This document shows positions 1-64,000 of a stretch of DNA of 64,000 nucleotides, piece by piece. Source of the stretch: a virus. Within the stretch, counting starts at the first letter, position 1. Each line of letters starts with the position of its first letter. The position numbers were made by a program, and so were the translations under genes. Location of the stretch: the IMG/VR virus record IMGVR_UViG_3300047554_000338, positions 7,150-71,149 of that record. The stretch is one strand, 5' to 3'. The notes beneath the pieces are model-generated. The model was not told the DNA's origin, made no database searches, and saw nothing but the letters and a program-made list of their open reading frames with translations.

Positions 1-319
1 CGACGTAGATCGTGGACTCACCACCGTGGCCATTGTTGAGCGTGATCTTGAGCTCGGACTCGTTTGGCGGTTTGGACCAGTACGGCCGCGACAAATCTTT
101 GAGGTAGGTCCACGCCACGCGCTTGGCCTGGTCCCGTTGGGGCGCCAGGTACGCAAATTGGGGCTTAGGCAGCGCTGTCTCGAGCGCGCCGATCACCAGG
201 TCAGCGCACATGGCCACCGTTTTGCCGGCACGCCGGTGTGCAACGACGACAGTCCAGCGCTTGTCCCGGTTGTGCAGCGGCAGGAACACGTCCCGCGGTT
301 GGTATTCCGCGAGATTCAC
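1..319 (-). CDS. terL: Terminase large subunit, N-terminal part (runs off window)
   Basis: Manual translation from GTG at 319: MNLAEYQPRDVFLPLHNRDKRWTVVVAHRRAGKT (Walker A); paralog of 34052..35395. Confidence 0.88.
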   Translation of the reverse strand, partial: MNLAEYQPRDVFLPLHNRDKRWTVVVAHRRAGKTVAMCADLVIGALETALPKPQFAYLAPQRDQAKRVAWTYLKDLSRPYWSKPPNESELKITLNNGHGGESTIYV

Positions 320-648
320 TTGCCCAACCTCTCGAGCTCACGGTCCAGGTACCAGCGCGCCTTCTTCAGGTCCTCGATCGGGCTGTCGGACTTTAGGCCT
401 GCGCGCCAGATGTACTTCATCGCGTTGCCCAAGCAGAAATTCATGTGCTCGGTGATCTGGATGCACTCGACGCCCGAGGGGTGCTCGGTGTAGTGCTTGG
501 GGTGGTTGACCGCATCGTTAGGCTTTTTGGTCTTAGGGCTTTGGTCCCAGCTGGGCGCAAAGATGCAGTCGGGCTTGTGGGCCTCGATCGGGGAGGTTTG
601 GCAGTCAGGGCAGTGCCAGGGGCCGATGGGTGGTGTCGTGGTGCTCAT
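316..648 (-). CDS. DUF3310 family protein (T7 gp1.7-like nucleotide kinase fold)
   Basis: DAVNHPKHY...ECI...FCLGNAMKYIWRAGLK...EDLKKARWYL signature. Confidence 0.8.
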   Translation of the reverse strand: MSTTTPPIGPWHCPDCQTSPIEAHKPDCIFAPSWDQSPKTKKPNDAVNHPKHYTEHPSGVECIQITEHMNFCLGNAMKYIWRAGLKSDSPIEDLKKARWYLDRELERLGK

Positions 649-831
649 GTTGCGTTTTTCTCAGAGTGCTTTTTTTGGTTTCAGAAATTGGGGAGGGGGC
701 CCCGGCCCGCGCCTGACACCCCCCTGCCGATCGACGGGGGGTGGGGGGTCTGGAAATTCCAAGACGGGGCCAAGGCCTGGCCAGATCGACGCAGGCGAGG
801 CGATCGACAGCGAGGCAAGGGCCTGGTAGCG

Positions 832-1434
832 TCACGGTGCATTAGCGTCTCCTACGGGCTCCTGCCCTGCCGTGCCTGCCGCCGCCGGCGACCCTGCCGC
901 CGCTGGTACCGGATCAATAATCCGGTATGCCCCGCTCGAATCCCTTTGTAGATCAACAACTTGCGTGACTACGTCCGCAGGTTGTGCCACGGTTGTGCCA
1001 ATCTGACGCGTGCCAAGCCATGAAAGCTGCACCTGCACGCCGCCTTCGACGTTCGCGTTGATCTGTGTCGGCAGCACCTTGCTCACCAGGCCCACGAACG
1101 CGGCCCGATCGCTCGAGGTGCCCTCGGCCAGCTTGGCCAAGTACTGAGCGCCGCCGACCTGGTCGAACGCCTCGAGCACGGCCTCGCGCAGGTTGGTGAG
1201 CCGGTTCTTTGTGCCTGGTGCGCGCCCTGGGCCGGCCGGCACCGGCTGCCCGTTTTTCGGGCTCACCGCCGTCCCCTTGGGGCGCGGCTTGCCGTCCCTC
1301 GGATTCCAGGGCTTTTCCGGTCTTTGCGGCGTTTCTGACGCGCCAGGCGTTGAGTCAGCCTCAGCGGGCATCGCCGCCCTCAGCACAGCCTCTTGCAGCT
1401 GCTGACCGATGTCCTGTTGTTGGGTTTCAATCAT
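832..1434 (-). CDS. Probable terminase small subunit
   Basis: GRAPGTKNRLT..LREAVLEAF..VGG..YL motif; lies upstream of terL. Confidence 0.6.
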   Translation of the reverse strand: MIETQQQDIGQQLQEAVLRAAMPAEADSTPGASETPQRPEKPWNPRDGKPRPKGTAVSPKNGQPVPAGPGRAPGTKNRLTNLREAVLEAFDQVGGAQYLAKLAEGTSSDRAAFVGLVSKVLPTQINANVEGGVQVQLSWLGTRQIGTTVAQPADVVTQVVDLQRDSSGAYRIIDPVPAAAGSPAAAGTAGQEPVGDANAP

Positions 1435-1909
1435 GTCGCGATTCTCCCATCACGCGTTAGACGCGACAGCCGCGAACAGCAAAAAGACCAGGAAGCCTTG
1501 CCAGCCCCCGATCGAATACCCAGCCACTGCCGCGCAGATGTAGAGCGCTGTGGCTACCTCATGCTTAGCCCTTTCGGCCTTGATCGCTCTCAATTCCAAG
1601 TCGCTCATATGCGTTTCTCCTGACAGTCCGGTGCACCCAAAATCTGCACCGCACTTAACTCACACTCTATACAGAGTGAGTGCGGTGCACCCCTGGAGGG
1701 GGTTGCACGCACACTTGCACTCGACTGCGCCGCACTCTGCTCCGAACTAGTTCGATGCACTTCGGTGCAGCCCATCCTAGCCGGGCAATTTCTGCCCTGG
1801 TTGCAGTTGCCATAGCATGGTGGGCATGTCTTATTCCTGCCAAAGATCCTGTCCCAGCTCTCTTGGTAGCCCTGCCCTGGCCTACGGCCTGAACCTTTAC
1901 CGCCATCGC

Positions 1910-2152
1910 TCATGTGTTCTTCTCCTTAAGTTTGGCTTCAATGGCTCGGTAAAAAACACTACCTTGACCGCTATAACACTCCCACACTTCCTCATCCGTC
2001 AGCCCTACCCATGCGCGCTCTGGCTGCAAATTAACAATTGCCCATTCCAACGAGCCAAGCTCAGCAAGATCGAAACTGTTCTTGTGGTCACGCGACTTCA
2101 AAAAGTCCACGCGCCGTTGTAGGGTCTTCAGGTGTTCACTGGGCATTCTCAT
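1910..2152 (-). CDS. Hypothetical phage protein (LTDEE...RAIEA module)
   Basis: Overlapping start/stop with neighbours; C-terminal module shared with 12798..13043 and 36983..37402. Confidence 0.6.
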   Translation of the reverse strand: MRMPSEHLKTLQRRVDFLKSRDHKNSFDLAELGSLEWAIVNLQPERAWVGLTDEEVWECYSGQGSVFYRAIEAKLKEKNT

Positions 2153-2388
2153 GCTTTGCCCTCCAAGATCTGAAGCGCCGCCTGGAAGCCCGCCAAACCA
2201 CCCACCCGCTGATCCCCGATGAAGATCTGGGGCATCTGCTTCACGTCAGGGTAGGCAGCCATGAAGTTAGCTCTGCGCTCGCCCACCTCGATGTCCACCT
2301 CCTGGACCTCGAGCCCTTTGATGTGCGCCAGCTTCTTGGCGGCCACACAGTTAGGGCAGTTGGCTTTTGTGTAGATCGTGACTTTCAT
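2149..2388 (-). CDS. Glutaredoxin
   Basis: IYTK..CPNC active site and MPQIFI...VGG motif. Confidence 0.88.
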   Translation of the reverse strand: MKVTIYTKANCPNCVAAKKLAHIKGLEVQEVDIEVGERRANFMAAYPDVKQMPQIFIGDQRVGGLAGFQAALQILEGKA

Positions 2389-4520
2389 GCTTCCTCCCTT
2401 TGCGACCACGCAGGCCCAGCACCTGATCCCAGGGCCACGCGTGTACTACCTTGCTCGGTCAGTGCCAACCGATAGCCGATGCCTCGGTTGCCCTTTTTGT
2501 ATGGCTCCATGTGCACCAGCTGCTCGACCTCGAGGTCACGCAGCATGGTGAAGAAGCCTTTGCGGTCCAAGCTGCCTGGATACTCTGGGTCATCACGCAG
2601 GCACACATAGGCATTGGTTGGTGCGTTGACCTTTGTGGACATGTTCACGCCCTGGTCAGCGTGACGTTTGACTAATTTCAGAATCGCAGCACGTTGGGCG
2701 TTTCTCACCAGCGTGGCCGCAAGCTTGTTGCCTGGTGCAGTACCAAAGCGCTTGAACACCTTGGCGCCGGTGTCGAACTCGAGGCGGATCTCTTCCTGGA
2801 GCGGGCCCAGGTTGCACTTCTCATGACGCACGACGATCGCGCCTGAGTCCTCACGCACCATGGCCCAGCGTGACCGTGCACTGTTGTTCCAGGCAGTGGA
2901 CCCAGAGAACGTGCTGTTGCTGTCCAGGCCTGCGCCAGCTCGCACACTGGCTTTGTCAACGTGGGCCAGGAGCAGCATGCCGGCGCCTGTGCCGTGAGCA
3001 ATCGTGTTCAGGCAGCGCATGAACCCGCGCACGCATGTCCGATCGTTCTCGTTGTCCGCGAACACGTCGGACGCGTTGTCGATGATCACTGTCTCAGCAC
3101 GGTGACGCACGACAGCATCAGCCAACCACTGCATACGCTCGGTGGGTGCACCGTTTCTCCAGAGCACACAGTCTGTTTGCGTCATGTCGTACACCATCAT
3201 CCTGCCGGCGAGCTCTGACATCTGGATGCCCAGGTCTTGGCAGATGTTGGCCACGCGGAAGTGAACCGTCCTGCCCTCGTCCTCACCAGAGATGACAAGC
3301 ACGCGGCTGGGTTTGGTGGACACACCAACAAATTCACGGCCGGTGGCCAGAGCTACGCCGGCCTGAAGGGATAGGTTGGACTTGCCCACGCCACCATTGG
3401 CAGCCAGGAGCGTGACGGTGCGCTCAGGCAGCCAGCCCTCGATGCGCCACTGGGTTGGCTCAGGCTCTATGCGTTCAAGCTCATCCCAGTCCAGGGGCGC
3501 GAGTTGACCATTTGTCGGTTGAGGGCTTTGTTCACTTTGATCTAGGTTCAAGTTGACGGTAATCTGCGGCGCTTTCCGCTCTTCGGGTAAGTACTTCTCC
3601 GCAGACTTAACGGCACGCGGGACCTCAGCGCGCCGCGTTTGCCACCGACGCAGCTCCTCCTCATCACGCGTCGATGGCTTGACCTGATCCATCAGGCTGT
3701 ACAGGAATTCGACCGCGGCGCCTGGGAACATGCCGCCTGAAATCAATGATGCTGCGAGGCGTGTGATGTTTTCATGGTAGGCCCGTTGCTCCGGTTGGGG
3801 ATCAGTCAGGCCAGCGATCATCTCGCCGGCATGAGTGCCTGTGCCCGACCCTTTGGTGCTCGAGCTGGTGCGCTCGATCGCGGCCGCCATGCGCAGGTTG
3901 TCCAGGTCCACGCCAAACGCGGAGCACGCATCAGCCAGCGTCCAGCGAATGTTGGGGTTCCACATAACCATCTGCACCTTCCACGGGCCCGCGGCGCGAG
4001 GCTTGGTGTTGGTGCCCTCAGGCAGCCGGACGTAGCGCACGCAGGCATTGCCCGACGCGTCATTGCTTCGACCTCGAGCTGCAAACGAGCTCATCACGCG
4101 GTCGATCAGCTGGCGGTTGTAGGTGTCGGGATCGTCACAGTCCAAGAAGATGCCGACCTGGTGCTTGCCTGGGCTGGTTTGCAGCGCGTAAGAACAGTTG
4201 TCGATCTCTTCGATCGGCACGTCGTCCAGCGTCAGCACAGCCAGGCGCACGAAGCAGTCTTTGCGCCGGAAGAACTCGCCGTCGTCAGTTGGCTGCAGCA
4301 CAGCCGTGCAGAAGTACGCGTTGTCATCCTTCGCGTTGTCGATCAAGCCAGCCTGTGCAGGCGTGCCCTTGTAGAAGCGCCCACCCCAAACGAGGGGCGG
4401 CGCATTGCCGGGATCGGCTCGGAAGGTGGTGATCCATCCGAACTCGTTATCGCCCAGGGCCCCGTACACCTCGGCCAGGAAATCGCTGTTGGTCATGGTC
4501 TGTTGTTGTTCGTACACCAT
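2385..4520 (-). CDS. Primase-helicase replication protein (RepB-like primase + AAA_25/RepA helicase + C-terminal winged helix)
   Basis: LDDV..LQTSPG..Q primase-like motif; AANGGVGKS Walker A; IIDNAS Walker B; LLAH and GSTAW motifs; start corrected from paralog alignment. Confidence 0.82.
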   Translation of the reverse strand: MVYEQQQTMTNSDFLAEVYGALGDNEFGWITTFRADPGNAPPLVWGGRFYKGTPAQAGLIDNAKDDNAYFCTAVLQPTDDGEFFRRKDCFVRLAVLTLDDVPIEEIDNCSYALQTSPGKHQVGIFLDCDDPDTYNRQLIDRVMSSFAARGRSNDASGNACVRYVRLPEGTNTKPRAAGPWKVQMVMWNPNIRWTLADACSAFGVDLDNLRMAAAIERTSSSTKGSGTGTHAGEMIAGLTDPQPEQRAYHENITRLAASLISGGMFPGAAVEFLYSLMDQVKPSTRDEEELRRWQTRRAEVPRAVKSAEKYLPEERKAPQITVNLNLDQSEQSPQPTNGQLAPLDWDELERIEPEPTQWRIEGWLPERTVTLLAANGGVGKSNLSLQAGVALATGREFVGVSTKPSRVLVISGEDEGRTVHFRVANICQDLGIQMSELAGRMMVYDMTQTDCVLWRNGAPTERMQWLADAVVRHRAETVIIDNASDVFADNENDRTCVRGFMRCLNTIAHGTGAGMLLLAHVDKASVRAGAGLDSNSTFSGSTAWNNSARSRWAMVREDSGAIVVRHEKCNLGPLQEEIRLEFDTGAKVFKRFGTAPGNKLAATLVRNAQRAAILKLVKRHADQGVNMSTKVNAPTNAYVCLRDDPEYPGSLDRKGFFTMLRDLEVEQLVHMEPYKKGNRGIGYRLALTEQGSTRVALGSGAGPAWSQREEA

Positions 4521-4522
4521 GA

Positions 4523-4765
4523 TCAAGCCTCGAGGGCAGCCAGCTCCTTTAACGTCAGGCGCACGCGGCGTTCCTGGGCGAGTCGCATGAGCTGCGACCA
4601 GTGCCTCTGGGGTATCACCCCGCCCGTACCTTGGGGGAATGGCGAGCACCAGCGCGAGAGCGTCGAGGTGGCCAGGTCCAGGTGCTGCGCGACCTGGCTC
4701 TTGCCGCCGAGTTTCTCGATCACGGTGTATGCGGGCTCGAGGGTATGAATCGTGGGAATGGTCAT
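4523..4765 (-). CDS. Cro-like HTH regulator
   Basis: VIEKLGG..VA..L....STLSRW...IP motif; divergent from the repressor. Confidence 0.75.
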   Translation of the reverse strand: MTIPTIHTLEPAYTVIEKLGGKSQVAQHLDLATSTLSRWCSPFPQGTGGVIPQRHWSQLMRLAQERRVRLTLKELAALEA

Positions 4766-4784
4766 CTTGTGTTTCTCCTACTGA

Positions 4785-4818
4785 ATTGCGATTGACTCAA
4801 TACTGAGTATATGGCACC
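4785..4818. promoter_or_regulatory. Tandem 17-bp operators in the CI/Cro intergenic region
   Basis: ATTGCG-ATTGA-CTCAAT followed by ACTGAG-TATAT-GGCACC; equivalent pair at 40433..40466. Confidence 0.65.
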
Positions 4819-4821
4819 TTT

Positions 4822-5421
4822 ATGCTTACCATGACCATGCAGACCGATTGGTTCAAACAGAAGCTCGCTGAACGCAAGCTGTCACAGCGCCAGCTGGCCA
4901 AACAAATGGGGCTCGATCCTGCGGCCATCTCGCTGATGTTTCGTGATCAGCGCAAGATGACCAATGAGGAAGCGCACTTTATCGCAAGCACGCTAGGCGT
5001 CCCTGTTACTGAGGTGCTGCGCCAGGCAGGCATCGAGGTAAGTGAAGATGTCAGGCGCGTGAAAGTCACTGGGTATATTGGCAAGGACAGCTGCGTGACG
5101 CTGTTTCCCAAGCGCACGCACGACAAGGTGATCGGCCCTGCTGACTGCCCCGAGGGAACGTATGCGCTGCAGGTGCGCAACCCTAGCAGCCCGAAAGACG
5201 GTTGGATGTTTTTCATCTCACCAGCTGAAGACGATCCGCGTGCGAACCTTGGCCGCGTGTGCTGCGTGGCACTCGAGAACGGCGAGCACATCATCGCCGT
5301 CGTGCAGCGCGGCTACCGCACTGGCACGTTCAATCTGATCAACGGCTCCAATGGCGAGGCGGTGCGCACTGACGCAGGCCTTGTCTGGTCGTCTCCCATA
5401 CTCTGGATCAAGCCCACCTGA
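4822..5421 (+). CDS. CI-like repressor (XRE HTH + degenerate S24-like C-terminal domain)
   Basis: KLSQRQLAKQMGLDPAAISLM HTH; YALQV...DG...CCVAL beta-rich C-terminus. Confidence 0.8.
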   Translation: MLTMTMQTDWFKQKLAERKLSQRQLAKQMGLDPAAISLMFRDQRKMTNEEAHFIASTLGVPVTEVLRQAGIEVSEDVRRVKVTGYIGKDSCVTLFPKRTHDKVIGPADCPEGTYALQVRNPSSPKDGWMFFISPAEDDPRANLGRVCCVALENGEHIIAVVQRGYRTGTFNLINGSNGEAVRTDAGLVWSSPILWIKPT

Positions 5422-5535
5422 TGAGCCTGGGGGTAATAACCCCATGCTCTTGTCGGGATAGTGTTGTGCTTTTCGCATCGTTGTGGCCAAATCACTTTCA
5501 CAGCAATAACGCTGTTGAACTAAGGAACACAAACG

Positions 5536-5745
5536 ATGAACGCAGAACAGAAATACCGCGCAGCCCTCGCCAGTCACGACTGGTACTACGACTACAGCGA
5601 CGACTACAGCGCCTGGTCTCGTGGCCGTGACGAGCGCAATGCTCTAAACGCCGCACGCCGCACGCTCGATGCAGACAGCGCCATCTGGAACGAGTACGCG
5701 CCCAAGCAATACCAAGCAATCACAAAAACGGAAACATCAAAATGA
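5536..5745 (+). CDS. Hypothetical early protein
   Basis: AAGGA RBS; conserved at 41421..41630 (HDWYYDYSDD). Confidence 0.7.
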   Translation: MNAEQKYRAALASHDWYYDYSDDYSAWSRGRDERNALNAARRTLDADSAIWNEYAPKQYQAITKTETSK

Positions 5746-5915
5746 AACTCTCTCACTACCAAACCCCCCGCACCCTCGCTGACTGCACATTCGAAGTTGG
5801 CCACCCTGAAGCTCGCGGCAGCGAGCCCATGCTCGAAAGCATTGCCGGCTACATCCTGGCCATCGCGATCGGTGTCGGCATGGCCTGCTTGCTCGTTGCA
5901 TGGTGGTCGTCATGA
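5742..5915 (+). CDS. Small single-TM protein (57 aa; below ORF-track cutoff)
   Basis: MKLSHYQTPRTLADCTF...ILAIAIGVGMACLLVAWWSS; ATGA overlaps; conserved at 41627..41800. Confidence 0.65.
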   Translation: MKLSHYQTPRTLADCTFEVGHPEARGSEPMLESIAGYILAIAIGVGMACLLVAWWSS

Positions 5916-6175
5916 GCGAACCAGCATTTCCTTTACACGCACACATTGACCGTTACAAAGACGGTGAACACACGGTGAATGAAGGCATGTCCTTGCGCGA
6001 CTACTTTGCTGCCAAGGCATTGCAAGGCATTTTGACCAACGGTGGCTGGGTATCAATGTACGTTGAAACAGTTTCCAAGGATGGCCCTTTAGAAAACATG
6101 TCACTGGTCGCGGAATTGCTTTGTGATGATGTTTACTCTTTCGCAGACGCCATGCTGAAAGTGAGGGGCGAATGA
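5912..6175 (+). CDS. Hypothetical phage protein
   Basis: PAFP...GMSLRDYFAAKALQG...ADAMLK motif common in phages; copy 1 only. Confidence 0.7.
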   Translation: MSEPAFPLHAHIDRYKDGEHTVNEGMSLRDYFAAKALQGILTNGGWVSMYVETVSKDGPLENMSLVAELLCDDVYSFADAMLKVRGE

Positions 6176-6357
6176 ACTGTCCCCGCTGCGGCTCATGGTC
6201 TGACGTACTAGAGACGCGCACGCGTTTGGATGGCAGCAAGCGCCGCCGCTACCAGTGCGCCAATTAGCACCGCTTCAGCACAGAAGAACGACATGTCGCT
6301 GAACTCAAACCCAAACCCTTCGCACAAAAGATCATCGAAAAACTTTCAAATGACTGA
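6172..6357 (+). pseudogene. NrdR-N-like zinc-ribbon protein interrupted by in-frame TAG
   Basis: MNCPRCG..SDVLETR...RRRYQCAN*HRFSTEE; TAG at 6265-6267. Confidence 0.6.
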
Positions 6358-6405
6358 TGCGAATTTCACAATCCCACGACGGCCTCAACTTTTAAGGAAA
6401 TAAAA

Positions 6406-7152
6406 ATGGCTTTTGATCTCTCCTCCATCTCGCGCACAAAGCGCATGCGTGCCCCCAAGATCGTCATTGCCGGCCCCGGCAAGATCGGCAAGACGACCTT
6501 TGCGTCGATGGCGCCCAACGCGATCGGCATCTTGACCGAGGACGGCGCCGACGCAGTCGATGCGTCTGCCTTCCCCCTGGCCACATCACTCGACCAGGTC
6601 TACGAAGCGATCGGCACGCTGCTCGAGCAAGAGCACGACTATCAGACAGTCTTCATGGACTCGCTCGACTGGCTCGAGCCGCTGATTCACGCGCACGTCT
6701 GCAAGGCCAACAAGTGGGCAACCATCGAGGCAGCCGGTTACGGCAAGGGCTACATCGCTGCAGCCGATGAGTGGCGCAACCTGCTCAACGGCCTCGAGGC
6801 CTTGCGCCAGCAGCGCAACATGGCCGTGATCTTGATCGCGCACGACAAGATCAAGCACTTCGAATCACCACTGCACGACGGTTATGACCAATACGTTTTG
6901 AAGCTGCACGACCGCGCTGCAGCTTTGGTCCAGGAATGGGCAGACGTCATCGGCTGGGCCAACTACCGCATCGTCACGACGCAGTCAGACGCCGGCTACG
7001 GCAACAAAGAAACAAAGGCCCGCACGACGGGCGACCGAATTCTTCACGTCGAACCTCACCCCGCTCACATGGGCGGCAACAGGTTTGGCTTGAAGAACAT
7101 GAAGCTCGACTGGGCTGAATTCGCTGCGGCATTGACCGCGTCTCAAAACTGA
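6406..7152 (+). CDS. AAA_24 / Sak4-like ATPase (single-strand annealing)
   Basis: GPGKIGKT Walker A; MDSLDWLE Walker B; ILIAH; followed by SSB and exonuclease. Confidence 0.82.
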   Translation: MAFDLSSISRTKRMRAPKIVIAGPGKIGKTTFASMAPNAIGILTEDGADAVDASAFPLATSLDQVYEAIGTLLEQEHDYQTVFMDSLDWLEPLIHAHVCKANKWATIEAAGYGKGYIAAADEWRNLLNGLEALRQQRNMAVILIAHDKIKHFESPLHDGYDQYVLKLHDRAAALVQEWADVIGWANYRIVTTQSDAGYGNKETKARTTGDRILHVEPHPAHMGGNRFGLKNMKLDWAEFAAALTASQN

Positions 7153-7171
7153 AACTAGGAACCTTTCAAAC

Positions 7172-7651
7172 ATGGCACTCATTAACTTCAAAGCATCTGC
7201 AATCCAGATCGAAGAACGCTCCAACTCATTCGGCCCCTTGCCCGCAGGCGAGTACGAAATGATGATCGTGAAGTCGGAAACCAAACCGACCAAGGCCAAC
7301 ACCGGCCACTACCTCGAGCTCGAGATGCACGTCATCTCTGGCCAGCACTCTGGCCGCCGTCACTGGGAGCGCTTGAACCTGGACAACCCCAACCACCAGG
7401 CAGTAAAGATTGCCCAGGAGTCACTCGCCAAGCTCTGCATGGCCATCGGCATCGATGACGTCGAGGACAGCGAGCAGCTGCACGACCAGCCCTTTGTGGC
7501 CGAGATCGGCATCGACAAAAAGGACGAGACGCGCAACGTGATCTGGGGCTACCAGGGCATCGGCGGCCACATCAACAACGCCAAGCCCAAGGCTCCCGCG
7601 GCGCCAGCTCCCTCAGCTGCTCCCGCTAAATCTGCAAAACCTTGGGGCTGA
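7172..7651 (+). CDS. DUF669 family ssDNA-binding protein
   Basis: PLPAGEY motif; Pro/Ala-rich tail ending KPWG. Confidence 0.75.
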   Translation: MALINFKASAIQIEERSNSFGPLPAGEYEMMIVKSETKPTKANTGHYLELEMHVISGQHSGRRHWERLNLDNPNHQAVKIAQESLAKLCMAIGIDDVEDSEQLHDQPFVAEIGIDKKDETRNVIWGYQGIGGHINNAKPKAPAAPAPSAAPAKSAKPWG

Positions 7652-7653
7652 AC

Positions 7654-7941
7654 ATGAACACACCAGAACAAATCACACACCGCACCAGCGTGACACTCAA
7701 CGGCATGCAGGCCAAGGTCAAGCAGACCGTCTACACCGTTCTGCCTGACACGACGACCACGATCTGCCAGCTGTTCATGGAGAACGGCTACGTCATTCTC
7801 GGGACCAGCGCCTGCGTTGACCCAACGAAATTCAACAAGGCGCTTGGTGAGAAGTACGCCTACGAAGACGCGATCAACAAGGCATGGCCGCTCGAAGGCT
7901 ATCTGCTGGCTGAAGAAATCTTCCAGCGCAACAAGGCCTGA
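7654..7941 (+). CDS. N4 gp49/Sf6 gp66 family protein (candidate Acb4-like nucleotide sponge)
   Basis: TICQL..ENGY...G.SACVDP..F...LG.KYA...A..K.W.LEGYLL signature; absent in copy 2. Confidence 0.75.
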   Translation: MNTPEQITHRTSVTLNGMQAKVKQTVYTVLPDTTTTICQLFMENGYVILGTSACVDPTKFNKALGEKYAYEDAINKAWPLEGYLLAEEIFQRNKA

Positions 7942-7946
7942 TTAAC

Positions 7947-8000
7947 GGGGCCGCTGCCTCTGGGGGTTCCCGGAGGGCCGGAACAGCGGCCCCACCTTTT
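7947..8000 (+). terminator. Nested hairpin with U tract (terminator/attenuator-like)
   Basis: GGGGCCGCTG/CAGCGGCCCC outer stem, CCTCTGGG/CCCGGAGG inner stem, then ACCTTTT; conserved at 43295..43348. Confidence 0.55.
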
Positions 8001-8015
8001 AAGAACGAGAAAACG

Positions 8016-9203
8016 ATGGCACAAATACCCGAATCCCAACACACCACCAGCGCGGCGATCGTGCGCTGGTACGAATCCAAGCCACAGGAGCAACGGCCAC
8101 ACATGGGCGCCTCACTGATTGGCCACGATTGCCAGCGCTACGTCTGGCTGACCTGGCGCTGGGTGCTCAAGCCCGAGTTCAAGGGCCGCATCCTGCGCCT
8201 GTTCAGCACCGGCCAACGCGAGGAGCCCCGCATCCTGGAGGAGCTGCGCGGGATCGGCGCAACCGTTTGGGACACTGACCCTGCTACCGGTGACCAGTGG
8301 CGCGTGAGCGACATCAATGGCCACTTTGGCGGCTCGCTCGATGGTGTCGCCAAAGGGCTGCCTGAGGCGCCAAAGAGCGTGTGCGTCCTCGAGATGAAGA
8401 CCCACAGCGACAAGTCATTCATGGACCTACTCAAGAACAAGGTCCAGCACTCCAAGCCCCAGCACTATGACCAGATGCAGGTCTACATGGGCCTGATGGA
8501 GATCGATCGCGCCATGTACATCGCGGTCAACAAGAACACCGACGACGTGTATTGCGAATGGGTCCACTACGACAAGGACCGGTTCTACGTCCTGCGCGAG
8601 CGCGCCCGCTATCTTATCGAGGCGCCTAACCCGCCCGACAAGCTCAGCGAGGACCCCGCCTACTACATCTGCAAGATGTGCAGCATGTGGAAGCACTGCC
8701 ACGGTGGCCTAGCTGCCGAGGCCAACTGCCGCACCTGTTGTCACGCCACACCTGTTGAGAATGCGGCATGGAATTGCCAGCATCACAACGCGGAGATCAC
8801 CACCGAGATGCAGCGCCAAGGCTGTGGCCAGCACTTAATGATCCCGACACTGGTGCCATACGGCGAGCCGGTTGACGGTGGCCAAAGCTGGATTGCCTAC
8901 AAGCACCGCACGACGGGCGCGTACTTCTCCAACTCCACCGGCCCCTGCTCCGACTACGGCCCGCACTTCTCGAGCAAAGAGCTGCACAACTGCCCTGGCG
9001 AGCTGCTCACCCAGGTGGCAGAGCTCAAGAACGAATTCCCCGGCAGCAAGATGGTGAGCGGCACGGTTGACACCACCTGGGACGACTTAGCCACACACCC
9101 CGACGACATCCCCGTCAAGGCTGACAGCCCGCCTAAGCGCGAGCAACGCCGCAAGACTGCTGCCGCAGTCGAGGCCATGAAAAAGATGGGCGGTGAAGCA
9201 TGA
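8016..9203 (+). CDS. PD-(D/E)XK Cas4/YqaJ-like exonuclease
   Basis: GSLDG...LEMKT, QMQVYM and C-terminal Cys cluster (CKMC...C...CRTC). Confidence 0.8.
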   Translation: MAQIPESQHTTSAAIVRWYESKPQEQRPHMGASLIGHDCQRYVWLTWRWVLKPEFKGRILRLFSTGQREEPRILEELRGIGATVWDTDPATGDQWRVSDINGHFGGSLDGVAKGLPEAPKSVCVLEMKTHSDKSFMDLLKNKVQHSKPQHYDQMQVYMGLMEIDRAMYIAVNKNTDDVYCEWVHYDKDRFYVLRERARYLIEAPNPPDKLSEDPAYYICKMCSMWKHCHGGLAAEANCRTCCHATPVENAAWNCQHHNAEITTEMQRQGCGQHLMIPTLVPYGEPVDGGQSWIAYKHRTTGAYFSNSTGPCSDYGPHFSSKELHNCPGELLTQVAELKNEFPGSKMVSGTVDTTWDDLATHPDDIPVKADSPPKREQRRKTAAAVEAMKKMGGEA

Positions 9204-9491
9204 GCTGGCTTGTCAATTTCTCGATTGCCATGGCGGTGAGCTACGCGCTCATCGGCCTGCTGGGCTTCATGTGCAAGCTCTGGTTCCTCCTCTTCATGTT
9301 TGGGTGGAACCTCTTATGAGCTTTATCAAGCAATCCATTCACCTGAACGGGAGCTCTCTGCGTCCCGTTCATCAACTCAAGCTGTGCAGCAGTTGCAAGA
9401 GCGATCGCGTGCCTGAGGGCGGCATCGAACTGAGGCCAGGCCGTTGGGTCTGCGCCGCGTGCTGGGCAAAACGAGCCATGTCGAGGAAACC

Positions 9492-9884
9492 ATGAAATTA
9501 GAGCGCGGTGCAGTGGTGCGCGAGATCCTGCGCATGCTTGATGAAGAAGGCCCCATGACGCGTGCAGAGATCTGCCTGCGTCTGGGCCGTCGCAAGGACG
9601 AGATCGCCGCGGTGGTCACGCGCCTGAACAAACGCACGCCAGTCTCTGGCAAGCGGATCCACATCAAAGAGTACGTCTATGACATGGAGGGCGAGCGTCG
9701 TTACCCGCGAGCCGTCTATGCCATAGGCCCGCTCAAAGATGCCCCCAAACCAAAGTCTGACCCTAAGGAAACCAAGCGGCGGTATTGGGCCAGGGCGCAG
9801 CTCAAGCTGCGCACCAACAGTGTGTTCAACCTCGGCCTGTCGCGCAGACAGTTGCAGGCCAACAAAAAGAAAGCAGAGCAGTAA
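9492..9884 (+). CDS. Winged-helix DNA-binding protein
   Basis: ILRML.EEGPMTRAEIC..LG motif; basic composition. Confidence 0.55.
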   Translation: MKLERGAVVREILRMLDEEGPMTRAEICLRLGRRKDEIAAVVTRLNKRTPVSGKRIHIKEYVYDMEGERRYPRAVYAIGPLKDAPKPKSDPKETKRRYWARAQLKLRTNSVFNLGLSRRQLQANKKKAEQ

Positions 9885-10361
9885 ATGCAATACATCATCG
9901 GCGTCGATCCAGGCGCATCAGGAGCGATCGCCATCCTCGAGGACAACGGCAAGCTGGTGCACGTCTTTGACATGCCCAGCGTGGAGATCATCACAGGGGG
10001 CAAGGCCAAGCGCCGCGTAAGCCCTGAAATGCTGGCCGCTGAGCTGCGCCTCTACGCGGACCAGGGAGCGGTGGCCTACGTCGAGCAGGTGGGCGCCATG
10101 CCTGGCCAAGGGGTGAGCTCGATGTTCGCCTTTGGCCAAGCGTTTGGCATCGTCTTGGGCGTCATGGCTGGCTTGGCCATTCCCACCCAGACGGTGACGC
10201 CTGGCAAGTGGAAGAAGGACCTAAAGCTTAACGGTGGCAAGGACGCTTCACGGGCCAAAGCTGCCCAAGTATGGCCAGCGCAGGCAGGTGAGTTCAAGCG
10301 CGTGAAGGACGACGGCAAGGCCGAGGCTGGGCTGATTGCTTTGTGGGGTGTCGGCGTATGA
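9885..10361 (+). CDS. RuvC-like Holliday junction resolvase
   Basis: IIGVDPG..GA, YVEQV...PGQG..S.F.FG and DGKAEA motifs. Confidence 0.85.
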   Translation: MQYIIGVDPGASGAIAILEDNGKLVHVFDMPSVEIITGGKAKRRVSPEMLAAELRLYADQGAVAYVEQVGAMPGQGVSSMFAFGQAFGIVLGVMAGLAIPTQTVTPGKWKKDLKLNGGKDASRAKAAQVWPAQAGEFKRVKDDGKAEAGLIALWGVGV

Positions 10362-10945
10362 AAGTGCTTGTTGCCTGCGAATACTCAGGACGAGTGCGGG
10401 ATGCGTTCATTGCTCAAGGCCATGAGGCTATGAGCTGTGACTTGCTTCCCACTGACGCGCCTGGTCCTCACTATCAGGGCGACGTGTTTGACGTTGTCGA
10501 TTACCCGTGGGATTTGATGATCGCTCACCCGCCCTGCACCGATCTCGCGGTGTCGGGCGCCGCCTGGTTTGCCAACAAACGCCTTGTGGGCGCGCAACAA
10601 GCCAGTGCCTCGTTCTTCATGAAGCTGGGGAGGGTCAACATCCCTCGCATCGCGATCGAGAACCCTGTGTGCGTGATGTCGTCGCTATGGCGCAAACCTG
10701 ACCAAGTCATCCAGCCGTGGATGTTTGGCCACATGGAGCAAAAGGCCACCTGCCTTTGGCTGAAGGGGTTGCCTGCACTTACCCCCACCAACAACGTCAA
10801 GGAGGAAATGATGCAGTTGCCAAAGAATCAGCGTGAGCGCCTGCACTATCTCCCGCCCTCGGCCGACAGGTGGAAGTTGCGCAGTGAAACCTATCTGGGC
10901 ATCGCGGAAGCCATGGCCGCCCAGTGGGGTTCGCTTGTGCCATAA
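10358..10945 (+). CDS. Short C5 DNA methyltransferase-like protein
   Basis: VLVACEYSG, HPPCT (motif IV) and IENP (motif VI); copy 1 only. Confidence 0.7.
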   Translation: MKVLVACEYSGRVRDAFIAQGHEAMSCDLLPTDAPGPHYQGDVFDVVDYPWDLMIAHPPCTDLAVSGAAWFANKRLVGAQQASASFFMKLGRVNIPRIAIENPVCVMSSLWRKPDQVIQPWMFGHMEQKATCLWLKGLPALTPTNNVKEEMMQLPKNQRERLHYLPPSADRWKLRSETYLGIAEAMAAQWGSLVP

Positions 10946-10951
10946 ATATCT

Positions 10952-11004
10952 GTTGCGTTTTTCTTGACTAGTTGCCATAATTGCATCGCTGCGGTTTTCG
11001 CAGC
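10952..11004 (+). promoter_or_regulatory. Integrase promoter overlapped by three 17-bp operator-like sites
   Basis: TTGCGT(10953)-N17-CATAAT(10976); perfect GCTGCG-GTTTT-CGCAGC at 10988..11004. Confidence 0.6.
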
Positions 11005-11021
11005 GTTCAACGAGGACAACG

Positions 11022-11984
11022 ATGGCAACGAATCAAAAACCTGTACTGCGCGGCGACACCTACTGGATCAACGTCCAGATCGAGGGCAAGCGCCTGCGCA
11101 AGAGCCTGAACACGCAAGACGCCAAGCTGGCCGCTGAAGCGTTCACGCGTGAGCTGGCCGAGTTCTACCGCACGCGCAAGTTCAAGGAGATGCCCAAGAA
11201 GACCGTCAACGACGCGTTCGACAAGTGGCTGGACGAGCGCAGCGCCAAGCGCTCTATCGAGGACGACGAGCGCAAGGTCAAATTCCTCCGCGCCAAGATC
11301 GGCAGCACCCAGCTGTCGGAGCTCACCGTTTCCATGATCGAGGACGCCATGCCCCAGGGCGTGAGCCCGTCCACGCGTAACCGCTACCGCGCCCTGATCC
11401 GCGCCATCCTGCGCCGGGCCATGCGCAAGTGGCAGTGGCTCAACAGCGTGCCCGCGATCGAGGAAGAGGACGAGCCCGAGGGATACACCGAGCACCTGAC
11501 CAAGGACCAGGCCGAGCGCCTGATCGCGGAGCTGCCTGAGCGCTACCGCAAGCCCGTGCGCTTTGCCCTGCTGACCGGCCTTCGCCGCGCCAACGTGTTT
11601 GGCCTGACCTGGGACAAGGTCAACCTCGAGAGCGGCACGGTGGTGGTCGAGGCCAACACCGCCAAAGGCAAGCGCCGTTTCCTGGTCCCGCTGAACGCGA
11701 GCGCCAAGGCTTTGCTGGAGTCGGTGGAGGGGCGCGAGGGCCGCGTCTGGGGCGACGTGACCCACGTCTGGCAAAACGTCTGGGAGGACGCCTGCAAGCG
11801 GGCCGGCGTGAAGATCAAGTTCCACGGCCTGCGCCACACCTGGGCGACGTGGCATGCGGAAGCAGGCACGCCGCTTGACGTGCTTCAGAAGCTGGGCGCG
11901 TGGGCGACGCACTCGATGGTGCTTCGCTACGCTCACCGGCCGGCCGACTACCTCGCGCAGGCTGCTGAGGCGGTTGCCTTGTGA
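11022..11984 (+). CDS. int: Tyrosine integrase (paired with tRNA-Leu att)
   Basis: TGLRR, FHGLRHTWATW, LGAW and RY catalytic motifs; N-terminal arm-binding-like domain; adjacent tRNA 3' half. Confidence 0.95.
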   Translation: MATNQKPVLRGDTYWINVQIEGKRLRKSLNTQDAKLAAEAFTRELAEFYRTRKFKEMPKKTVNDAFDKWLDERSAKRSIEDDERKVKFLRAKIGSTQLSELTVSMIEDAMPQGVSPSTRNRYRALIRAILRRAMRKWQWLNSVPAIEEEDEPEGYTEHLTKDQAERLIAELPERYRKPVRFALLTGLRRANVFGLTWDKVNLESGTVVVEANTAKGKRRFLVPLNASAKALLESVEGREGRVWGDVTHVWQNVWEDACKRAGVKIKFHGLRHTWATWHAEAGTPLDVLQKLGAWATHSMVLRYAHRPADYLAQAAEAVAL

Positions 11985-12043
11985 CAGTGGCACATTTCTG
12001 TCACACCTGTATTCCGCTGTCATAGGCACTCATCGTAAGTGCC

Positions 12044-12099
12044 TGGTGCGAAAGGGGGGACTCGAACCCCCACGGGGGTAACCCGCCGGAACCTAAATC
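12044..12099 (-). tRNA. tRNA-Leu(TAG) 3' half (att core A; not a complete tRNA)
   Basis: GA-TTTAGGT-TCCGG-CGGGTTACCCCCG-T-GGGGG-TTCGAGT-CCCCC-CTTTCGC-ACCA; no D arm or 5' acceptor strand. Confidence 0.9.
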
Positions 12100-12219
12100 G
12101 AAAAAAGGAGGTAGCGAGTAGTTAAAAATCAATCACTTAAAACCGACGGGGGCCCGGTATTGGCCCCCGAATTGGCACAATTATGTCACAGCAACACAGT
12201 AACAAAGAAGGACAGTTTT

Positions 12220-12801
12220 ATGAGCAACACACAACCCGAAGCCCTCCGGCTGATCCAGCACATGGACGACGAATGGCCCGAGGACTGGGACGGCCTGGCA
12301 ATCCGCGCCGAACTGCGCCGCCTGCATACAGAAAATGAGTTCTTGAGGGGGCAGTCATTGGTCAAAGCCGGGCCGCCATACAAATTCCAGAGATTCGTTG
12401 CAGGGCAAAAGCGTGCCCAAGATGTTGTCATCGAGAAAGAGGAACAACTGCAACGCGCCGTCCTCAAGGCAGCAAGGATTTGTCCTCCTGCGGAATTGAC
12501 AGTGCTTGTCTACACCAGTCAACAGCCAGCCGAGCCTTACGATGAATTGACGCAGGCGCTAATCGAGCGCGATGAATACCACGCCATTGCTGACGAACTT
12601 GCCGAAAAGATTGTGGAAATCACGGGCGCAGACATTGGCGAACACAGCAGCGCAAATAACCCGTGGCTGAAGGCGTTGGAGGTTGCGGACGATTGGCTCA
12701 TGCGCCACAAAACGTTTGAGCCCGACTACTACGTCTACAACATTGACGGCGTGTATCGCTTGGCCGATCCGCAGCCAACCATCCGCTGGGGGAATAAATG
12801 A
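12220..12801 (+). CDS. Hypothetical mosaic phage protein (possible Ead/Ea22-like segment)
   Basis: AAGGA RBS; QPEALRL..AELRRLH..NE module and ERD...IGEHSSANNPW motif. Confidence 0.65.
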   Translation: MSNTQPEALRLIQHMDDEWPEDWDGLAIRAELRRLHTENEFLRGQSLVKAGPPYKFQRFVAGQKRAQDVVIEKEEQLQRAVLKAARICPPAELTVLVYTSQQPAEPYDELTQALIERDEYHAIADELAEKIVEITGADIGEHSSANNPWLKALEVADDWLMRHKTFEPDYYVYNIDGVYRLADPQPTIRWGNK

Positions 12802-13043
12802 AGCTAACCAAAACCCGCATCGGAAATTATCTGCGCCGCCACATGCTAGGCGACCAGCCGACATTTAGGAAAGGGTTCAAAGAAGGCGTTGCGTTTGCAC
12901 AAAACAGCCAGCCCTTAACTGAAGATCAAATATTTGATTTGGAGAACAACTTGCCTGACGACGCAGTATCAGACAGGCGTTGGACAATCGAATTGGCGCG
13001 TGCCGTCGAAAGAGCGCACGGCATCGGCGCCGGATCTTTGTGA
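12798..13043 (+). CDS. Hypothetical phage protein (PLTEDQI...RAVERAHGIG module)
   Basis: Start overlaps upstream stop; stop codon overlaps arm-type repeat TGACACA. Confidence 0.65.
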   Translation: MKLTKTRIGNYLRRHMLGDQPTFRKGFKEGVAFAQNSQPLTEDQIFDLENNLPDDAVSDRRWTIELARAVERAHGIGAGSL

Positions 13044-13097
13044 CACAAAAATGGCACACCCATCGGAGTTTCCGGGTGTGCCACAGTGGCAAGCTAT

Positions 13098-13153
13098 TGG
13101 TGCGAAAGGCGGGAGTCGAACCCGCACGGATTTTGTCCGCCGGAACCTAAATC
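13098..13153 (-). tRNA. tRNA-Leu(TAG) 3' half (att core B; not a complete tRNA)
   Basis: GA-TTTAGGT-TCCGG-CGGACAAAATCCG-T-GCGGG-TTCGACT-CCCGC-CTTTCGC-ACCA. Confidence 0.9.
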
Positions 13154-13172
13154 GCTTCGCGCCAGTTTTCCC

Positions 13173-13200
13173 AAAAAAAGGCCCTGAGCAATCAGGGCCT
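13173..13200 (-). terminator. Intrinsic terminator of the late/lysis operon
   Basis: AGGCCCTGA-TTGC-TCAGGGCC-T7 on minus strand; homolog at 46950..46976. Confidence 0.8.
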
Positions 13201-13256
13201 TAAGTCTCAATGGCATCTACAAACAGCTCTCGCTGTGGCACGATTGTGGCACAAAT

Positions 13257-13727
13257 TCAGGGGTTCAGGCAGACGTTCCGAGCGTACCCCTGCAAGCCTA
13301 CGACGATCGCTGCCAGGCGGTCAGCTTCTCCCGCCATTGCAACAAGAGTTGTCGCACAGCTTCCGAGTAGCTCCCGCTCGACGCCGGCTCGACCATCAGC
13401 TCTGAGGGTGGCGGCGGGATTTTTGGGACCTGGGGCGGCGATAGCGTAGAGCTCGTTGCGCAGCCCATCAAGCTCAGCGCGAGCGCGAGTGGCAGCACCA
13501 GCCGCCTGCCGTTTCTGAAGTACATATTGATCCTCCGCTTTCTGTCTTGCCGCGAGCAAGTCATGCTCCCGGCGCCTGGCCAGCTCCTCGGCCTTTTGCA
13601 GGCTCTGGGCGTAGGCCTGCTTCATCTGGGCCACCTTGGTGTCGTAGCGCCATTCCTGGACCTGCCACGCGCCCCAGAACGCCATCACAGCGGAGACGAG
13701 CGCGGCGGCGACGTGTGTGTAGACCAT
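13257..13727 (-). CDS. i-spanin (Rz-like)
   Basis: N-terminal TM helix then coiled coil, C-terminal GLQGY...VC; follows endolysin. Confidence 0.8.
   Translation of the reverse strand: MVYTHVAAALVSAVMAFWGAWQVQEWRYDTKVAQMKQAYAQSLQKAEELARRREHDLLAARQKAEDQYVLQKRQAAGAATRARAELDGLRNELYAIAAPGPKNPAATLRADGRAGVERELLGSCATTLVAMAGEADRLAAIVVGLQGYARNVCLNP
13298..13564 (-). CDS. o-spanin lipoprotein (Rz1-like), embedded in Rz
   Basis: Signal peptide with lipobox LMGC, Pro-rich PPPPSELM; nested in another frame. Confidence 0.75.
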   Translation of the reverse strand: MTCSRQDRKRRINMYFRNGRRLVLPLALALSLMGCATSSTLSPPQVPKIPPPPSELMVEPASSGSYSEAVRQLLLQWREKLTAWQRSS

Positions 13728-13728
13728 A

Positions 13729-14184
13729 TCAACCCCCTTGGCACTGCTGAAATTCGGCCTGGCGCCGTTTGGTGAGGCCGGCCAGGGGCTTTCCCTTGAA
13801 CTTGTCCCAGCGCAGGATCTCCTTGCACGCGCCCTCGTAATCCTCGGTGTTCAGCTTGCGTACCAAGGTCGAGCCGCAGAACGCGGCGGGGCCGATGTTG
13901 TAGGTGAGGGACGTGTAGGCGTCGTATTCCCACTGGTGCAGCGGGACCCTGACGCAGCGCTTAATCGCGCCCTCGTATTGCTGGATGTCTTGCAGTGCTC
14001 GTTGCAGAGCTTTGGGCGGGGTGATGCTGTCGCCCATCTTCACGTTCTCGGTGGTCCCAAAGCCGATTGTCGGCTTGTCGCCAGGCACTGGGATGATGGC
14101 CTTGCTGGTGTAGTCCTCATGCAGGGCAATGCCCACCAGCGCGACCGCGCTCAGGGTGAGGCCAGCCAGCTGCGTGCGGTTCAT
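13729..14184 (-). CDS. SAR endolysin (GH24 lysozyme)
   Basis: Weakly hydrophobic N-terminus, then E...D.PTIGFG.T triad; YNIG..AFC.STL and GL..RR..E. Confidence 0.88.
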   Translation of the reverse strand: MNRTQLAGLTLSAVALVGIALHEDYTSKAIIPVPGDKPTIGFGTTENVKMGDSITPPKALQRALQDIQQYEGAIKRCVRVPLHQWEYDAYTSLTYNIGPAAFCGSTLVRKLNTEDYEGACKEILRWDKFKGKPLAGLTKRRQAEFQQCQGG

Positions 14185-14429
14185 CAGTCGTCCCGCATGC
14201 GCCGCTCATGCTCGAGCTGTTGGCGCTGGTCTTCCTTGTGCCGGTAGTACCAGTTGATGGCAAAGCCGCCAACACCAAGAAGCAGACCAAAGATCACCCC
14301 GAACTCCGACGAGAGCATCCATCCCAAAACGCTTGCGCTTGCCCCCGTGTAGGTGGCTTTACTGCCAAAGGCGGCCAGTGTTGCGTCGACTGTGGCTTGT
14401 GTTTCCTGCTGCACGGGGCGCTCCTTCAT
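14184..14429 (-). CDS. Holin
   Basis: Small, two hydrophobic segments, charged tail (NWYYRHKED); directly upstream of endolysin. Confidence 0.7.
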   Translation of the reverse strand: MKERPVQQETQATVDATLAAFGSKATYTGASASVLGWMLSSEFGVIFGLLLGVGGFAINWYYRHKEDQRQQLEHERRMRDD

Positions 14430-14600
14430 TTAAGTCTCTTGCGCCGTAGCAGGCTCTTCTTCCTGATGCGGCAGTTGCTCTTTAGCCTGAGCGCGGATCT
14501 TGGCCGCAATGGGCCAGGTGTTGGTGCTAGTGGGCAGTTGCCCGATCGCATCAAGTACCGCGTTGACTTCGTTCAGCTCGAGTTGAATTGAAATTTCCAT
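14430..14600 (-). CDS. Small hypothetical protein
   Basis: MEISIQLELNEVNAVLDAIG.LP; conserved at 48971..49147. Confidence 0.6.
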   Translation of the reverse strand: MEISIQLELNEVNAVLDAIGQLPTSTNTWPIAAKIRAQAKEQLPHQEEEPATAQET

Positions 14601-14661
14601 TTGATTCTTTCGTGGGAGTCGTGGGTTGATGTGGTTGTTTTTATGTGTGGCGATTATCGCA

Positions 14662-15108
14662 TCAGGCAGTCGGTGCTTCTGGCCACTGAATGTCCCAAGG
14701 AAACCCCGTCTGCGAGCTGATGTCACGCAGTGCCTGGCGGTAGGTTGCCCAGGCTGCTTTGTCGCCTGGAGCGTCCGCGACCTGTGTCCAGTCGCAGTCA
14801 GCCAGGCGCGTGTTACGCGTAGACCTGACCGACGCGGCTTGGGTGGTGTCAAGCGCGGCCTTGGCCTGGTCATCGATGTCGCTCGCGCTGTACTTGGTAA
14901 ACCACTTGCCATCGATCTGCTCGACGCCATCGCGGAAGGCCACCTGGTAGCGCGTGGGCTGGGCCTGTGGGCCTTCGAACACGATGTCAGCGCCCATGTC
15001 GTTGATGAGCTGCTCGCTCAATTGCGCGGGGAATGACGTGTTGGGATGCAGAGCGCGGAACTCGCCCTCGTACATGACCGCGCCTGTTGCTCTGATTCTT
15101 ACTTGCAT
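14662..15108 (-). CDS. Tail fibre assembly chaperone
   Basis: VR..RN.RL..CDWTQ..DAP....W..YRQALRDI..Q.GFP..I.WP. Confidence 0.8.
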   Translation of the reverse strand: MQVRIRATGAVMYEGEFRALHPNTSFPAQLSEQLINDMGADIVFEGPQAQPTRYQVAFRDGVEQIDGKWFTKYSASDIDDQAKAALDTTQAASVRSTRNTRLADCDWTQVADAPGDKAAWATYRQALRDISSQTGFPWDIQWPEAPTA

Positions 15109-15117
15109 GATGTTCCT

Positions 15118-17028
15118 TTATGCGATTGCCAAGAAGATGTAAGTGCCGCCGTTGGCGTTGATGCCTGCGGCTGTGCTGACGATTTGGAACCCACCAGTTG
15201 TGGTGTAGACGCTGTTGGCGTTGACTTCAGCCGCCGAACTGTTGAGCAAGAGTGATGGGTCATTACCAGATACCATGCCTCGAACCGTATCCCAAACGTA
15301 CCAGTCACCAGTTGAATCGATGCGCTTTACCATGACCCATCTTGCACCGCCAGTAAATCCGCAAGAGATGGTCTGCGTTGCGCCTGTGCCTGTGTATGAG
15401 CCTACTTTGGAAACACCTGCACAAGTGGCGAATAAGTAGGCGACATAGGTAGAACCACTTGCGTTAACTTGAGCATTTGCCGCTCTAACAGTAAATGCTG
15501 TTGAAGTTGGGGCTGTGGAATTCCACATATTGTCAGCCTGAAACGCATTAGTTAGGTCTAAAAAGCCAACATACGAGGCTGTCAAAGGTGCGGCATAAAC
15601 AGCCCAACTTGCTGTTGCTGATGCTCTACGCTTAACAATTATCAACTCAGGCGCAACACCAAGATTATGCGTTTCCGTGTGAGTAACTCCCGTCCCTGTA
15701 TAGCAAACCTCATCAAAGAAGCTGGGGGCTCGTCTGAAGAACCAATTGATGTATGTGTATCCGCTTCCGTTTACATCAAAATTTCCATCAGCACCAAGTG
15801 TTACTCCATCTTGCCCATAAGCCATAACAGCGTCTGTGTACGATGTTTCTGCACTTGTCTGGTTAGTCGCTATCCGCAAGTTTGGCCCACGCAATCTGTC
15901 CCACATACTGCGAGTCCAGCTTGTTGAACGCATTGTGTCAAGCAACATATCTGGAGGGAATCCAACACCAGTTACATTTGCAGTTGCTCCTGTTCCTGTC
16001 CGTGAAATTGCGTTGTACACCTTAGTCGCATCCGTAGGCACTTTCATCGGGCCTCTACGAATGGCTACATAAACATAAGTTGCACCACCAAGAACACCAC
16101 CAACATTAAAGCCAGTACTTGATGCTCGGCATTCGTCACCATCTGATTCTGCAGCGGTTGAATTAGGAACTAACTTTCTTGAATAGCTACCAGTTTGAGG
16201 AGTTGCAACCAATCCACGCATGTTGTCAAACAACATCCAACCTTCAGCTCCGCTAGACCTTTTCATCAAAACCCATTGGGCTTCATATCCAAGATTTACT
16301 GTTGCATTGCCAGAGCCATCAGTAGTAAACGACCCACACGAAATCACATTGTCCGTGCCCGTCAGGCCAAAGCCTCCTGCGTTATGGGCGAATAGGTAGG
16401 CAACGTAGGACACGCCATTAGCATTTGTCGCTGAGTTTGTTCCAACAGTGAAAACTGTGTCTGTTGGTGTTGTGCTATTCCACGCTGAAGGAGTGTTTGA
16501 AGCAGCAGCAGTTAAATTCAAAAACAGTGACTGCGAATTTAGTAGAGAACGGTGATAAACAAACCAATCATCCACTGCACTTGTTGGGCGAACAATCATG
16601 CAACCCGGAACTGAGCCAAGACTGTGAGCAATAGTACGGCCTGCTGTGCCATTCCCCGTATAAGTCACAACATCAAAGAACTTTGGTTGCTTGCGGAATG
16701 TCCATGAGACGTAGGAAAAGCCGTTTGAGGCTAAACCCGTATAACCGTTTGAATTAAACGTAAATCCAAAACCAGAAGTTTGGGCGGATGTTGTGTTTGA
16801 AGATATCGCGAAGTCTGTTCCTCTAGCAGAATCTACCAGCCAATTGTTTTGAACATTAGCTCGACTTTTCCACCAAACAAGTCCGCCTTTACCAGCCAAA
16901 TCAATATCATTAGTGACAGTTGTGGAGGCTCCTGCGCCTGTGTAGAGGTATGTGCTGAACACATCCTCGATGTAGGTGGCTGGAGCTGCCGCGCCAGCCG
17001 CCGCCATGATGATTTCAGACGCGCTCAT
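15118..17028 (-). CDS. Receptor-binding/distal tail fibre protein with repeated beta domains
   Basis: Repeated YTG.G...I.H.LG..P...IVK...W.VY..YVAYLFA units; AT-richer than flanks; start at TAATG overlap. Confidence 0.75.
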   Translation of the reverse strand: MSASEIIMAAAGAAAPATYIEDVFSTYLYTGAGASTTVTNDIDLAGKGGLVWWKSRANVQNNWLVDSARGTDFAISSNTTSAQTSGFGFTFNSNGYTGLASNGFSYVSWTFRKQPKFFDVVTYTGNGTAGRTIAHSLGSVPGCMIVRPTSAVDDWFVYHRSLLNSQSLFLNLTAAASNTPSAWNSTTPTDTVFTVGTNSATNANGVSYVAYLFAHNAGGFGLTGTDNVISCGSFTTDGSGNATVNLGYEAQWVLMKRSSGAEGWMLFDNMRGLVATPQTGSYSRKLVPNSTAAESDGDECRASSTGFNVGGVLGGATYVYVAIRRGPMKVPTDATKVYNAISRTGTGATANVTGVGFPPDMLLDTMRSTSWTRSMWDRLRGPNLRIATNQTSAETSYTDAVMAYGQDGVTLGADGNFDVNGSGYTYINWFFRRAPSFFDEVCYTGTGVTHTETHNLGVAPELIIVKRRASATASWAVYAAPLTASYVGFLDLTNAFQADNMWNSTAPTSTAFTVRAANAQVNASGSTYVAYLFATCAGVSKVGSYTGTGATQTISCGFTGGARWVMVKRIDSTGDWYVWDTVRGMVSGNDPSLLLNSSAAEVNANSVYTTTGGFQIVSTAAGINANGGTYIFLAIA

Positions 17029-19631
17029 TACTTCACGTCCTTTCCAAGCACCAAGCCCGTCCAGGTTGAGCCCGCGTCGTAAGTAAAGAAGCCCAGCACA
17101 TCGCGGCCAGAGCTTGTCAGTGTCGGAGCTGTACCGCCGGCCCACTTCACGTTTGACCACCAGTTGACTGTCGCGCTGCCGCCGTTCGTTAGGTCAAGGA
17201 TGAAGCTGGCCGCAGTGCCAGTCGTTGGCGTGTTTGACACAGTGAATGTCGTCGTGCCGCTGATCGTCTTGCTGAAGTAGTTGGCCGTCGCCAGGTCAAT
17301 CGCGCTGGCGCTGATCGTTGCCTTCAATTCCTGCAAAGCACCACCAGTCAAACGCGTCTCGCCCTTGTGGGTGATACGAAGGCGCTCGGCTGGGCCAGAG
17401 CCACCGTCCGCTGTAGTACCAAACACCAGGTCAGTAGGCATGTCGTTAGTGCCAGGCGTCGCGCTCACCAGCGCATTGATAAACGCGCCCTGCAAATACT
17501 GCGTGCCATCAAATCCGCGGAACACTAGGTTGCCCATCACGTCGCCGCTTTGGACAATCGCGCCGCTGCGGTTCTTCTCAAGCACAACATAAGACGCATT
17601 GCCGTCTGCGGTGGTGTTCCGCTGCACCAGCTGCGGGTAGTAGCCGCTGTTGGAAACCAGCGCGATGCCAGCTGACGTCACGTTGTCCGGTGTAGTTGTT
17701 CCGATGCCCAAGACACCAGTCGAGCTCACCACCAGGGGCGTCGCGTCGGATGCCACGTCTTCGATGTAGAGCGCGTTGCCAGAGCCCACTTGCGTGATGC
17801 TTAACGCATCGCTTGATGTGTTAACGCTAATGATCTGGTTGGCCGTGAATGTGTTGGTCGCGCCAAGTTGTGCGTAACCAGACGCAGGCAAGTAAGCCGT
17901 TATCCAAGCCGCGCCGTCATAGACGCGCATCTCATTCGATGTCGAATTCCAGTACAGGTTGCCCTCTACCAACGCGCCGCCAGAGTTGTTGACTGTTGGG
18001 TCTGAAGACTTGCTGCCAAGGTACTGGTTGTTGAACGTGGTGTATGAGCTCGCGGCAGAAGTCGCAGAGCCAGCTGCAGCCGTTGCGCTACCAGACGCGC
18101 TAGAGGCAGACGCTGCCGCGGCAGAGGCAGAGGACGCCGCAGCAGCTGCGGACGCAGCAGCCGTGGTCGTTGAACCAAAGATTGTGTCGATGTAGTTCTT
18201 GGTCGCTGCGTCTTGAGCCAATGTGGGATCGCCGAGGCCGGTGATCTTGTTTGTGCCCATCGCGATCGCGCCCGACATCGTGCCGCCAGTCAGGTTCAGC
18301 TTGAGCGCCAAAGCGGCGTCAACCTGGGCCTGTGTGTAGGCGTCAGTGATGCCAAAGCCGGCCAAGGTCGTTGGGTTTGTGCCAGCAGTCACGCGGCCAT
18401 ACGCGTCAACAGTCACCGACTTGTAGGTCGATGCAGTCACGCCAGTCGTGGCCAGGTCGATGTCGTCAGTGCCGACAACGATGCGAGACGCGGACGCTGT
18501 GCCGACGTTGATTGTGTTGCCAGACTTGAACAGACCAGCGCCAGCAGTGATCTGGCCAGCGCCTGAGAACTGCTCCCAGGTGACAGCTGTGACGCCCAAT
18601 GTCCCACCTGCTGGGGATGTGCAGACCCAGCCAGAGTTGTCGTTGACTGTGCCTTCTTCTACAAACGTGAAAGCGCCTACCAGCTCTGCCCAAGTGTCAG
18701 CGTCAGTTGAACGCGACCAGGAGCCTGCAGCCACGACATAGATGCCGTTCTCAGCTGCGCTTGACTGGTTCTTAACCAGGACGCGTTCGCCTGCGATCAC
18801 GGCCACGCCGTCGATCGTCTGAGTGCCCGACAGCGTGATGTTGGCCGTTGTGCCAACGCGGCAGGAGCCCTTGACATCGAGGCCCTGGGCGACGCTGTCA
18901 ACGTAGGCCTTTGTGGCCGCGTCCTGGTCAGCCGTTGGAGTGGCCAGGCCCGTGATCTTGCTGGAGCCCATTGCAATGGCCCCAGACATCGTGCCGCCCG
19001 TCAGTGCCAGGCGAAGCGCGTCTTGCGAGTCAACGTAGGCCTTGTTGGCTGCGTCGGTGGGGTTTGTAGGAGTGCTCAAGCCGGTGATGGTCGCGGAGCT
19101 GCCGGCAGTCATGTCCAGCGCTCCAGTGACAACCAGGTCGTTGAACGTCGAAGTGCCAGAGCCAGCCGTCACGTTGCCGGTGACGTTGCCAGTAACTCCA
19201 CCCGTTGCGGTGATCGCACCAGTCACGGCCAAAGTTGAGGCCAAGGTAGCCGCGCCGCCTACAGAGAACGTGCCAGCCACTGAGGCGTTACCGGCAGCAG
19301 TCAGAGCCTTGCCAAAGGGAATCGTCAGGCCGACAGTCGAGAACTGAGCGGTGTTGACGCCTAGGACAGACATCCAAACTGAGCCTGAGCCTGAGCGATA
19401 CAGGCCGGTGTTGGTTTCGTTCAAGAACGAAAGGCCAGGCGCGCTCACAGCACCATCAGCAATGCGGAAAGGCGCTAGCATTCCACCAGCGCCCGTGCGA
19501 GACAGGGAGTTGGTTAGCGCGTCAGCCACGTCCTCCAGCGTCGTGTTGGCCCATTCGGCTTCGATTACGTCACCAGGAGTGACGGGGTTGCCGCCTGGCA
19601 GCGTGTAAATTCCTGATGCGTTGCGTGGCAT
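17028..19631 (-). CDS. Tail fibre protein
   Basis: MPRNASG.YTLP anchor; repeated GGTMSGAIAMG..KITGL..PT..QDAATK.Y.D; RVLVKNQ...ENGIY; Ala/Ser-rich shaft. Confidence 0.85.
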   Translation of the reverse strand: MPRNASGIYTLPGGNPVTPGDVIEAEWANTTLEDVADALTNSLSRTGAGGMLAPFRIADGAVSAPGLSFLNETNTGLYRSGSGSVWMSVLGVNTAQFSTVGLTIPFGKALTAAGNASVAGTFSVGGAATLASTLAVTGAITATGGVTGNVTGNVTAGSGTSTFNDLVVTGALDMTAGSSATITGLSTPTNPTDAANKAYVDSQDALRLALTGGTMSGAIAMGSSKITGLATPTADQDAATKAYVDSVAQGLDVKGSCRVGTTANITLSGTQTIDGVAVIAGERVLVKNQSSAAENGIYVVAAGSWSRSTDADTWAELVGAFTFVEEGTVNDNSGWVCTSPAGGTLGVTAVTWEQFSGAGQITAGAGLFKSGNTINVGTASASRIVVGTDDIDLATTGVTASTYKSVTVDAYGRVTAGTNPTTLAGFGITDAYTQAQVDAALALKLNLTGGTMSGAIAMGTNKITGLGDPTLAQDAATKNYIDTIFGSTTTAAASAAAAASSASAAAASASSASGSATAAAGSATSAASSYTTFNNQYLGSKSSDPTVNNSGGALVEGNLYWNSTSNEMRVYDGAAWITAYLPASGYAQLGATNTFTANQIISVNTSSDALSITQVGSGNALYIEDVASDATPLVVSSTGVLGIGTTTPDNVTSAGIALVSNSGYYPQLVQRNTTADGNASYVVLEKNRSGAIVQSGDVMGNLVFRGFDGTQYLQGAFINALVSATPGTNDMPTDLVFGTTADGGSGPAERLRITHKGETRLTGGALQELKATISASAIDLATANYFSKTISGTTTFTVSNTPTTGTAASFILDLTNGGSATVNWWSNVKWAGGTAPTLTSSGRDVLGFFTYDAGSTWTGLVLGKDVK

Positions 19632-19643
19632 GTCTTGCTCCTA

Positions 19644-21506
19644 TTACTGTGTATCCATCTGAATCGCTGTCTGAGCTGCGTATGGACGCAAAATCTCGAC
19701 AAGCGTTTTGGGGTCCTTAGCCGCCATTATCCTTGCTGCCGTCTTGGGGTCTGTCAGAGCTCGAGCGAGCAGCTGCTCAGTCTGGCTCTGTGTCATTTTG
19801 AATGGGAAACCCATCACGCCAGCGGCCAGTCTGCCCACCATGGAGTCAGCTGCGGACTGCGGGATTCCCAGCGGGCCCAAGAATTGACGCACCACGTTCT
19901 GCGCGCCCAGGTACTGAGCTGTCGGTGAACCTGGCACTCTGGCGAGCTCCTGAGCACCGGCGTAGCGCGCCATGTCCTGGCCGATGCCGTTGATCTGGGC
20001 CATCTGTGCAGGGTCCATGACGCCTTCCATCGTCGCGCTTTTGAGGCCGGTAGCTGTGCGAGCAGTCTTGTCCGCGTTGCGCAGTGCGTTCGCATAGCTG
20101 CTTGCGTTGACGCGAGCGAGCGAGTCGTTGCTGAAATCTGTCAGCGCGGGCAATGCCGTGTCGCGTAGCTTTTGGCCGATGGCCATTTGATTGATCGGAC
20201 GCGACATCGCCGCAAAGGTGCGGCGGGCCTCACCATGCATCGGTGACGCCATGTCCAGGTAGGCCAGGAGCTTGTCTTGCGTATCCTTGAGCGCCCCGGC
20301 CAATTCCGCGTTGCCGGACGTTTTGGCCGCTCCGATCTGGCCATCAAGAGCTTTCTTAACGAATTGCAAGCCTTCAACGCTGCCAGCGGGATCGTCAATC
20401 TTGATGCCTTTTTCACGCGCCAGCTGACGCGCTTCGCTCATGGCGCGCTGCACTGAAGGCCGCTGCATGAGGTCTTTCATCAACACGTTGGCCTCACGCG
20501 TGGGAGCTAGACCAGCAGCTCGAGCCTGGCCATAGAGGTCGTCAGCGGCCGTGTTACGGGCAGCGGTGAAGAAATCCATGCGGCCATCGTTACCGGCCAG
20601 GTCATCGAGCACGCCCTTGTAGCCGGCGAACTGACGGCCACGGGATTCAGCCAAGGCAGACGCCACGTCGGACGAGCTCGCGGCCGCGCCACGTTGCAGC
20701 TGAGCAATGCCTGGGTCCATGGTGGCCTCGGCCAGCGTGGGTGTCACGCCAGGCACATACTCCACCGGATTGGCTGCAGCTGCGCGAACCTTGGCAGGAT
20801 CAGTTGCAAAGCGATCCAGCGTGCGCCTCAGGATGCGCTCGCGCCCACCTTGCCACAGAGGCTCTAGCGTGGCCTTGGCGCCGCCATAAGCAGCCGATAG
20901 CACCCTACCCCCTACCTCGCCTGCTGTGCCCGCCAGAGCGCCCGTTGTGGCACCCCCAGACATGTCCTCTGGGGTTGTTATGGCACCAATGACTCCACCG
21001 GACCCGGCTGCACCGACATAAGGTGCCGCACCCCTGAAAGCGCCGGCAGCTCGAGGAAGCACGCGAGCGCCCGCCTGCACGCCCTTGGTGATCGCTTGGG
21101 CGCCCTTTACGCCAGGCACAAACGTCAGCGCGGCGTCAGTAAGGCCCTTGCCCCACGCGCCTGCGCTGGTGTCCATCAAAGGCTTGTCCAGGGCCTCGTC
21201 AGCCTTGGCAGCAGCCTCGTCGTAACCGCCAATGCCGATCATGTTGCCCACTCGTTTTACTGAGCGGCCAATGTCGGTGAATGCCTTGCCGGCACCTGCC
21301 GCGAGCTTCTCGGTGGTGGACATGGAATTGACCAGGTCCTTTTGCAACCGATCGCGCTCGGTGTCGTAGTCGATGTTGTTGTAAAAGCGGCTGGGAGGAA
21401 TGTCGCTGTAATACTTCCTGCGCAATGCAATCAGCAACTGGTCGTCGTTCAAGTCTCCGTACATTGGAAACTTCTCGCGAATCTCGGAGACTTTGATTTT
21501 GTCCAC
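19644..21506 (-). CDS. Internal virion/DNA ejection protein (large)
   Basis: Ala/Gly-rich helical protein at the podoviral ejection-gene position. Confidence 0.6.
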   Translation of the reverse strand: MDKIKVSEIREKFPMYGDLNDDQLLIALRRKYYSDIPPSRFYNNIDYDTERDRLQKDLVNSMSTTEKLAAGAGKAFTDIGRSVKRVGNMIGIGGYDEAAAKADEALDKPLMDTSAGAWGKGLTDAALTFVPGVKGAQAITKGVQAGARVLPRAAGAFRGAAPYVGAAGSGGVIGAITTPEDMSGGATTGALAGTAGEVGGRVLSAAYGGAKATLEPLWQGGRERILRRTLDRFATDPAKVRAAAANPVEYVPGVTPTLAEATMDPGIAQLQRGAAASSSDVASALAESRGRQFAGYKGVLDDLAGNDGRMDFFTAARNTAADDLYGQARAAGLAPTREANVLMKDLMQRPSVQRAMSEARQLAREKGIKIDDPAGSVEGLQFVKKALDGQIGAAKTSGNAELAGALKDTQDKLLAYLDMASPMHGEARRTFAAMSRPINQMAIGQKLRDTALPALTDFSNDSLARVNASSYANALRNADKTARTATGLKSATMEGVMDPAQMAQINGIGQDMARYAGAQELARVPGSPTAQYLGAQNVVRQFLGPLGIPQSAADSMVGRLAAGVMGFPFKMTQSQTEQLLARALTDPKTAARIMAAKDPKTLVEILRPYAAQTAIQMDTQ

Positions 21507-21508
21507 GA

Positions 21509-22708
21509 TTACCTCCGCAGATTCAATGGATCATTGTTAGCAGCAGGCGCTCCACCAGGTCCGTTCTGAGGCAACGCACGGCCAGCGCGGGATTGCAGCG
21601 CCTTCATGTAAACGTCGTAGCTGGCAGTCTTTTGCGCGACTTGGCCAGGCTTGTCACCAAGCTGTGGCACCAGCTCACGCACCTTTTCATTTGCCTCATA
21701 CATGTTCATGCCGGCACCAGTGGCAGCACGCAAAAGTGCCTCAGACATTGATCTGGAAGCCTGAACAAATTGCTGGCGATCGTCGGGGCGCAAGTAGTTT
21801 GCGAAGTCCTCGCCCACGCCTGGAATGAAGCCAGCAGCTCGCTCGCCTACCGTTGGATAGGCGGCCGCGGAGTTGTTTTTGATAACTCTTTCCATGTTTC
21901 GGCGGGCGTTGTCAGCCTGGAAGAACCAGCCTGCTGCCTTGCGCTCATCCTCGGAAGGCTGTGCGCTGCTAGCTTTGGGCGCCACAGCTCCCTGGTAAGG
22001 GATTGCCTGGCCACCGTCGTCATAGGTGAACAGTTGGCCGTTCTTCTGTCTAAACACCGGCTCGTTGTTGGGACCGGAGCCGATCTGTTGAGCCACGCCC
22101 GTGCCCAGGCCGCCACCGCCGCCGGTGGCAATCATGCGTTGCGTGTTGGCGTTCATCAGGCGGATTTCGTTGACCACCGCGTCTTGCGAGGCCTGATAAC
22201 GAGCGCGCTCTTGTGCGGTTTGCGCCGTCTCTGCCATCTGCTGGTAGGCACGGGCCTGCTGCATAAGAAACTCAGCCTTGCGGTTTTGGCCGACTTCGGG
22301 GTCCTTGATGTACTTACCGTCAGACGTGATCATGCCGCTGCCCATCTTCATGGGTTCAGTGGCCGCGGACGCCTTCTTAAGCAGCTGCTGCTGCATAGGT
22401 GCAAAGCTCTCGCCGGCAAACTGAGCAGCCATCGCGGCAAGCATGGAGCGATCGGCCTGCTCACCGCGCTGTTTAGCAAACGCCTGAAACTCGCTCATGT
22501 CGGGCTCTTGGTCGTAGAGCTCGGCACCTTGTTGATACAGTTGTGCGGCTCGGCCGCGCAGTGCTTCGATTGAGTTGGGCAGCATCGTGCGCGGTGCTGT
22601 CACGTTGCTAGACAACGTGTCACCAGCGGACGTGATGCGCGCTTTGGCTTTTTTGAGGAGTCCGTAGGACGGTTGCTCCTCTTCGGGGTTGAAGAGGCTG
22701 TAATCCAT
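21509..22708 (-). CDS. Internal virion/DNA ejection protein
   Basis: Helical, Gln/Ala-rich; synteny. Confidence 0.55.
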   Translation of the reverse strand: MDYSLFNPEEEQPSYGLLKKAKARITSAGDTLSSNVTAPRTMLPNSIEALRGRAAQLYQQGAELYDQEPDMSEFQAFAKQRGEQADRSMLAAMAAQFAGESFAPMQQQLLKKASAATEPMKMGSGMITSDGKYIKDPEVGQNRKAEFLMQQARAYQQMAETAQTAQERARYQASQDAVVNEIRLMNANTQRMIATGGGGGLGTGVAQQIGSGPNNEPVFRQKNGQLFTYDDGGQAIPYQGAVAPKASSAQPSEDERKAAGWFFQADNARRNMERVIKNNSAAAYPTVGERAAGFIPGVGEDFANYLRPDDRQQFVQASRSMSEALLRAATGAGMNMYEANEKVRELVPQLGDKPGQVAQKTASYDVYMKALQSRAGRALPQNGPGGAPAANNDPLNLRR

Positions 22709-22710
22709 GA

Positions 22711-23088
22711 TCAGTACCCCGAGTTAGGCATAGGGAAGTTGTAATCACCCGTGTCCATAGAGCCGTCACCGGTCAGGCCCATTTGCTTGCGGCGCAGGCG
22801 CTCGCGCATTTGCTGCAAAGCCATTGCCTGGTTGGAATTCATGTCGCGCAACTTGGAGTCCACGCCCTTCTGCTGCTGTCCCGCCAGGTAGCCTTGGCCC
22901 ATCTGAGCGATTGCCTGACCGATGCCAGGCGCTACATAGTGGTTGCCCACCATCTGGCCTTGCAGCGGCGCCATAGCGTTGCCGCGCAATGCATCGACCA
23001 TGGCCTGCTTCTTCTTGAGCTCGGCTTCCTCAGGACGCATTTGGCCCATTTGGACCAGGTACTCAAACATCATTTCGTCATTCATCAC
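22711..23088 (-). CDS. Small virion/ejection-associated protein
   Basis: GQMVGNHYVAP motif; conserved at 57261..57632. Confidence 0.55.
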   Translation of the reverse strand: MMNDEMMFEYLVQMGQMRPEEAELKKKQAMVDALRGNAMAPLQGQMVGNHYVAPGIGQAIAQMGQGYLAGQQQKGVDSKLRDMNSNQAMALQQMRERLRRKQMGLTGDGSMDTGDYNFPMPNSGY

Positions 23089-24374
23089 AGGCCTCCGTAA
23101 TTCACCATCAAATAACCGTTGGCGTGACGCTTGACTAGGTCAGGACGTACAGCCTCTACTTCTTGCGCAATCACACCGCGTTGCGACATTCCCATCATTG
23201 TGTAGTCGTAAATGCCCACGCCAATCGCGTGAGTGCCAACCCGCTTGATGTTGGTCTTTAAGCGACGGTCAGAGAACAGGAACGCGGAGCCCAGCTGAGC
23301 ACCGGCGCTGAGCAAGTTGCCAGAGGCTGCGTTCTGAGCGTTGGCCGCGCCCAGGGCTGCGTCGTAGCCCATCTGTGTCGCGCCCAGGATGTTGGGTGTC
23401 TGTGCCTGGCCGGATTGCGAGAACGACGGCATGTTGGGCATTGCCACTTGCTGGCCAGAGAGCAATGCGTTCATCTCGTTCAACGACATGCCACGGCGCT
23501 GCATCTGCTCGGCAATCGCTTGCTGACGCAGTTGGTTCTGTGCGTTGGCGTATTGCTGGTTGAGGCCAAACTGCTGCTGCATTGCCTGGTTCTGAGCCTG
23601 CATGCGTGACTGATCCAGCGCGGACGCCTGGCCCAGTGCCTGGTTCTGGAACTGAGCCGCGCCCAGGTTTTGGTTGAACGATTGCTGAGCGGTGCCCATC
23701 TGCATGTTGTACAGACGCTGCGCCTCATCACCAGCCGTGTTGAGCGCGTTGTAGCGCTCGGCTGACTGACGCTGCGACATGTTGTTGAGCTCGCGGTCGT
23801 AACCTTCAGTGCCTGGGCGGAAGCCCATGTTGGAGAGCTTTGTCTCGAGCTGGCGTTGTTGGTAGTCATGCACCGGCTGCATCTTCTGCATTAGCTGGTT
23901 GGCCACCGTGTCACGGTAGCTCGAGTCAAACTGAGGCAGGGGCGCACCAAAGTTAAATGACGAGGTGAGGCCCTTTGAGTAGTCGCCTACTTCCGTCTGC
24001 AAGTCCGATGGCTTGTTAGCCGATGTCATTTGCGGCATGCCGGAATAGTCGAACGGCATCGCGTATTCAGTTGCCACGCGATCCATGAAGTTGCTGGCCA
24101 GGTTGCTGCGGTCAGCCTGCAAGCCTGTTTGCGCATCAAGCGCGGACTGGAGTGCCGGCGCGAGCGTTGTGTTCTGCGTCCATGCCGTGACATCCTGACC
24201 CGTTGCAGGATCGGTGACAGTTTGGGTGCCCCAGGTCTGCGATCCAAACGGTGTGTTGATCGTTGGCCTGTTGGCGTAGTTTTGCATGTTCAGGTTCTCT
24301 TTCGAGAGCTGACCCTGCAACTGTGTTGCGCCGATGTAATCGGGCGCTGCTGGTGCCGATCCTTTGCTACCCAT
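23085..24374 (-). CDS. Gln-rich ejection/pilot-like protein with C-terminal peptidase S74 chaperone domain
   Basis: MGSKGSAPAAPDY N-terminus; FSDRRLKTNI...GVIAQEV...PDLV C-terminus. Confidence 0.75.
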   Translation of the reverse strand: MGSKGSAPAAPDYIGATQLQGQLSKENLNMQNYANRPTINTPFGSQTWGTQTVTDPATGQDVTAWTQNTTLAPALQSALDAQTGLQADRSNLASNFMDRVATEYAMPFDYSGMPQMTSANKPSDLQTEVGDYSKGLTSSFNFGAPLPQFDSSYRDTVANQLMQKMQPVHDYQQRQLETKLSNMGFRPGTEGYDRELNNMSQRQSAERYNALNTAGDEAQRLYNMQMGTAQQSFNQNLGAAQFQNQALGQASALDQSRMQAQNQAMQQQFGLNQQYANAQNQLRQQAIAEQMQRRGMSLNEMNALLSGQQVAMPNMPSFSQSGQAQTPNILGATQMGYDAALGAANAQNAASGNLLSAGAQLGSAFLFSDRRLKTNIKRVGTHAIGVGIYDYTMMGMSQRGVIAQEVEAVRPDLVKRHANGYLMVNYGGL

Positions 24375-24795
24375 GATTCACCTCTTCCGTTTCTTTTGTC
24401 TTAATCCATCTGCACTCGCTGTACAGCATTTCAAACATCACTGAGTCAACAGTCTGTGCGATCTCTCGATACCCCAAACGCTTGACCAAGTTCAATGCTT
24501 CATCGTTGTTCTTGTAAATCAGCCCATACACCGCGTCCTTGCCGCACTGAATGAATGGGTACTCAAACGCGTTCTTCAGTAACTGCCTTGTCAGACTCTG
24601 CGGATTATCGAACGCCACATGCATCCAGCACGCTGAGTCTGACCAACAATTAAATCCAACTGCTGCCGCTATTGTCCCATCGCTTCGCATGGTGGCCATT
24701 GTCCTAAGGTCGCTGCTCCAGGGCAGGCGAGTCTTGCGGTTCATCCATTCCCAGATGACCGGATAGTCTCCCTGCTTGTCTGTTGCGAGCTGCAT
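24367..24795 (-). CDS. GNAT-fold acetyltransferase-like morphogenesis protein
   Basis: F.YPF...G...N..AL.L..RLGY.E motif; synteny. Confidence 0.7.
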   Translation of the reverse strand: MQLATDKQGDYPVIWEWMNRKTRLPWSSDLRTMATMRSDGTIAAAVGFNCWSDSACWMHVAFDNPQSLTRQLLKNAFEYPFIQCGKDAVYGLIYKNNDEALNLVKRLGYREIAQTVDSVMFEMLYSECRWIKTKETEEVNHG

Positions 24796-24798
24796 ACG

Positions 24799-25836
24799 TC
24801 AGAACTCCAGCATGCCTAGTGTCTCGTCAAGTGCTGGCTTGCCTACACCAGCGCCACCCCCGCCCTGCGTGGCCATCCAGGCCTCATACGCCTTCAACTC
24901 GTCGGGCGACAGCAGCTCGGGGTAGTCAAACGTCATCGAAGTTGCGCCGGTGTCTTGATCAAGCGCGGGGCCGCTGGACTCCAAAGTGACTGAAGCCACC
25001 TTAGGCTTTGTCAGTGCCGTGATCTGGTCAGCAGTCAGACCAGACGCAGAGGTGAGCGAACTTGTACCGCTGTCTACGCCGGCAGCTGAGTTGTCAATCG
25101 ATCCTGAGCCACCCATGGCTGCCACGATGGCGTCGCGCAAATCACCGGTTCCGCCTGTGGAACCAGTTCCCTCTGTGGTTACACCAGTGCCCGTAGTGCC
25201 CGTGCCGCCATTGCCGCCAGTGCTAGTGCCACCGGTTCCAGCGGTTCCAGTACCACCAGTACCGGTGCCATCCGTGCCACCTGTGCCACCTGTGCCGTTA
25301 CCATCCGTACCGCCATTACCGTTGTCAGTAATGACAGTGCCAACAGGCACAATTGGATCCTCTAAGTCGTCATCGTCAGTAATGACAGTGCCAACGGGAA
25401 CATATGGATCATCCAAAACGACGCCATCGTCAAGAATAATGTCGTCGTCAATGATTTCGTCGTCTTCCTCGTCATCAATGATTCGCGGCCCCAAGACGAT
25501 AGGCTCAACAATGCGCGGCGGCCGCGTCTGCGTCTCAGCACCTGGCAGTATCACGTCGCGATTGGTGCGAGACATCGTCAATCTCGCAGGATTGAACAAG
25601 CTACGACGCACCGTGCGAGCGGTGGCAGATTCATGGCTAGGTGGGTTCGCGTATTGCGTCACACCGGCGTTATCTGTACCGCTGGCGCGCAACGCGTTGA
25701 TCAAGGAGCTCGGCGCCAAGCGCGAGTTAGTTGATGGACGTTGCTGGAGATACTTGCCACCGGCAAATAGGTCAGGTGACCCCGCAATGAGTTGCAACGT
25801 CTCGTCTGGTAAACCGTATTCGTTTTTTCGTGCCAT
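24799..25836 (-). CDS. Low-complexity (Asp-rich + Gly/Thr-rich) hypothetical protein
   Basis: Start at TAATG overlap (MARKNEYGLPDETL); ends homologous to 59418..60740. Confidence 0.7.
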   Translation of the reverse strand: MARKNEYGLPDETLQLIAGSPDLFAGGKYLQQRPSTNSRLAPSSLINALRASGTDNAGVTQYANPPSHESATARTVRRSLFNPARLTMSRTNRDVILPGAETQTRPPRIVEPIVLGPRIIDDEEDDEIIDDDIILDDGVVLDDPYVPVGTVITDDDDLEDPIVPVGTVITDNGNGGTDGNGTGGTGGTDGTGTGGTGTAGTGGTSTGGNGGTGTTGTGVTTEGTGSTGGTGDLRDAIVAAMGGSGSIDNSAAGVDSGTSSLTSASGLTADQITALTKPKVASVTLESSGPALDQDTGATSMTFDYPELLSPDELKAYEAWMATQGGGGAGVGKPALDETLGMLEF

Positions 25837-27431
25837 TACATTACCCCGCCTAATTCGGTCATCACGTTGCAAGACGTGAAGGTTGTTGCTGGCAAACCGC
25901 GCACCTTCATGCGCAGTGAGCCGTAATATCCAAGACCAGTCGTGCCGGCCCAACCCTGGTAAGTGTTTGTGCCTACCCAAGTTGATGTGTTCCAGATGCC
26001 TTCATCCCAGACAGCACCGCTGTCCTTGGTAAAGAATGGCGAGCCGCCCACAGGGCTAAGCTGAAACTGCGTGTTGATCTGTAATTTGATTGCAGGCGCG
26101 GCCAGGGCAATAAACGTCGGACGCACCATGCCAAACTTCTTGAGCTGGGCTGGCGTGTTGAATGCCTGGAAGGACGTTTGCACGTCTCCCTCGACGTAGT
26201 TGCCGCCGTCGCCATTGGCGTCCGCGCCGTCCTTGTCGCCGGTCAGGCCTTCGCAAACAAAGCCGTCAGTCGTGCCAAACAAGAGGCGGCCACCAATGAT
26301 GCCGGCGCATCGCATTGGGATGCCAATAAATTGACACCAAGCGCCAGTGATCACGTTCATCGCGAACTGACGGTAAGTGCCACCGTCGGCAGGCAACTTG
26401 ATCACCATCACGTCGGATGACGGCACGACAAAAACGTCGAAATACTTTTCATTGAGCAGCTTGCGCACCAAAGGCGCAAAGACTGACTGGATCTTGGACG
26501 CGGGGCCGATCTGTTGGTCTTCGGTGTACTGGCCATTGATCAGCTTCGACATGGGCACTAGACCCAGCTCGCTGACGATCATCACGTCACCGCCAAATGG
26601 TGTGAAGTAGGTGCCGTGCTTAGGCACGGGACCGACGTACCAAACGCCCTTGAGACTGAACGTATCGGGGCTGGTGGGGTCAGTGCCCTGCCACACGCCA
26701 ATGTCGCCCTCAGTGCCAACGACGATCAGGAAGTCATCGATCGAGAAGCCGGCATCCATCGTCCAGTTGATAAGCGCGGAGGCATAGCCACCACTGCGCA
26801 GGATTGAGCCCATCGCGAAGGATGTGCAGCTACCGGTCACCACATCAACGCTGTCCAAGTAGTAGACGTTGGAGTCGCCTTCGGCAGTAAACCAAACGCG
26901 TTGCTTCCACACAGCCACGGTGCGGACGTTGGCAGGCAGGCCGGTAGTCGTCGCCGTGCGATCGACCCAGCCAGTGCCCGTGCTGTAAGTCCAGTACCCG
27001 GCGCCAGGCGAAACGGCCAACAGGAAGGTGTCGGCAGGCGTGGAGAACTGCGTGGTCCACCACTCGTCAGCATCACTGCCCGTGCCTGTTACAGCAAGCA
27101 CGGGGGCGCCGGGGTCAGTTACGTCATAGATGTTGCCGTCGGCCGCAATGAAGCGCTTGTCGTCCGCGTTGACGGGCGCCTTGTAGCCAAACACCGACTC
27201 AACGGGGGTTTCCAGGGACGTGGTGTAAGAGAACCAGCCCTTGCGCAGCTCCACGCCCTGCTGACGTGGGATGAAGTTGGTCAGCGCCAGCGCGTCGAGT
27301 GGCGACATGGCCGCGATCGGGTCGCGGTAGTTCAGGCCACCAGTGGGCGCAGGGATAACCTGCACTTGCGCAACTTGTGCGGCGGCAGCCCTTCTAGGGG
27401 CTTTGAAGGGGGCGAGTGGAACCAGCGGCAT
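25836..27431 (-). CDS. Tail nozzle / packaged-DNA stabilisation protein (P22 gp10/T7 gp12-like position)
   Basis: PAPTGGLN.RD N-terminus, beta-rich, ~530 aa, follows adaptor. Confidence 0.65.
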   Translation of the reverse strand: MPLVPLAPFKAPRRAAAAQVAQVQVIPAPTGGLNYRDPIAAMSPLDALALTNFIPRQQGVELRKGWFSYTTSLETPVESVFGYKAPVNADDKRFIAADGNIYDVTDPGAPVLAVTGTGSDADEWWTTQFSTPADTFLLAVSPGAGYWTYSTGTGWVDRTATTTGLPANVRTVAVWKQRVWFTAEGDSNVYYLDSVDVVTGSCTSFAMGSILRSGGYASALINWTMDAGFSIDDFLIVVGTEGDIGVWQGTDPTSPDTFSLKGVWYVGPVPKHGTYFTPFGGDVMIVSELGLVPMSKLINGQYTEDQQIGPASKIQSVFAPLVRKLLNEKYFDVFVVPSSDVMVIKLPADGGTYRQFAMNVITGAWCQFIGIPMRCAGIIGGRLLFGTTDGFVCEGLTGDKDGADANGDGGNYVEGDVQTSFQAFNTPAQLKKFGMVRPTFIALAAPAIKLQINTQFQLSPVGGSPFFTKDSGAVWDEGIWNTSTWVGTNTYQGWAGTTGLGYYGSLRMKVRGLPATTFTSCNVMTELGGVM

Positions 27432-27433
27432 GG

Positions 27434-28189
27434 TCAGAATCCATAGTTGGTATCTGGCGTATTGACCAGGGGCTGGATGTATGGGAAGCGGAAGTCACGC
27501 GCCATGCTAAGCACGGGCGCGCCCTTGGCTGAGCCCTTACGGTTCTCAAATGCGATCTGGAAGTCACGCATTGCCGCAGACGTGTCCAGACCCTTCATCT
27601 CGAGCCACTTCACGCGGGTGTATAGCGTGATCAACGTGGCATCAAGCAAAGCCTTGTCACCGTTCTTGGTGATGCGGTTCTTGTAGAGCGTCGGGTCATC
27701 CTGATCCTGCACCCAAGCCTGAGACATGTAAAACACGTTCATGATCTGGGGCGAATTGGGAGGAGCCAAGACGTAGATCTTGTTGTCGCGCACCTGCCAG
27801 TAAAACGACAAAGTGGGCAACGTCGTGCGAATCAGCAACTGTTGCCACATCTGTGGCGACACAGGGCCGAGCGACGGGAACTGCGTTGTCGCGTTCCAGT
27901 TGGTTTGATCAATCCAATCAAAGAAGTCCTCAGGTAGAGGAAAACTGCGCTCGCGCTGGTTGGGGATCAGCGGATCGGATTGAATCGGGATCTGGTAATT
28001 CTTGACGAGCTCTTGCCAGTCGTACATGGTCAAGAGCTCAATGCCAGCCATGTTTGCGGCCTGCACAAACTGCTGCACCGTCGGATCAGGATCACCGGCG
28101 GGGTCGTTAGGGACGGGGAAGGCCACCATCGAGGCCACGTTTTGCACGATGGCCGAGAGGGTCGATTCGTTAACGATTTGATAGGCCAT
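27434..28189 (-). CDS. Head-tail adaptor protein
   Basis: YDWQEL...LPEDF motif; synteny. Confidence 0.6.
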   Translation of the reverse strand: MAYQIVNESTLSAIVQNVASMVAFPVPNDPAGDPDPTVQQFVQAANMAGIELLTMYDWQELVKNYQIPIQSDPLIPNQRERSFPLPEDFFDWIDQTNWNATTQFPSLGPVSPQMWQQLLIRTTLPTLSFYWQVRDNKIYVLAPPNSPQIMNVFYMSQAWVQDQDDPTLYKNRITKNGDKALLDATLITLYTRVKWLEMKGLDTSAAMRDFQIAFENRKGSAKGAPVLSMARDFRFPYIQPLVNTPDTNYGF

Positions 28190-28201
28190 CCCCTACTCCT
28201 A

Positions 28202-28816
28202 TTACTCTGCCGTCTCAGCCGTGGCCGCTACAGCGCGTTTGGCGCCCTTGGCATTCGCCTGCAGTGCTGTGACCATCGAACGCAGCTCTTCGAGCTCTGC
28301 GTCACGTTTGGCCAGCTCAGCGTTCATCTTCTCGATCGGGGCGTTGTTGGCCGCGACCTCCATGAATGCCTTGGCGCGTTGCTTGTCTTGCTGGAACGAC
28401 ATGAACTTGCCGCCCAGGTTGTCGTTCGCGTCCGCGAGCTGCTCCACCGTGATGATCTTGAAGAACTTGTATTCTTCGACCTTCGATGGGTTCATGCCTG
28501 GCAGAGCGTTCAATGGAGTACCGGACACAGCTTCTTCCTGGCCAGCCTTCCACTTGTTGTATCGGTCCTGAAAGCGGAAAACGTCCTGCTGACTCAGAGG
28601 ACGCTCGATCACCGAGGACTTGTCGCCCGGCACATGAATGCGGACGTAATCGACTTCTTCGTACACGGCGCGGCCAGCTTCACGGCTCTTGCCGGGTTGC
28701 ATGACAGGCTTGCGGAAAAACTCGATGTAGAGCTTGTTATCGGCGGCAAAGCGGGTCTCATCCGGTTTGGAGAAGTCGCTTGGCTCGTCGAAGATGGTTG
28801 GTGTCGTGGGTTGCAT
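28202..28816 (-). CDS. Hypothetical protein (C-terminal coiled coil, TVEQLA motif)
   Basis: Near-identical to 63101..63715. Confidence 0.7.
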   Translation of the reverse strand: MQPTTPTIFDEPSDFSKPDETRFAADNKLYIEFFRKPVMQPGKSREAGRAVYEEVDYVRIHVPGDKSSVIERPLSQQDVFRFQDRYNKWKAGQEEAVSGTPLNALPGMNPSKVEEYKFFKIITVEQLADANDNLGGKFMSFQQDKQRAKAFMEVAANNAPIEKMNAELAKRDAELEELRSMVTALQANAKGAKRAVAATAETAE

Positions 28817-28837
28817 CTCTGACCTTTTTTTTGATTT

Positions 28838-29023
28838 TTAAGTGTTGGTATCGATCACCAGATCAGTACCAGGGGAGCCACCGATGCGTGAACCACCGAT
28901 GGATGCACCGTCAACGCCTGTCAGGCCAATGCCTTCACAGACGGCTCCAGTGTCTTGGGATGCAGCCGTGTCTACGACTGCGGGAGCGTTTGCGGAAACT
29001 GCGCCGCTAAATGTTGCTGCCAT
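28838..29023 (-). CDS. Small hypothetical protein (possible capsid accessory)
   Basis: AAGGA RBS; conserved at 63737..63922. Confidence 0.6.
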   Translation of the reverse strand: MAATFSGAVSANAPAVVDTAASQDTGAVCEGIGLTGVDGASIGGSRIGGSPGTDLVIDTNT

Positions 29024-29040
29024 GATTTATTCCTTCCGTT

Positions 29041-29097
29041 AAAAAACCCGAGGGGTTGTGGGTCTCCCCAGTCCCTCGGGAAAGGGAGACCCACGAC
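29041..29097 (-). terminator. Terminator with overlapping antiterminator helix after capsid gene
   Basis: CCCGAGGG...CCCTCGGG-T6 versus GTCGTGGGTCTCCC/GGGAGACCCACAAC; identical at 63940..63996. Confidence 0.7.
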
Positions 29098-29109
29098 GGC
29101 CCACCAAAA

Positions 29110-30081
29110 TTAGTTTTGGATACGACCCTGGAACTGAGCACCAGAGGTGGTCAGGTTGCCGGCCCAAGCCAAGATCTGAACTTCAGCGTCCTGGTTGATG
29201 GCATAGCGACGGTTGGGGCTCAAAGGAACCATGTTGCGGTCCTTGTGAGGGCGCCACTTGATGTACTTGCTGTTGAGCATGAAGCCGGTGTTGGCAGGGC
29301 AATAGCCGCCAATACCGCCGTCCAGAACAACGTCAGCATCCATGAACTTCAATGTGGGGAAGCCCAAATTGCCAGTCTCAGGAGATGTGAAACGCTGCTG
29401 GGCTTGCAAGCTGCCCATGTAGTAAGACCAGTAGTTGTTGTCCAACACGACCAAGTCAGGACGGTCAGTGCCGCGGACCAACTGAGCCCAGAGTGCATTC
29501 AACGCAGCCTGCATAGTGGTTGCGCTGGGTGTCACGCTTTGAGCGCTAAAGTCGTACAGCTTGGAACGCCAGAAGGTCCAAGTTGCGCGGTTGATGCCAC
29601 CGTAAGTGCCAGTTGTGGGGTCAGCAGGCACAGCGGCGTTCAAGCCGGTGACTTCTTTACCGCCAGAGCCAGTGCCGTCAGAGTAGATGGACTGGGCCAA
29701 CTGGTTGACCATGGTGGACTCAGCCACGTTCAAGCGAGCTTCGAGCAAGTCGATGAACTGCTCTTTGCCGCTGTTTTGCAACATCTCGAGGCCAGACATC
29801 ACGACGGGCACTGCGTACTGCTTGATTTGGAATTCAGCAGCAGAGATGACGTCTTGAGCAGCCACAGGCAGCAAGTCGTAACCTGAGTAGAAACCGCCGT
29901 TCGCGTTTTCAGCGAATGAGAGTTCTTCAAAGATTGTGTTACCACCAGAGATGGTTTTGACGTTGCCGCGCTGGTTCAAGCGGGACAACAGGGCGTTGTT
30001 TTTAGTAACGTTGTCAGCGATCTGACGTGTGCGTGACTGGATCGTCGTTGCGACGATGTCACTTACATTTGGAAAAGACAT
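29110..30081 (-). CDS. Major capsid protein
   Basis: DIVATTIQSR...IADNV..NNALL family motif; strong AAGGAG RBS; follows scaffold-like gene. Confidence 0.85.
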   Translation of the reverse strand: MSFPNVSDIVATTIQSRTRQIADNVTKNNALLSRLNQRGNVKTISGGNTIFEELSFAENANGGFYSGYDLLPVAAQDVISAAEFQIKQYAVPVVMSGLEMLQNSGKEQFIDLLEARLNVAESTMVNQLAQSIYSDGTGSGGKEVTGLNAAVPADPTTGTYGGINRATWTFWRSKLYDFSAQSVTPSATTMQAALNALWAQLVRGTDRPDLVVLDNNYWSYYMGSLQAQQRFTSPETGNLGFPTLKFMDADVVLDGGIGGYCPANTGFMLNSKYIKWRPHKDRNMVPLSPNRRYAINQDAEVQILAWAGNLTTSGAQFQGRIQN

Positions 30082-30263
30082 GATGACTCCTTCATCTGAG
30101 TTAAAACGAGCTTGCGCTCACCTTTTTCAGATGCGCCTACGCGAACCTTTCACAGTCCGACTTCGTCGTAGGTGGGACGCGAGGCGTCTCCTAGGATCAT
30201 GCGGTGGCTGGGGTGCTTGGGCACACCAGTCGAGATTTCTCTCGACATGGTGTGATTATGGCA

Positions 30264-31403
30264 TCAGCGTGAGGTCATCGTAATGGCTGCCTCGATCGCA
30301 GAGCGCACGTCGGTGCTCTCTTGCCTCAAGGCGCCCATAGGCGCGGAGCCGGAAACCTGCACGGCAGCCGACCTGGCCTTCTGAGCGGCGCTGGTTTTTT
30401 GTTGAGCTCCGCGTGCTTTGGCGCGTTGGGAGATCACAGAGCGCACGTTGTCGTTCATCAGGCAGGCTTTTTTGTAAGCGTCGTGCAAGGTGATGCTCTG
30501 GCCGCGGCGTTGCGCTGCCTCGATGATGTCGGCCATGTCTTCGCGGACGTCCTCACCAAATTCGGCGCGTTCCAGGAACGTTGACACCTCGGACTGCGCG
30601 GCCTGGGTGGCCTGCTGCTGCTGTTGGAGCTGCGCCTGCTGGAACTGCGTGAGCATGTTTTGCATCGGCGCCAGGCGCTGGTTAAGCACCTGCTCGATGG
30701 CCAGCTGCTGTGGGTCCTGGCGCGGTGTTTGGCCAGCCAGGGCGCTGTCGAGCATCTCGATGAAGCCATTGCCAAAGCGGCCAGTGCCAAACTGGTTGAC
30801 GATGCCGGCCACCAGCTGCGCGAGCTCGGGCGCCGTGCCAGTACGCAGACGCGCAGCCGTGCCCATAAGGTTGTCGATCGCCTGCAAGGGGTTGCTGTTC
30901 TCAGCCTTGATGAACGCCTCATACGGGGCGATCGTCTTCATGACGGCCTCGGCTGTCTTGCGTGCCTCGGCGGTTTCTTGCAAGGTGCGTGCGACCTCGG
31001 TCTCGCGGCGCTGGATTTCAGCACGCACAGGCTCAGGTAGTGAGCCCCAGTGCTCGCGAATGTCTGGGCGCCAGGACGCAGGGGCCCTTTCGCCTTGCTG
31101 ACGTGGGCCTGACTTGGGTCCAGCCTGGACACCCTCTGGTTTTTTAAATTTTCCTTGCTCGTCGCGCTCGGGTTGTTGAACGAGCTCGTTATCAGCGGGC
31201 TTTTCTTCGGAAAGAGCGTTCAAATCCTGCGACGCGGCAGGGGCTGCTGCTGGCTCAGAGGATGCAGCTGCGACGGGCTCGCTTGAGCCGATCGGCTCCG
31301 AGGCCGATACCGGCTCAGAAGCTGGCGCTGTTTGTAGTGGCTCGTCTGCTTTCTCGAACGCGGCCTCAAGGGCATCGCGCATGGTTGTCGTGGGTTCTGA
31401 CAT
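30264..31403 (-). CDS. Scaffolding-like protein
   Basis: Disordered N-terminus, RDEQGKF, AP.SW, coiled coil; between portal and capsid. Confidence 0.65.
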   Translation of the reverse strand: MSEPTTTMRDALEAAFEKADEPLQTAPASEPVSASEPIGSSEPVAAASSEPAAAPAASQDLNALSEEKPADNELVQQPERDEQGKFKKPEGVQAGPKSGPRQQGERAPASWRPDIREHWGSLPEPVRAEIQRRETEVARTLQETAEARKTAEAVMKTIAPYEAFIKAENSNPLQAIDNLMGTAARLRTGTAPELAQLVAGIVNQFGTGRFGNGFIEMLDSALAGQTPRQDPQQLAIEQVLNQRLAPMQNMLTQFQQAQLQQQQQATQAAQSEVSTFLERAEFGEDVREDMADIIEAAQRRGQSITLHDAYKKACLMNDNVRSVISQRAKARGAQQKTSAAQKARSAAVQVSGSAPMGALRQESTDVRSAIEAAITMTSR

Positions 31404-31409
31404 GGGGTA

Positions 31410-31733
31410 TCACCTGTTTTGAAGTTTATGAATTGCGCGCTCTATGTCGGCACGCTTAAATGAGCCGCCTTCGGTCATGTACCGCTCGCGGCTTTCTTTG
31501 GCTTTCGCCCAAGAATTCGTGAAATCGTCCATCGTGGTCAGGCCCTTGGCCTTCATGTACTCACGATGCTTTGTGCGCGAGGAGATGTCAGTGCCGTCTG
31601 GCGCCTTCATGCCCGCGTAGCTGCTGTCGCCCCACAGGGCGCCAGAGTCGGTGCGCAGTTCGGGTTGATAGTCGTCGGTGATCTCAATCAGCTCACCCGT
31701 TTTTCTGTCTTGAATCCAGCGGCGTCTGGTCAT
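31410..31733 (-). CDS. Hypothetical protein
   Basis: DGTDISSR..HREYMK motif typical of genes after the portal. Confidence 0.6.
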   Translation of the reverse strand: MTRRRWIQDRKTGELIEITDDYQPELRTDSGALWGDSSYAGMKAPDGTDISSRTKHREYMKAKGLTTMDDFTNSWAKAKESRERYMTEGGSFKRADIERAIHKLQNR

Positions 31734-31740
31734 TCGTTCC

Positions 31741-32106
31741 TCACTTGAGCATTCGAAGTTTGTAAATCGTGGTCTGGTACAGCCCGACAATCTCGTCGAT
31801 CGCGTTCTGCAACGCAGTCTCGTCCTTGTCGCAGACGTCGTAGCGGTAGCGCTCGATCCACTCCATGTGCTCCTCGAGCTCGCCGGCGACGTCGTCGTCC
31901 AAGTCGCACGTCAGGATCTCGACCTTCATGCGCTTGCCGTAGTAGCCCTGGTACTGCTCGACAAACTCGTCCATGAGCTCGCCCAGGCCCTCGTAGAACG
32001 AGGCCAGCGCCATGTGTTTGGAGTAGCTGTCAGTCGCCCAGTGAGCCACATGGCCCAATGAGCGCGACTTGACCAGCAGCGACGCGAATTCGTTTGCTTT
32101 TTCCAT
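31741..32106 (-). CDS. Ferritin/Dps-like four-helix protein (DUF5856-like)
   Basis: H..HW...SY..H.AL..FY......D...E.YQG motif. Confidence 0.65.
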   Translation of the reverse strand: MEKANEFASLLVKSRSLGHVAHWATDSYSKHMALASFYEGLGELMDEFVEQYQGYYGKRMKVEILTCDLDDDVAGELEEHMEWIERYRYDVCDKDETALQNAIDEIVGLYQTTIYKLRMLK

Positions 32107-32114
32107 GTGTTACC

Positions 32115-34055
32115 TCACTGCATGGGACCGCCGACTTGCGGCATTTGGGGTGCTGCCGGTGGCAGTTGGGGCTGTGGCTGCAAGATGCCCATCGCACGCA
32201 GCTGGGCCTCCTTGGCAGTCGCTTCCATGTTGGTGTTCTTGGCCTTGGCCATGCGTTCTGCCGCACCGGCCTGCTTTTCGGCCACTTCGGCGTCTTGCAT
32301 GGGGTCTGGTTTTGGCTGGGGCATGCCCTGCTGCTTGAGAGCACCAATCGCCTGGTCCAAAACGCTCTCGATCTGGGTGCTGACGCGGAACTTACTCACG
32401 CTCCACTGGAGCAAGGACAACAAGACAGGCGCTGCCTGCGGTACGGCCTGGGCCATCGGCGCGACCTGGGAGATAAACGCGCCCAGGCCCTGCATAAACT
32501 GCACAGCGGCGTCACGCTCTGCAGCCCAGTCAAGCGCTGCCATCGAGTCGGCCTCGATGTTGATGCGGTACTCGTTCATTTCCTCGTCTTTGAGGAGCTG
32601 AACGGCGGCCATCGCAAGCGGTGCATCGGGCGTGCGCTCGATGTTGCTGCGCTTGATGATCGTCTCGGGCTGGAAGTGCTTGCAAATGATCTCGGCCTTG
32701 ATGCGCAAGGCCTGCGTGATCCAGTCAGCGATGTAGAACTGCTTGAGCTGGATACGCGTCGAGCCAAACTGAGCCTTGATCTGCTGGGCAGCCGCGGTCT
32801 CAGAGGCCTTTGAGCTGCCGCGCATGATGTCGGAGACACCCAGCACCTCGTAAATCTGCACAACCTTGTCCTGGCGGTACTGGCGCAAGTGATCGATGGC
32901 GTTGACGACCTGGTCGATCGGTATCCAGTCCACTTGGCCTTTGATTCCGCCCTTCTCAGCGAACATTGCCCAGTTGTCCACGGGGATCAGCTGGTTTTCA
33001 GTGCCTTGATTGAACACGCGCTGAATGCCCTCGGCGCTCTTGTCGTACACACCGACCACACGCGCTGCGCGAGTGAGCCAGGTGATGCGGGTGTTGATCT
33101 CGTCCAGCTCGTTGAACTGGTCCTGGGCAAAGATGTAGTCCGCCCGAGGCATGAAGTTGCTCGAGGTGACGTTGGCCACCAGGGGTTTCGGGCAGGGGAA
33201 GAATCCATCGAGGCCCAGCGGGTCGTCTTTGACGTCCAGGATGGTGTCGCAGCTCTTGGCGTACCAATAGACCTTGCGCTTTTCCTTGCACCAGATCTCG
33301 AAAACCTCGGCCTTGCTCCAGGGGTCATGCTTGGGTGACTGGTCGTTGACCTGATCCTTCTTGCTGTAGTTGCCCAGGGGCACTTGCGCAGCGATCACCT
33401 CGCCAAAGCGTTCGACCAGCTGGTCTTTGGTCATGAAAACGCGACGCGCAACCCAGCGCACCTCATGCCATGTGCGGGCGGGGGAGTAGAAAAAGTCCTC
33501 CCAGTAGATGTAGTCGCACGGCGCGTCTTCGTTGGTGATGCGCTCGGCCTCCTCGGCGGGGCTGAGTTCTTGGCCGTACTCATCAAAAACGGCAGGGATT
33601 TCGTAGGGCTCAGTCGTCACCTCGTAACGCAGCCAGATCTGGCCAGAGCCGACAACAAGCCAGTCCTCGATGCCCTGGCGCACAGCTGAGTCCCAGGCCG
33701 AGACGTTGTCGTCAAAGGCGCGGTTGAGCAAACGCTGCAGGATCGTGCCGGATACGCGGGCGACGTCGTCGTCATAGTCCTGGAAGGAACGCGCAACGTC
33801 AGCCTTCGGTGGCCGTGCGTAAAGCATGGACAGCAAGACCTGCATCGTTGACCAGAACAAATTGACCTTGCTCTCGTCTTTGGCATACGCGTCGCGCTTG
33901 TCCAGGTAGCGCTGCGTGATGCGGTTCGCGTCTTGGTGAAACTTCAGCAGCTCCTGCTGCGAGGCCTGAATCTCGGTCTGCCACTTCTGGGCCAGGCCGT
34001 TTGGCGTGTTTGCGAAGTCGCTTTCGCTCGTAATTGATGCGCTGTTACTCATCAT
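32115..34055 (-). CDS. Portal protein
   Basis: ~645 aa directly after terL; DIMRG....ETA.AQQIK.QFGS.R; Q/P-rich tail. Confidence 0.8.
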   Translation of the reverse strand: MMSNSASITSESDFANTPNGLAQKWQTEIQASQQELLKFHQDANRITQRYLDKRDAYAKDESKVNLFWSTMQVLLSMLYARPPKADVARSFQDYDDDVARVSGTILQRLLNRAFDDNVSAWDSAVRQGIEDWLVVGSGQIWLRYEVTTEPYEIPAVFDEYGQELSPAEEAERITNEDAPCDYIYWEDFFYSPARTWHEVRWVARRVFMTKDQLVERFGEVIAAQVPLGNYSKKDQVNDQSPKHDPWSKAEVFEIWCKEKRKVYWYAKSCDTILDVKDDPLGLDGFFPCPKPLVANVTSSNFMPRADYIFAQDQFNELDEINTRITWLTRAARVVGVYDKSAEGIQRVFNQGTENQLIPVDNWAMFAEKGGIKGQVDWIPIDQVVNAIDHLRQYRQDKVVQIYEVLGVSDIMRGSSKASETAAAQQIKAQFGSTRIQLKQFYIADWITQALRIKAEIICKHFQPETIIKRSNIERTPDAPLAMAAVQLLKDEEMNEYRINIEADSMAALDWAAERDAAVQFMQGLGAFISQVAPMAQAVPQAAPVLLSLLQWSVSKFRVSTQIESVLDQAIGALKQQGMPQPKPDPMQDAEVAEKQAGAAERMAKAKNTNMEATAKEAQLRAMGILQPQPQLPPAAPQMPQVGGPMQ

Positions 34056-35395
34056 CCAACCCTTCCAGACTGCACCGCTTGGCAGTCCCAAATGTCATTA
34101 AGTGCAAAGGCGTAGCTCATGCCGCCTTTGGGCAGTGATGAGATTGTAGTAACACGGCTCGATTTCCTCGACGTCGGACGCGCAGCAAGGGCCAGGTATC
34201 TGAACGAGTCACTGGCGTGTGAGTGCTGGTCGTGCTTGGGTCTGTTGCGGTAGGTCTGCGTCTTCTCGTCCCACTCGCGCATGTACGCACGCAGGTGCTC
34301 GAGGCCCTCGTAGGTCTTCTCCTCGTCAAACCAGCAGTGCGGGATCACCATCCTCGCGGCCTCGATGCCATCCTGCAGTGACATCTCGGGCACCAGGTTG
34401 GGCCGGATGCCGTTGGCCAGGAACTGCTCGATGATTGATTTGCCGGTCTGCAGCGACTTTGCGCGGGCGTCGTGTGGCAGAAAGATGCCCTTGGGGTTGA
34501 CCAGGTACGGTCTCGACTTCACCCAGTCGATGTAGTGCTGGATCGGCTGGTTGTCGTCCTCCATGAAGTCAACGATGCGGATGCCGTCGCGCGTCTCCTG
34601 CCAGCCCCACCAGGAGCAGCTGTCGGTGAAACCTAAGTCAGCGACCAGGTTCACAGGGAACGCCGGATCAACCGCGTGCTTGCCGATCCGCCCCTCGGCG
34701 TAGGCCTCACCGATCTGCTTGGCGAAGTAGGCGCCTGGCACGGCAGCGTCAAAGCTGCACTCGTACTCGACCAGGAACGCGTCCTCAGTCATCTGAGCCT
34801 TCGCGTCCCGTAATTCATCGGGGTGGATGATTCCTGTCTTGGACGCGGGGAGCTCGAGCAGCATGTGCGTGCCAGGATTCATCCGCGCTTCCTCGCGCAG
34901 GTTCCAGAACATGTTCTTGCCCGCGGGCGTGCCGGCAAAGATGGCCCAGCCGCGGCGGTCTGACAGGGCTGGACGCAGGACTTTGTACCAGGCACTCGGT
35001 CTGATCTGGCCGACCTCGTCCAAAACAACGCCGTCAAAGTACATACCGCGCAGGGCGTCGTAGTTGTCGGCGCCGGCGACATAGATCGTTGACTCACCGC
35101 CGTGGCCGTTGTTGATCGTGATCTTCAGCTCCGACTCGTTGGGCGGCTTGCTCCACATCGGACGCGTCAGGTCCTTGAGGTAGGTCCAGGCGACCCTCTT
35201 GGCCTGGTCACGCTGCGGGGCCATGTACGCGAACTGAGGTTTTGGCAGCGCCGTCTCGAGCGCACCGATCACCAGGTCAGCGCACATCGCGACCGTCTTG
35301 CCGCAGCGCCGATGCGCCACGACGCAGACCCAGCGCTTGTCGCGGTTGTGCAGCGGGGTGAAGACGCTGCGGGGGACGTACTCGTTGAGGTTCAC
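34052..35395 (-). CDS. terL: Terminase large subunit
   Basis: HRRCGKT Walker A; VVLDE Walker B; GTP coupling motif; DLG..D and H..D.FRY nuclease motifs. Confidence 0.93.
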   Translation of the reverse strand: MNLNEYVPRSVFTPLHNRDKRWVCVVAHRRCGKTVAMCADLVIGALETALPKPQFAYMAPQRDQAKRVAWTYLKDLTRPMWSKPPNESELKITINNGHGGESTIYVAGADNYDALRGMYFDGVVLDEVGQIRPSAWYKVLRPALSDRRGWAIFAGTPAGKNMFWNLREEARMNPGTHMLLELPASKTGIIHPDELRDAKAQMTEDAFLVEYECSFDAAVPGAYFAKQIGEAYAEGRIGKHAVDPAFPVNLVADLGFTDSCSWWGWQETRDGIRIVDFMEDDNQPIQHYIDWVKSRPYLVNPKGIFLPHDARAKSLQTGKSIIEQFLANGIRPNLVPEMSLQDGIEAARMVIPHCWFDEEKTYEGLEHLRAYMREWDEKTQTYRNRPKHDQHSHASDSFRYLALAARPTSRKSSRVTTISSLPKGGMSYAFALNDIWDCQAVQSGRVG

Positions 35396-35736
35396 TTGGT
35401 GAGCCTCTCGAGCTCGCGGTCAACGTACCAGCGGGCCTTTTTCAGGTCCTCGATCGCGTTGTCGTTCTTGAGGCCGGCTCGCCAGATGTACTTCACCGCG
35501 TTCCCCAGGCAGAAGTTCATGTGCTCCGTGATCTGGATGCACTCGACGCCCGAGGGGTGCTCGGTGTAGTGGCTCGGGTGGTTGACGGGGTCATGGTCGT
35601 TGAGCGCGTCACTCAGCCTGGGGACTTCGATCTTCTCGAAGCTGGGCGCAAACATGCAGCCGGGTTTGTGCGCCTCGATGGGGGATGTCTTGCAGTCTGG
35701 GCAGTGCCAGGGGCCAATTGGGTTTGTCGTGGTCAT
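35392..35736 (-). CDS. DUF3310 family protein
   Basis: DPVNHPSHY...GNAVKYIWRAGLK. Confidence 0.8.
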   Translation of the reverse strand: MTTTNPIGPWHCPDCKTSPIEAHKPGCMFAPSFEKIEVPRLSDALNDHDPVNHPSHYTEHPSGVECIQITEHMNFCLGNAVKYIWRAGLKNDNAIEDLKKARWYVDRELERLTK

Positions 35737-35927
35737 GTTGCGTTTTCCTCATCTTGTCTTTTTGGGTTGGTGAAAATTGGTGGGGGGACCCGTTTACAGC
35801 TCGACCCCCCTCCCCGACCGAAAGGGGGGTGGGGGTCTGGAACTTTCCGGCTAGGCCAGACACGGGCTGGATCGCGTCAGATCCACGCAGGAGACGCGAT
35901 CGCAGCAGTGGTGAGGGCGTGGTAGCG

Positions 35928-36545
35928 TCAGTCACCTTGCGGCTCTCCTGCGCCCTTGCCTGCCTCCGGCATGCTGCCGGCGACACCTGCCGGCGACTCC
36001 ACCGGATCTTTAATCCGGTACTTGCCTGCCGAATCCCGTTCTAAATCAACGACTTGCGTGACCTGCTCGGCCGGTTGTGCCACAGTTGTGCCAATGTTGC
36101 GCTGGCCAAGCCAGCTGAGCTGCACCTGGATGCCGCCCTCCACGTTGGCGTTGATCTGCGTCGGCAGCACCTTGGCCACCAGGCCGACGAACGCGGCCCG
36201 ATCGCTCGAGGTTCCTTGAGCGAGCCTGGCCAAGTAGGCCGGTCCTCCCACCTCGTCGAACGCCTCGAGCACGGCCTCGCGCAGGTTCGTCAGCCGGTTC
36301 TTGACGCCCGGCGTGCGGCCCGGCCCCGCCGGCACTGGCTGGCCGTTGCGCGGGCTCACCGCGCCCTGCTTCCCCTCTGTTTTTGGCTCTGTTTTGGCTT
36401 TTTGGGCATCCTGAGCCGCCGCTAACTTCTCCAGCCGCACGCGCTCCTCAGCCTCGTCCATGCGCTGCTGCATCTCCGCTGTGGCCATGACCTGGGCGAG
36501 ATCCGGGAACTTGAATTCAGGCATTTGTTGGGTGTTTGTTTCCAT
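35928..36545 (-). CDS. Probable terminase small subunit
   Basis: Core near-identical to 832..1434; N-terminus differs. Confidence 0.6.
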   Translation of the reverse strand: METNTQQMPEFKFPDLAQVMATAEMQQRMDEAEERVRLEKLAAAQDAQKAKTEPKTEGKQGAVSPRNGQPVPAGPGRTPGVKNRLTNLREAVLEAFDEVGGPAYLARLAQGTSSDRAAFVGLVAKVLPTQINANVEGGIQVQLSWLGQRNIGTTVAQPAEQVTQVVDLERDSAGKYRIKDPVESPAGVAGSMPEAGKGAGEPQGD

Positions 36546-36982
36546 GTTCAGATTTTCCCACCACTCACTCAACGACAAACGCGAACGCCATCAGCAGCAG
36601 CCCGATCATCCAGAACCCAAACGCGCACAGCGCTATGCCGGCAATGAAATACATGTGTGAAGCCATTCTTTCCTCCTGTGGATAACTGCACTGCTCCCAC
36701 TCCCACACCCTATCTAAGTGGAAGCAGAAGCAGCCTCGCGCACGGGCAAAGTGCCCCCACCCTTGGGGTGGTGGGGCACACTTTGCTCCTGGTGCTCCTG
36801 CTCTGCTCCCGCTACCGGAAGCGAACCGGAAGCAGTGGAAGCAGGCCCCAATCGAGCAGGACAATTCCTGCCCTGGTTGCAATTGCCATAACATGGTGGG
36901 CAGCTCTTTTTGCCAAAGATCCTGTCCCAGCTGTCCTGGTAGCCCTTGCCTGGACGTCGTCCAGATCCTTTGCCGCCATCGC

Positions 36983-37402
36983 TCATGACGCCCCCTTAAT
37001 GCCGTGTGCGGCTTCGATGGCCCGAACAAAGCTGCCAGTGTTATGTGTTGCGCGTATCAGTTCAGATATTTCCTCATCCGTCAGCGGCTTGCGCTGTGGT
37101 GGGGTTGTGTGAACAGTAAGAACGCCTGATTGTTTTGCCCCGCACTTGGTGCATTCAATGTCCATTGCGTATTGGTCAGGCTCATCCTTCGCTTCTAGTG
37201 CGGCTTTAATGGCGGTGATGGCTTGGTCAATTTCAGCATTGGCTTCATCAGCCCCACAGTTGCACTCGTCACCCTCAGAATCATTGGCGCATCCATCTTC
37301 ATGCTTAGGGCATGAGTACCATGTGTCCTCGCAGTAATGATGCGTTCTGCGGTTGTTTTCCAACGCCTCCAATGCAAGGCGTAATGCTTCGTCTTTGGTC
37401 AT
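36983..37402 (-). CDS. Hypothetical mosaic phage protein
   Basis: MTKDEALRLALEALE; Cys-rich inserts; PLTDEEI...RAIEAAHGI. Confidence 0.65.
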   Translation of the reverse strand: MTKDEALRLALEALENNRRTHHYCEDTWYSCPKHEDGCANDSEGDECNCGADEANAEIDQAITAIKAALEAKDEPDQYAMDIECTKCGAKQSGVLTVHTTPPQRKPLTDEEISELIRATHNTGSFVRAIEAAHGIKGAS

Positions 37403-37638
37403 GCTTGTCCTTCCATTTGTTTCAATGCCGCCTGCAGCCCAGCCAGGCCACCGACGCGCTGGTCGTTGATAAAGATCTGGGGCATCTGCCGCAGGTCTGG
37501 GTAGGCGAACTCAAACGCCAGGCGCACGCCTGAGTCCTCCATGTTGTTCTCGACGTAGCGCAAGCCCTTGGACTTGAGCAGCTGCTTGGCCGCCACGCAG
37601 TTGGGGCAGCCGCTCTTTGTGTAGATGAAGATGTTCAC
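37399..37638 (-). CDS. Glutaredoxin
   Basis: CPNC and MPQIFINDQRVGG. Confidence 0.88.
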   Translation of the reverse strand: MNIFIYTKSGCPNCVAAKQLLKSKGLRYVENNMEDSGVRLAFEFAYPDLRQMPQIFINDQRVGGLAGLQAALKQMEGQA

Positions 37639-38037
37639 AGCTGCTCCCTCCCTGGCCAGTCCCAGCTCTTGCCCTGGTCTCTGACCCAGATCGAGAACGA
37701 TGCCGCGGTGTCACCAAAGGGCATGCGGTCGATGCGGTTGGCCAGCTCATTGAGCGTGGCCTGCTGGATCATTCGGGCGAAGACGCGCATGTCCTTCACG
37801 CCGTTGTCGATGCCGACCTGGATCAGCTCATCGATCTCCTCGCCTGTGAGTAGTGGTTCTGTCATTTGTTTGGTCTCCTTGTTGCTCGATGCGTCCAGCA
37901 CGCTGCGCAGATCCAGCGTGTGGCGCTCATCTCAATGCCGCCCTCTGGCGGCTTCTCTGTCTCGCACTTGCTGCACAGCTTGAAGCGGTGCATGTTCTTG
38001 AGTGACTGCGGCATTTCAATCTGTTGTTTCACAAAGC

Positions 38038-40176
38038 TCACTCGTCGTCCTCCTCACGCTGTGCCCAGGTAGGCCCAGCTCCACTACCCAAAGCCACACG
38101 CGTCTGACCAGCTGGTGTGAGCACCACGCGCTGACCAGGCATGCGGTTGTGCTTCTTGTAGGTCTCCTGGGTGATCAGGTTCTCGTTCTCCATGTCGCGC
38201 AAGATGCTGAAGAAGTCCTTGCGTCCCAGGTGATTGGGGAACTCTGGATCAGTGTTGAGCACGTTGAAGATGTTGTTCGCTGCCGCGTTGGCCTTCATTG
38301 ACAGGTTCAGGCCCTCGCCTGCAGCCCGTCCGATCAGTTTGAGAATCACAGCGCGTTGTGTATTTCGCACCAGTGTCTGCGCAGCTTTGAGGCCTGGTGA
38401 TGTGCCAAAGCGCTTGAAGACCTTGGCGCTTGGATCGAACTCGATGCGCAGCTCCTCTTGCAGTGGGCCCAGGTTGCACTTCTCATGTCTGAGCACGACG
38501 GTGTCAGCGTCACGCACCATCGCCCAGCGTGAGCGGGCTGAGTTGTTCCAGGCTGTGGAGCCCGAAAACGTCGTGTTGCTGTCCAGGCCTGCCCCGCCCC
38601 TGACGCTTGCCTTGTCAACGTGCGCCAGCAGCAAGACAGCTGCGCGTGTGACGTTGGCGATCAGGTTGAGCGCCCGCATGAAGCCGCGGACCTCGGTGCG
38701 GTCGTTCTCGTTGGACGCGAAGACGTCCGAGGCGTTGTCGATGATCACGACGTTGGCCTTGCTGGCCACGGTCACATCGGCCAGCCACTGCATGCGCTCG
38801 GTCGTGCCGCCGTCCTTCCACAGGACGCAGTCGGCCTGGGTCAGGTCATAGACGACCAGGCGATCGCGCAGCTCTGACATGGACAGGCCCAGGTCTGCGC
38901 AGATGTTGGCCACGCGGAAGTGGACGGTGCGTGCCTCGTCCTCACCGGACAGGATCAGCACCTTGGATGGCTTAGTCTCGATGTCAAACAGGCTCATGCC
39001 ATGAGCCATCGCCACGCCCAGCTGCAATGACAGGTTGGACTTGCCCACGCCGCCGTTGGCACTGAGCAAAGTGACTGTGCCCTCGGGCAGCCAGCCTTCG
39101 AAGCGCCAGTTGGTGGGCTCGGGCTGCTTGTGCTCGAGAGCGCCCCAATCCATCGGCTGCAGATCACCCTTGACCTCGGGTGCAGGCTCACTAGGTGAGC
39201 CACCAGGCACTGACAGGTTGACGGTGATGCTCGGCGGCTGGCGCTCCTCGGGCGCAAACTTCTCCGCGGACTTCACAGCGCGAGGGATCTCCTGGCGGCG
39301 TGACTCCCAGCGACGCAGCTCCTCGGGATCACCTGGCCGGTTCTGATCCATGAGGCTGTAGAGGAAGTCAACGGCTGCACCAGGAAACATGCCACCGGCC
39401 ACCAGGCTGGCGGCCAGGCGCGTGATGCTTTCGTGATAGACGCGTGTGCCTGGGTTTGGATCGGTCAGGCCGGCGATCATTTCGCCTGCATGATTTGTTG
39501 CGCCAGTTGATGAAGATGGGGTGTTCGACAGCTTGGCCGCGATCTTCAAACTGTCTAGGTCAATTCCGATGGCCGCGCAGGCATCGTCCAGGCTCCAGCG
39601 GATGTTTGGCTGCCAGACCTCGAGCCTGACCTGCCACTCGCCGGCGGCCCTGGGCTTGGTGTTCATGCCATTGGGCAGGCGGACGTACCGCACGCAGGCG
39701 TTGCCCGAGGCGTCGTTCGAACGGCCACGGGCGGCCAAAGCCGACATAAGCCGGTCGATTAGCTCTCTGTTTCGGGTATCAGCGTCTTCCCCATCGAGAA
39801 AGATACCTACTTGGAACTTTCCTGGGCTCGTTTGCAAGGCGTAAGAAAAGCCTTGGACGTCAGACAGTTGGACGTCATCTAGGACTAGCACCGCAAGTCG
39901 AACGAACGCCGACTTGTTTCGAGCGATCTCGCCGTCTGGTGTTGCACCCAACACAGACGTGCAGAAATAGGTGTTGTCTTGGACAGAACGATCGATCAGG
40001 GCTGCCTGGTTAGGCATGCCCTTGTAGGCGCGTCCCGACCAAACTGTCGGGGGCGCGTTGTTGGGGTCAGCGCGGAACGAGCACACCCAGCCGTGGGTGC
40101 CTGGCTCCATCTCGCCGTAAATCTCCGCGAGGAAGTCGCTGTTGGTCATCGATGTTGCTCCGACGACCATGCTCAC
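38038..40176 (-). CDS. Primase-helicase replication protein
   Basis: Paralog of 2385..4520 with the same motifs. Confidence 0.82.
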   Translation of the reverse strand: MSMVVGATSMTNSDFLAEIYGEMEPGTHGWVCSFRADPNNAPPTVWSGRAYKGMPNQAALIDRSVQDNTYFCTSVLGATPDGEIARNKSAFVRLAVLVLDDVQLSDVQGFSYALQTSPGKFQVGIFLDGEDADTRNRELIDRLMSALAARGRSNDASGNACVRYVRLPNGMNTKPRAAGEWQVRLEVWQPNIRWSLDDACAAIGIDLDSLKIAAKLSNTPSSSTGATNHAGEMIAGLTDPNPGTRVYHESITRLAASLVAGGMFPGAAVDFLYSLMDQNRPGDPEELRRWESRRQEIPRAVKSAEKFAPEERQPPSITVNLSVPGGSPSEPAPEVKGDLQPMDWGALEHKQPEPTNWRFEGWLPEGTVTLLSANGGVGKSNLSLQLGVAMAHGMSLFDIETKPSKVLILSGEDEARTVHFRVANICADLGLSMSELRDRLVVYDLTQADCVLWKDGGTTERMQWLADVTVASKANVVIIDNASDVFASNENDRTEVRGFMRALNLIANVTRAAVLLLAHVDKASVRGGAGLDSNTTFSGSTAWNNSARSRWAMVRDADTVVLRHEKCNLGPLQEELRIEFDPSAKVFKRFGTSPGLKAAQTLVRNTQRAVILKLIGRAAGEGLNLSMKANAAANNIFNVLNTDPEFPNHLGRKDFFSILRDMENENLITQETYKKHNRMPGQRVVLTPAGQTRVALGSGAGPTWAQREEDDE

Positions 40177-40415
40177 ACCTCAACGGCGGCAAGCTCCTTG
40201 ACACCGATGCGCACGCGTTGGTCGCGTGCCATCTCTATGAGCTGCGGCCAATACCGCTGCGGGATCAGGCCACCAGTGCCACCAGGGCGTGGCTGGCACC
40301 AGCGTGAGAGCGTTGATTTGTCGAGCTCGAGTGCCTCGGCTACAGCGGTTTTTCCTCCTAGCTTTTCGATCACTGTGTAAGCGGGCTCAAGCGTATGGAC
40401 GACGGGAATGGTCAT
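40173..40415 (-). CDS. Cro-like HTH regulator
   Basis: Paralog of 4523..4765. Confidence 0.75.
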   Translation of the reverse strand: MTIPVVHTLEPAYTVIEKLGGKTAVAEALELDKSTLSRWCQPRPGGTGGLIPQRYWPQLIEMARDQRVRIGVKELAAVEV

Positions 40416-40493
40416 GTGTATTACTCCAATGGGTTGCGATTGACTCAACGCCGAGTTTATGACAACCTTGAAGGACCCCGTTCAGAGGTCCCC

Positions 40494-41075
40494 ATGAATA
40501 CCGAGTGGTTTCGTCAACTATTAGCCACGCGCAAGCTGTCGCAGCGTGGTCTGGCCAAGCTCATGGAGCTCGATCCTGCGGCGGTGTCGCTGATGCTACG
40601 CGGTCAGCGCAAGATGACGAACGAGGAGGCTCACCAGGTGAGCCTGATCCTTGGCGTGCCGATCACTGAGGTGCTGCGCCAGGCAGGCATCGAGGTCAGC
40701 GAAGACGTCAGGCGCGTAAAAGTGGCCGGCTACGTTGACGCCAACTCCGCTGTGACGCTGTTTCCCAAGCGCACGCACGACAAGGTGATCGGCCCTGCTG
40801 ACTGCCCCGAGGGAACGTATGCGCTCCAGATGCGTGCGCCAAACAATCCCTCTGACGGCTGGATGATCTTTGTCTCTCCCTCTGAGGATGATCCGCGCCA
40901 GCACCTGGGCCAGATGTGCTGTGTCGCTCTCGATAACGGTGAGCACGTCGTCGCATTCCTGCACCGCGGTTATCGCAGTGGTACTTTCAACCTGGGCAAG
41001 ACGACTGGCGAGCTGCTGCGCACCGACGCGAACGTCGTCTGGGCCTCACGCGTTCTCTGGATCAAGCCGCAGTAA
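40494..41075 (+). CDS. CI-like repressor
   Basis: KLSQRGLAKLMELDPAAVSLM HTH; paralog of 4822..5421. Confidence 0.8.
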   Translation: MNTEWFRQLLATRKLSQRGLAKLMELDPAAVSLMLRGQRKMTNEEAHQVSLILGVPITEVLRQAGIEVSEDVRRVKVAGYVDANSAVTLFPKRTHDKVIGPADCPEGTYALQMRAPNNPSDGWMIFVSPSEDDPRQHLGQMCCVALDNGEHVVAFLHRGYRSGTFNLGKTTGELLRTDANVVWASRVLWIKPQ

Positions 41076-41193
41076 ACCTCAGCGTGGAGTTAATAACCCC
41101 ACGTTCTTGTCGGGATACTGTTGTGCTTTTCGCATCGTTGTGGCCAAATCACTTTACGCCTGATTTAGGCGGGAACGATGAAACGAGAAACAC

Positions 41194-41400
41194 ATGACCT
41201 ACGCAGAACTCATTGCAAAGCTGGTGCAAATCGAAAATCAAACAGGCGTCTATCTCAGCGACCCCTGCGTTGATCTTGAAAACGCCGGCAAGGACGCCAC
41301 TGACGCAAAACTGTTTGCTGTAGCTGCTAGCGCAGCAGGCCAACGTGCAGAAGAAGCTGGTTTGGACATCAACGCTTTGGTTGGCGCCGCAATTTATTGA
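41194..41400 (+). CDS. Hypothetical early protein (copy 2 only)
   Basis: First ORF after tandem operators at 41120..41153. Confidence 0.55.
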   Translation: MTYAELIAKLVQIENQTGVYLSDPCVDLENAGKDATDAKLFAVAASAAGQRAEEAGLDINALVGAAIY

Positions 41401-41420
41401 AGCAAGGAACCAGAACGATG

Positions 41421-41630
41421 ATGAACACAGAACAGGAATACCGCGCAGCACTCAAGGCTCACGATTGGTACTACGACTACAGCGACGACCACAAGGCCTG
41501 GTGCGCTGGACGCGATGAGCGAGACGCCCTTCGCACAGCTCGCAAGCAGCTCGACGCAGACGGCAAGATCTGGAACGAGTACGCACCCAAGCAATACCAA
41601 GCAATCACAAAAACGGAAACATCAAAATGA
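41421..41630 (+). CDS. Hypothetical early protein
   Basis: Paralog of 5536..5745. Confidence 0.7.
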   Translation: MNTEQEYRAALKAHDWYYDYSDDHKAWCAGRDERDALRTARKQLDADGKIWNEYAPKQYQAITKTETSK

Positions 41631-41803
41631 AACTCTCTCACTACCAAACCCCTCGCACTCTCGCTGACTGCACATTCGAAGTTGGCCACCCTGAAGCTCG
41701 CGGCCAGGAGCCCATGTTTGAAACCGTTGGCGGCTACCTGCTGGCCATCGCGATCGGTGTCGGCATGGCCTGCTTGCTCGTTGCCTGGTGGAGCAGCTGA
41801 TAC

Positions 41804-41995
41804 ATGCCACGCCCTGCCCCGCCTGAACCACTCAAACCTCGCTGGATTCGCATGAGCGATACCGAGTTTGAAAAGTTCCAAGACCTGGGCGGTGCTGAAT
41901 GGCTGCGTCGCTTCCTTGGCGGCAAGCCAGACACATACCACCAGGTATTCAAACGACTCGATCGCGATCGGCCAAAAAAATCATACGAAGACTGA
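41804..41995 (+). CDS. Small ribbon-helix-helix-like DNA-binding protein
   Basis: MPRP....R.IRMSD.E...F..LGGAEWLR motif. Confidence 0.55.
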   Translation: MPRPAPPEPLKPRWIRMSDTEFEKFQDLGGAEWLRRFLGGKPDTYHQVFKRLDRDRPKKSYED

Positions 41996-42043
41996 TGCGA
42001 ATTTCACAATCCCACGACGGCCTGAACTTTTAAGGAAATAAAA

Positions 42044-42790
42044 ATGGCTTTTGATCTCTCCTCCATCTCGCGCACAAAGCGCATGCGTGCCCCCAAGATC
42101 GTGATTGCCGGCCCCGGCAAGATCGGCAAGACAACCTTTGCATCGATGGCGCCCAACGCGATCGGCATCTTGACCGAGGACGGCGCCGACGCAGTCGATG
42201 CGTCTGCCTTCCCTTTGGCCACATCACTTGACCAGGTCTACGAGGCCATCACCACGCTGCTCAACGAGCAGCACGAATACGGCACTGTGTTTGTTGACTC
42301 GCTTGACTGGCTTGAGCCCCTGATTCACGCGCACGTCTGCAAGGCCAACAAGTGGGCCAGTATCGAGGCCGCAGGCTACGGCAAGGGCTACATCGCTGCA
42401 GCTGACGAGTGGCGCAACCTGTTGAACGGCCTTGAAGCCCTGCGCCAGACGCGCAACATGGCCGTAATCTTGATTGCGCACGACAAGATCAAGCACTTCG
42501 AGTCACCACTGCACGACGGTTATGACCAATATGTCCTGAAGCTGCACGACCGCGCTGCAGCTCTTGTCCAGGAATGGGCAGACGTCATCGGCTGGGCCAA
42601 CTACCGGATCGTCACGACGCAGTCAGACGCCGGCTACGGCAACAAAGAAACAAAGGCCCGCACAACGGGCGACCGAATTCTCCATGTCGAACCTCACCCC
42701 GCTCACATGGGCGGCAACAGGTTTGGCTTGAAGAACATGAAGCTCGACTGGGCTGAATTCGCTGCGGCATTGACCGCGTCTCAAAACTGA
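42044..42790 (+). CDS. AAA_24 / Sak4-like ATPase
   Basis: Near-identical to 6406..7152. Confidence 0.82.
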   Translation: MAFDLSSISRTKRMRAPKIVIAGPGKIGKTTFASMAPNAIGILTEDGADAVDASAFPLATSLDQVYEAITTLLNEQHEYGTVFVDSLDWLEPLIHAHVCKANKWASIEAAGYGKGYIAAADEWRNLLNGLEALRQTRNMAVILIAHDKIKHFESPLHDGYDQYVLKLHDRAAALVQEWADVIGWANYRIVTTQSDAGYGNKETKARTTGDRILHVEPHPAHMGGNRFGLKNMKLDWAEFAAALTASQN

Positions 42791-42809
42791 AACTAGGAAC
42801 TTTTCAAAC

Positions 42810-43289
42810 ATGGCACTCATTAACTTCAAAGCATCTGCAATCCAGATCGAAGAACGCTCCAACTCATACGGCCCGCTGCCCGCAGGCGAGTACGAAATGA
42901 TGATCGTGAAGTCGGAAACCAAACCGACCAAAGCCAACACCGGCCACTACCTCGAGCTCGAGATGCACGTCATCTCTGGTGAGCACTCAGGCCGCCGTCA
43001 CTGGGAGCGCTTGAACCTGGACAACCCCAACCACCAGGCCGTCAAGATCGCCCAGGAGTCACTGGCCAAGCTCTGCATGGCCATCGGCATCGATGACGTG
43101 GAAGACAGCGAGCAGCTGCACGACCAGCCCTTTGTGGCCGAGATTGGCATCGACAAAAAGGACGAGACGCGCAACGTGATCTGGGGCTACCAGGGCATCG
43201 GTGGCCACATCAACAACGCCAAGCCCAAGGCTCCCGCGGCGCCAGCTCCTTCAGCTGCACCAGCAAAGGCTGCAAAGCCCTGGGGTTAA
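42810..43289 (+). CDS. DUF669 family ssDNA-binding protein
   Basis: Near-identical to 7172..7651. Confidence 0.75.
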   Translation: MALINFKASAIQIEERSNSYGPLPAGEYEMMIVKSETKPTKANTGHYLELEMHVISGEHSGRRHWERLNLDNPNHQAVKIAQESLAKLCMAIGIDDVEDSEQLHDQPFVAEIGIDKKDETRNVIWGYQGIGGHINNAKPKAPAAPAPSAAPAKAAKPWG

Positions 43290-43508
43290 ACAACGGGGCC
43301 GCTGCCTCTGGGGGTTCCCGGAGGGCCGGACAGCGGCCCCACCTTTTTGAACGAGAAAAACGATGCTTAACGAATACTCACAATGGTTTTTTCAAAACGG
43401 CTGGATTGCTGTGACGTCCCTTGGCTTTGCGCTTGGCTGGTTTGTAGGGCTGCGCGGTTACTGGGTGATCCTGCCTCTGGTCGCAATGGCAATTGCAGGG
43501 AAATGAAC

Positions 43509-44705
43509 ATGGCACAAATACCCGAATCCCAACACACCACCAGCGCGGCAATCATTCGCTGGTACGAATCAAAGCCGCAGGAGCACCGCCCTCACATGGG
43601 CGCGTCCCTGATCGGCCACAGCTGCGACCGCTACATCTGGCTGACCTGGCGCTGGGCGCTCAAGCCAGAATTCGAAGGCCGCATGCTTAGACTGTTTGGC
43701 GTTGGCCAGGCAGCCGAGTCGCGCTTCTTTGAGGAGCTGCGTGGCGCTGGCGTCCAGGTCTGGGACGTGGACCCAGAGAGCGGCGACCAGTGGCGCGTCA
43801 ACGCCTGCGATGGCCACTTCAGTGGCTCCCTGGACGCGGTGGCCAAGGGACTGCCCGAGGCGCCCAAGACGCCGGCAGTCGTGGAGTGCAAGACGCACAA
43901 CGACAAGTCATTTAAGGCGCTGCTGTCCAAGAGCGTGAAGGGCGCAAAGCCACAGCACTACGACCAGATGCAGGTCTACATGGGCCTGATGGAGATCGAC
44001 CGCGCCCTGTACATGGCCGAGAACAAGAACGACTCAGCCGTCTACACCGAGTGGGTGCATTTCGACAAGGCTCGCTTTGACCAGCTGATCGATCGCGCCA
44101 AACGACTGATCGAGATGCCAGCGCCGCCCTGGAGAATCAGCACTGACGCCGACTTCTTTGAGTGCAAATACTGCTCGATGTGGAAGCACTGCCACGGTGG
44201 CATGGCTGCCGAGGCGAACTGCCGCACCTGCTGCCATTCCTCACCCGTTGAGAATGCAGCATGGCATTGCAAGCCCCACAACAAGCAGCTGTCAAACGAA
44301 GACCAGATCAAGGGCTGCAACATCCATCTGATGATCCCTTACCTGGTCCCCTACGCGGACGCACAGGACGGCGGTGAGAACTGGATCGCCTACAAGCACA
44401 AAGAGAACGGCCTGCACTTTGTCAACGGCCCCGAGGGCATCAAAGAGTACGGCGCAACGTTCAGCAGCAAAGAGCTGCACAACTGCCCAGGCTCGCTCAT
44501 GGCCGAGGTGATCGCGCATAAGAACGAATTTCCAATCAGCACCGTCGAGTCGGGTGACGTCAAGCGCACCGACCTCGAGACGATGTGGGACGACCTGGCC
44601 ACGCACCCTGACGACATCCCCGTGAAGGCCGACACACCAGTCAAGCGCGAGGCGGCCAAGAAGATCAAGAGCGCCGTCAAGACGATGGAGGCGTTCAAAA
44701 AATGA
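43509..44705 (+). CDS. PD-(D/E)XK Cas4/YqaJ-like exonuclease
   Basis: Paralog of 8016..9203; start corrected to MAQIPE. Confidence 0.8.
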   Translation: MAQIPESQHTTSAAIIRWYESKPQEHRPHMGASLIGHSCDRYIWLTWRWALKPEFEGRMLRLFGVGQAAESRFFEELRGAGVQVWDVDPESGDQWRVNACDGHFSGSLDAVAKGLPEAPKTPAVVECKTHNDKSFKALLSKSVKGAKPQHYDQMQVYMGLMEIDRALYMAENKNDSAVYTEWVHFDKARFDQLIDRAKRLIEMPAPPWRISTDADFFECKYCSMWKHCHGGMAAEANCRTCCHSSPVENAAWHCKPHNKQLSNEDQIKGCNIHLMIPYLVPYADAQDGGENWIAYKHKENGLHFVNGPEGIKEYGATFSSKELHNCPGSLMAEVIAHKNEFPISTVESGDVKRTDLETMWDDLATHPDDIPVKADTPVKREAAKKIKSAVKTMEAFKK

Positions 44706-44795
44706 TTCACTGGCTCTGGCTTTTTGCTGCGTTGTTTGCCGGCGTGTTTGTCGGAATGTTGACGATGGCCCTTTGTGTCATGACGAGGGGCGCTG

Positions 44796-45299
44796 ATGAA
44801 GGAACTGATTGAACGCGTGCGCATGCACATCGAGGAGATCGGTGACTGCTGGGAGTGGACTGGCGCAATGCAGTCCAACGCACCCACGCCAACGATGAAC
44901 TACAAGGGCCGCGTCGGAGCGGTGCGCCGCTTCCTGGCAGAGGCCCAAGGCAAAGCCATCAAAGGCAAGCTGGTCACCTGCAAGTGCCGCAACGAGCTGT
45001 GTGTGAATCCTGATCACCTCCTGGTGGTGACGCGCAAGCGCCTCCAGGAGATGGTCTCGAAGGAACGCAAATACACCAGCAGCCCTGTCCGCATGAAAAA
45101 GCTGTCTGAGAAGGCCAGGCAGCACAGCAAGCTCAACCTGGAGCTGGCCGCGGAGATCCGAGACGCCGAGGGCACGCAGCGAGAGATCGCCGCCCGCTTC
45201 GGCATAAGCCAGGCCACCGTCAGCGTGATCAAGCGCGGCAAGACCTGGCGCGACTACTTCAACCCATTCATTCAGCTCATAGGAGGGCTCAACAAATGA
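44796..45299 (+). CDS. Degenerate HNH-type (His-Cys box-like) domain + C-terminal HTH
   Basis: CWEWTG...C.N.LCVNPDHL; TQREIAARFGISQATVS HTH. Confidence 0.7.
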   Translation: MKELIERVRMHIEEIGDCWEWTGAMQSNAPTPTMNYKGRVGAVRRFLAEAQGKAIKGKLVTCKCRNELCVNPDHLLVVTRKRLQEMVSKERKYTSSPVRMKKLSEKARQHSKLNLELAAEIRDAEGTQREIAARFGISQATVSVIKRGKTWRDYFNPFIQLIGGLNK

Positions 45300-45775
45300 G
45301 CTTCATCATCGGAATAGATCCAGGCGCGTCAGGCGCTGTCGCCATCATCGAGGACACCGGCAAGCTGGTGCATGTCTTTGAGATGCCCGCTGTCGAGATG
45401 ATCGTTGGCGGCAAAGCCAAGCGCCGCGTCTCGCCCGAGATGCTGGCTGCGGAGCTCGAGCTCTACGCCTACCAGGGCGCCAGGGCCGTCATCGAGCAGG
45501 TGGGCGCCATGCCTGGCCAGGGCGTCACCTCCATGTTTGCCTTCGGTGAGTCTTTCGGGTTGGCCAAAGGCGTCCTGGCGGGCCTGAAGATCCCCGCCAC
45601 TACCGTTACCCCTGGCAAGTGGAAGAAAGCGCTCCAGCTCAATTCTGGCAAGGATGGCAGCCGTCAAAAGGCTGCCCAGATCTGGCCGGCGTCAGCTGGG
45701 GAGTTCAAACGCGTGAAGGACGACGGCAAAGCGGAGGCTGCCCTGATCGCCTACTGGGGGAAAACAAACCCCTGA
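45296..45775 (+). CDS. RuvC-like Holliday junction resolvase
   Basis: IIGIDPG, IEQV and DGKAEA motifs. Confidence 0.85.
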   Translation: MSFIIGIDPGASGAVAIIEDTGKLVHVFEMPAVEMIVGGKAKRRVSPEMLAAELELYAYQGARAVIEQVGAMPGQGVTSMFAFGESFGLAKGVLAGLKIPATTVTPGKWKKALQLNSGKDGSRQKAAQIWPASAGEFKRVKDDGKAEAALIAYWGKTNP

Positions 45776-45839
45776 CCGATGTGTTTTTCTCAATGTTGTG
45801 TTACAGTCACTTTATCCACCGGATTTATGAGGCACACAA

Positions 45840-46877
45840 ATGAGCAAACCTGTACTGCGCGGCAACACCTACTGGATCAACGTCACCATTGATGGCCAGC
45901 GACTTCGCAAGTCGCTTGGCACTCAAGACGAGAAGCTGGCCAAGGAGGCCTACACACGCGAGCTGGCCGACTTCTACCGCACGCGCAAGTTCAAGGAGAA
46001 GCCCAAGAAGACGCTCGACCAGGCGCTCGATCGCTGGGTTGTCGAGAAGGGCAGCAAAAAGTCCTTCCAGGACGACAAGGACAAGATCGCCTTCTTCCGC
46101 AAGGAGCTGGGCAAGAAGGTCAAGTGGCTGCATGAGATCACCGCCGGCATGGTCGAGGAGATCCTGCCCCAGGACGTCAAGCCGGCCACCAGGAACCGCT
46201 ACCGCGCCCTGATCCGCGGCGTGCTCAACCGCGCCAAGAACGTCTGGGAGTGGCTGGACGAGGCGCCCAAGTTCATCGAGGAGAACGAGCCGGCCCGTCG
46301 AGTCGCATTCCTGACACACCAGCAAGCAGCCGATTTGCTGGCGCTGTTACCGGAGAAATACCGGACGCCGGTCCGTTTAGCTTTGCTCACCGGGTTGAGA
46401 AGATCCAATGTCTTCAACTTGACCTGGGAGAACGTCAACCTGGAGCTCAATACCCTGATCATTCACGCGGACGAGCACAAGGGCGACGAGCGCCAGGTCG
46501 TGCCCTTGAACGCCCAAGCCTGGCAGCTGCTGGCCACGATGCCAGGAGAGCGCCTAGGACGCGTTTTCAAGGATGTGGGCGACCGTATATCCCCCAGCGT
46601 CTGGAAACGCGTCACAGCGCAGATTGGAGCGCCCTGGTGCCGTTTCCATGACCTTCGTCACACCTGGGCGACCTGGCATGCGATGGCCGGCACTCCGACC
46701 ACCGTGCTCCAGGAGCTGGGCGGCTGGGCGACCACCGAGATGGTGCGCAAGTACGCGCACATTCCGGGCGATCACCTGGCTGCAGCAGCCGAGCGTGTCG
46801 TGCTCCCTGACACAAATCTGGCACAGCCGGCGAATGACGCCGCTGGGCCAGACTTCAAGGGAGCTGTAAGTGCTTGA
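45840..46877 (+). CDS. int: Tyrosine integrase (paired with tRNA-Ser att)
   Basis: TGLRR, FHDLRHTWATW, LGGW and KY motifs; adjacent tRNA 3' half. Confidence 0.95.
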   Translation: MSKPVLRGNTYWINVTIDGQRLRKSLGTQDEKLAKEAYTRELADFYRTRKFKEKPKKTLDQALDRWVVEKGSKKSFQDDKDKIAFFRKELGKKVKWLHEITAGMVEEILPQDVKPATRNRYRALIRGVLNRAKNVWEWLDEAPKFIEENEPARRVAFLTHQQAADLLALLPEKYRTPVRLALLTGLRRSNVFNLTWENVNLELNTLIIHADEHKGDERQVVPLNAQAWQLLATMPGERLGRVFKDVGDRISPSVWKRVTAQIGAPWCRFHDLRHTWATWHAMAGTPTTVLQELGGWATTEMVRKYAHIPGDHLAAAAERVVLPDTNLAQPANDAAGPDFKGAVSA

Positions 46878-46879
46878 TT

Positions 46880-46940
46880 TGGCGGAAGGGGTGGGATTCG
46901 AACCCACGGTACGGTAGAACCGTACACCGGATTTCGAATC
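46880..46940 (-). tRNA. tRNA-Ser(CGA) 3' half (att core; not a complete tRNA)
   Basis: GA-TTCGAAA-TCCGG-T-GTACGGT-TCT-ACCGTAC-C-GTGGG-TTCGAAT-CCCAC-CCCTTCC-GCCA; long variable arm, G discriminator. Confidence 0.9.
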
Positions 46941-46949
46941 TGATCAGAC

Positions 46950-46976
46950 AAAAAAGAGCCCTGATTTACAGGGCTC
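46950..46976 (-). terminator. Intrinsic terminator of the late/lysis operon
   Basis: GAGCCCTG-TAAAT-CAGGGCTC-T6 on minus strand. Confidence 0.8.
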
Positions 46977-47030
46977 AAGGTCTCAATGGCAATCTGCGTG
47001 GCACATGTCCACGGCACAATTCTGGCACAG

Positions 47031-47558
47031 TCATTCGTCCTCAGTTTCCATCGTGCTGAGGAATAGAGCCTTCTCAGCCTTGCGCCGTTTGACCAGGCCA
47101 GGCAGCTCCTTGCCTCCTCCCCTGGTCCACTGCATGAAGGCCTCCGCGGCCCCCTCCCAGTCCTGGCGCCCGATCTTCATCCGAATAGTGGAACGCTGAA
47201 AGTTTCCCAGCCCGGCATTGAACGCAAAGCTGGTACACGCGTCGAAAGCGCCTTGATTGCCAAGCAGATTGGGAGCAAGTCGTAAAACACCACGCTCAAA
47301 ACTAGCGACGTCACTTGCGAATAGCGCATCGATCTCTTGTTGACTCCAAACACGGCTGTCCTCCGGTCTCAGTGGGTATTCCTTGCGGATCACGGGGCTG
47401 TGGATCTCCTTCACCCGCACCATCGGCAGCCTGATCTGCTCCTGGTAAAGCACATGCCCCCAGCCGATCGTCCAGATGTGCGCGGGGCATAGGTAGGGCC
47501 GGTTTCTGCAGCCCTCGTACTGGTGCATGAGATCTGCACCGGCCTTGCTCAAATTCAC
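47031..47558 (-). CDS. Endolysin (GH24 lysozyme, soluble type, E-C-T triad)
   Basis: YEGC...PYLCPA.IWTIGWGH; FNAG.GNF..ST; GLVKRRKAE. Confidence 0.88.
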   Translation of the reverse strand: MNLSKAGADLMHQYEGCRNRPYLCPAHIWTIGWGHVLYQEQIRLPMVRVKEIHSPVIRKEYPLRPEDSRVWSQQEIDALFASDVASFERGVLRLAPNLLGNQGAFDACTSFAFNAGLGNFQRSTIRMKIGRQDWEGAAEAFMQWTRGGGKELPGLVKRRKAEKALFLSTMETEDE

Positions 47559-48058
47559 TTCTTGCTCCAGCTGCGTGAGCCGAACCAGAAGCCGATGATC
47601 CCGCCCAACATGGCCATCTCGTCAGAGCTGAAGATGATGTCGGCCAGGCGGATCAGGTCGTCCATGTTCTGGACAAGGTTGGGGTGCTCGTAGACGTAGA
47701 AGGCGATCCAGGCGTTGATCGCGCACAGCTCGAGCACGAAGATGTAGGTCACCATTGGGCGCACAGTGCCCACGAAGTTGACGACCCAGGTGCTGGCTCG
47801 CTCCAGGACCTTCTTGTCGTGGTCATACGCGGCCACAGTCATCTGCGCGTCGGTCTGCATGGCGATCTGATCGGTGCGGATCTCCTCGACCCTCTGCTGC
47901 GCTGCAAAGCCCTTGGCCGCCAGCTCGAGCTCGCGCTCTGTCTGGACCCTGGCCAGCGCCAGCTCATGCTTTTGGTCAGCTTTGTTCTGGAAGTAGTCCA
48001 GGAGCTTGGGCAGGCCAGAGATCAGCAGGCCGCCGAGGGTTGAGAACAGAGACAGCAT
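47555..48058 (-). CDS. Holin-like membrane protein (3-TM type)
   Basis: D.KHEL, VRP.VTY and IGFWFGSR motifs; upstream of endolysin. Confidence 0.65.
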   Translation of the reverse strand: MLSLFSTLGGLLISGLPKLLDYFQNKADQKHELALARVQTERELELAAKGFAAQQRVEEIRTDQIAMQTDAQMTVAAYDHDKKVLERASTWVVNFVGTVRPMVTYIFVLELCAINAWIAFYVYEHPNLVQNMDDLIRLADIIFSSDEMAMLGGIIGFWFGSRSWSKK

Positions 48059-48206
48059 TTTTAAAGTCCAATCTTTTCAAGTAGCAAATTCACAATCCTG
48101 TTCGACAGGTCGTCAGGCAGGAACCTCAGGAAGCCCAAAAACCACCAGGCAGCCCAGCCGTAACAAATGACTTTGCAGAACAGGTTGAATTGCTTTTGGT
48201 ACTCAT

Positions 48207-48704
48207 TCATCGACCGCAGCGGCGTGTTGTTTCGCAGAAGTCCATCAGCTCAACGACGCCGATGAAGACCAGGAGCACGACGAACGCGATGCCGCCAATG
48301 AGCGCGGCCATCTCCATCTGCTCCTGCTCTTTTTCCTTGCGCTTTTTTTCCTCGGCCTTGAGCTTGCGTGCCTCATGCGCGTCGTCTGCGTCCATCTGCG
48401 CCTGGCGCTGCTTAATCTTTGCCCAGACGTCAGCGCGGCCAGATGCCTGGAACAGGAGCATCAGCTCTGCCTCGAAACGCTTGGCCTCGTCCAGCGCCAT
48501 CTCGATCTGGAGCGCTGTGCCAAGGTTGGATTTGTTGCCGGATCTCTTGGCCTCCACCATCGCCTTGGTGGCCATGCTCTTGGCGTCGAACATCTTGCCG
48601 ATCATGGGCGCCAGGCCGCCTAGGTCATTGGCGACCTTGCTGGCCTTCTTGACCATGCTGATGGCTTTTTGTAGGCCCTCCAGGGCGCTGATTGGATCGA
48701 TCAC
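48207..48704 (-). CDS. Hypothetical coiled-coil protein with C-terminal TM
   Basis: MIDPISAL start; hydrophobic C-terminus; lies in lysis region. Confidence 0.6.
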   Translation of the reverse strand: MIDPISALEGLQKAISMVKKASKVANDLGGLAPMIGKMFDAKSMATKAMVEAKRSGNKSNLGTALQIEMALDEAKRFEAELMLLFQASGRADVWAKIKQRQAQMDADDAHEARKLKAEEKKRKEKEQEQMEMAALIGGIAFVVLLVFIGVVELMDFCETTRRCGR

Positions 48705-48807
48705 GATGGCAGCCTCCACATGAAGACCATGACGTAGACCGACCACAGGACCAGGCCGCAGAGCGCGGCTGCGGCGATGAACGCGATCAGCCAGTCCTTC
48801 ATGCTGA

Positions 48808-48993
48808 TCACTTGGGGAGAGAGTTATGGCCTGCGAGCCACATGGCCAGGCCGATAACAGCTGCACCTGTGAGCCAGGCGAGCTTCTTTAAAACTGATTT
48901 GCCGACTTCTGTGTAGACCTTGTTTAAGGCGACCTCGGCAGCACGCTCCGCGATCGCCTCGATCTGGTCATCAGTCAGTGGTACTTCCTTCAT
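48808..48993 (-). CDS. Small TM protein
   Basis: IAERAAE.AL.KVY.EVGKSV.KK followed by TM helix. Confidence 0.6.
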   Translation of the reverse strand: MKEVPLTDDQIEAIAERAAEVALNKVYTEVGKSVLKKLAWLTGAAVIGLAMWLAGHNSLPK

Positions 48994-49208
48994 CGCCCGC
49001 CCCTTCTTCATTCCTTGGGAGCTGGACCTCTGCCTGGGCGCGGATCTTGGCCGCGATGGGCCAGGTGTTGGTGCTTGTCGGGAGTGCCCCGATCGCGTCC
49101 AGTACCGCGTTGACTTCGTTCAGCTCGAGTTGAATTGAAATTTCCATTTGATTCTTTCGTAGGCGTCGTGGGTTGATGATGTTCTAGTTATGTCGTGCGA
49201 TTATCGCA

Positions 49209-49655
49209 TCAGGCAGTCGGTGCTTCTGGCCACTGAATGTCCCAAGGGAACCCCGTCTGCGAGCTGATGTCACGCAGAGCTTGGCGGTAGGTCGCCCAAG
49301 CCGCCTTGTCTACCGGCGCGTCCGCCACTTGCGTCCAGTCGCACTCAGACAGGCGCGTGTTGCGCGTAGACCTGACCGACGCTGCTTGCGTAGTGTCGAG
49401 CGCGGCCTTGGCCTGGTCATCGATGTCGCTCACGCTGTGCTTGGTGAACCACTTGCCATCGATCTGCTCGACGCCATCGGCAAACGCGACCTGGTAGCGC
49501 GTGGGCTGTGCCTGAGGGCCTTGAAACACGATGTCCGCGCCCATGTCGTTGATGAGCTGCTCGCTCAATTGCGCGGGGAATGATGTGTTGGCATGCAGAG
49601 CGCGGAACTCGCCCTCGTACATGACCGCGCCTGTTTCTCTGATTCTTACTTGCAT
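49209..49655 (-). CDS. Tail fibre assembly chaperone
   Basis: Near-identical to 14662..15108. Confidence 0.8.
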   Translation of the reverse strand: MQVRIRETGAVMYEGEFRALHANTSFPAQLSEQLINDMGADIVFQGPQAQPTRYQVAFADGVEQIDGKWFTKHSVSDIDDQAKAALDTTQAASVRSTRNTRLSECDWTQVADAPVDKAAWATYRQALRDISSQTGFPWDIQWPEAPTA

Positions 49656-49664
49656 GATGTTCCT

Positions 49665-51629
49665 TTATGCGATTGCCAAGAAGATGTAAGTGCCGCCAGA
49701 GGCATTGATGCCTGCGGCTGTGCTGACGATCTGGAAGCCACCTGTTGTGGTGTAGATGCTGTTGGCGTTAACTTCAGCAGCTGTGCTGTTTAGAAGTAAC
49801 GACGGGTCAGTACCTGAAACCATGCCACGGGCTGTGTCCCAGACGTACCAGTCGCCTGTGCTGTCTGTGCGCTTGACTAATACAAACCTTGCACCACCTG
49901 TGAAGCCGCAGGCGATAGTTTGAGTTGCGCCCGTACCTGTGTATGAGCCTACTTTGGAAACACCTGCACAAGTGGCAAATAGGTAGGCAACATAGGTAAT
50001 ACCATACCCATTAACCTCTTGAACTGAACCAACAGAATATGCGGCTGATGTGCGTGTAACTGTAGAACCCCAAATAGATGTGCCTTGATTATCGTAAGCC
50101 CATGTTGCATTTAAGGCGTTTGCATAATTTCCATTTGTTGAGTTAGGCGCATAGTTACACCATGTCCACCATGACTCAGTAGAACTTCTTTTCTTGGTAA
50201 TAATGAGTTCTGGCGCAACACCTAAGTTATGCGACACAGTCGTTGCACTTCCCGTCCCTGTATAGCAAACCACATCCATGAAACCGGGGGCACGCCCAAA
50301 ATTCCAATAAACATTTGAAAAACTAGCCCAACCCAATGCTGTTTGAAACCCAGTATTGTCCCAATATTGCGTCAAACTTGTACCTGCAACTTCTGCCGCA
50401 GTTGTATTAGTTACTAAATACTTTTCGCCATTTGTTGCGTTAGTTGATACACCGCGCAACCTGTCAACAGCAATTTTTGCATTAACACCATCACGCCATG
50501 CTTGAAGCTGCAAATCAACAGGAAAGCCTGTTGTGTTCTTTGTGCCTTGCGTATTGTTTGCCGCAACAGGCGCAAACACACTCGTCCCACTCGTAGGCAC
50601 TTTCATAGGGCCTCTACGAATGGCTATGTAGATGTAGGTTGCTGAACCAGAAAGGAATTGATTTCCAATGCTTCCAAAACCAGTTGCATTTGGTGAAATA
50701 TAGTTGCTGTTGTTAGCTGTTTCAGCAGCAGATAAGTTTGGATTTAATGTTGCAAATTGTGACTGAGAAAAACCTCTCATTGTGTCTGCAATAAACCAGT
50801 TTTGTGTTGCATCAGTTCTTTTTACAAGCACTAACTGAGGCTCATACCCCAAAGACACAGAAAAGTTACCACCTGAATCAGTAGTAAACGACCCACACGA
50901 AATCACATTGTCTGTTCCAGTCAGACCAAAGCCTCCTGCGTCATGGGCGAATAGGTAGGCGACATAAGTGTAACCAGAACGATTGAATGTGTCATTAAAG
51001 CCAGAACCAAGTCTTCCTAAAGTGAAGTAAGTTGAAGTTTGATACTGGTCATCGCCAAAACAAGCACCACCAGATTGTGCGCCTGTTGAATTTAATACTA
51101 AGTTGTTGCTATCAACAGTGCCAGAATCAGTTGATAGACTTCTGTGATAAACAACCCAGTTTGCCGCATTTGAAGTGCATTTAACAATAATGCACCCCGG
51201 GACACTTCCTAATGAATGGCTTATTTGTCTACTTGTTGCATTATTCCCTGTCCAAGTCACCACATCAAAGAACTTTGGTTGCTTGCGGAATGTCCATGAG
51301 GCGTAAGTAGAACCAGAACCATTTAACGAGCCATAAGTTCCCAACGTAAATCCAGAAGACGTAAACGCATCCAATCTGGAACTTACCGCTTGGGCGGCGG
51401 CAGTAGAGTCGGAAATCAATTGATTATTTGCACCTCTTAAGGTGTCAAACCATCCGTGCGATGCAACTTGACTTCTCGATTTCAACCAAACCAAACCACC
51501 CTTAGTAGACAAATCAATGCCATTGGTGATGGTCTGTGTAGAGCCGTTGCCTGTATAGAGGTATGTGCTGAACACATCCTCAATGTAGTTGGCGGCGTTT
51601 GATACCTGAGAGCTGTTTGAGCTAAACAT
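49665..51629 (-). CDS. Receptor-binding/distal tail fibre protein
   Basis: Same repeat architecture as 15118..17028. Confidence 0.75.
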   Translation of the reverse strand: MFSSNSSQVSNAANYIEDVFSTYLYTGNGSTQTITNGIDLSTKGGLVWLKSRSQVASHGWFDTLRGANNQLISDSTAAAQAVSSRLDAFTSSGFTLGTYGSLNGSGSTYASWTFRKQPKFFDVVTWTGNNATSRQISHSLGSVPGCIIVKCTSNAANWVVYHRSLSTDSGTVDSNNLVLNSTGAQSGGACFGDDQYQTSTYFTLGRLGSGFNDTFNRSGYTYVAYLFAHDAGGFGLTGTDNVISCGSFTTDSGGNFSVSLGYEPQLVLVKRTDATQNWFIADTMRGFSQSQFATLNPNLSAAETANNSNYISPNATGFGSIGNQFLSGSATYIYIAIRRGPMKVPTSGTSVFAPVAANNTQGTKNTTGFPVDLQLQAWRDGVNAKIAVDRLRGVSTNATNGEKYLVTNTTAAEVAGTSLTQYWDNTGFQTALGWASFSNVYWNFGRAPGFMDVVCYTGTGSATTVSHNLGVAPELIITKKRSSTESWWTWCNYAPNSTNGNYANALNATWAYDNQGTSIWGSTVTRTSAAYSVGSVQEVNGYGITYVAYLFATCAGVSKVGSYTGTGATQTIACGFTGGARFVLVKRTDSTGDWYVWDTARGMVSGTDPSLLLNSTAAEVNANSIYTTTGGFQIVSTAAGINASGGTYIFLAIA

Positions 51630-51637
51630 CAGTCACC

Positions 51638-54235
51638 TCACACTGTGTAGTTCTGGCCAGCGTTGCTGCCGTACCAGTTTGTGCCGTCAGCCGTGAACAC
51701 ATACTTGTCCAGCTTTGACGCAGTTGAAGTGATCGTTGGTGCTGTGCCGCCTGGCCACTTCACCGCGGCAGGCCATGTCACCGTGCGCGAGCCCGTACCG
51801 TCTTGCTTGAGCAGCAGCGTGAATGACTTGCCTGCCGTGGCAGTTGGGAACGTGAAGGTGCAGTTGCCTGTCAGCGTCAAGATCTGCACAGTGCCGCCGC
51901 TGATCGCGATCGTGTACGCGGTCGAGGTGTTGGCTGTGACGACGTTCTCTTTGTAGTCGTTGGCCAATGTGATCGTGCCGGCGTTGGTGATGCGCAAGCG
52001 CTCAGTCGGTGCAGAAGCGCCGTCAGCAGTTGTGAAGAACACCAGAGCACCAGGCACGTCGTTTGTGCCAGGCGTGCCGTCTGAGTAGCCAATGATGGCT
52101 GCGGACTGCAAGTAGCTTGTGCCGTCAAACGAGCGCCAGATGATGTTGCCTAAGTTGTCGCCGCTCTGGACGATCGCGCCAGCGCGGTCCTTGTCGAACA
52201 CCATGTAAGACGCGTTGGGGTCGTTGGTCTTGTTGCGGTTGACCACCTGTGGGTAGTAACCGTCGTTTGAGACCAACGCGATGCCGGCAGACGTCACGTT
52301 GTCAGGTGTCGTTGTTCCGATACCGACAGCACCAGTGGAAGACACCACAAACGGCGTCGCGTCAGCAGCCACGTCCTCGATGTACAGCGCGTTGCCAGAG
52401 CCTGCTTGAGTGATGCTCAAAGCTGCGCTTGCTGTGTTGGCGCTGATGATCTGGTTGGCCGTGAATGTGTTGGTCGCGGCCAGCTGTGCGTAACCAGAGG
52501 CGGGCAAGTAAGCCGCGATCCAAGCAGCGCCGTCATAGACCTTCATCACGTTGCTGGTGGTGTTCCAATACAGCGCACCAGTCAGCAGAGGGTTGCCGTC
52601 GTTGTCCACCGTTGGGTCAGATGCCTTGGCGCCTAGGTAGCGATCGTCAAACGAGTCGAAAGAGGCGGCAGCAGCTGACGCCGATGCAGATGCAGAAGAC
52701 GCGCTGCTCGAGGCGTTTGAGGCCGATGTAGAGGCAGCCGAGGCAGACGCCGCTGCAGCAGCTGCAGACGCAGCAGCCGTAGTCGTCGAGCCAAAGATCG
52801 TGTCGATGTAGGTCTTGGTGGCCGCGTCCTGGGCATTCGTTGGATCAGCCAGGCCGGTGATCTTGTTGGCGCCCATCGCGATGACACCAGACATCGTGCC
52901 GCCAGACGTTGAGAGCTTGGCCGCAAGCAGCGAGTCAGTCTGTGCCTGTGTGTACGCGTCGCCAATGCCAAAGCCGGCCAAAGTCGTCGGGTTTGTGCCG
53001 CCAGTCACGCGGCCCCACTGGTCAACCGTCACCGACTTGTAGGTGTTAGCAGTCACGCCGGTGGTGGCCAGGTCGATCTCGTCAGCACCGACAACGATGC
53101 GCGAGCTCGAGGCGGTGTTCACGTTGAGTGTGTTGCCGGTCTTGCTCATGCCCGTGCCGGCCAGGATCTGACCAGCGCCAGAAAACTGGGCCCAGGTCAC
53201 AGCTGTGACGCCTAACGTGCCGCCTGGTGCGATCGTGCAGATGAAGCCGTTGCTGCCGTTGTCTGTGCCGCTCTCAATGAACGTGTAAGCAGCGACGAGC
53301 TCGTCCCAGGTGTTGGCATCAGATGCACGCGACCAGGTGCTCACAGCTGCGACATAGATGCCGTTCTCAGCTGCGCTTGACTGGTTCTTGACCAGCACGC
53401 GATCGCCTGCGATCACGGCCACGCCGTCGATCGTCTGGTTGCCTGACAGCGTGATGTTGGCCGTCGTCGCAGCGCGGCAGGATGCCTTCGCATCGATGCC
53501 CTGGGCGATGTTGTCAACGTAGGCCTTGTTGGCTGCATCCTGGTCAGCGGTAGGCGTCGCCACGCCCGTGACCTTGTTGTTTGACATGGCAATGACGCCA
53601 GTCATCGTGCCGCCCGTCAGTGCCAGGCGCAGCGCGTCCTGCGCGTCAACGTAGGCCTTGTTGGCCGCGTCGCCTGGGTTTGTTGGGTTGGGCAGGTTGG
53701 TGATCGTGCCGGAGCTGCCGGCGTCCATGTCCAGGTTGCCGTTGATCGTGACGTTGTTGAACGTCGATGTGCCAGAGCCTGCGGTGATGTTGCCAAGAAC
53801 GCCACCTGTTGCGGTAAGAGCACCAGTCACGGCCAAAGTAGAGGCCAAGGTAGTCGCACCACCCACAGCAAGCGTGCCAGTGACGCTTGCGTTGCCTTGA
53901 GCTGTCAGCGCCTTGCCTGAAGGAATCGTCACGCCGACAGTCGAGAACTGGGCGGTGTTGACGCCGAGGATTGACATCCAGACTGAGCCGGCGCCAGACC
54001 TGTACAGGCCAGAGTTGGTCTCGTTCAGGTATGCCAGGCCAGGGCCTGTGACGTTGCCGTCAGCGATACGAAAGGGAGCCAGCATGCCGCCGGCGCCAGT
54101 GCGCGACAGCGAGTTCGTGACCTCGTTGGCCAAGTCCTCCAGCGTGTCGTTCGCCCAGGCGGCGTCGATGACTGTGCCCGGTACGACCGGGTTTCCTGCG
54201 GGTAGCGTGTAGACGCCGGATGCGTTGCGTGGCAT
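51638..54235 (-). CDS. Tail fibre protein
   Basis: Paralog of 17028..19631; divergent C-terminal ~100 aa. Confidence 0.85.
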   Translation of the reverse strand: MPRNASGVYTLPAGNPVVPGTVIDAAWANDTLEDLANEVTNSLSRTGAGGMLAPFRIADGNVTGPGLAYLNETNSGLYRSGAGSVWMSILGVNTAQFSTVGVTIPSGKALTAQGNASVTGTLAVGGATTLASTLAVTGALTATGGVLGNITAGSGTSTFNNVTINGNLDMDAGSSGTITNLPNPTNPGDAANKAYVDAQDALRLALTGGTMTGVIAMSNNKVTGVATPTADQDAANKAYVDNIAQGIDAKASCRAATTANITLSGNQTIDGVAVIAGDRVLVKNQSSAAENGIYVAAVSTWSRASDANTWDELVAAYTFIESGTDNGSNGFICTIAPGGTLGVTAVTWAQFSGAGQILAGTGMSKTGNTLNVNTASSSRIVVGADEIDLATTGVTANTYKSVTVDQWGRVTGGTNPTTLAGFGIGDAYTQAQTDSLLAAKLSTSGGTMSGVIAMGANKITGLADPTNAQDAATKTYIDTIFGSTTTAAASAAAAAASASAASTSASNASSSASSASASASAAAASFDSFDDRYLGAKASDPTVDNDGNPLLTGALYWNTTSNVMKVYDGAAWIAAYLPASGYAQLAATNTFTANQIISANTASAALSITQAGSGNALYIEDVAADATPFVVSSTGAVGIGTTTPDNVTSAGIALVSNDGYYPQVVNRNKTNDPNASYMVFDKDRAGAIVQSGDNLGNIIWRSFDGTSYLQSAAIIGYSDGTPGTNDVPGALVFFTTADGASAPTERLRITNAGTITLANDYKENVVTANTSTAYTIAISGGTVQILTLTGNCTFTFPTATAGKSFTLLLKQDGTGSRTVTWPAAVKWPGGTAPTITSTASKLDKYVFTADGTNWYGSNAGQNYTV

Positions 54236-54244
54236 GTGTTACTC

Positions 54245-56014
54245 CTAGTTGCCCATCGCGGCGCCATAGTTGCGCAGCGCCGGAATTAAATACTCTTGGC
54301 CATATTTTCGTACAGCGCCTTGGACAGGATATTTGCCCATCAGCATGTTCTGGCCTGCCTGCGTGCCAAGCAACAAAGACGCGCCTGCGTCCATGCCGAC
54401 CATAGGCAAACCAAAGCCACCGACAAGCATCATTTTCTCGGCAGTGCCTGGACCAACTTCGGGCAACGTGTTGCCATAAACCTGTTGGGCAGTCAGTGCT
54501 TGTTGCTGGCCTGGTGCTTCACCGCGTGAGAACGCAGACTTGTCTGGCGTCTTGTCGCGGGCGCGGATGGCGTTGAGCTGCTGGGCAGGCGTCACCACAC
54601 CGCCCTCTTTCTGAGCTCCTAACATGGAAGCCGCACGGCTGACGGTCTTGAACTTGGCGTAAGCCTTGTTGATCTCCGCCGCTTCAGACGCCACCTCGGG
54701 AGGCAAACCTCTTGAGCGCAACGACTCGATCGTTGAACGCAACGCTGTCAAAGCCTCGGCCTTTTCTGCGTCGCCAGCTTTCCAAGCCGCTGTGATCGAA
54801 TCATTCACACCGTCAAGAGCTTTTTTCACGTTGCCGTGTGTCGTGACTTCTCGGCCAGGCTCAACCGTCGTGACGATCGGCGTCTTGATCCGAGAGCTGA
54901 CAACACCCTTACCAACGCTTTCACCGCCTGCGCGTGTAGTCGTTGGGCTAGTCAACCCAGCCAACGTGTCTGTGGCTTTGCGTACCGCGCCGGCAACATC
55001 GTCAGACGCGCCAGGCAAATAGGCCTTGGTGTTGCGCAGGAGCTCAACGACTTGCTTGTTGAATTGATCGTCAACAGGCACGCCTCGGCTGCCGTATAAC
55101 GCGCCGTAGGCCTCGTCAAAGCGCTCCGACAGCTCTTGCAAACCTTTGGAGCCAACGTCTTTGACAGGAGGACGCTCCCAGCGCAAAACGCTGCCAGCAT
55201 CGTCAAGCACGGGCTGGGGTGGCGTTGCCTCACGCAGCAGTAGCTTGTTCCAGGACTCGACACCGGCACGCTCTTGGCCTTTGATGATGTCGCCGGCCAC
55301 TGGCAATGCTTTGGCACGCTCGGCAACGTTACGCAAAACGCGGCCTGTGCGCGTTGCATCGTCTGTGGCCTTCCACATTGGCACATTGGCGCCTTGATCC
55401 ATGAGCTCGCGTGCGGCAGGCGATACCTTGTCAGAGACAACCCCGCCCAATGTCTTGGTCAGGAAGCGACCGGCCACGTCACCCACAGCGCCGCCAGCTG
55501 CACCGCCGTAAAAGGCGCTGGTGCGGTCTTCTGGTGCAAGGGCTGCCGATGCCAAGCCAGAACCAGCCGCAGCTGCTCCTGTGCCTGTACGCGTGGCGGC
55601 CAGTGCTTTGCCAAGATAGGGCACAGCCTTGGCGGCCATGCTTGCGGCTTGCACGCCCTGCACAGCTCGAGTTGAGGGCGCGGCAAGCATGCCGATCTCG
55701 CCGGCGATGTTGCCCACTGTTGCAGCTGTGTCGCCCTGCTTTACGAACGCTTTGCCCTGCTCTAAGAGCGCCTTGTCTTCGGGCGTCAGATCCGTAAACA
55801 AGCCCTTGAGGCCCATCGCTGCGCCGTCAAAAGCGGCCTTTGCACCGCCCAGGCCGCGCATGAACGTGCCCATTTGGCCAACATCCTGGCCAGCGTATGC
55901 GTTGGCCTGGCTGCGTTCCTTTTGCTTTCGCACTTCGCCAAGATCTTGAGACGCGAGCTTGCGCTCAAGCTCCTCAAGGCGACGTAGTTCTTCAAGTTCT
56001 TGGCGTTCGCTCAT
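54245..56014 (-). CDS. Internal virion/DNA ejection protein (large)
   Basis: Syntenic with 19644..21506 but barely alignable by eye. Confidence 0.6.
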   Translation of the reverse strand: MSERQELEELRRLEELERKLASQDLGEVRKQKERSQANAYAGQDVGQMGTFMRGLGGAKAAFDGAAMGLKGLFTDLTPEDKALLEQGKAFVKQGDTAATVGNIAGEIGMLAAPSTRAVQGVQAASMAAKAVPYLGKALAATRTGTGAAAAGSGLASAALAPEDRTSAFYGGAAGGAVGDVAGRFLTKTLGGVVSDKVSPAARELMDQGANVPMWKATDDATRTGRVLRNVAERAKALPVAGDIIKGQERAGVESWNKLLLREATPPQPVLDDAGSVLRWERPPVKDVGSKGLQELSERFDEAYGALYGSRGVPVDDQFNKQVVELLRNTKAYLPGASDDVAGAVRKATDTLAGLTSPTTTRAGGESVGKGVVSSRIKTPIVTTVEPGREVTTHGNVKKALDGVNDSITAAWKAGDAEKAEALTALRSTIESLRSRGLPPEVASEAAEINKAYAKFKTVSRAASMLGAQKEGGVVTPAQQLNAIRARDKTPDKSAFSRGEAPGQQQALTAQQVYGNTLPEVGPGTAEKMMLVGGFGLPMVGMDAGASLLLGTQAGQNMLMGKYPVQGAVRKYGQEYLIPALRNYGAAMGN

Positions 56015-57264
56015 GGTGTGGTCTTTCTATGCTTTGCACGCAAACGCGCCAGCTCGGCCTGCTCATCCGCAGACAACCCACCGCTACCGCCTGGGGGCTG
56101 TGAGCCGCCAGAGCGATTACGCGCTGCATCGTTGATCGCGCCGCCAAACGCCTGCGCGTTACTGCGTGCGTAGTCGCGAGCCGCTTTGAGCTTTTCCATG
56201 ACGATCTGCGGAGGATCTTCTGCAGCGGGAATGAACGTCGCAGCGCGTGCCGCCTCGCCTACTGACTGAGCAGCGCCGTAGATGTCGCTGATCTCCATCG
56301 CGGCCTGGCGCAGTACGTCAGCACGCAGCTTTAGCGTGTCTTCGTTAAGCAGCTGGGCGCCGACGCGGCCTTGAATGGCTGAAGGCAACCGCGATACCGC
56401 GGCAGCTGTGATGCCAAACGCGTCAGGGTTTGACTCGATCTTCTTGACCAGCGCATCAGACGAGTCTGCTTTGGTTTGGAAGGTCTGAGCAGCGCCGACG
56501 TTCTTTTCGAACGTGGCCTTTGGAATCGCCGCGCCGCCGTAAGGCGTGTAGATGGGCTGACCTTGTGGGCCAACATCCAGCACAAAGTTCATGCCGGTCT
56601 TGTTGGTGACTAGCGTCTTGCCGTCTGGAGTGAAACCAGACTGACTGAATGTGCCGCCAGAGTTCTGAGCGGCCATGTCACGGCGCAAGCCCAACATTTC
56701 CATCTTGTACATCTGCTCAAACTCACGCGCTTTGCGTTCGCTTGCGATGCGCTCGCGAGCAGTCTCAGCAGTCGCGGCCATCGTCTCGTAGGCCTTGGCC
56801 TGCTGCAGCAAGAACTCGGCTTTCTTGTTCTGAGCGACCTCTGGGTCTTTCAGATACTCGCCTTCAGCGGTAATGACGCCGCTGCCCATCTTCATTGGGT
56901 CGCGTGACGAGGCAGCCTTCTTGAGGTACTGCTCTTGCACGGGGGCAAAGCTATCCCCTGCAAACTGAGCTGCCAACGCGTTGAGCATAGCCGCGTCGCC
57001 CTGCTGGGCACGTTGCTTGGCAAACTTTTGAAACTGCGAAAAGTCAGGCTCTTGGTTGTAGAGGTCGCTGCCTTGCTCATACAGCTGCGCAGCTTTTGAT
57101 CGATACGCGTCGATCGCGTTGGGGAGCATGCCGCCTTGATTAGGCCGCACTGTATTTGACAGAACGCCGCCAGGCGACTGAATCATCGCCCTCGACTTTT
57201 TTAAGAGGCCAACTTGCGGTTGCTCCTCCTCGTTGTTGAACAAGGTGTAATCGACCATGATCAA
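56011..57264 (-). CDS. Internal virion/DNA ejection protein
   Basis: N-terminal ~165 aa match 21509..22708; remainder differs. Confidence 0.55.
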   Translation of the reverse strand: MIMVDYTLFNNEEEQPQVGLLKKSRAMIQSPGGVLSNTVRPNQGGMLPNAIDAYRSKAAQLYEQGSDLYNQEPDFSQFQKFAKQRAQQGDAAMLNALAAQFAGDSFAPVQEQYLKKAASSRDPMKMGSGVITAEGEYLKDPEVAQNKKAEFLLQQAKAYETMAATAETARERIASERKAREFEQMYKMEMLGLRRDMAAQNSGGTFSQSGFTPDGKTLVTNKTGMNFVLDVGPQGQPIYTPYGGAAIPKATFEKNVGAAQTFQTKADSSDALVKKIESNPDAFGITAAAVSRLPSAIQGRVGAQLLNEDTLKLRADVLRQAAMEISDIYGAAQSVGEAARAATFIPAAEDPPQIVMEKLKAARDYARSNAQAFGGAINDAARNRSGGSQPPGGSGGLSADEQAELARLRAKHRKTTP

Positions 57265-57632
57265 TATCCAGAACCTGGCATGTCGAAGCCGTAGTCTTCG
57301 GTGTTCATAGCGTTATTCATGGGCGCAGCGGGCGTCATGCGACGCTTGCGCAGCTGCTCAAGAGCCATGCGTTGGCGATCGTTCATGCCACGCATTTGCT
57401 GATCAACGCCGCCCTGCGCCTTTGAGGCCAGGTAGCCCTGACCCAGCTGCGAGATGGCTTGGCCGATGCCTGGCGCAACGTAGTGCTTGCCGACCATCTC
57501 GCCCTGCATTTGAGACATGGAGTTCTTGCGCAAGGCATCCACCATCGCCTGCTTTTTCTTGAGCTCCGCTTCCTCGGGGCGCATTTGGCCCATCTGGACC
57601 AGGTACTCAAACATCAAATCGTCATTCATCAC
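57261..57632 (-). CDS. Small virion/ejection-associated protein
   Basis: Paralog of 22711..23088. Confidence 0.55.
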   Translation of the reverse strand: MMNDDLMFEYLVQMGQMRPEEAELKKKQAMVDALRKNSMSQMQGEMVGKHYVAPGIGQAISQLGQGYLASKAQGGVDQQMRGMNDRQRMALEQLRKRRMTPAAPMNNAMNTEDYGFDMPGSGY

Positions 57633-59008
57633 AGACCTCCGTAATTCACCATCAAGTAACCACTGGCGTGACGCTTGACGAGGTCAGGTCGCACCGCTTC
57701 AACTTCTTGGGCAATCACACCGCGTTGCGGCATTCCCATCATTGTGTAGTCATAAATTCCCACGCCAATTGCGTGAGTGCCGACGCGCTTAATGTTTGAC
57801 TTCAAGCGACGATCGGAGAACATAAACGCGGCAGATCCAAGCTGTGCGCCGGCGCCCAAGAGGTTGCCGAATGCAGCGTTCTGCGCGTTGGCCGCGCCCA
57901 GCTGCGCGTCGTAACCCATCTGTGTCGCGCCCAGGATGTTGGGCGTCTCAGCGCGTTGCGCAGCCGCGAACGATGGCATCTGAGGCATGCTGACTTGCTG
58001 GCCAGACAACAACGCGTTCATCTCGTTCAGAGACATGCCGCGGCGCTGTGCCTGCTCTGCGATCGCCTGCTGGCGGATCTGGTTCATCTGGTTCGCATAC
58101 TGCTGGTTCAAGCCGTACTGCTGAGAGATCGCGCTGTTCTGCGCTCCCATGTTTGCAAGATCCAACGCAGAAGCCTGGCCAAGAGCCTGGTTCTGAAACT
58201 GAGCTGCGCCCAAGTTCTGGTTGAAGTTCTGCTGCTGCGCTGCGTTGCCAAACTGACCGCCTTGCAAGTCTTGATTGAACGCTTGCTGCGCTGTGCCCAT
58301 CTGCATGTTGTACAGACGCTGGGCCTCGCTGCCGGCGCTGTCGAGCGCGTTGAATCGCTCGGCTGCCTGACGCGAGTTCAATTCATTCAAAGCGCGGTTG
58401 TATGCCTCAGAGCCTTGCGTGAAGCCCTGGTTGGCCAACTTTGTCTCGAGCTGCTTTTGCTGGTAGTCATAGACCGGCTGCATCTTCTGCATGAGCTGGT
58501 TTGCGACTGTGTCGCGGTAGCTCGAGTCGAACTGAGGCAGCGCTGGATTGTCAGCAGTGTTCAAAGACGTCTGAGGGCCGCCAAAGTTGAAGCCCGTGCT
58601 CAAGCCTGCGGAGTAGTCCTTCACGCCCGTGTACAAATTGCCAGGCGCGTTGGCCGAGGTCAGCTGTGGCAGGTTCTGGTAGTCAAACGGCTTTGAGTAT
58701 TCACTGGCCACGCGGCCCATGAAACTGTTGGCCAGATCACTGCGGCCACCTTGGATCGCGATTTGATCGTTCAGCGCATCTTGGAGACCAGGCGCAAGCG
58801 TGTTGTTCTGAGTCCACTCCGTGACCGCCTGGCCAGTGGCCGGATCAGTGACTGACCGCGTGCCCCAAGTTTGCGAACCAAACGGCGTGTTGATAACAGG
58901 CCGGTTGGCATAGTTTTGAATGTTGGTTAATTCTTTCGACGCTGCCGCCTGAGTATTGGCTGCGCCAATGTAATCAGGTGCTGCTGGTGCTGACGACTTT
59001 CCGCCCAT
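57629..59008 (-). CDS. Gln-rich ejection/pilot-like protein with peptidase S74 domain
   Basis: MGGKSSAPAAPDY; FSDRRLKSNI...GVIAQEV. Confidence 0.75.
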   Translation of the reverse strand: MGGKSSAPAAPDYIGAANTQAAASKELTNIQNYANRPVINTPFGSQTWGTRSVTDPATGQAVTEWTQNNTLAPGLQDALNDQIAIQGGRSDLANSFMGRVASEYSKPFDYQNLPQLTSANAPGNLYTGVKDYSAGLSTGFNFGGPQTSLNTADNPALPQFDSSYRDTVANQLMQKMQPVYDYQQKQLETKLANQGFTQGSEAYNRALNELNSRQAAERFNALDSAGSEAQRLYNMQMGTAQQAFNQDLQGGQFGNAAQQQNFNQNLGAAQFQNQALGQASALDLANMGAQNSAISQQYGLNQQYANQMNQIRQQAIAEQAQRRGMSLNEMNALLSGQQVSMPQMPSFAAAQRAETPNILGATQMGYDAQLGAANAQNAAFGNLLGAGAQLGSAAFMFSDRRLKSNIKRVGTHAIGVGIYDYTMMGMPQRGVIAQEVEAVRPDLVKRHASGYLMVNYGGL

Positions 59009-59414
59009 GTTCCTTCTCCTTGATCCAGCGGCACTCGTCGTGCCTCATTTCAAACATCACACAATCAACGGTCTCAGCGATCTGCCGAAACCCCAGCTTG
59101 CGGTTCATCCTTAACGCATCATCCAAGTGCTTTGGTGTGAGGCCGTAGACCGCTTCCTTGCCGCATGTAATCAGCGGATATTCGAAAGCCGCACGCCAAA
59201 GCTCACGGGTCAAACTGTGCGGGGTGTCAAATGCAACGTGCATCCAGCACCCCTTTTCTGTCCACGCGTTGTATGCGACAGCAGCCCCAATTGTGCCGTC
59301 ATCGCGCATCGCTGCTATCGCTCGCAGGTCACTACTCCAAGGCAGGTGAGTCCTCCGGTTCATCCATTCCCAGATGACCGGATACTCGCCTGGCTTGTCA
59401 GTAGTGAGCCGCAT
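58974..59414 (-). CDS. GNAT-fold acetyltransferase-like protein
   Basis: Paralog of 24367..24795. Confidence 0.7.
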   Translation of the reverse strand: MRLTTDKPGEYPVIWEWMNRRTHLPWSSDLRAIAAMRDDGTIGAAVAYNAWTEKGCWMHVAFDTPHSLTRELWRAAFEYPLITCGKEAVYGLTPKHLDDALRMNRKLGFRQIAETVDCVMFEMRHDECRWIKEKEHGRKVVSTSST

Positions 59415-59417
59415 GCG

Positions 59418-60740
59418 TCAAAACTCCAAACTTCCCCAGGTTTCATCAAAGACAGACTTTCCGCCGCCTGTCGTGCCAGCTCCGGGGGATTGCTGTTGGC
59501 TCAACCACTCGTTGTAGATCTCCAGCTCGCTCGGTTCCAAAAGCTCTGGATAGTCAAAAGTCTGGGACCTGCTGCCCTGATCGTCCAAAGCAATAGGACC
59601 GCTGACAACCTCAATCGTGACGTTGGGAACCTTTGGTCTTGTCAAATCCGAAATTTGATCTGCGGTCAAACCTGACGTAGCACCGCTGCTGTCCAGACCA
59701 GCAAACGAACTGTCTACTGAGGCAATTGCGTCGGTTATCGCGTCGCGAATAGAGGCGCCACCGCCAGACGATGGCTCTGTGATCGGGTCATCACTAGGCG
59801 ACCCTGGGTCGCCTGGAGCGCCTGGTTCCGTAAAGGGATCACTTGGTCCGGTAGGGCCAACGTATATAGGGTCATAAACAGGATCAAATACTGGATCCAC
59901 AACGGGATCGACTGAAGGACCAACAACAGGGCCCACCGTAGGATCAACTACTGGATCCACAACAGGATCTACAGAAGGATCAACAACGGGATCAACCCAA
60001 GGGTCCACCCATGGATCAACCCATGGATCAACCACAGGATCAACCACAGGATCAACCACAGGATCAACCACAGGATCTACTGCAGGGTCCACAACGGGGT
60101 CAACAGCTGGCCCGTCTGGATCAACTACAGGATCAACCACGGGGCCGTCTGGATCTACAACGGGATCGACCACAGGGTCCACGACTGGATCTTCTGGATC
60201 AACAACGGGATCCTTTGGCGGTTCTGGATCGACAACAGGATCCTCTGGATCAACAACGGGATCTTCAGGATCTACCACCGGATCTTCAGGATCTACCACC
60301 GGATCTTCTGGATCAACGACAGGATCTTCAGGATCGACCACAGGATCCTCTGGACCAACCCATGGATCAATCCACGGATCAACCCATGGATCTACCCATG
60401 GATCTACTGGGCCCGCAGGTTCACCGCCAGGCAGAACTACTTCTGGCGCGACATACTTTGAAGGAGTCAGGGCAGCTGGATCGTTTGCGCCGCGATAAGC
60501 GCGAGGGTTAAAGCTGAGAGGCGCTCCATTAGCGCCATTGGCGTACCGCGTGAAGCCAGGATTTGCAGGGCCTGAAATCTTGCGCAACGCGGAAATCAAA
60601 TCTGAACGGCGCACGTCTGGCTTGGCAAACTCAGCGTTTGAACCTTGTCGCAAAAGAGAAGCGGCCAACCTTGGCGCTGAAGCAATCAGCTGTAGCGTCT
60701 CATCTGGTAGCCCGTAGGTTTCTTGCTTCACTGCCATCAC
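59418..60740 (-). CDS. Low-complexity (DPVV)n repeat protein
   Basis: Conserved ends shared with 24799..25836; central DPVV/DPWV/DPED repeats. Confidence 0.72.
   Translation of the reverse strand: MMAVKQETYGLPDETLQLIASAPRLAASLLRQGSNAEFAKPDVRRSDLISALRKISGPANPGFTRYANGANGAPLSFNPRAYRGANDPAALTPSKYVAPEVVLPGGEPAGPVDPWVDPWVDPWIDPWVGPEDPVVDPEDPVVDPEDPVVDPEDPVVDPEDPVVDPEDPVVDPEPPKDPVVDPEDPVVDPVVDPVVDPDGPVVDPVVDPDGPAVDPVVDPAVDPVVDPVVDPVVDPVVDPWVDPWVDPWVDPVVDPSVDPVVDPVVDPTVGPVVGPSVDPVVDPVFDPVYDPIYVGPTGPSDPFTEPGAPGDPGSPSDDPITEPSSGGGASIRDAITDAIASVDSSFAGLDSSGATSGLTADQISDLTRPKVPNVTIEVVSGPIALDDQGSRSQTFDYPELLEPSELEIYNEWLSQQQSPGAGTTGGGKSVFDETWGSLEF
59870..60410. repeat. Coding 12-bp/21-bp tandem repeats (GGATCAACCACA-like)
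   Basis: Four perfect GGATCAACCACA units at 60025..60072 within a long degenerate array. Confidence 0.9.
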
Positions 60741-62335
60741 ATCACTCCACCTAATTCAGTCATCATGTGCGCCGATGTAAACACCGTCGCAGGTAGCCCG
60801 CGCACCTTCATGCGCATCGAGCCGTAGTAACCCAGGCCAGCCGTGCCGTACCAAGCCTGGTAGGTGTTCTGGCCAACCCAAGAGGCCGCGTTCCACACGC
60901 TGGCGTCCCAGATCCCGTTATCCGTCCCGTTGAAATACGGCGAGCCGCCCACGGGGCTCAAATTGAACTGGGTGTTAATTTGCAGCTTCACCGAGGGCGC
61001 AGCTGTCGCGATAAAGACAGGGCGAACCATGCCGAACTTTTTGAGCTGCGCAGGAGTGCCAAAGTTTTGGAACGACGTCTGCATGTCGCCTTCGACGTAG
61101 TTACCGCCAGCGCCAACGCTGTCAACGCCGTCGCGATCGCCGTACAGGCCTTTGCAGGTAAAGCCGTCCTCAGTGCCAAAGAACAGCTCGCCATTGATCA
61201 CGGCCACGCTGCGCATTGGCATGCCAACAAACTGACACCAGGCGCCTGTCGTGACGTTCATCGCAAACTGGCGATATGTGCCACCGTCTGCCGGCAGCTT
61301 GATCACCAGCACCTCGGACGAGGGCACGACAAAGACGTCGAAATACTTTTCGTCAATCAGCCTGCGCACCAGGGGCGCAAAGACTGACTGGATCTTGGAC
61401 GCGGGGCCGATCTGCTGATCCTGGCTGTATTGGCCTGTGATCAGTCTGGACATGGGAACCAGGCCCAGCTCAGAGACGACCATCACGTCACCGCCAAACG
61501 GCGTGAAGTAGACGCCATGCCGAGGCACGGGGCCGACGTACCAGACGCCCTTGATCTGAAAGGTGGTCGCGCTGGTGGGGTCTGTGCCCTCCCAGACGGC
61601 CACGTCACCCTCTGTGCCGATCGCGACCAGGTAGTCGTCGATCGACAAGCCGGCATCCATCGTCCAGTTAATCAGCGCGGAGACGTAACCGCCGTTGCGG
61701 AGAATCGAGCCCATTGGGAACGATGTAGCCGTGCCAGTGATCGCGTCCACGGTGTCCATGTAGTAGACGTTCTGGTCTTCCAGGCATGTGAACCACACGC
61801 GGCGCTTCCACACGGCCACCGTGCGCACGCTGGTAGGTAAGCCGGTCACAGAGCGCTGCAGCCATCCGCTGCCCGTGCTGTAAGTCCAGTAACCGGCGCC
61901 AGGCGAGACGGCCAGCAGGAACGTGTCCGCGGCAGTCGAGAACTGAGTGGTCCACCACTCGTCGTCGGTGCTCCCTGTGCCCGTTACAGCGAGCACAGGG
62001 GCGCCACCAGCGGTGACGTCGTAGATGTCTCCACCGACTGCAATAAATACTTTGTCGTCCGCGTTGTCGGGCGCCTTGTAGCTAAACACCGATTCAACAG
62101 GATCGCCAGGCAAGGTCACAGAGTCTGCGTAGACCTGATACCCCTTGCGGAGCTCGCAGCCCTGCTGACGCGGAATAAAGTTGGTCAGCACCAAAGCATC
62201 GGCAGGCGTCATGGCCGCGATCGGGTCGCGGTAGTTGAGGCCGCCTGTTGGCGCTGGAATGACACCGACCTGCGCAGTTTGTGCGGCGGCTGCCCTTCTA
62301 GGTGTCTTGAAAGGCTTGAGAGGCACCAATGGCAT
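60737..62335 (-). CDS. Tail nozzle / DNA stabilisation protein
   Basis: Paralog of 25836..27431. Confidence 0.65.
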   Translation of the reverse strand: MPLVPLKPFKTPRRAAAAQTAQVGVIPAPTGGLNYRDPIAAMTPADALVLTNFIPRQQGCELRKGYQVYADSVTLPGDPVESVFSYKAPDNADDKVFIAVGGDIYDVTAGGAPVLAVTGTGSTDDEWWTTQFSTAADTFLLAVSPGAGYWTYSTGSGWLQRSVTGLPTSVRTVAVWKRRVWFTCLEDQNVYYMDTVDAITGTATSFPMGSILRNGGYVSALINWTMDAGLSIDDYLVAIGTEGDVAVWEGTDPTSATTFQIKGVWYVGPVPRHGVYFTPFGGDVMVVSELGLVPMSRLITGQYSQDQQIGPASKIQSVFAPLVRRLIDEKYFDVFVVPSSEVLVIKLPADGGTYRQFAMNVTTGAWCQFVGMPMRSVAVINGELFFGTEDGFTCKGLYGDRDGVDSVGAGGNYVEGDMQTSFQNFGTPAQLKKFGMVRPVFIATAAPSVKLQINTQFNLSPVGGSPYFNGTDNGIWDASVWNAASWVGQNTYQAWYGTAGLGYYGSMRMKVRGLPATVFTSAHMMTELGGVM

Positions 62336-62337
62336 GG

Positions 62338-63087
62338 TCAGCCTCCATAGCCAGTGTCTGGCGTGTTAACCAGGGGCTGGATGTAAGGGAAGCGGAAGTC
62401 GCGGGCCATTGACAGGACCGGAGCACCTTTTGCTGAACCCTTGCGGTTTTCAAATGAGAGCTGGAAGTCACGCATCGCTGCGCTAGAGTCCAGGCCCTTC
62501 ATCTCGAGCCATTTCACGCGTGTGTACAGCGTGATCAATGTGGCATCGAGCAAAGCCACATCACCGTTCTGTGTGATGCGGTTCTTGTAAAGAGTCGGAT
62601 CGTTCTGATCGCGCACCCAGGCCTGAGACATGTAAAACACGTTCATCGTCTGAGGCGAGTTTGGAGGCGCGAGCACATAGATCATGTTGTCGCGCACCTG
62701 CCAGTAGAACGACAGCGTGGGCAACGTTGTGCGGATCAGCAGCTGCTGCCACATCTGTGGCGAGACAGGGCCGAGGGACGGGAACTGCGTCGTAGCGTTC
62801 CAGTTGGTTTGGTCGATCCAATCAAAGAAGTCCTCTGGCAGAGGGAATGCTTTTTCCTTCTGGCCGTTGGTGTCGGCAGTGATTGGGATCTGGTAATTCT
62901 TGATCAGCTCTTGCCAATCAAACATGGTGAGCAGCTCGATGCCGGCCATGTTGGCGGCCTGCACGAACTGCTGCACCGCTGGATCTTCTGATCCAGCTGG
63001 ATCGTTGGGGACGGGGAAGGCCACCATCGAGGCCACGTTCTGCACGATGGCCGAGAGGGTCGATTCGTTAACGATTTGAAAGGCCAT
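62338..63087 (-). CDS. Head-tail adaptor protein
   Basis: Paralog of 27434..28189. Confidence 0.6.
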   Translation of the reverse strand: MAFQIVNESTLSAIVQNVASMVAFPVPNDPAGSEDPAVQQFVQAANMAGIELLTMFDWQELIKNYQIPITADTNGQKEKAFPLPEDFFDWIDQTNWNATTQFPSLGPVSPQMWQQLLIRTTLPTLSFYWQVRDNMIYVLAPPNSPQTMNVFYMSQAWVRDQNDPTLYKNRITQNGDVALLDATLITLYTRVKWLEMKGLDSSAAMRDFQLSFENRKGSAKGAPVLSMARDFRFPYIQPLVNTPDTGYGG

Positions 63088-63100
63088 CCCCTACTCCTAT

Positions 63101-63715
63101 TTACTCAGCTTCAGCTGTTGCTGGCGCCACGTTGCGCTTGGCGGGCTTGGCGCTGGCTTGCAGTGCCTCGACCATCGTGCGCAGGTTCTCGATCTCCGCG
63201 TCGCGCTTTTGCAGCTCGGCGTTCATCTTCTCGATCGGGGCGTTGTTGGCCGCGACCTCCATAAATGCCTTGGCGCGTTGCTTGTCCGATTGAAAAGACA
63301 TGAACTTGCCGCCCAAGTTGTCGTTCGCGTCTGCGAGCTGCTCAACCGTGACGATCTTGAAGAACTTGTATTCCTCGACCTTGGACGCGTTCATGCCTGG
63401 CAAAGCGCTCAATGGAGTGCCGGTGACAGCTTCTTCCTGGCCAGCCTTCCATTTGTTGTATCGGTCCTGGAAGCGAAAGATGTCCTGCTGACTCAGAGGA
63501 CGCTCAATCACAGAGGACTTGTCGCCCGGCACATGAATGCGGACGTAATCGACTTCCTCGTACACAGCGCGGCCAGCTTCACGGCTCTTGCCGGGTTGCA
63601 TGACAGGCTTTCGGAAAAACTCGATGTAGAGCTTGTTATCGGCGGCAAAGCGGGTCTCATCCGGTTTGGAAAAGTCGCTGGGCTCGTCGAAGATGGTTGG
63701 TGTCGTGGGTTGCAT
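63101..63715 (-). CDS. Hypothetical protein
   Basis: Paralog of 28202..28816. Confidence 0.7.
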   Translation of the reverse strand: MQPTTPTIFDEPSDFSKPDETRFAADNKLYIEFFRKPVMQPGKSREAGRAVYEEVDYVRIHVPGDKSSVIERPLSQQDIFRFQDRYNKWKAGQEEAVTGTPLSALPGMNASKVEEYKFFKIVTVEQLADANDNLGGKFMSFQSDKQRAKAFMEVAANNAPIEKMNAELQKRDAEIENLRTMVEALQASAKPAKRNVAPATAEAE

Positions 63716-63736
63716 CTCTGACCTTTTTTATTTGAA

Positions 63737-63922
63737 TTACACGTTGGTCTCGATCACTAGATCGGTACCAGGGGAGCCACCGATGCGTGAGCCACCGATG
63801 GATGCACCGTCAACGCCTGTCAGGCCAATGCCTTCACAGACTGCGCCGGTGGATTGGGATGCAGCCGTGTCAACGACTGCGGGAGCTGCTGCGGAAACTG
63901 CGCCGCTAAATGTTGCTGCCAT
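63737..63922 (-). CDS. Small hypothetical protein
   Basis: Paralog of 28838..29023. Confidence 0.6.
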   Translation of the reverse strand: MAATFSGAVSAAAPAVVDTAASQSTGAVCEGIGLTGVDGASIGGSRIGGSPGTDLVIETNV

Positions 63923-64000
63923 GATTTATTCCTTCCGTTAAAAAACCCGAGGGGTTGTGGGTCTCCCCAGTCCCTCGGGAAAGGGAGACCCACGACGGCC

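What the first reader, a model, noticed from the sequence alone, without database searches (positions are those of the whole stretch)
11988..13253. Integrase-less 1,054-bp cassette with its own att arms, nested in the phage att site
Seen: two 56-nt tRNA-Leu(TAG) 3' halves in direct orientation (12044, 13098), both truncated just 5' of the anticodon loop. Each has a pair of TG(G/A/T)CAC(A/G) direct repeats at 11-bp spacing on both sides (11988/11999, 12173/12184, 13041/13052, 13236/13247). An IHF consensus (AATCAATCACTTA) lies at 12127. Between the halves are only two coupled phage-type ORFs and no recombinase. Established: lambda-type tyrosine integrases use arm-type repeats plus IHF and often cross over in tRNA anticodon loops. 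Inference: recombination between the identical TTTAGGT cores would release a ~1.05-kb circle with a complete attP and its own tRNA-restoring half. That would be a minimal non-autonomous integrative cassette borrowing the phage Int, with the att site acting as an integron-like gene-capture point.
Basis: partly seen in the sequence, partly recalled or inferred. Interest (0 to 1): 0.88.

Follow-up and report, generated by a model that had tools for sequence, protein, structure and literature searches.

The report
Integrase-less gene segment between two phage attP sites
A temperate phage from freshwater carries two complete copies of its chromosome-docking site, and the 1-kb, two-gene piece between them looks like DNA captured by the phage's own integrase, which would be a precise way for phages to pick up and pass on extra genes.

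Summary
Downstream of the tyrosine integrase (11022-11984) lie two complete lambda-type attP sites in direct orientation. Each has a pair of TGGCACA-type repeats 11 bp apart, a 57-nt tRNA-Leu(TAG) 3' half, then a second repeat pair. They share an 18-nt core, 1,054 bp apart, and bracket two intact phage-type genes with no recombinase.

The two halves are different natural tRNA alleles, so this is not a simple duplication. Public contigs show three things:
- A 96-97% identical relative has one hybrid site (left arm of site 1, right arm of site 2) and no segment.
- In another study, the segment's left arm is joined at the same core to a third, different left arm.
- The double-site layout is covered piecewise by contigs of that other study, and end to end only by a contig from a run that may be the record's own source.

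My best reading is integrase-mediated att x att accretion, giving a CIME-like, cis-mobilised segment inside a phage genome.

Not shown: a free circle, excision within one population, the segment alone at a host tRNA, or more than one cassette. The "integron-like" claim is therefore unsupported. This scan has already noted many integrase-less tRNA-half cassettes in bacterial chromosomes. The new element here is the phage carrier. I class it as a new variant of a known kind.

The parts
11022..11984 (+). Tyrosine integrase of phage unit A (320 aa)
   Evidence: PF00589 E=1.9e-25 and phrog_1 integrase E=3e-58. It is 57% identical to the integrase of unit B, and the N-terminal ~60 aa are the best conserved part.
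11988..12005 (+). attP1 left (P) arm: TGGCACA and TGTCACA, 11 bp apart. An inverted copy lies at 11980-11986.
12044..12100 (-). tRNA-Leu(TAG) 3' half, allele 1. The shared 18-nt core is 12083-12100.
   Evidence: It is 96% identical to the tRNA-Leu(TAG) of two Burkholderiales-order genomes.
12127..12139 (+). IHF-consensus match in the right arm of attP1
   Evidence: 6 matches in the window against 0.8 expected.
12147..12169 (-). GC-rich hairpin, terminator-like on the minus strand, in the right arm of attP1
12173..12190 (+). attP1 right (P') arm: TGGCACA and TGTCACA, 11 bp apart
12220..12801 (+). orfA, 193 aa, phage-type gene of unknown function
   Evidence: Relatives with 54-62% identity occur in four IMG/VR contigs. 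In three of them a relative of orfB follows it. No Pfam hit; phrog_6628, function unknown.
12798..13043 (+). orfB, 81 aa, intact phage-type gene. Its stop codon is the first three bases of the arm repeat TGACACA.
   Evidence: 22 IMG/VR relatives. The relatives end 0-8 aa (one 20 aa) after the conserved part, so orfB is full length.
13041..13058 (+). attP2 left (P) arm: TGACACA and TGGCACA, 11 bp apart. An inverted copy lies at 13077-13083.
   Evidence: It resembles the integrase-proximal arm of unit B and of L029.
13098..13154 (-). tRNA-Leu(TAG) 3' half, allele 2. The shared 18-nt core is 13137-13154.
   Evidence: It differs from allele 1 by paired changes in the variable-arm and T stems. The best match in 802 genomes is 86%.
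13178..13201 (-). Terminator of the minus-strand lysis operon, inside the right arm of attP2
   Evidence: A homologous block is present in the right arms of unit B, L029 and L030.
13236..13253 (+). attP2 right (P') arm: TGGCACG and TGGCACA, 11 bp apart
13257..14184 (-). Rz-like spanin (13257-13727) and endolysin (13729-14184): phage late genes right of the att region
45840..47029 (+). Comparator: integrase of unit B and its single attP. It has the same arm repeats (46808/46819, 46999/47012/47023) but a tRNA-Ser(CGA)-like half (46881-46942).

Best explanation
Phage unit A carries two complete lambda-type attP sites in direct orientation. The 1,054-bp unit between their cores is an integrase-less, att-flanked segment. 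Most likely it was joined to the phage by integrase-mediated recombination at the anticodon-loop core.

One partner was the phage's own site, made of the left arm of site 1 and the right arm of site 2. The other was the site of a second element that uses the same integrase family and the same tRNA-Leu(TAG) target. That element was adapted to a host with a different tRNA-Leu allele, and its site was made of the left arm of site 2 and the right arm of site 1.

The result is the phage version of accretion of a cis-mobilisable element. The two genes now travel inside the phage genome. The phage integrase should be able to remove them again as a circle.

Shown: the anatomy, the different origin of the two halves, and natural variants whose break points lie in the core.
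Inferred: that the integrase made these joints, and that the segment can still move.
For: 1. Both sites have the full layout at matching distances. From left pair to core is 95 and 96 nt; from core to right pair is 90 and 99 nt. The paired motif is enriched: 8 matches against 0.77 expected.
2. The same arm motif flanks the single att site of the related unit B. L029 and L031 share that unit-B-type site; L030 uses a variant GGGCAC motif. The integrase N-terminus, which binds arm sites in lambda-type enzymes (recalled knowledge), is the most conserved part between units A and B.
3. The halves differ by paired, stem-preserving changes (G-C to A-U in the variable arm, G-C to C-G in the T stem). 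They keep identical acceptor and anticodon-stem strands. They are therefore two natural alleles, and either could restore the same host tRNA.
4. The right arm of site 2 is homologous to the right arms of relatives: a late-operon terminator plus the GTCTCAATGGCA block. The right arm of site 1 is not.
5. In run X7, a contig joins 12045-12082 (0 differences) to 13137-14252 (49 differences in 1,116 nt). It overlaps a contig covering the integrase up to 12074. That run has no depth over 12108-13045. This is a relative with the predicted hybrid site and no segment.
6. In runs X3 and X4, a contig joins a site-2-like left arm (13 differences and 2 gaps over 108 nt) at the core to 12083-12548, with 0 differences in X3. 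Sequence unlike this stretch lies further left. Because the core is only 18 nt, any 31-letter word across it must come from real reads (my inference about Logan's k-mer size, which is recalled).
7. The segment's GC content is 53.4%, against 58.2 +/- 3.7% for same-size windows and 64-66% for the flanking genes.
8. In bacterial genomes, this integrase family forms tRNA-bounded islands: 34 of 80 loci, 3.0-10.2 kb. Three of 80 have extra tRNA-fragment copies. In L096, five copies bound four segments, and only one segment has a detectable integrase.
Against: - No circle junction and no excision joint appear in the possible source run X1.
- The empty-site phage is a diverged strain (about 3-4%), so it shows presence/absence polymorphism, not excision.
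- Joints within an 18-nt identity could also arise by short-homology recombination.
- The sequence left of the third arm in X3/X4 is unknown, so that joint could be the native site of another phage rather than a moved segment.
- The segment was found nowhere else: IMG/VR, JGI metagenome contigs and 802 genomes.
- Integrase binding to the repeats is inferred from position and conservation only.
Confidence: 0.6

Rival explanations
1. The segment is an active, non-autonomous cassette that moves on its own as a circle by borrowing the phage integrase. The phage att site serves as an integron-like point that collects different cassettes.
For: - Both sites are complete, and the circle would carry a full attP with a tRNA-restoring half.
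- The segment is compact, with intact genes ending exactly at the arm.
- In X3/X4, the segment's left arm is joined to another left arm.
- One X4 contig (685 nt) matches only 12129-12230, with 7 differences and 3 gaps, and then continues into unlike sequence where orfA would be. This hints at the same arm type in front of other cargo.
- Earlier notes of this scan describe integrase-less tRNA-half cassette arrays in bacteria. These are unchecked leads.
Against: - Only one cassette is present.
- There is no contig with orfB upstream of the joint, so no circle or tandem copy.
- There is no copy at any host tRNA or in any other viral record.
- Integron features (IntI, attI, attC hairpins, Pc promoter) were not seen. 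The only recombinase found is a PF00589 phage-type integrase, and the recombination sites are arm-core-arm attP sites.
- The hint of other cargo rests on 102 nt of one low-depth contig.
Confidence: 0.15
2. The segment is an immobile remnant. A second phage or small island of the same integrase family once formed a cointegrate with phage A, or sat beside it at the tRNA and was picked up. It then lost its integrase and nearly everything else by deletion. The two sites are now only scars.
For: - The left arm of site 2 looks like the arm that follows the integrase gene in unit B and L029. An integrase probably once lay where orfB now ends.
- The family's bacterial islands have the order right arm, co-oriented genes, integrase, left arm, tRNA. 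This is the segment's layout minus the integrase.
- Relatives of orfA and orfB normally sit inside long arrays of small early genes in other phages.
- This is also how CIMEs are thought to arise.
Against: - Both sites keep all four repeat pairs at matching distances, plus an identical 18-nt core.
- orfB is full length and ends exactly at the arm. A random deletion would rarely give that.
- No integrase fragment is left.
- Decay and continued mobility in cis do not exclude each other.
Confidence: 0.2
3. The layout, or the variant joints, are not products of site-specific recombination. They are either an assembly artefact or the result of homologous or short-homology recombination between two tRNA-derived repeats.
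For: - The record itself looks like a join of two related ~35-kb phage genomes, so its assembly is not above suspicion.
- The joints fall in an 18-nt identity that any short-homology process could use.
Against: - An independent Logan assembly spans the whole region, although the run may be the source.
- Contigs of a second study cover both outer junctions.
- The longest exact identity between the sites is 18 nt. I judge this too short to mislead usual assemblers (inference).
- Complete, matching arm sets on both sides of both cores are not expected from a chance repeat.
Confidence: 0.05

Closest known systems
CIMEs (cis-mobilisable elements) and site-specific accretion, described for ICESt1/ICESt3 of Streptococcus thermophilus. 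I read passages of the review PMC5704250. The primary papers, Pavlovic 2004 and Bellanger 2011, I saw only as references there.
   Same: - A segment without integration genes is flanked by att sites that a neighbouring element's integrase recognises.
- It arises when elements with the same site specificity join in tandem.
- The composite travels as one unit, which amounts to gene capture.
   Different: - The carrier here is a tailed temperate phage, not an ICE or IME.
- The segment sits in the free phage genome between two attP-type sites (arm-core-arm), not in a chromosome between attL and attR.
- Transfer would be by packaging in the phage particle.
- The segment is only about 1 kb with two genes.
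- Mobility has not been tested.
[quoted passage not shown]
   Same: - A phage integrase acts on att sites of a composite formed by accretion.
- The phage and its partner move together.
   Different: - Those are chromosomal tandems of a full prophage with a full ICE, each with its own integrase, and they transfer by conjugation.
- Here the partner is a tiny integrase-less segment carried within the phage genome.
Tandem arrays with partial tRNAs at tRNA genes, for example the tycheposon islands of Prochlorococcus (bioRxiv 10.1101/2020.12.28.424599; passages read). Related: the integrase-less tRNA-half cassette arrays noted earlier in this scan (unchecked notes).
   Same: - Repeated tRNA 3' fragments mark successive integrations at one site.
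- Some units lack an integrase.
   Different: - Those arrays are chromosomal.
- Here a single unit lies in a viral record with no host DNA and no complete tRNA.
Int-promoted attP x attP recombination between lambda phages in mixed infection
   Same: It would provide the reaction needed both to fuse two attP-bearing molecules and to delete the DNA between two direct attP sites.
   Different: It was described for identical lambda sites in laboratory crosses. It was not described as a route that leaves a stable two-site phage with foreign cargo.
Integron gene cassettes
   Same: Small, promoter-poor, recombinase-less gene units are inserted at a dedicated site by an integrase encoded next to it.
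   Different: - There is no IntI-type integrase, attI site, attC hairpin or array.
- The sites here are lambda-type, with arm repeats and a tRNA half.

Membership tests
Lambda-type (arm-binding tyrosine integrase) attP site | A tyrosine recombinase gene lies next to the site. | tested here: met
   PF00589 E=1.9e-25 and phrog_1 E=3e-58. The gene ends 4 nt before the first repeat.
Lambda-type (arm-binding tyrosine integrase) attP site | Repeated arm-type sites lie on both sides of the core, distinct from the core sequence. | tested here: met
   Four 11-bp-spaced pairs flank the two cores. The pair motif gives 8 matches against 0.77 expected. The same motif occurs at the att site of unit B. L029 and L031 share that unit-B-type site; L030 has a variant GGGCAC motif.
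Lambda-type (arm-binding tyrosine integrase) attP site | The core is identical to the target, here the 3' part of a tRNA gene. | tested here: met
   Both halves are tRNA-Leu(TAG) 3' parts. Half 1 is 96% identical to tRNA-Leu(TAG) genes of two genomes. In 80 bacterial loci of the family, the integrase is mostly followed by a complete tRNA on the opposite strand.
Lambda-type (arm-binding tyrosine integrase) attP site | The integrase (and IHF) binds these sites and recombines them. | not testable with these tools
   Only a consensus IHF match at 12127 is available.
CIME (cis-mobilisable element), as defined in PMC5704250 | It lacks integration and transfer genes. | tested here: met
   orfA and orfB have no Pfam hit and no recombinase PHROG hit. 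The Atlas gives only hypothetical phage proteins.
CIME (cis-mobilisable element), as defined in PMC5704250 | It retains both att sites of the cognate integrase. | tested here: met
   Complete arm-core-arm sites lie on both sides. They are attP-type rather than attL/attR, because the carrier is not integrated.
CIME (cis-mobilisable element), as defined in PMC5704250 | It derives from decay of an ICE or IME and sits in a chromosome. | tested here: not met
   The carrier is a viral record without host DNA or a complete tRNA. The cargo genes are phage-type. Whether the segment decayed from a larger element is unknown.
CIME (cis-mobilisable element), as defined in PMC5704250 | It is excised and transferred together with the neighbouring element. 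| tested here: inconclusive
   It lies inside a phage genome, and its junctions are covered by contigs from two studies. Packaging and excision were not observed.
Integron cassette | An IntI integrase with attI, attC hairpin sites and an array under a Pc promoter. | tested here: not met
   The integrase is a phage-type PF00589 enzyme with arm sites. The sites carry tRNA halves. There is a single unit. No sigma-70-like promoter was found in 11800-13500.
Phage satellite (PICI or P4-like) | It has its own integrase, regulation, replication or capsid-redirecting genes and depends on a helper for packaging. | tested here: not met
   Only two small genes of unknown function are present, with no hit to a family of known function in Pfam or PHROGs.

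The most novel reading that the evidence does not exclude
Temperate phages are both vehicles and integrase donors for the integrase-less tRNA-half cassettes that are found stacked at tRNA genes in bacterial chromosomes. A cassette with a full attP enters the phage's own attP by Int-mediated attP x attP recombination and is packaged. It can then be dropped at the tRNA gene of the next host or passed to a co-infecting phage with a related integrase. On this reading the phage att site is a precise cassette-exchange point, and att-proximal 'morons' need not come from imprecise excision.
Probability: 0.2. Interest if true: 0.8.

Novelty: new variant of a known kind. Interest (0 to 1): 0.55.

Why it matters
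Accessory genes of temperate phages cluster next to the attachment site. The usual explanation (recalled) is imprecise excision. A phage with two complete attP sites around foreign genes, together with natural variants that differ exactly at the att core, points to a precise, integrase-driven route of gene capture and exchange. This route can be tested directly with a plasmid or lysogen assay.

It would also link two observations. Integrase-less att-flanked cassettes accumulate at tRNA genes in many bacteria, as earlier notes of this scan and the CIME literature report. A phage carrier would be one possible explanation for how they move between cells.

Tried and rejected
Assembly artefact: rejected. 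An independent Logan contig spans 10500-14500, and contigs of another study cover both outer junctions.

Simple tandem duplication of attP: rejected. The halves are different tRNA alleles, and the arms of the two sites are mostly unalignable.

orfB as a truncated gene fused at a deletion joint: rejected. Its relatives end at about the same place.

Searches that found nothing or nothing useful:
- Megablast of 10000-15000 against GenBank phages: no match.
- Exact scans of IMG/VR for core plus right arm of site 1, core plus right arm of site 2, and the 18-nt core alone: 0 hits each. The own record is left out by the tool.
- A 14-nt anticodon-region scan gave 117 stretches. In the 117 loci I scripted through, there was no BLAST match to either half, and 39 were complete phage tRNA-Leu(TAG) genes. 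This was not informative.
- A metagenome scan with orfA gave only 2 distant relatives.
- A DNA search of the att-segment region in 401 family-level and 401 order-level genomes gave only tRNA matches and no cargo.
- The 30-nt loose end left of the third arm was not found in IMG/VR or in the window, so that context stays unknown.
- The protein Atlas gave only hypothetical phage clusters for both cargo proteins.
- The integrase against cultured phages gave at best 33.6% identity, to Burkholderia phages.
- An exact look-up showed a 90%-cluster relative of the integrase on a 36,151-bp contig. I could not fetch it.

Read laying limits. Run X1 shows no skip or go-back joint, but the runs are contigs, which drop rare forms, so this says nothing about excision. 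Parts without cover in X3, X4 and X7 are only noted.

Supplementary files of papers were not consulted.
Full report
WHAT IS THERE

The window is bases 7150-71149 of a 71,149-bp IMG/VR virus record. The record consists of two collinear, related phage genomes of about 35 kb. Unit A and unit B are 68-98% identical where they align. ARAGORN finds no complete tRNA and there is no host DNA, so the att regions are in the free, attP state.

In unit A a rightward early operon ends with four genes: a Cas4-type exonuclease, a RuvC-like resolvase, a DNA methyltransferase and a tyrosine integrase at 11022-11984. To the right, on the other strand, lie an Rz-like spanin (13257-13727) and an endolysin (13729-14184).

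The 1.27 kb in between is the finding. The layout is:
- Left arm of site 1: repeat pair at 11988/11999.
- tRNA-Leu(TAG) 3' half, allele 1: 12044-12100, minus strand.
- IHF consensus match at 12127, then a GC-rich hairpin at 12147-12169.
- Right arm of site 1: repeat pair at 12173/12184.
- orfA, 12220-12801.
- orfB, 12798-13043.
- Left arm of site 2: repeat pair at 13041/13052.
- tRNA-Leu(TAG) 3' half, allele 2: 13098-13154.
- Terminator of the lysis operon, 13178-13201.
- Right arm of site 2: repeat pair at 13236/13247.

IS IT MORE THAN CHANCE?

The single heptamer TG(G/A/T)CAC(A/G) is not enriched in the window: 69 matches against 81.7 expected. The pair at 11-bp spacing is enriched: 8 matches against 0.77 expected, and none of 100 shuffles reached 8.
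- Four of the eight matches are the reported pairs.
- Two flank the att site of unit B.
- Two lie at homologous positions inside a gene of both units (983 and 36076).

The 18-nt block CCGCCGGAACCTAAATCG occurs exactly twice, 1,054 bp apart, against 0.04 expected.

Distances match between the sites. From left pair to core is 95 and 96 nt. From core to right pair is 90 and 99 nt.

The IHF consensus occurs 6 times against 0.8 expected. Two of the 6 lie in att arms, at 12127 and 46867.

THE ARM MOTIF BELONGS TO THIS INTEGRASE LINEAGE

Unit B has an integrase that is 57% identical to that of unit A. The first ~60 residues are the most conserved part. Its single att site has the same repeat pairs, but its core comes from a tRNA-Ser(CGA)-like 3' half.

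Three IMG/VR relatives have single sites with a near-identical tRNA-Ser half: L029, L030 and L031, at 52-57% integrase identity. L029 and L031 share the unit-B arm repeats. L030 has a variant GGGCAC motif.

In 80 bacterial loci with more distant family members (33-56% identity), the integrase is typically followed about 90 nt later by a complete tRNA on the opposite strand. This is what integration through such an attP predicts.

THE TWO SITES HAVE DIFFERENT ORIGINS

The halves are 84% identical. Their differences sit in self-contained hairpins and preserve pairing: G-C to A-U in the variable arm and G-C to C-G in the T stem. The acceptor strand and the anticodon-stem strand are identical. They are therefore two natural tRNA-Leu(TAG) alleles, and either could complete the same host 5' half.

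Allele 1 is 96% identical to the tRNA-Leu(TAG) of two Burkholderiales-order genomes. The best match for allele 2 in 802 genomes is 86%.

The right arm of site 2 is homologous to the right arms of unit B, L029 and L030. It has a late-operon terminator, the block GTCTCAATGGCA and a repeat pair. The right arm of site 1 shares only the repeat pair.

The left arm of site 2 (TGACACAAAAATGGCACA) resembles the integrase-proximal arm of unit B and L029. The left arm of site 1 differs.

So the phage's own site is the left arm of site 1 plus the right arm of site 2. The insert brings the right arm of site 1, the two genes and the left arm of site 2.

The insert's GC content is 53.4%. Same-size windows average 58.2 +/- 3.7%, placing the insert in the lowest 6%. 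The flanking genes are 64-66%.

THE CARGO

orfA (193 aa) and orfB (81 aa) overlap in ATGA. They have no Pfam family. orfA has only one PHROG hit, of unknown function. The Atlas gives only hypothetical phage clusters.

Relatives exist in other viral contigs: 4 for orfA and 22 for orfB. In three contigs (L004-L006) an orfA relative is followed by an orfB relative, inside arrays of small same-strand genes and with no arm repeats nearby.

orfB is full length. Its relatives end 0-8 residues after the conserved part, apart from one outlier at 20. Its stop codon is the TGA of the arm repeat TGACACA.

No recombinase is present.

NATURAL VARIANTS (Logan contigs of four runs, matches accepted from 90% identity)

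Run X1. This run may be the record's source. One 6,107-nt contig covers 10500-14500 with no difference, and there are no joints at the cores.

Run X7, a third study.
- An 842-nt contig covers 11233-12074 with 22 differences.
- It overlaps by 30 nt a 1,259-nt contig whose first 38 letters match 12045-12082 exactly.
- That second contig then continues at 13137-14252, with 49 differences.
- The run has no depth over 12108-13045.
- This is a 96-97% identical phage with a single hybrid site (left arm and allele 1 of site 1, right arm of site 2) and no segment.
- The tool warns that joints accepted under 95% likeness often come from other organisms. Here that is the point: it is a relative, so it shows polymorphism, not excision.

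Runs X3 and X4, a second study.
- One contig in each run carries, in order, 373-459 nt of sequence unlike this stretch, then a left arm and half resembling site 2 (13029-13136, with 13 differences and 2 gaps), then the core. It continues into the right arm of site 1: in X3 through orfA to 12548 (0 differences), in X4 only to 12158.
- The layout of the window is also present there. X3 has a contig covering 11744-12132, and X4 has one covering 12129-13886 with a single difference.
- In X4 the integrase of unit A has almost no cover. The phage carrying the segment and site 2 there seems to have the third left arm instead.

Four combinations of left and right arms therefore exist in nature, all switching inside the 18-nt core. 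Because the core is shorter than the assembler's word (31, recalled), the words bridging it come from reads.

What lies left of the third arm is unknown. Its last 30 letters read as an open frame ending in a stop right at the arm. They were found neither in the window nor in IMG/VR.

HOW IT MOST LIKELY WORKS

The anatomy and the variants fit conservative site-specific recombination at the anticodon-loop core between two attP-type sites of elements that share an integrase family and a target. This is the accretion mechanism described for ICEs and IMEs and their integrase-less derivatives, the CIMEs (passages of PMC5704250). It was recently extended to phage-ICE tandems (PMC13651849).

The same reaction within the phage would delete the segment as a circle. 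That circle would carry the left arm of site 2 and the right arm of site 1.

Int-promoted attP x attP exchange between co-infecting lambda phages is classical knowledge. I recall it and did not read it here.

The family is prone to tandem arrays in chromosomes:
- In 34 of 80 loci the integrase is bracketed by tRNA-fragment repeats, giving islands of 3.0-10.2 kb.
- In 3 of 80 loci there are extra copies.
- In L096, five copies bound four segments, and only one of them has a detectable integrase.

Such chromosomal remnants are a plausible source. A phage that integrates beside one and excises through the outer sites would carry it away between two attP sites.

WHAT IS NOT SHOWN

- No circle junction has been seen.
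- No deletion has been seen within one population.
- There is no copy of the segment elsewhere.
- There is no second cassette.
- Integrase binding has not been shown.

One 685-nt X4 contig matches only 12129-12230 (7 differences, 3 gaps) and then diverges where orfA would be. This is a weak hint of the same arm type before other cargo.

The remnant reading is that a second element lost its integrase. It is compatible with the best reading and is how CIMEs are thought to arise. What argues for maintained function is that all repeat pairs, the spacing and the core are intact, and that orfB ends exactly at the arm.

COMPARISON AND VERDICT

It works like a CIME captured by accretion. It is not a member in the strict sense, because the carrier is a free phage genome, the flanks are attP-type, and decay from an ICE or IME is not shown. 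It is not an integron cassette or a satellite.

This scan has already noted many integrase-less tRNA-half cassette arrays in bacterial chromosomes: 95 notes, unchecked by me. The cassette idea is therefore not new here. The phage as carrier and probable integrase donor is the new element.

I rate it a new variant of a known kind, with interest 0.55. The boldest reading not excluded is that phage attP sites are precise cassette-exchange points feeding those chromosomal arrays. I give that about 0.2.

Noticed in passing
window 1-64000 (record 1-71149): The record is two related ~35-kb phage genomes head to tail. Record 1-749 matches 36486-37234 at 98%, and the record's end matches position 36250. 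No host DNA is present and all att sites are intact. This could be a join made by the assembler through near-identical stretches, or a real heterodimer. A 90%-cluster relative of integrase A sits on a 36,151-bp contig, which fits a one-unit genome.
   Followed up: partly
window 983-1015 and 36076-36093, minus strand: The same 11-bp-spaced TGGCACA pair lies inside a conserved 200-aa gene of both units (832-1434, minus strand; phrog_11043, function unknown). In unit B an IHF consensus lies 20 nt away, at 36044. It may be chance in coding sequence, or a further binding site for the integrase N-domain or a packaging protein.
   Followed up: partly
window 45840-47029: Unit B's integrase shares the arm motif and the N-terminus with unit A, but its attP core is a tRNA-Ser(CGA)-like 3' half. 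This is an example of target switching within one arm-site lineage. L029-L031 carry a near-identical tRNA-Ser half.
   Followed up: partly
L040-L117 (bacterial loci, Betaproteobacteria MAGs and isolates): More distant members of the integrase family (33-41% identity) sit in very small tRNA-bounded islands of 3.0-4 kb or more. In 12 islands that I picked for inspection, the order was a 330-430-aa gene, a ~100-aa gene, the integrase, then the tRNA. Targets include Lys, Phe, Asn, Met, Leu(CAA), Arg and Pro tRNAs.
   Followed up: partly
L096 1263-17730: Five copies of a tRNA 3' fragment bound four segments of about 1.4, 8.3, 5.2 and 1.5 kb. Only one segment has a detectable integrase homologue. 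This is a chromosomal array of integrase-less segments for the same integrase family.
   Followed up: partly
window 12129-12230, run X4 contig of 685 nt: A diverged copy of the right arm of site 1 (7 differences, 3 gaps) continues into 584 nt unlike orfA. It may be the same arm type in front of other cargo.
   Followed up: no

Follow-up and report, generated by a model that had tools for sequence, protein, structure and literature searches.

The window analysed here, 64,000 nucleotides covering positions 7,150 to 71,149 of the IMG/VR virus record IMGVR_UViG_3300047554_000338, carries at positions 45840-47029 an integrase gene followed by a putative attachment site derived from a tRNA gene, with a gene for a Holliday-junction resolvase lying upstream and one for an endolysin (47031..47558, minus strand) downstream. 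The integrase gene (45840..46877, plus strand) encodes a protein of 345 residues, hereafter IntSer, which we delimited using the list of open reading frames, Pfam, a sequence alignment, an AF2 model and Foldseek. We divided it into an N-terminal arm-binding domain (codons about 1-57, 45840-46010), a core-binding domain (about 58-150, 46011-46289), a catalytic domain (about 151-322, 46290-46805) and a read-through tail (323-345, 46806-46874). The comparison partner is a second integrase gene in the same window (11022..11984, plus strand), encoding IntLeu, of 320 residues. Both proteins match Pfam family PF00589 (IntSer with residues 157-308, E-value 8e-22), and R187, K214, H270, R273, W296 and Y305 of IntSer are invariant in an alignment of 15 sequences. 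IntSer thus has the catalytic R, K, H-x-x-R, W and Y and, as judged from its sequence, fits a tyrosine recombinase of the phage integrase family. In the AF2 model the N domain folds into three strands (5-7, 10-17 and 20-25) and a helix (31-48) with a mean pLDDT of 78.9, and the tail (316-345) falls below a pLDDT of 50. A Foldseek search with this model matched the full-length lambda Int (1z1b_A) over 355 columns (E-value 4e-9, 16-17% identity), the closest solved catalytic domains being those of HP1 and P2 (26% identity, TM 0.72-0.73 by target). A PDB profile search with IntSer returned seven matches, including the HP1 and P2 integrases (1aih, 5c6k) and led by an archaeal XerC-like protein, with no match to lambda among them. 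The model is consistent with a heterobivalent integrase of the lambda/P2/HP1 type, in which a separate N-terminal domain would bind the arm-type sites.

Attachment-site features occupy the remainder of the locus and begin within the integrase gene. Two arm-type sites, TGACACA and TGGCACA, lie 11 bp apart at 46808..46825 (plus strand), as found by pattern search and by their conserved offset from the core. Here int has lost the usual stop codon, which in relatives stands just ahead of this P-arm pair, so that its 3' end takes in the pair. On the far side, the P' arm (46999..47029, plus strand) holds three direct sites, namely, TGGCACA at 46999, CGGCACA at 47012 and TGGCACA at 47023. The arm pattern YGNCACRNNNNYGNCACA occurs nine times in the window where 0.37 matches are expected, a count that none of 100 shuffles reached, and the matches include 46808-46825 and 47012-47029; the 11-bp-spaced pairs and the additional site at 46999 that the preliminary description had listed were thus recovered. 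Sites of the form G[GT]CAC[AG] on both arms, unlike the core sequence, are what would be expected of a heterobivalent system. Measured from the centre of the anticodon loop, the P pair lies at -126/-115 and the P' sites lie at +65, +78 and +89. Relatives associated with tRNA-Ser, tRNA-Cys, tRNA-Asn and tRNA-Lys have their P' sites at the identical three positions, arm pairs stand at either -126/-115 or -105/-94 in 16 attPs, and the positions seen in the Ser attP are also kept in two further relatives, L173 and L176.

Between the P arm and the tRNA-derived part, and overlapping the stop codon of int, there is a candidate IHF site (AATCAAGCACTTA, 46867..46879, minus strand). It is one of six matches to the IHF consensus WATCAANNNNTTR in the window, against 0.8 expected, and by eye similar motifs occur at the same place in the relatives L005, L006, L009 and L013. 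The minus-strand segment 46880..46940 corresponds to the 3' portion of a tRNA-Ser(CGA) that extends from its anticodon loop as far as the CCA end (46880-46882), and comprises the 3' anticodon stem TCCGG (46927-46931), the loop TTCGAAA (46932-46938), which we infer to be the 7-bp overlap, and the GA of the 5' stem (46939-46940). Its best matches in 401 Burkholderiales genomes are tRNA-Ser(CGA) genes called by ARAGORN, with 94-95% identity over 61-62 nt. The identity begins two bases ahead of the loop (46940) and ends at the CCA (46880), which would place the site in the anticodon-loop class, where tRNA identity runs from the loop to the 3' end; the same boundary at the loop is found in the Leu, Cys, Asn and Lys relatives. 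No complete tRNA gene was called in the window by ARAGORN or by Rfam at the gathering threshold. At a loose Rfam threshold the fragments had no tRNA match either, and the sole strong match was RF04351 on the plus strand (54.4 bits, cut-off 68), presumably an antisense image of the tRNA-Ser 3' half. Beyond the core, an intrinsic terminator (46946..46976, minus strand; hairpin 46976..46956), directly downstream of the endolysin gene on that strand, combines an 8-pair stem with a T run and is kept in the Ser and Cys relatives. Between it and the P' sites stands the conserved block GTCTCAATGGCA (46980..46991, plus strand), of which the window holds exactly two exact copies (13204 and 46980) and one copy with a single mismatch, against 0.55 expected; variants were found in relatives. 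All elements listed in the preliminary description were present, in place or displaced by at most one base, the IHF match being on the minus strand. Its observation that the terminator and block recur at the second Leu core was likewise correct; however, the arm code, the terminator and the block are common to the whole integrase family rather than being peculiar to these two phages.

The Leu phage has two att sites on the plus strand. Site A (11988..12190) contains arm pairs at 11988-12005 and 12173-12190, a match to the IHF consensus at 12127-12139, and the 3' part of a tRNA-Leu(TAG) on the minus strand (12044-12099, loop 12091-12097), the T arm and acceptor end of which equal those of a host tRNA-Leu(TAG). 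Site B (13041..13253) contains arm pairs at 13041-13058 and 13236-13253, a terminator, the conserved block (13204-13215), and a second minus-strand tRNA-Leu(TAG) 3' part (13098-13153, loop 13145-13151), the best matches of which are tRNA-Leu(TAG) genes. Read in the tRNA sense, the cores are GA-TTCGAAA-TCCGG at the Ser site and GA-TTTAGGT-TCCGG at both Leu sites; they differ in the loop alone, as had been noted before, so that the apparent targets are two distinct tRNAs whose stems are identical next to the loop. The segment of about 1 kb between the two Leu cores (12094 and 13148), which are in direct order, has arm pairs at both cores, two ORFs of unknown family and no integrase gene, and a like cassette lies between two Ser cores in the relative L008. 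CIMEs are cis-mobilizable elements that lack an integrase, are flanked by att sites and accrete in tandem at tRNA genes. The Leu segment, with two direct att cores, arm sites and no integrase gene, appears to agree with the definition of a CIME-like element, although CIMEs sit in the chromosome, whereas the Leu and L008 cassettes sit in a phage attP region.

In a BLASTP alignment IntSer and IntLeu are 57% identical over 320 columns. As proposed in the preliminary description, the locus is an int-attP module, and the two proteins share a putative arm-binding N-terminus (45 of 57 residues identical, 79%) and the same arm-type sites; the divergence it described after the N-terminus is a drop to 52% (136 of 260 in residues 58-322) with homology kept throughout, the core-binding domains being 46% and the catalytic domains 55% identical. 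We considered whether this pattern reflects adaptive change together with a recombination break, since dN/dS in the core-binding domain of the two proteins is 1.24 (bootstrap range 0.73-2.12) and dS rises from 0.39 in the 5' part to 1.48 in the catalytic part. Other pairs led us to reject this explanation. Core-binding dS is low (0.3-0.6) in all 11 pairs tried, and IntSer also has a dN/dS near 1 when compared with two other Ser-targeting integrases (0.41/0.40 with L003 and 0.47/0.46 with L008), so the signal is not tied to switching; moreover, since the low dS is general, the contrast in dS is no safe sign of recombination. A mosaic origin of IntSer was not borne out either. The tree of the N and core-binding domains groups IntSer with IntLeu (SH-aLRT 99) and rejects a grouping with L003 (AU p 0.004), and the catalytic tree conflicts with it by grouping IntSer with L003 (SH-aLRT 94), but in the latter the grouping of IntSer with IntLeu is not rejected (AU p 0.44).

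A survey of homologous integrases, which the preliminary description had proposed, placed IntSer and IntLeu within a clade of 23 integrases with constant arm sites and attP geometry. This close clade has six tRNA targets, namely, Ser, Leu, Cys, Asn, Lys and His, and all six 3' anticodon stems start with TCC; five of them read TCCG, with TCCGT in the Cys, Asn and Lys targets and TCCAG in the His target. At least five target changes have taken place in quick trees, which, like all trees in this study, carry SH-aLRT support only. The basal member and three further lineages use tRNA-Ser(CGA), so that Ser is probably the ancestral target and Leu a derived one, and the retargeting from Leu to Ser that had been suggested earlier probably ran in the opposite direction. 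All five derived targets start with TCC (P 6.5e-4) and four of the five read TCCG (P 1.1e-3), where the background is the 46 tRNAs of one Burkholderiales genome (G335) and the data themselves had prompted the choice of test class. In this genome 13 of the 46 tRNAs have TCC stems, and its own tRNA-Leu(TAG) has a different one.

We found an integrase gene beside a rebuilt, complete tRNA gene in lysogens for more distant relatives only. In 70 of 80 genome loci of such relatives, int is followed at 24-203 bp by a whole tRNA gene on the other strand; the remaining ten have none. Their targets show 27 different 3' stems, with CCAAG and ACAAG among those of the thirteen relatives that target Arg and the three that target Pro. 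Thus, the survey refuted the strict form of the expected common stem, both through the TCCGT and TCCAG targets of the close clade and through the wider family. Nevertheless, target switches favour tRNAs with similar anticodon stems, an identical stem being unneeded. In 26 independent switch pairs the mean number of matching stem positions is 3.19 of 5, versus 2.61 +/- 0.16 for re-paired targets (P about 0.0006), a null that retains the pool of targeted tRNAs; a within-genome null, based on the targeted tRNAs of one genome, gives 2.49 of 5 (P 0.004). The stem bias depends on a single reference tRNA set (G335) and on quick trees. There are clear exceptions among sister integrases, for example with one of five positions matching for L074/L092 and none of five for L091/L097. 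The earlier idea of switching among tRNAs that share a stem therefore holds as a preference for similar stems, and fails as a requirement for an identical one. A limited literature search returned no statement that switches within an integrase subfamily favour similar anticodon stems, though such a statement may be in print.

Several known systems resemble the Ser module in part. Lambda and HK022 have common arm sites and different core specificity, and as with IntSer and IntLeu their two integrases are related but act on different targets. Their integrases also consist of arm-binding, core-binding and catalytic domains, and their attP, with arm-type sites on either side of a core with a 7-bp overlap and with the aid of IHF, is of a design that the Ser attP appears to follow. 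On the other hand, their targets are not tRNA genes, whereas the Ser core is a tRNA anticodon stem-loop and the Ser attP carries the 3' part of a tRNA, and lambda Int is only remotely related to IntSer, as the Foldseek identity indicates. HP1 inserts at the anticodon stem-loop of a tRNA-Leu gene; HP1 and P2 have the closest solved catalytic domains, yet they differ from the Ser phage in host group and phage backbone. Attachment sites centred on the anticodon are reportedly what Williams in 2002 called the 'A' sublocation. According to published work, anticodon-centred attP sites form the most frequent class in Islander (2083 islands), integrase subfamilies retain their sublocation across different tRNAs, the attB of HP1 measures 18 bp, and the HK022 Int, 70% identical to lambda Int, accepts an arbitrary overlap provided that it is matched. 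A preprint on mv4 Int describes specificity as tracking 7-bp overlap identity, with variation tolerated in the core half-sites, and an altered attP core of Ms6 redirects vectors to other tRNA-Ala genes. In the mv4 and Ms6 cases the changes were made in the laboratory, the sites lie in the T loop or at the 3' end, and the systems are Gram-positive or mycobacterial, whereas the Ser/Leu clade offers natural switches at the anticodon loop. Re-aiming through the overlap, which the preliminary description called semi-programmable, is already published for this enzyme class and is no new principle.

The host of the Ser phage is probably a freshwater member of the Burkholderiales. In a collection of isolated phages (50,697 phage records), the best protein matches to IntSer are those of Aaphi23 and the phiE202/phi52237 group, at 34-36% identity with none above 36%, and the matches in a DNA search span only about 10% of the query. 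A collection of genomes from 185,579 species contained no complete relative with at least 55% identity to IntSer, the best having 41%. These species genomes yielded no close-clade lysogen and no attL or attR of the Ser phage, so that for the crossover point and the activity of the module we rely on inference.

Taking these observations together, we consider it likely that 45840-47029 is the int and attP integration module of a temperate phage of about 35 kb, belonging to a clade that switches among tRNAs with a TCC stem. The module itself is an ordinary one of textbook type, in which a tyrosine integrase is paired with a tRNA attP centred on the anticodon. The N domain of IntSer would bind the arm-type sites GGCAC(A/G), of which there are two on the side of int and three across the core, and IHF possibly bends the DNA that separates the P arm from the core. 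The anticodon stem-loop of tRNA-Ser(CGA) would be where the core-binding and catalytic domains act, and strand exchange would take place in the 7-nt loop, to judge from the boundary of homology. Upon insertion, the attP copy of the tRNA, from loop to CCA, would restore a whole tRNA-Ser gene beside int, and the minus-strand terminator may halt leftward transcription of the lysis/late operon just before the core. That the targets always have a TCC stem suggests a conserved core-site recognition in which the loop-proximal stem pairs take part, the loop itself being sensed solely as attP-attB identity. The symmetry between the phage-side core half-site and the stem is only weak, which counts against this. 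In its strongest form, the idea would be that recognition in the clade is confined to three or four stem pairs adjoining the loop (GGA/TCC(G)), that the loop is taken purely by attP-attB identity, and that re-aiming follows from swapping the tRNA part of attP with the enzyme little changed or unchanged, which we regard as rather improbable.

A related reading, to which we also give a low probability, is that IntSer and IntLeu see the same CCGGA/TCCGG core and act on each other's sites, so that the overlap and the tRNA half of attP alone set the target. The identical five-base 3' stem of the two attPs, their like arm code and geometry, and the TCC start of all six close-clade targets are in agreement with this, as are, in published work, the freedom of the 7-bp overlap in related enzymes (HK022, mv4) when attP and attB match and their short or degenerate core half-sites. 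However, the core-binding and catalytic domains have diverged to 46% and 55% identity, the tRNA sequences differ past the five stem pairs, and the other targets of the close clade read TCCGT or TCCAG. Furthermore, of the 14 alignment columns that separate Ser-type from Cys-type integrases, seven form a patch immediately ahead of the HxxR motif (positions 245-261), and this suggests that specificity has been co-adapted.

It is about equally doubtful that the common stem is a coincidence or by-product, in which free-standing or tolerated tRNA genes are used, many of which happen to have GGA/TCC stems, and the stem is unread by the integrase. The abundance of TCC stems in G335, the many stems used by distant relatives, the derivation of the test class from the data, and a Klebsiella preprint, which ties bias in target usage to genomic context, are all compatible with this reading. 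Against it stand the five of five derived targets in the TCC class and the significance of the pair analysis under both nulls. In G335, moreover, T occurs at position 39 in 12 of 18 targeted isoacceptors but in 4 of 28 non-targeted ones. Part of the stem bias could still arise from differences among tRNA genes in safety or availability as targets rather than from recognition by the integrase.

The two integrases come from two phages joined in one record, and not from a single genome with two integrases. The 71-kb record consists of two related phage genomes of about 35 kb, head to tail, and its halves are complete and collinear, 70-98% identical, and each equipped with its own structural genes. 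In addition, a separate 33-kb record (CheckV completeness 92%) contains the Ser unit alone, encodes an identical IntSer, and connects the end of the 71-kb contig to the repeat at the joint. We thus consider it quite unlikely that both int-att modules lie on one real 71-kb molecule (a phage with two integrases, or else a stable heterodimer) rather than on an assembly join, even though the record is a single contig whose two ends would join over about 236 bp in the manner of a circular dimer, and a single unitig in the run holding most of the stretch covers the left flank and the repeat. Logan contigs over the joint, whose pieces are shorter than the 749-bp repeat plus both flanks and give depths and one alternative joint only, show a unitig depth of 71.6 left of the repeat versus 38.9 and 32.3 right of it, which together with the alternative joint is a weak hint against a single molecule. 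Users of the 71-kb virus record should accordingly treat it as two genomes, not one. Finally, the notion that the tRNA-like stretch arose by decay of a phage tRNA gene, or resembles a tRNA merely by chance, for which the absence of tRNA calls by ARAGORN and by Rfam at the gathering threshold might speak, is scarcely credible given that the stretch ends exactly at the anticodon loop with 94-95% identity to host tRNA-Ser, that arm sites surround it at fixed distances, that relatives repeat the design with five other tRNAs, and that integrated relatives adjoin whole tRNA genes.

The integration module and its clade form a compact natural series, with one arm code, one attP geometry and six targets whose loop-proximal stems are alike, which bears on how heterobivalent integrases switch targets and on whether the anticodon stem is a fixed part of the core site. 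The stem bias, if confirmed on larger data, would refine the rule of sublocation preference and could help to predict secondary integration sites. If recognition were indeed confined to the stem, the five natural switches with constant arm geometry would be its record, and the double-core cassettes without integrase in the Leu phage and in L008 might use the same enzyme in trans. In that case the clade would offer a natural heterobivalent platform that is easy to re-aim, and stem similarity would be a general rule for target changes of tRNA-targeting elements.

IntSer, the tyrosine integrase of the Ser phage, is encoded by an ORF of 345 amino acids at 45840..46877 (plus strand) with a Pfam phage-integrase domain, and the downstream part of this ORF contains two P-arm heptamers, TGACACA and TGGCACA, with an 11-bp spacing (46808-46825, plus strand). 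Next come an IHF-consensus match, a putative IHF site (46867-46879, minus strand), and a 3' tRNA-Ser(CGA) segment (46880-46940, minus strand). This segment runs from the CCA end through the acceptor, the T arm and a long variable arm to the anticodon arm, of which it keeps the 3' stem (TCCGG), the loop (TTCGAAA) and, from the 5' stem, the final GA. On the far side are a hairpin followed by a T run (46976..46946, minus strand), the block GTCTCAATGGCA (46980-46991) and three P' heptamers (46999, 47012 and 47023). The preliminary description had seen these elements correctly: the int ORF, arm heptamers, IHF consensus, tRNA-Ser core, terminator and block are all present, and the module is an ordinary int-attP of a known class. 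The 11-bp-spaced arm-pair pattern matched nine times in the window against 0.37 expected, a count reached in 0 shuffles; the IHF consensus matched six times (0.8 expected) and the 12-mer block three times, once with a mismatch (0.55 expected). Two of the nine arm pairs, at 983-1000 and 36076-36093 (minus strand), with the sequence TGGCACAACNGTGGCACA, occur within ORFs that are homologous between the two phage units; 20 bp from the pair of the Ser unit there is a match to the IHF consensus (36044-36093). These intra-ORF pairs could be due to chance, a coding repeat or an additional integrase site.

Within the window, neither a complete tRNA (ARAGORN) nor any Rfam match at the gathering threshold was found. 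The top matches of the Ser fragment in 401 Burkholderiales genomes were ARAGORN-called tRNA-Ser(CGA) genes (94-95% identity over 61-62 nt), the majority of which combine a CCGGA/TCCGG stem with a TTCGAAA or CTCGAAA loop. Judged by its sequence, the fragment is a genuine tRNA part. Its variable arm (46909-46926) differs from that of L001 (4070-4090), a record with an identical IntSer; the differences look compensatory, and suggest that the tRNA part may have been swapped with different hosts. Under the family cut-off, RF04351, a plastid 3' UTR element, matches 46883-46935 (plus strand, E 1e-11), which looks like an antisense image of the tRNA-Ser 3' half; this resemblance is a possible cause of false RF04351 matches.

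The catalytic residues R187, K214, H270, R273, W296 and Y305 show no variation in the alignment. In the AlphaFold2 model of IntSer (mean pLDDT 78.9), residues 5-48 form three strands and a helix; two domains of helical and mixed structure follow, and the tail (316-345) is disordered. In a Foldseek search, this model aligned with the Tn1549 integrase and, over 355 columns (E 4e-9), with full-length lambda integrase; the catalytic domains of HP1 and P2 aligned as well, at 26% identity and a TM by target of 0.72-0.73. HP1 and P2 integrases were also among the matches of a profile search of PDB sequences, from which lambda integrase was absent. In the relatives a stop codon precedes the arm pair, while in IntSer this stop has been lost (46806-46877), so that int runs through the pair and the IHF-consensus site, which encode a tail of 23 residues with predicted disorder.

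Upstream of IntSer are genes for a Sak4-like annealing protein, an SSB, a Cas4-domain exonuclease, an HNH endonuclease and a Holliday-junction resolvase, and downstream, on the opposite strand, is an endolysin gene. The whole record is a single contig of 71,149 bases, of which the window covers bases 7150-71149, and its self-comparison resolved two collinear ~35-kb units with 70-98% identity. Contig bases 1-749 are 98% identical to 36486-37234 (window 29337-30085), a repeat located in a late gene. A separate virus record of 33,071 bp (CheckV 92%) with an identical IntSer carries the Ser unit alone, and shows that the end of the 71-kb contig leads, 236 bp on, into the same repeat as that contig's start. 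Therefore, as far as the assembled sequences tell, the 71-kb record is two related phage genomes in head-to-tail order, fused at a 749-bp stretch of near identity, either in the cell or by the assembler. Contigs of public runs were too fragmented to span the 749-bp joint; unitig depth changes across the repeat (71.6 versus 38.9 and 32.3) and there is one alternative joint, which hints only weakly at two populations.

From IMG/VR and metagenome scans we found 21 further members of the close clade, most with 55-61% identity to IntSer (43% for the basal L181); two near-identical copies were left out of the trees. The attPs of these relatives hold a tRNA 3' part located as in the IntSer attP, from Ser(CGA) in L003, L005, L008 and L181, Cys(GCA) in L004, L006, L007, L009-L015 and L174, Asn(GTT) in L173, and Lys(CTT) in L176. 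A complete tRNA-His(GTG) gene is present in L177 (2552-2627) and L179 (2891-2966), with arm sites at +52/+63, immediately past its 5' end; L178, of the same His group, is truncated at its contig end. L175 has neither a tRNA part nor an arm pair after the int stop (2545-2700), its attP possibly having been deleted, and L016 and L180 are truncated at contig ends. Regardless of the tRNA, arm-site offsets from the loop centre are fixed (-105/-94 for short tRNAs, -126/-115 for Ser, and +65/+78/+89 on the far side), and the terminator and block recur in relatives; thus, the 'same arm code' is a trait of the whole family. The 3' stems are TCCGG in Ser and Leu, TCCGT or TCCGC in Cys, TCCGT in Asn and Lys, and TCCAG in His. 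In L004 (3945-4290), L005 (3939-4190), L015 (3942-4190) and L179 (2560-2890), the int stop codon and the P-arm pair are separated by a small ORF that could encode a recombination directionality factor; neither phage of the window has an equivalent.

IntLeu, the integrase of the second unit (11022..11984), is 57% identical to IntSer: the first 57 residues are 79% identical, the remainder 52%. By domain in the family alignment, identity is 81% (N), 46% (core-binding) and 55% (catalytic). Its att region contains two distinct tRNA-Leu(TAG) 3' parts, 84% alike, whose loops are centred at 12094 and 13148; arm pairs flank each, and their closest genome matches are tRNA-Leu(TAG) genes. Between these directly ordered cores lies a cassette of about 1 kb without an integrase (12100-13097). 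P'-like and P-like arm pairs of its own face the cores, and its two ORFs (12220-12801 and 12798-13043) are of unknown family. L008 shows a like design between two tRNA-Ser cores (4088-5360, three ORFs), and a motif at the C terminus is common to the final ORFs of both cassettes (37% identity over 43 residues, E 7e-6). The cassettes look like a CIME-like element or captured prophage remnant, on which the phage integrase could act in trans.

In a quick tree of the close clade rooted with six distant relatives, a minimum of five target changes is needed. IntSer and IntLeu are sisters (SH-aLRT 96), and a seven-member clade (SH-aLRT 97) includes users of Asn, Ser, Leu, Lys and His. Since L181, a Ser user, is basal and three other Ser lineages are in the basal polytomy, Ser is likely the ancestral target.

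An HK022 paper and an mv4 preprint describe heterobivalent integrases as accepting any 7-bp overlap sequence if attP matches attB there, with short core half-sites; a Klebsiella preprint describes sublocation (anticodon loop, T loop or 3' end) as constant within integrase subfamilies while the tRNAs vary, and Islander counts 2083 islands with anticodon-centred attPs. Our literature search found no paper saying that switches favour similar anticodon stems, which is weak evidence of absence. Among the 80 best loci of distant relatives (35-41% identity) from 185,579 species genomes, 70 have a complete tRNA gene on the opposite strand 24-203 bp past int, and 10 have none. Among these 70 loci there are 13 isoacceptors, and the 3' stem takes 27 different sequences; the family therefore does not require the stem to be identical, or even alike. 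Against the 46 distinct tRNAs of one Burkholderiales reference genome (TCCGG in 2, TCCGN in 8, TCC in 13), all five derived close-clade targets start with TCC (P 6.5e-4, the class having been chosen after seeing the data) and at least four of the five with TCCG (P 1.1e-3). In 26 integrase pairs with differing targets and non-overlapping paths on a 97-sequence quick tree, the mean 3' stem match was 3.19 of 5, versus 2.61 ± 0.16 when the same tips were re-paired (P 0.0006), and, in that single reference genome, 2.49 for the targeted isoacceptors (P 0.004) and 2.05 for all tRNA pairs. Clear exceptions to stem likeness are L074/L092 (1 of 5 positions) and L091/L097 (0 of 5).

Fourteen alignment columns set four Ser-type integrases apart from ten Cys-type ones, and seven of them fall within residues 245-261, directly preceding H270-x-x-R273. 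The residues determining lambda versus HK022 core specificity are at a similar distance ahead of the HxxR motif. The position of these separating columns suggests that every integrase may be tuned to its own core, and the pattern at residues 245-261 makes the proposed cross-reaction of IntSer and IntLeu less likely. As for the preliminary description's retargeting from tRNA-Leu to tRNA-Ser, the direction is probably reversed, with Ser users basal in the quick tree, but the idea is partly right in that the family tends to switch among tRNAs with like stems.
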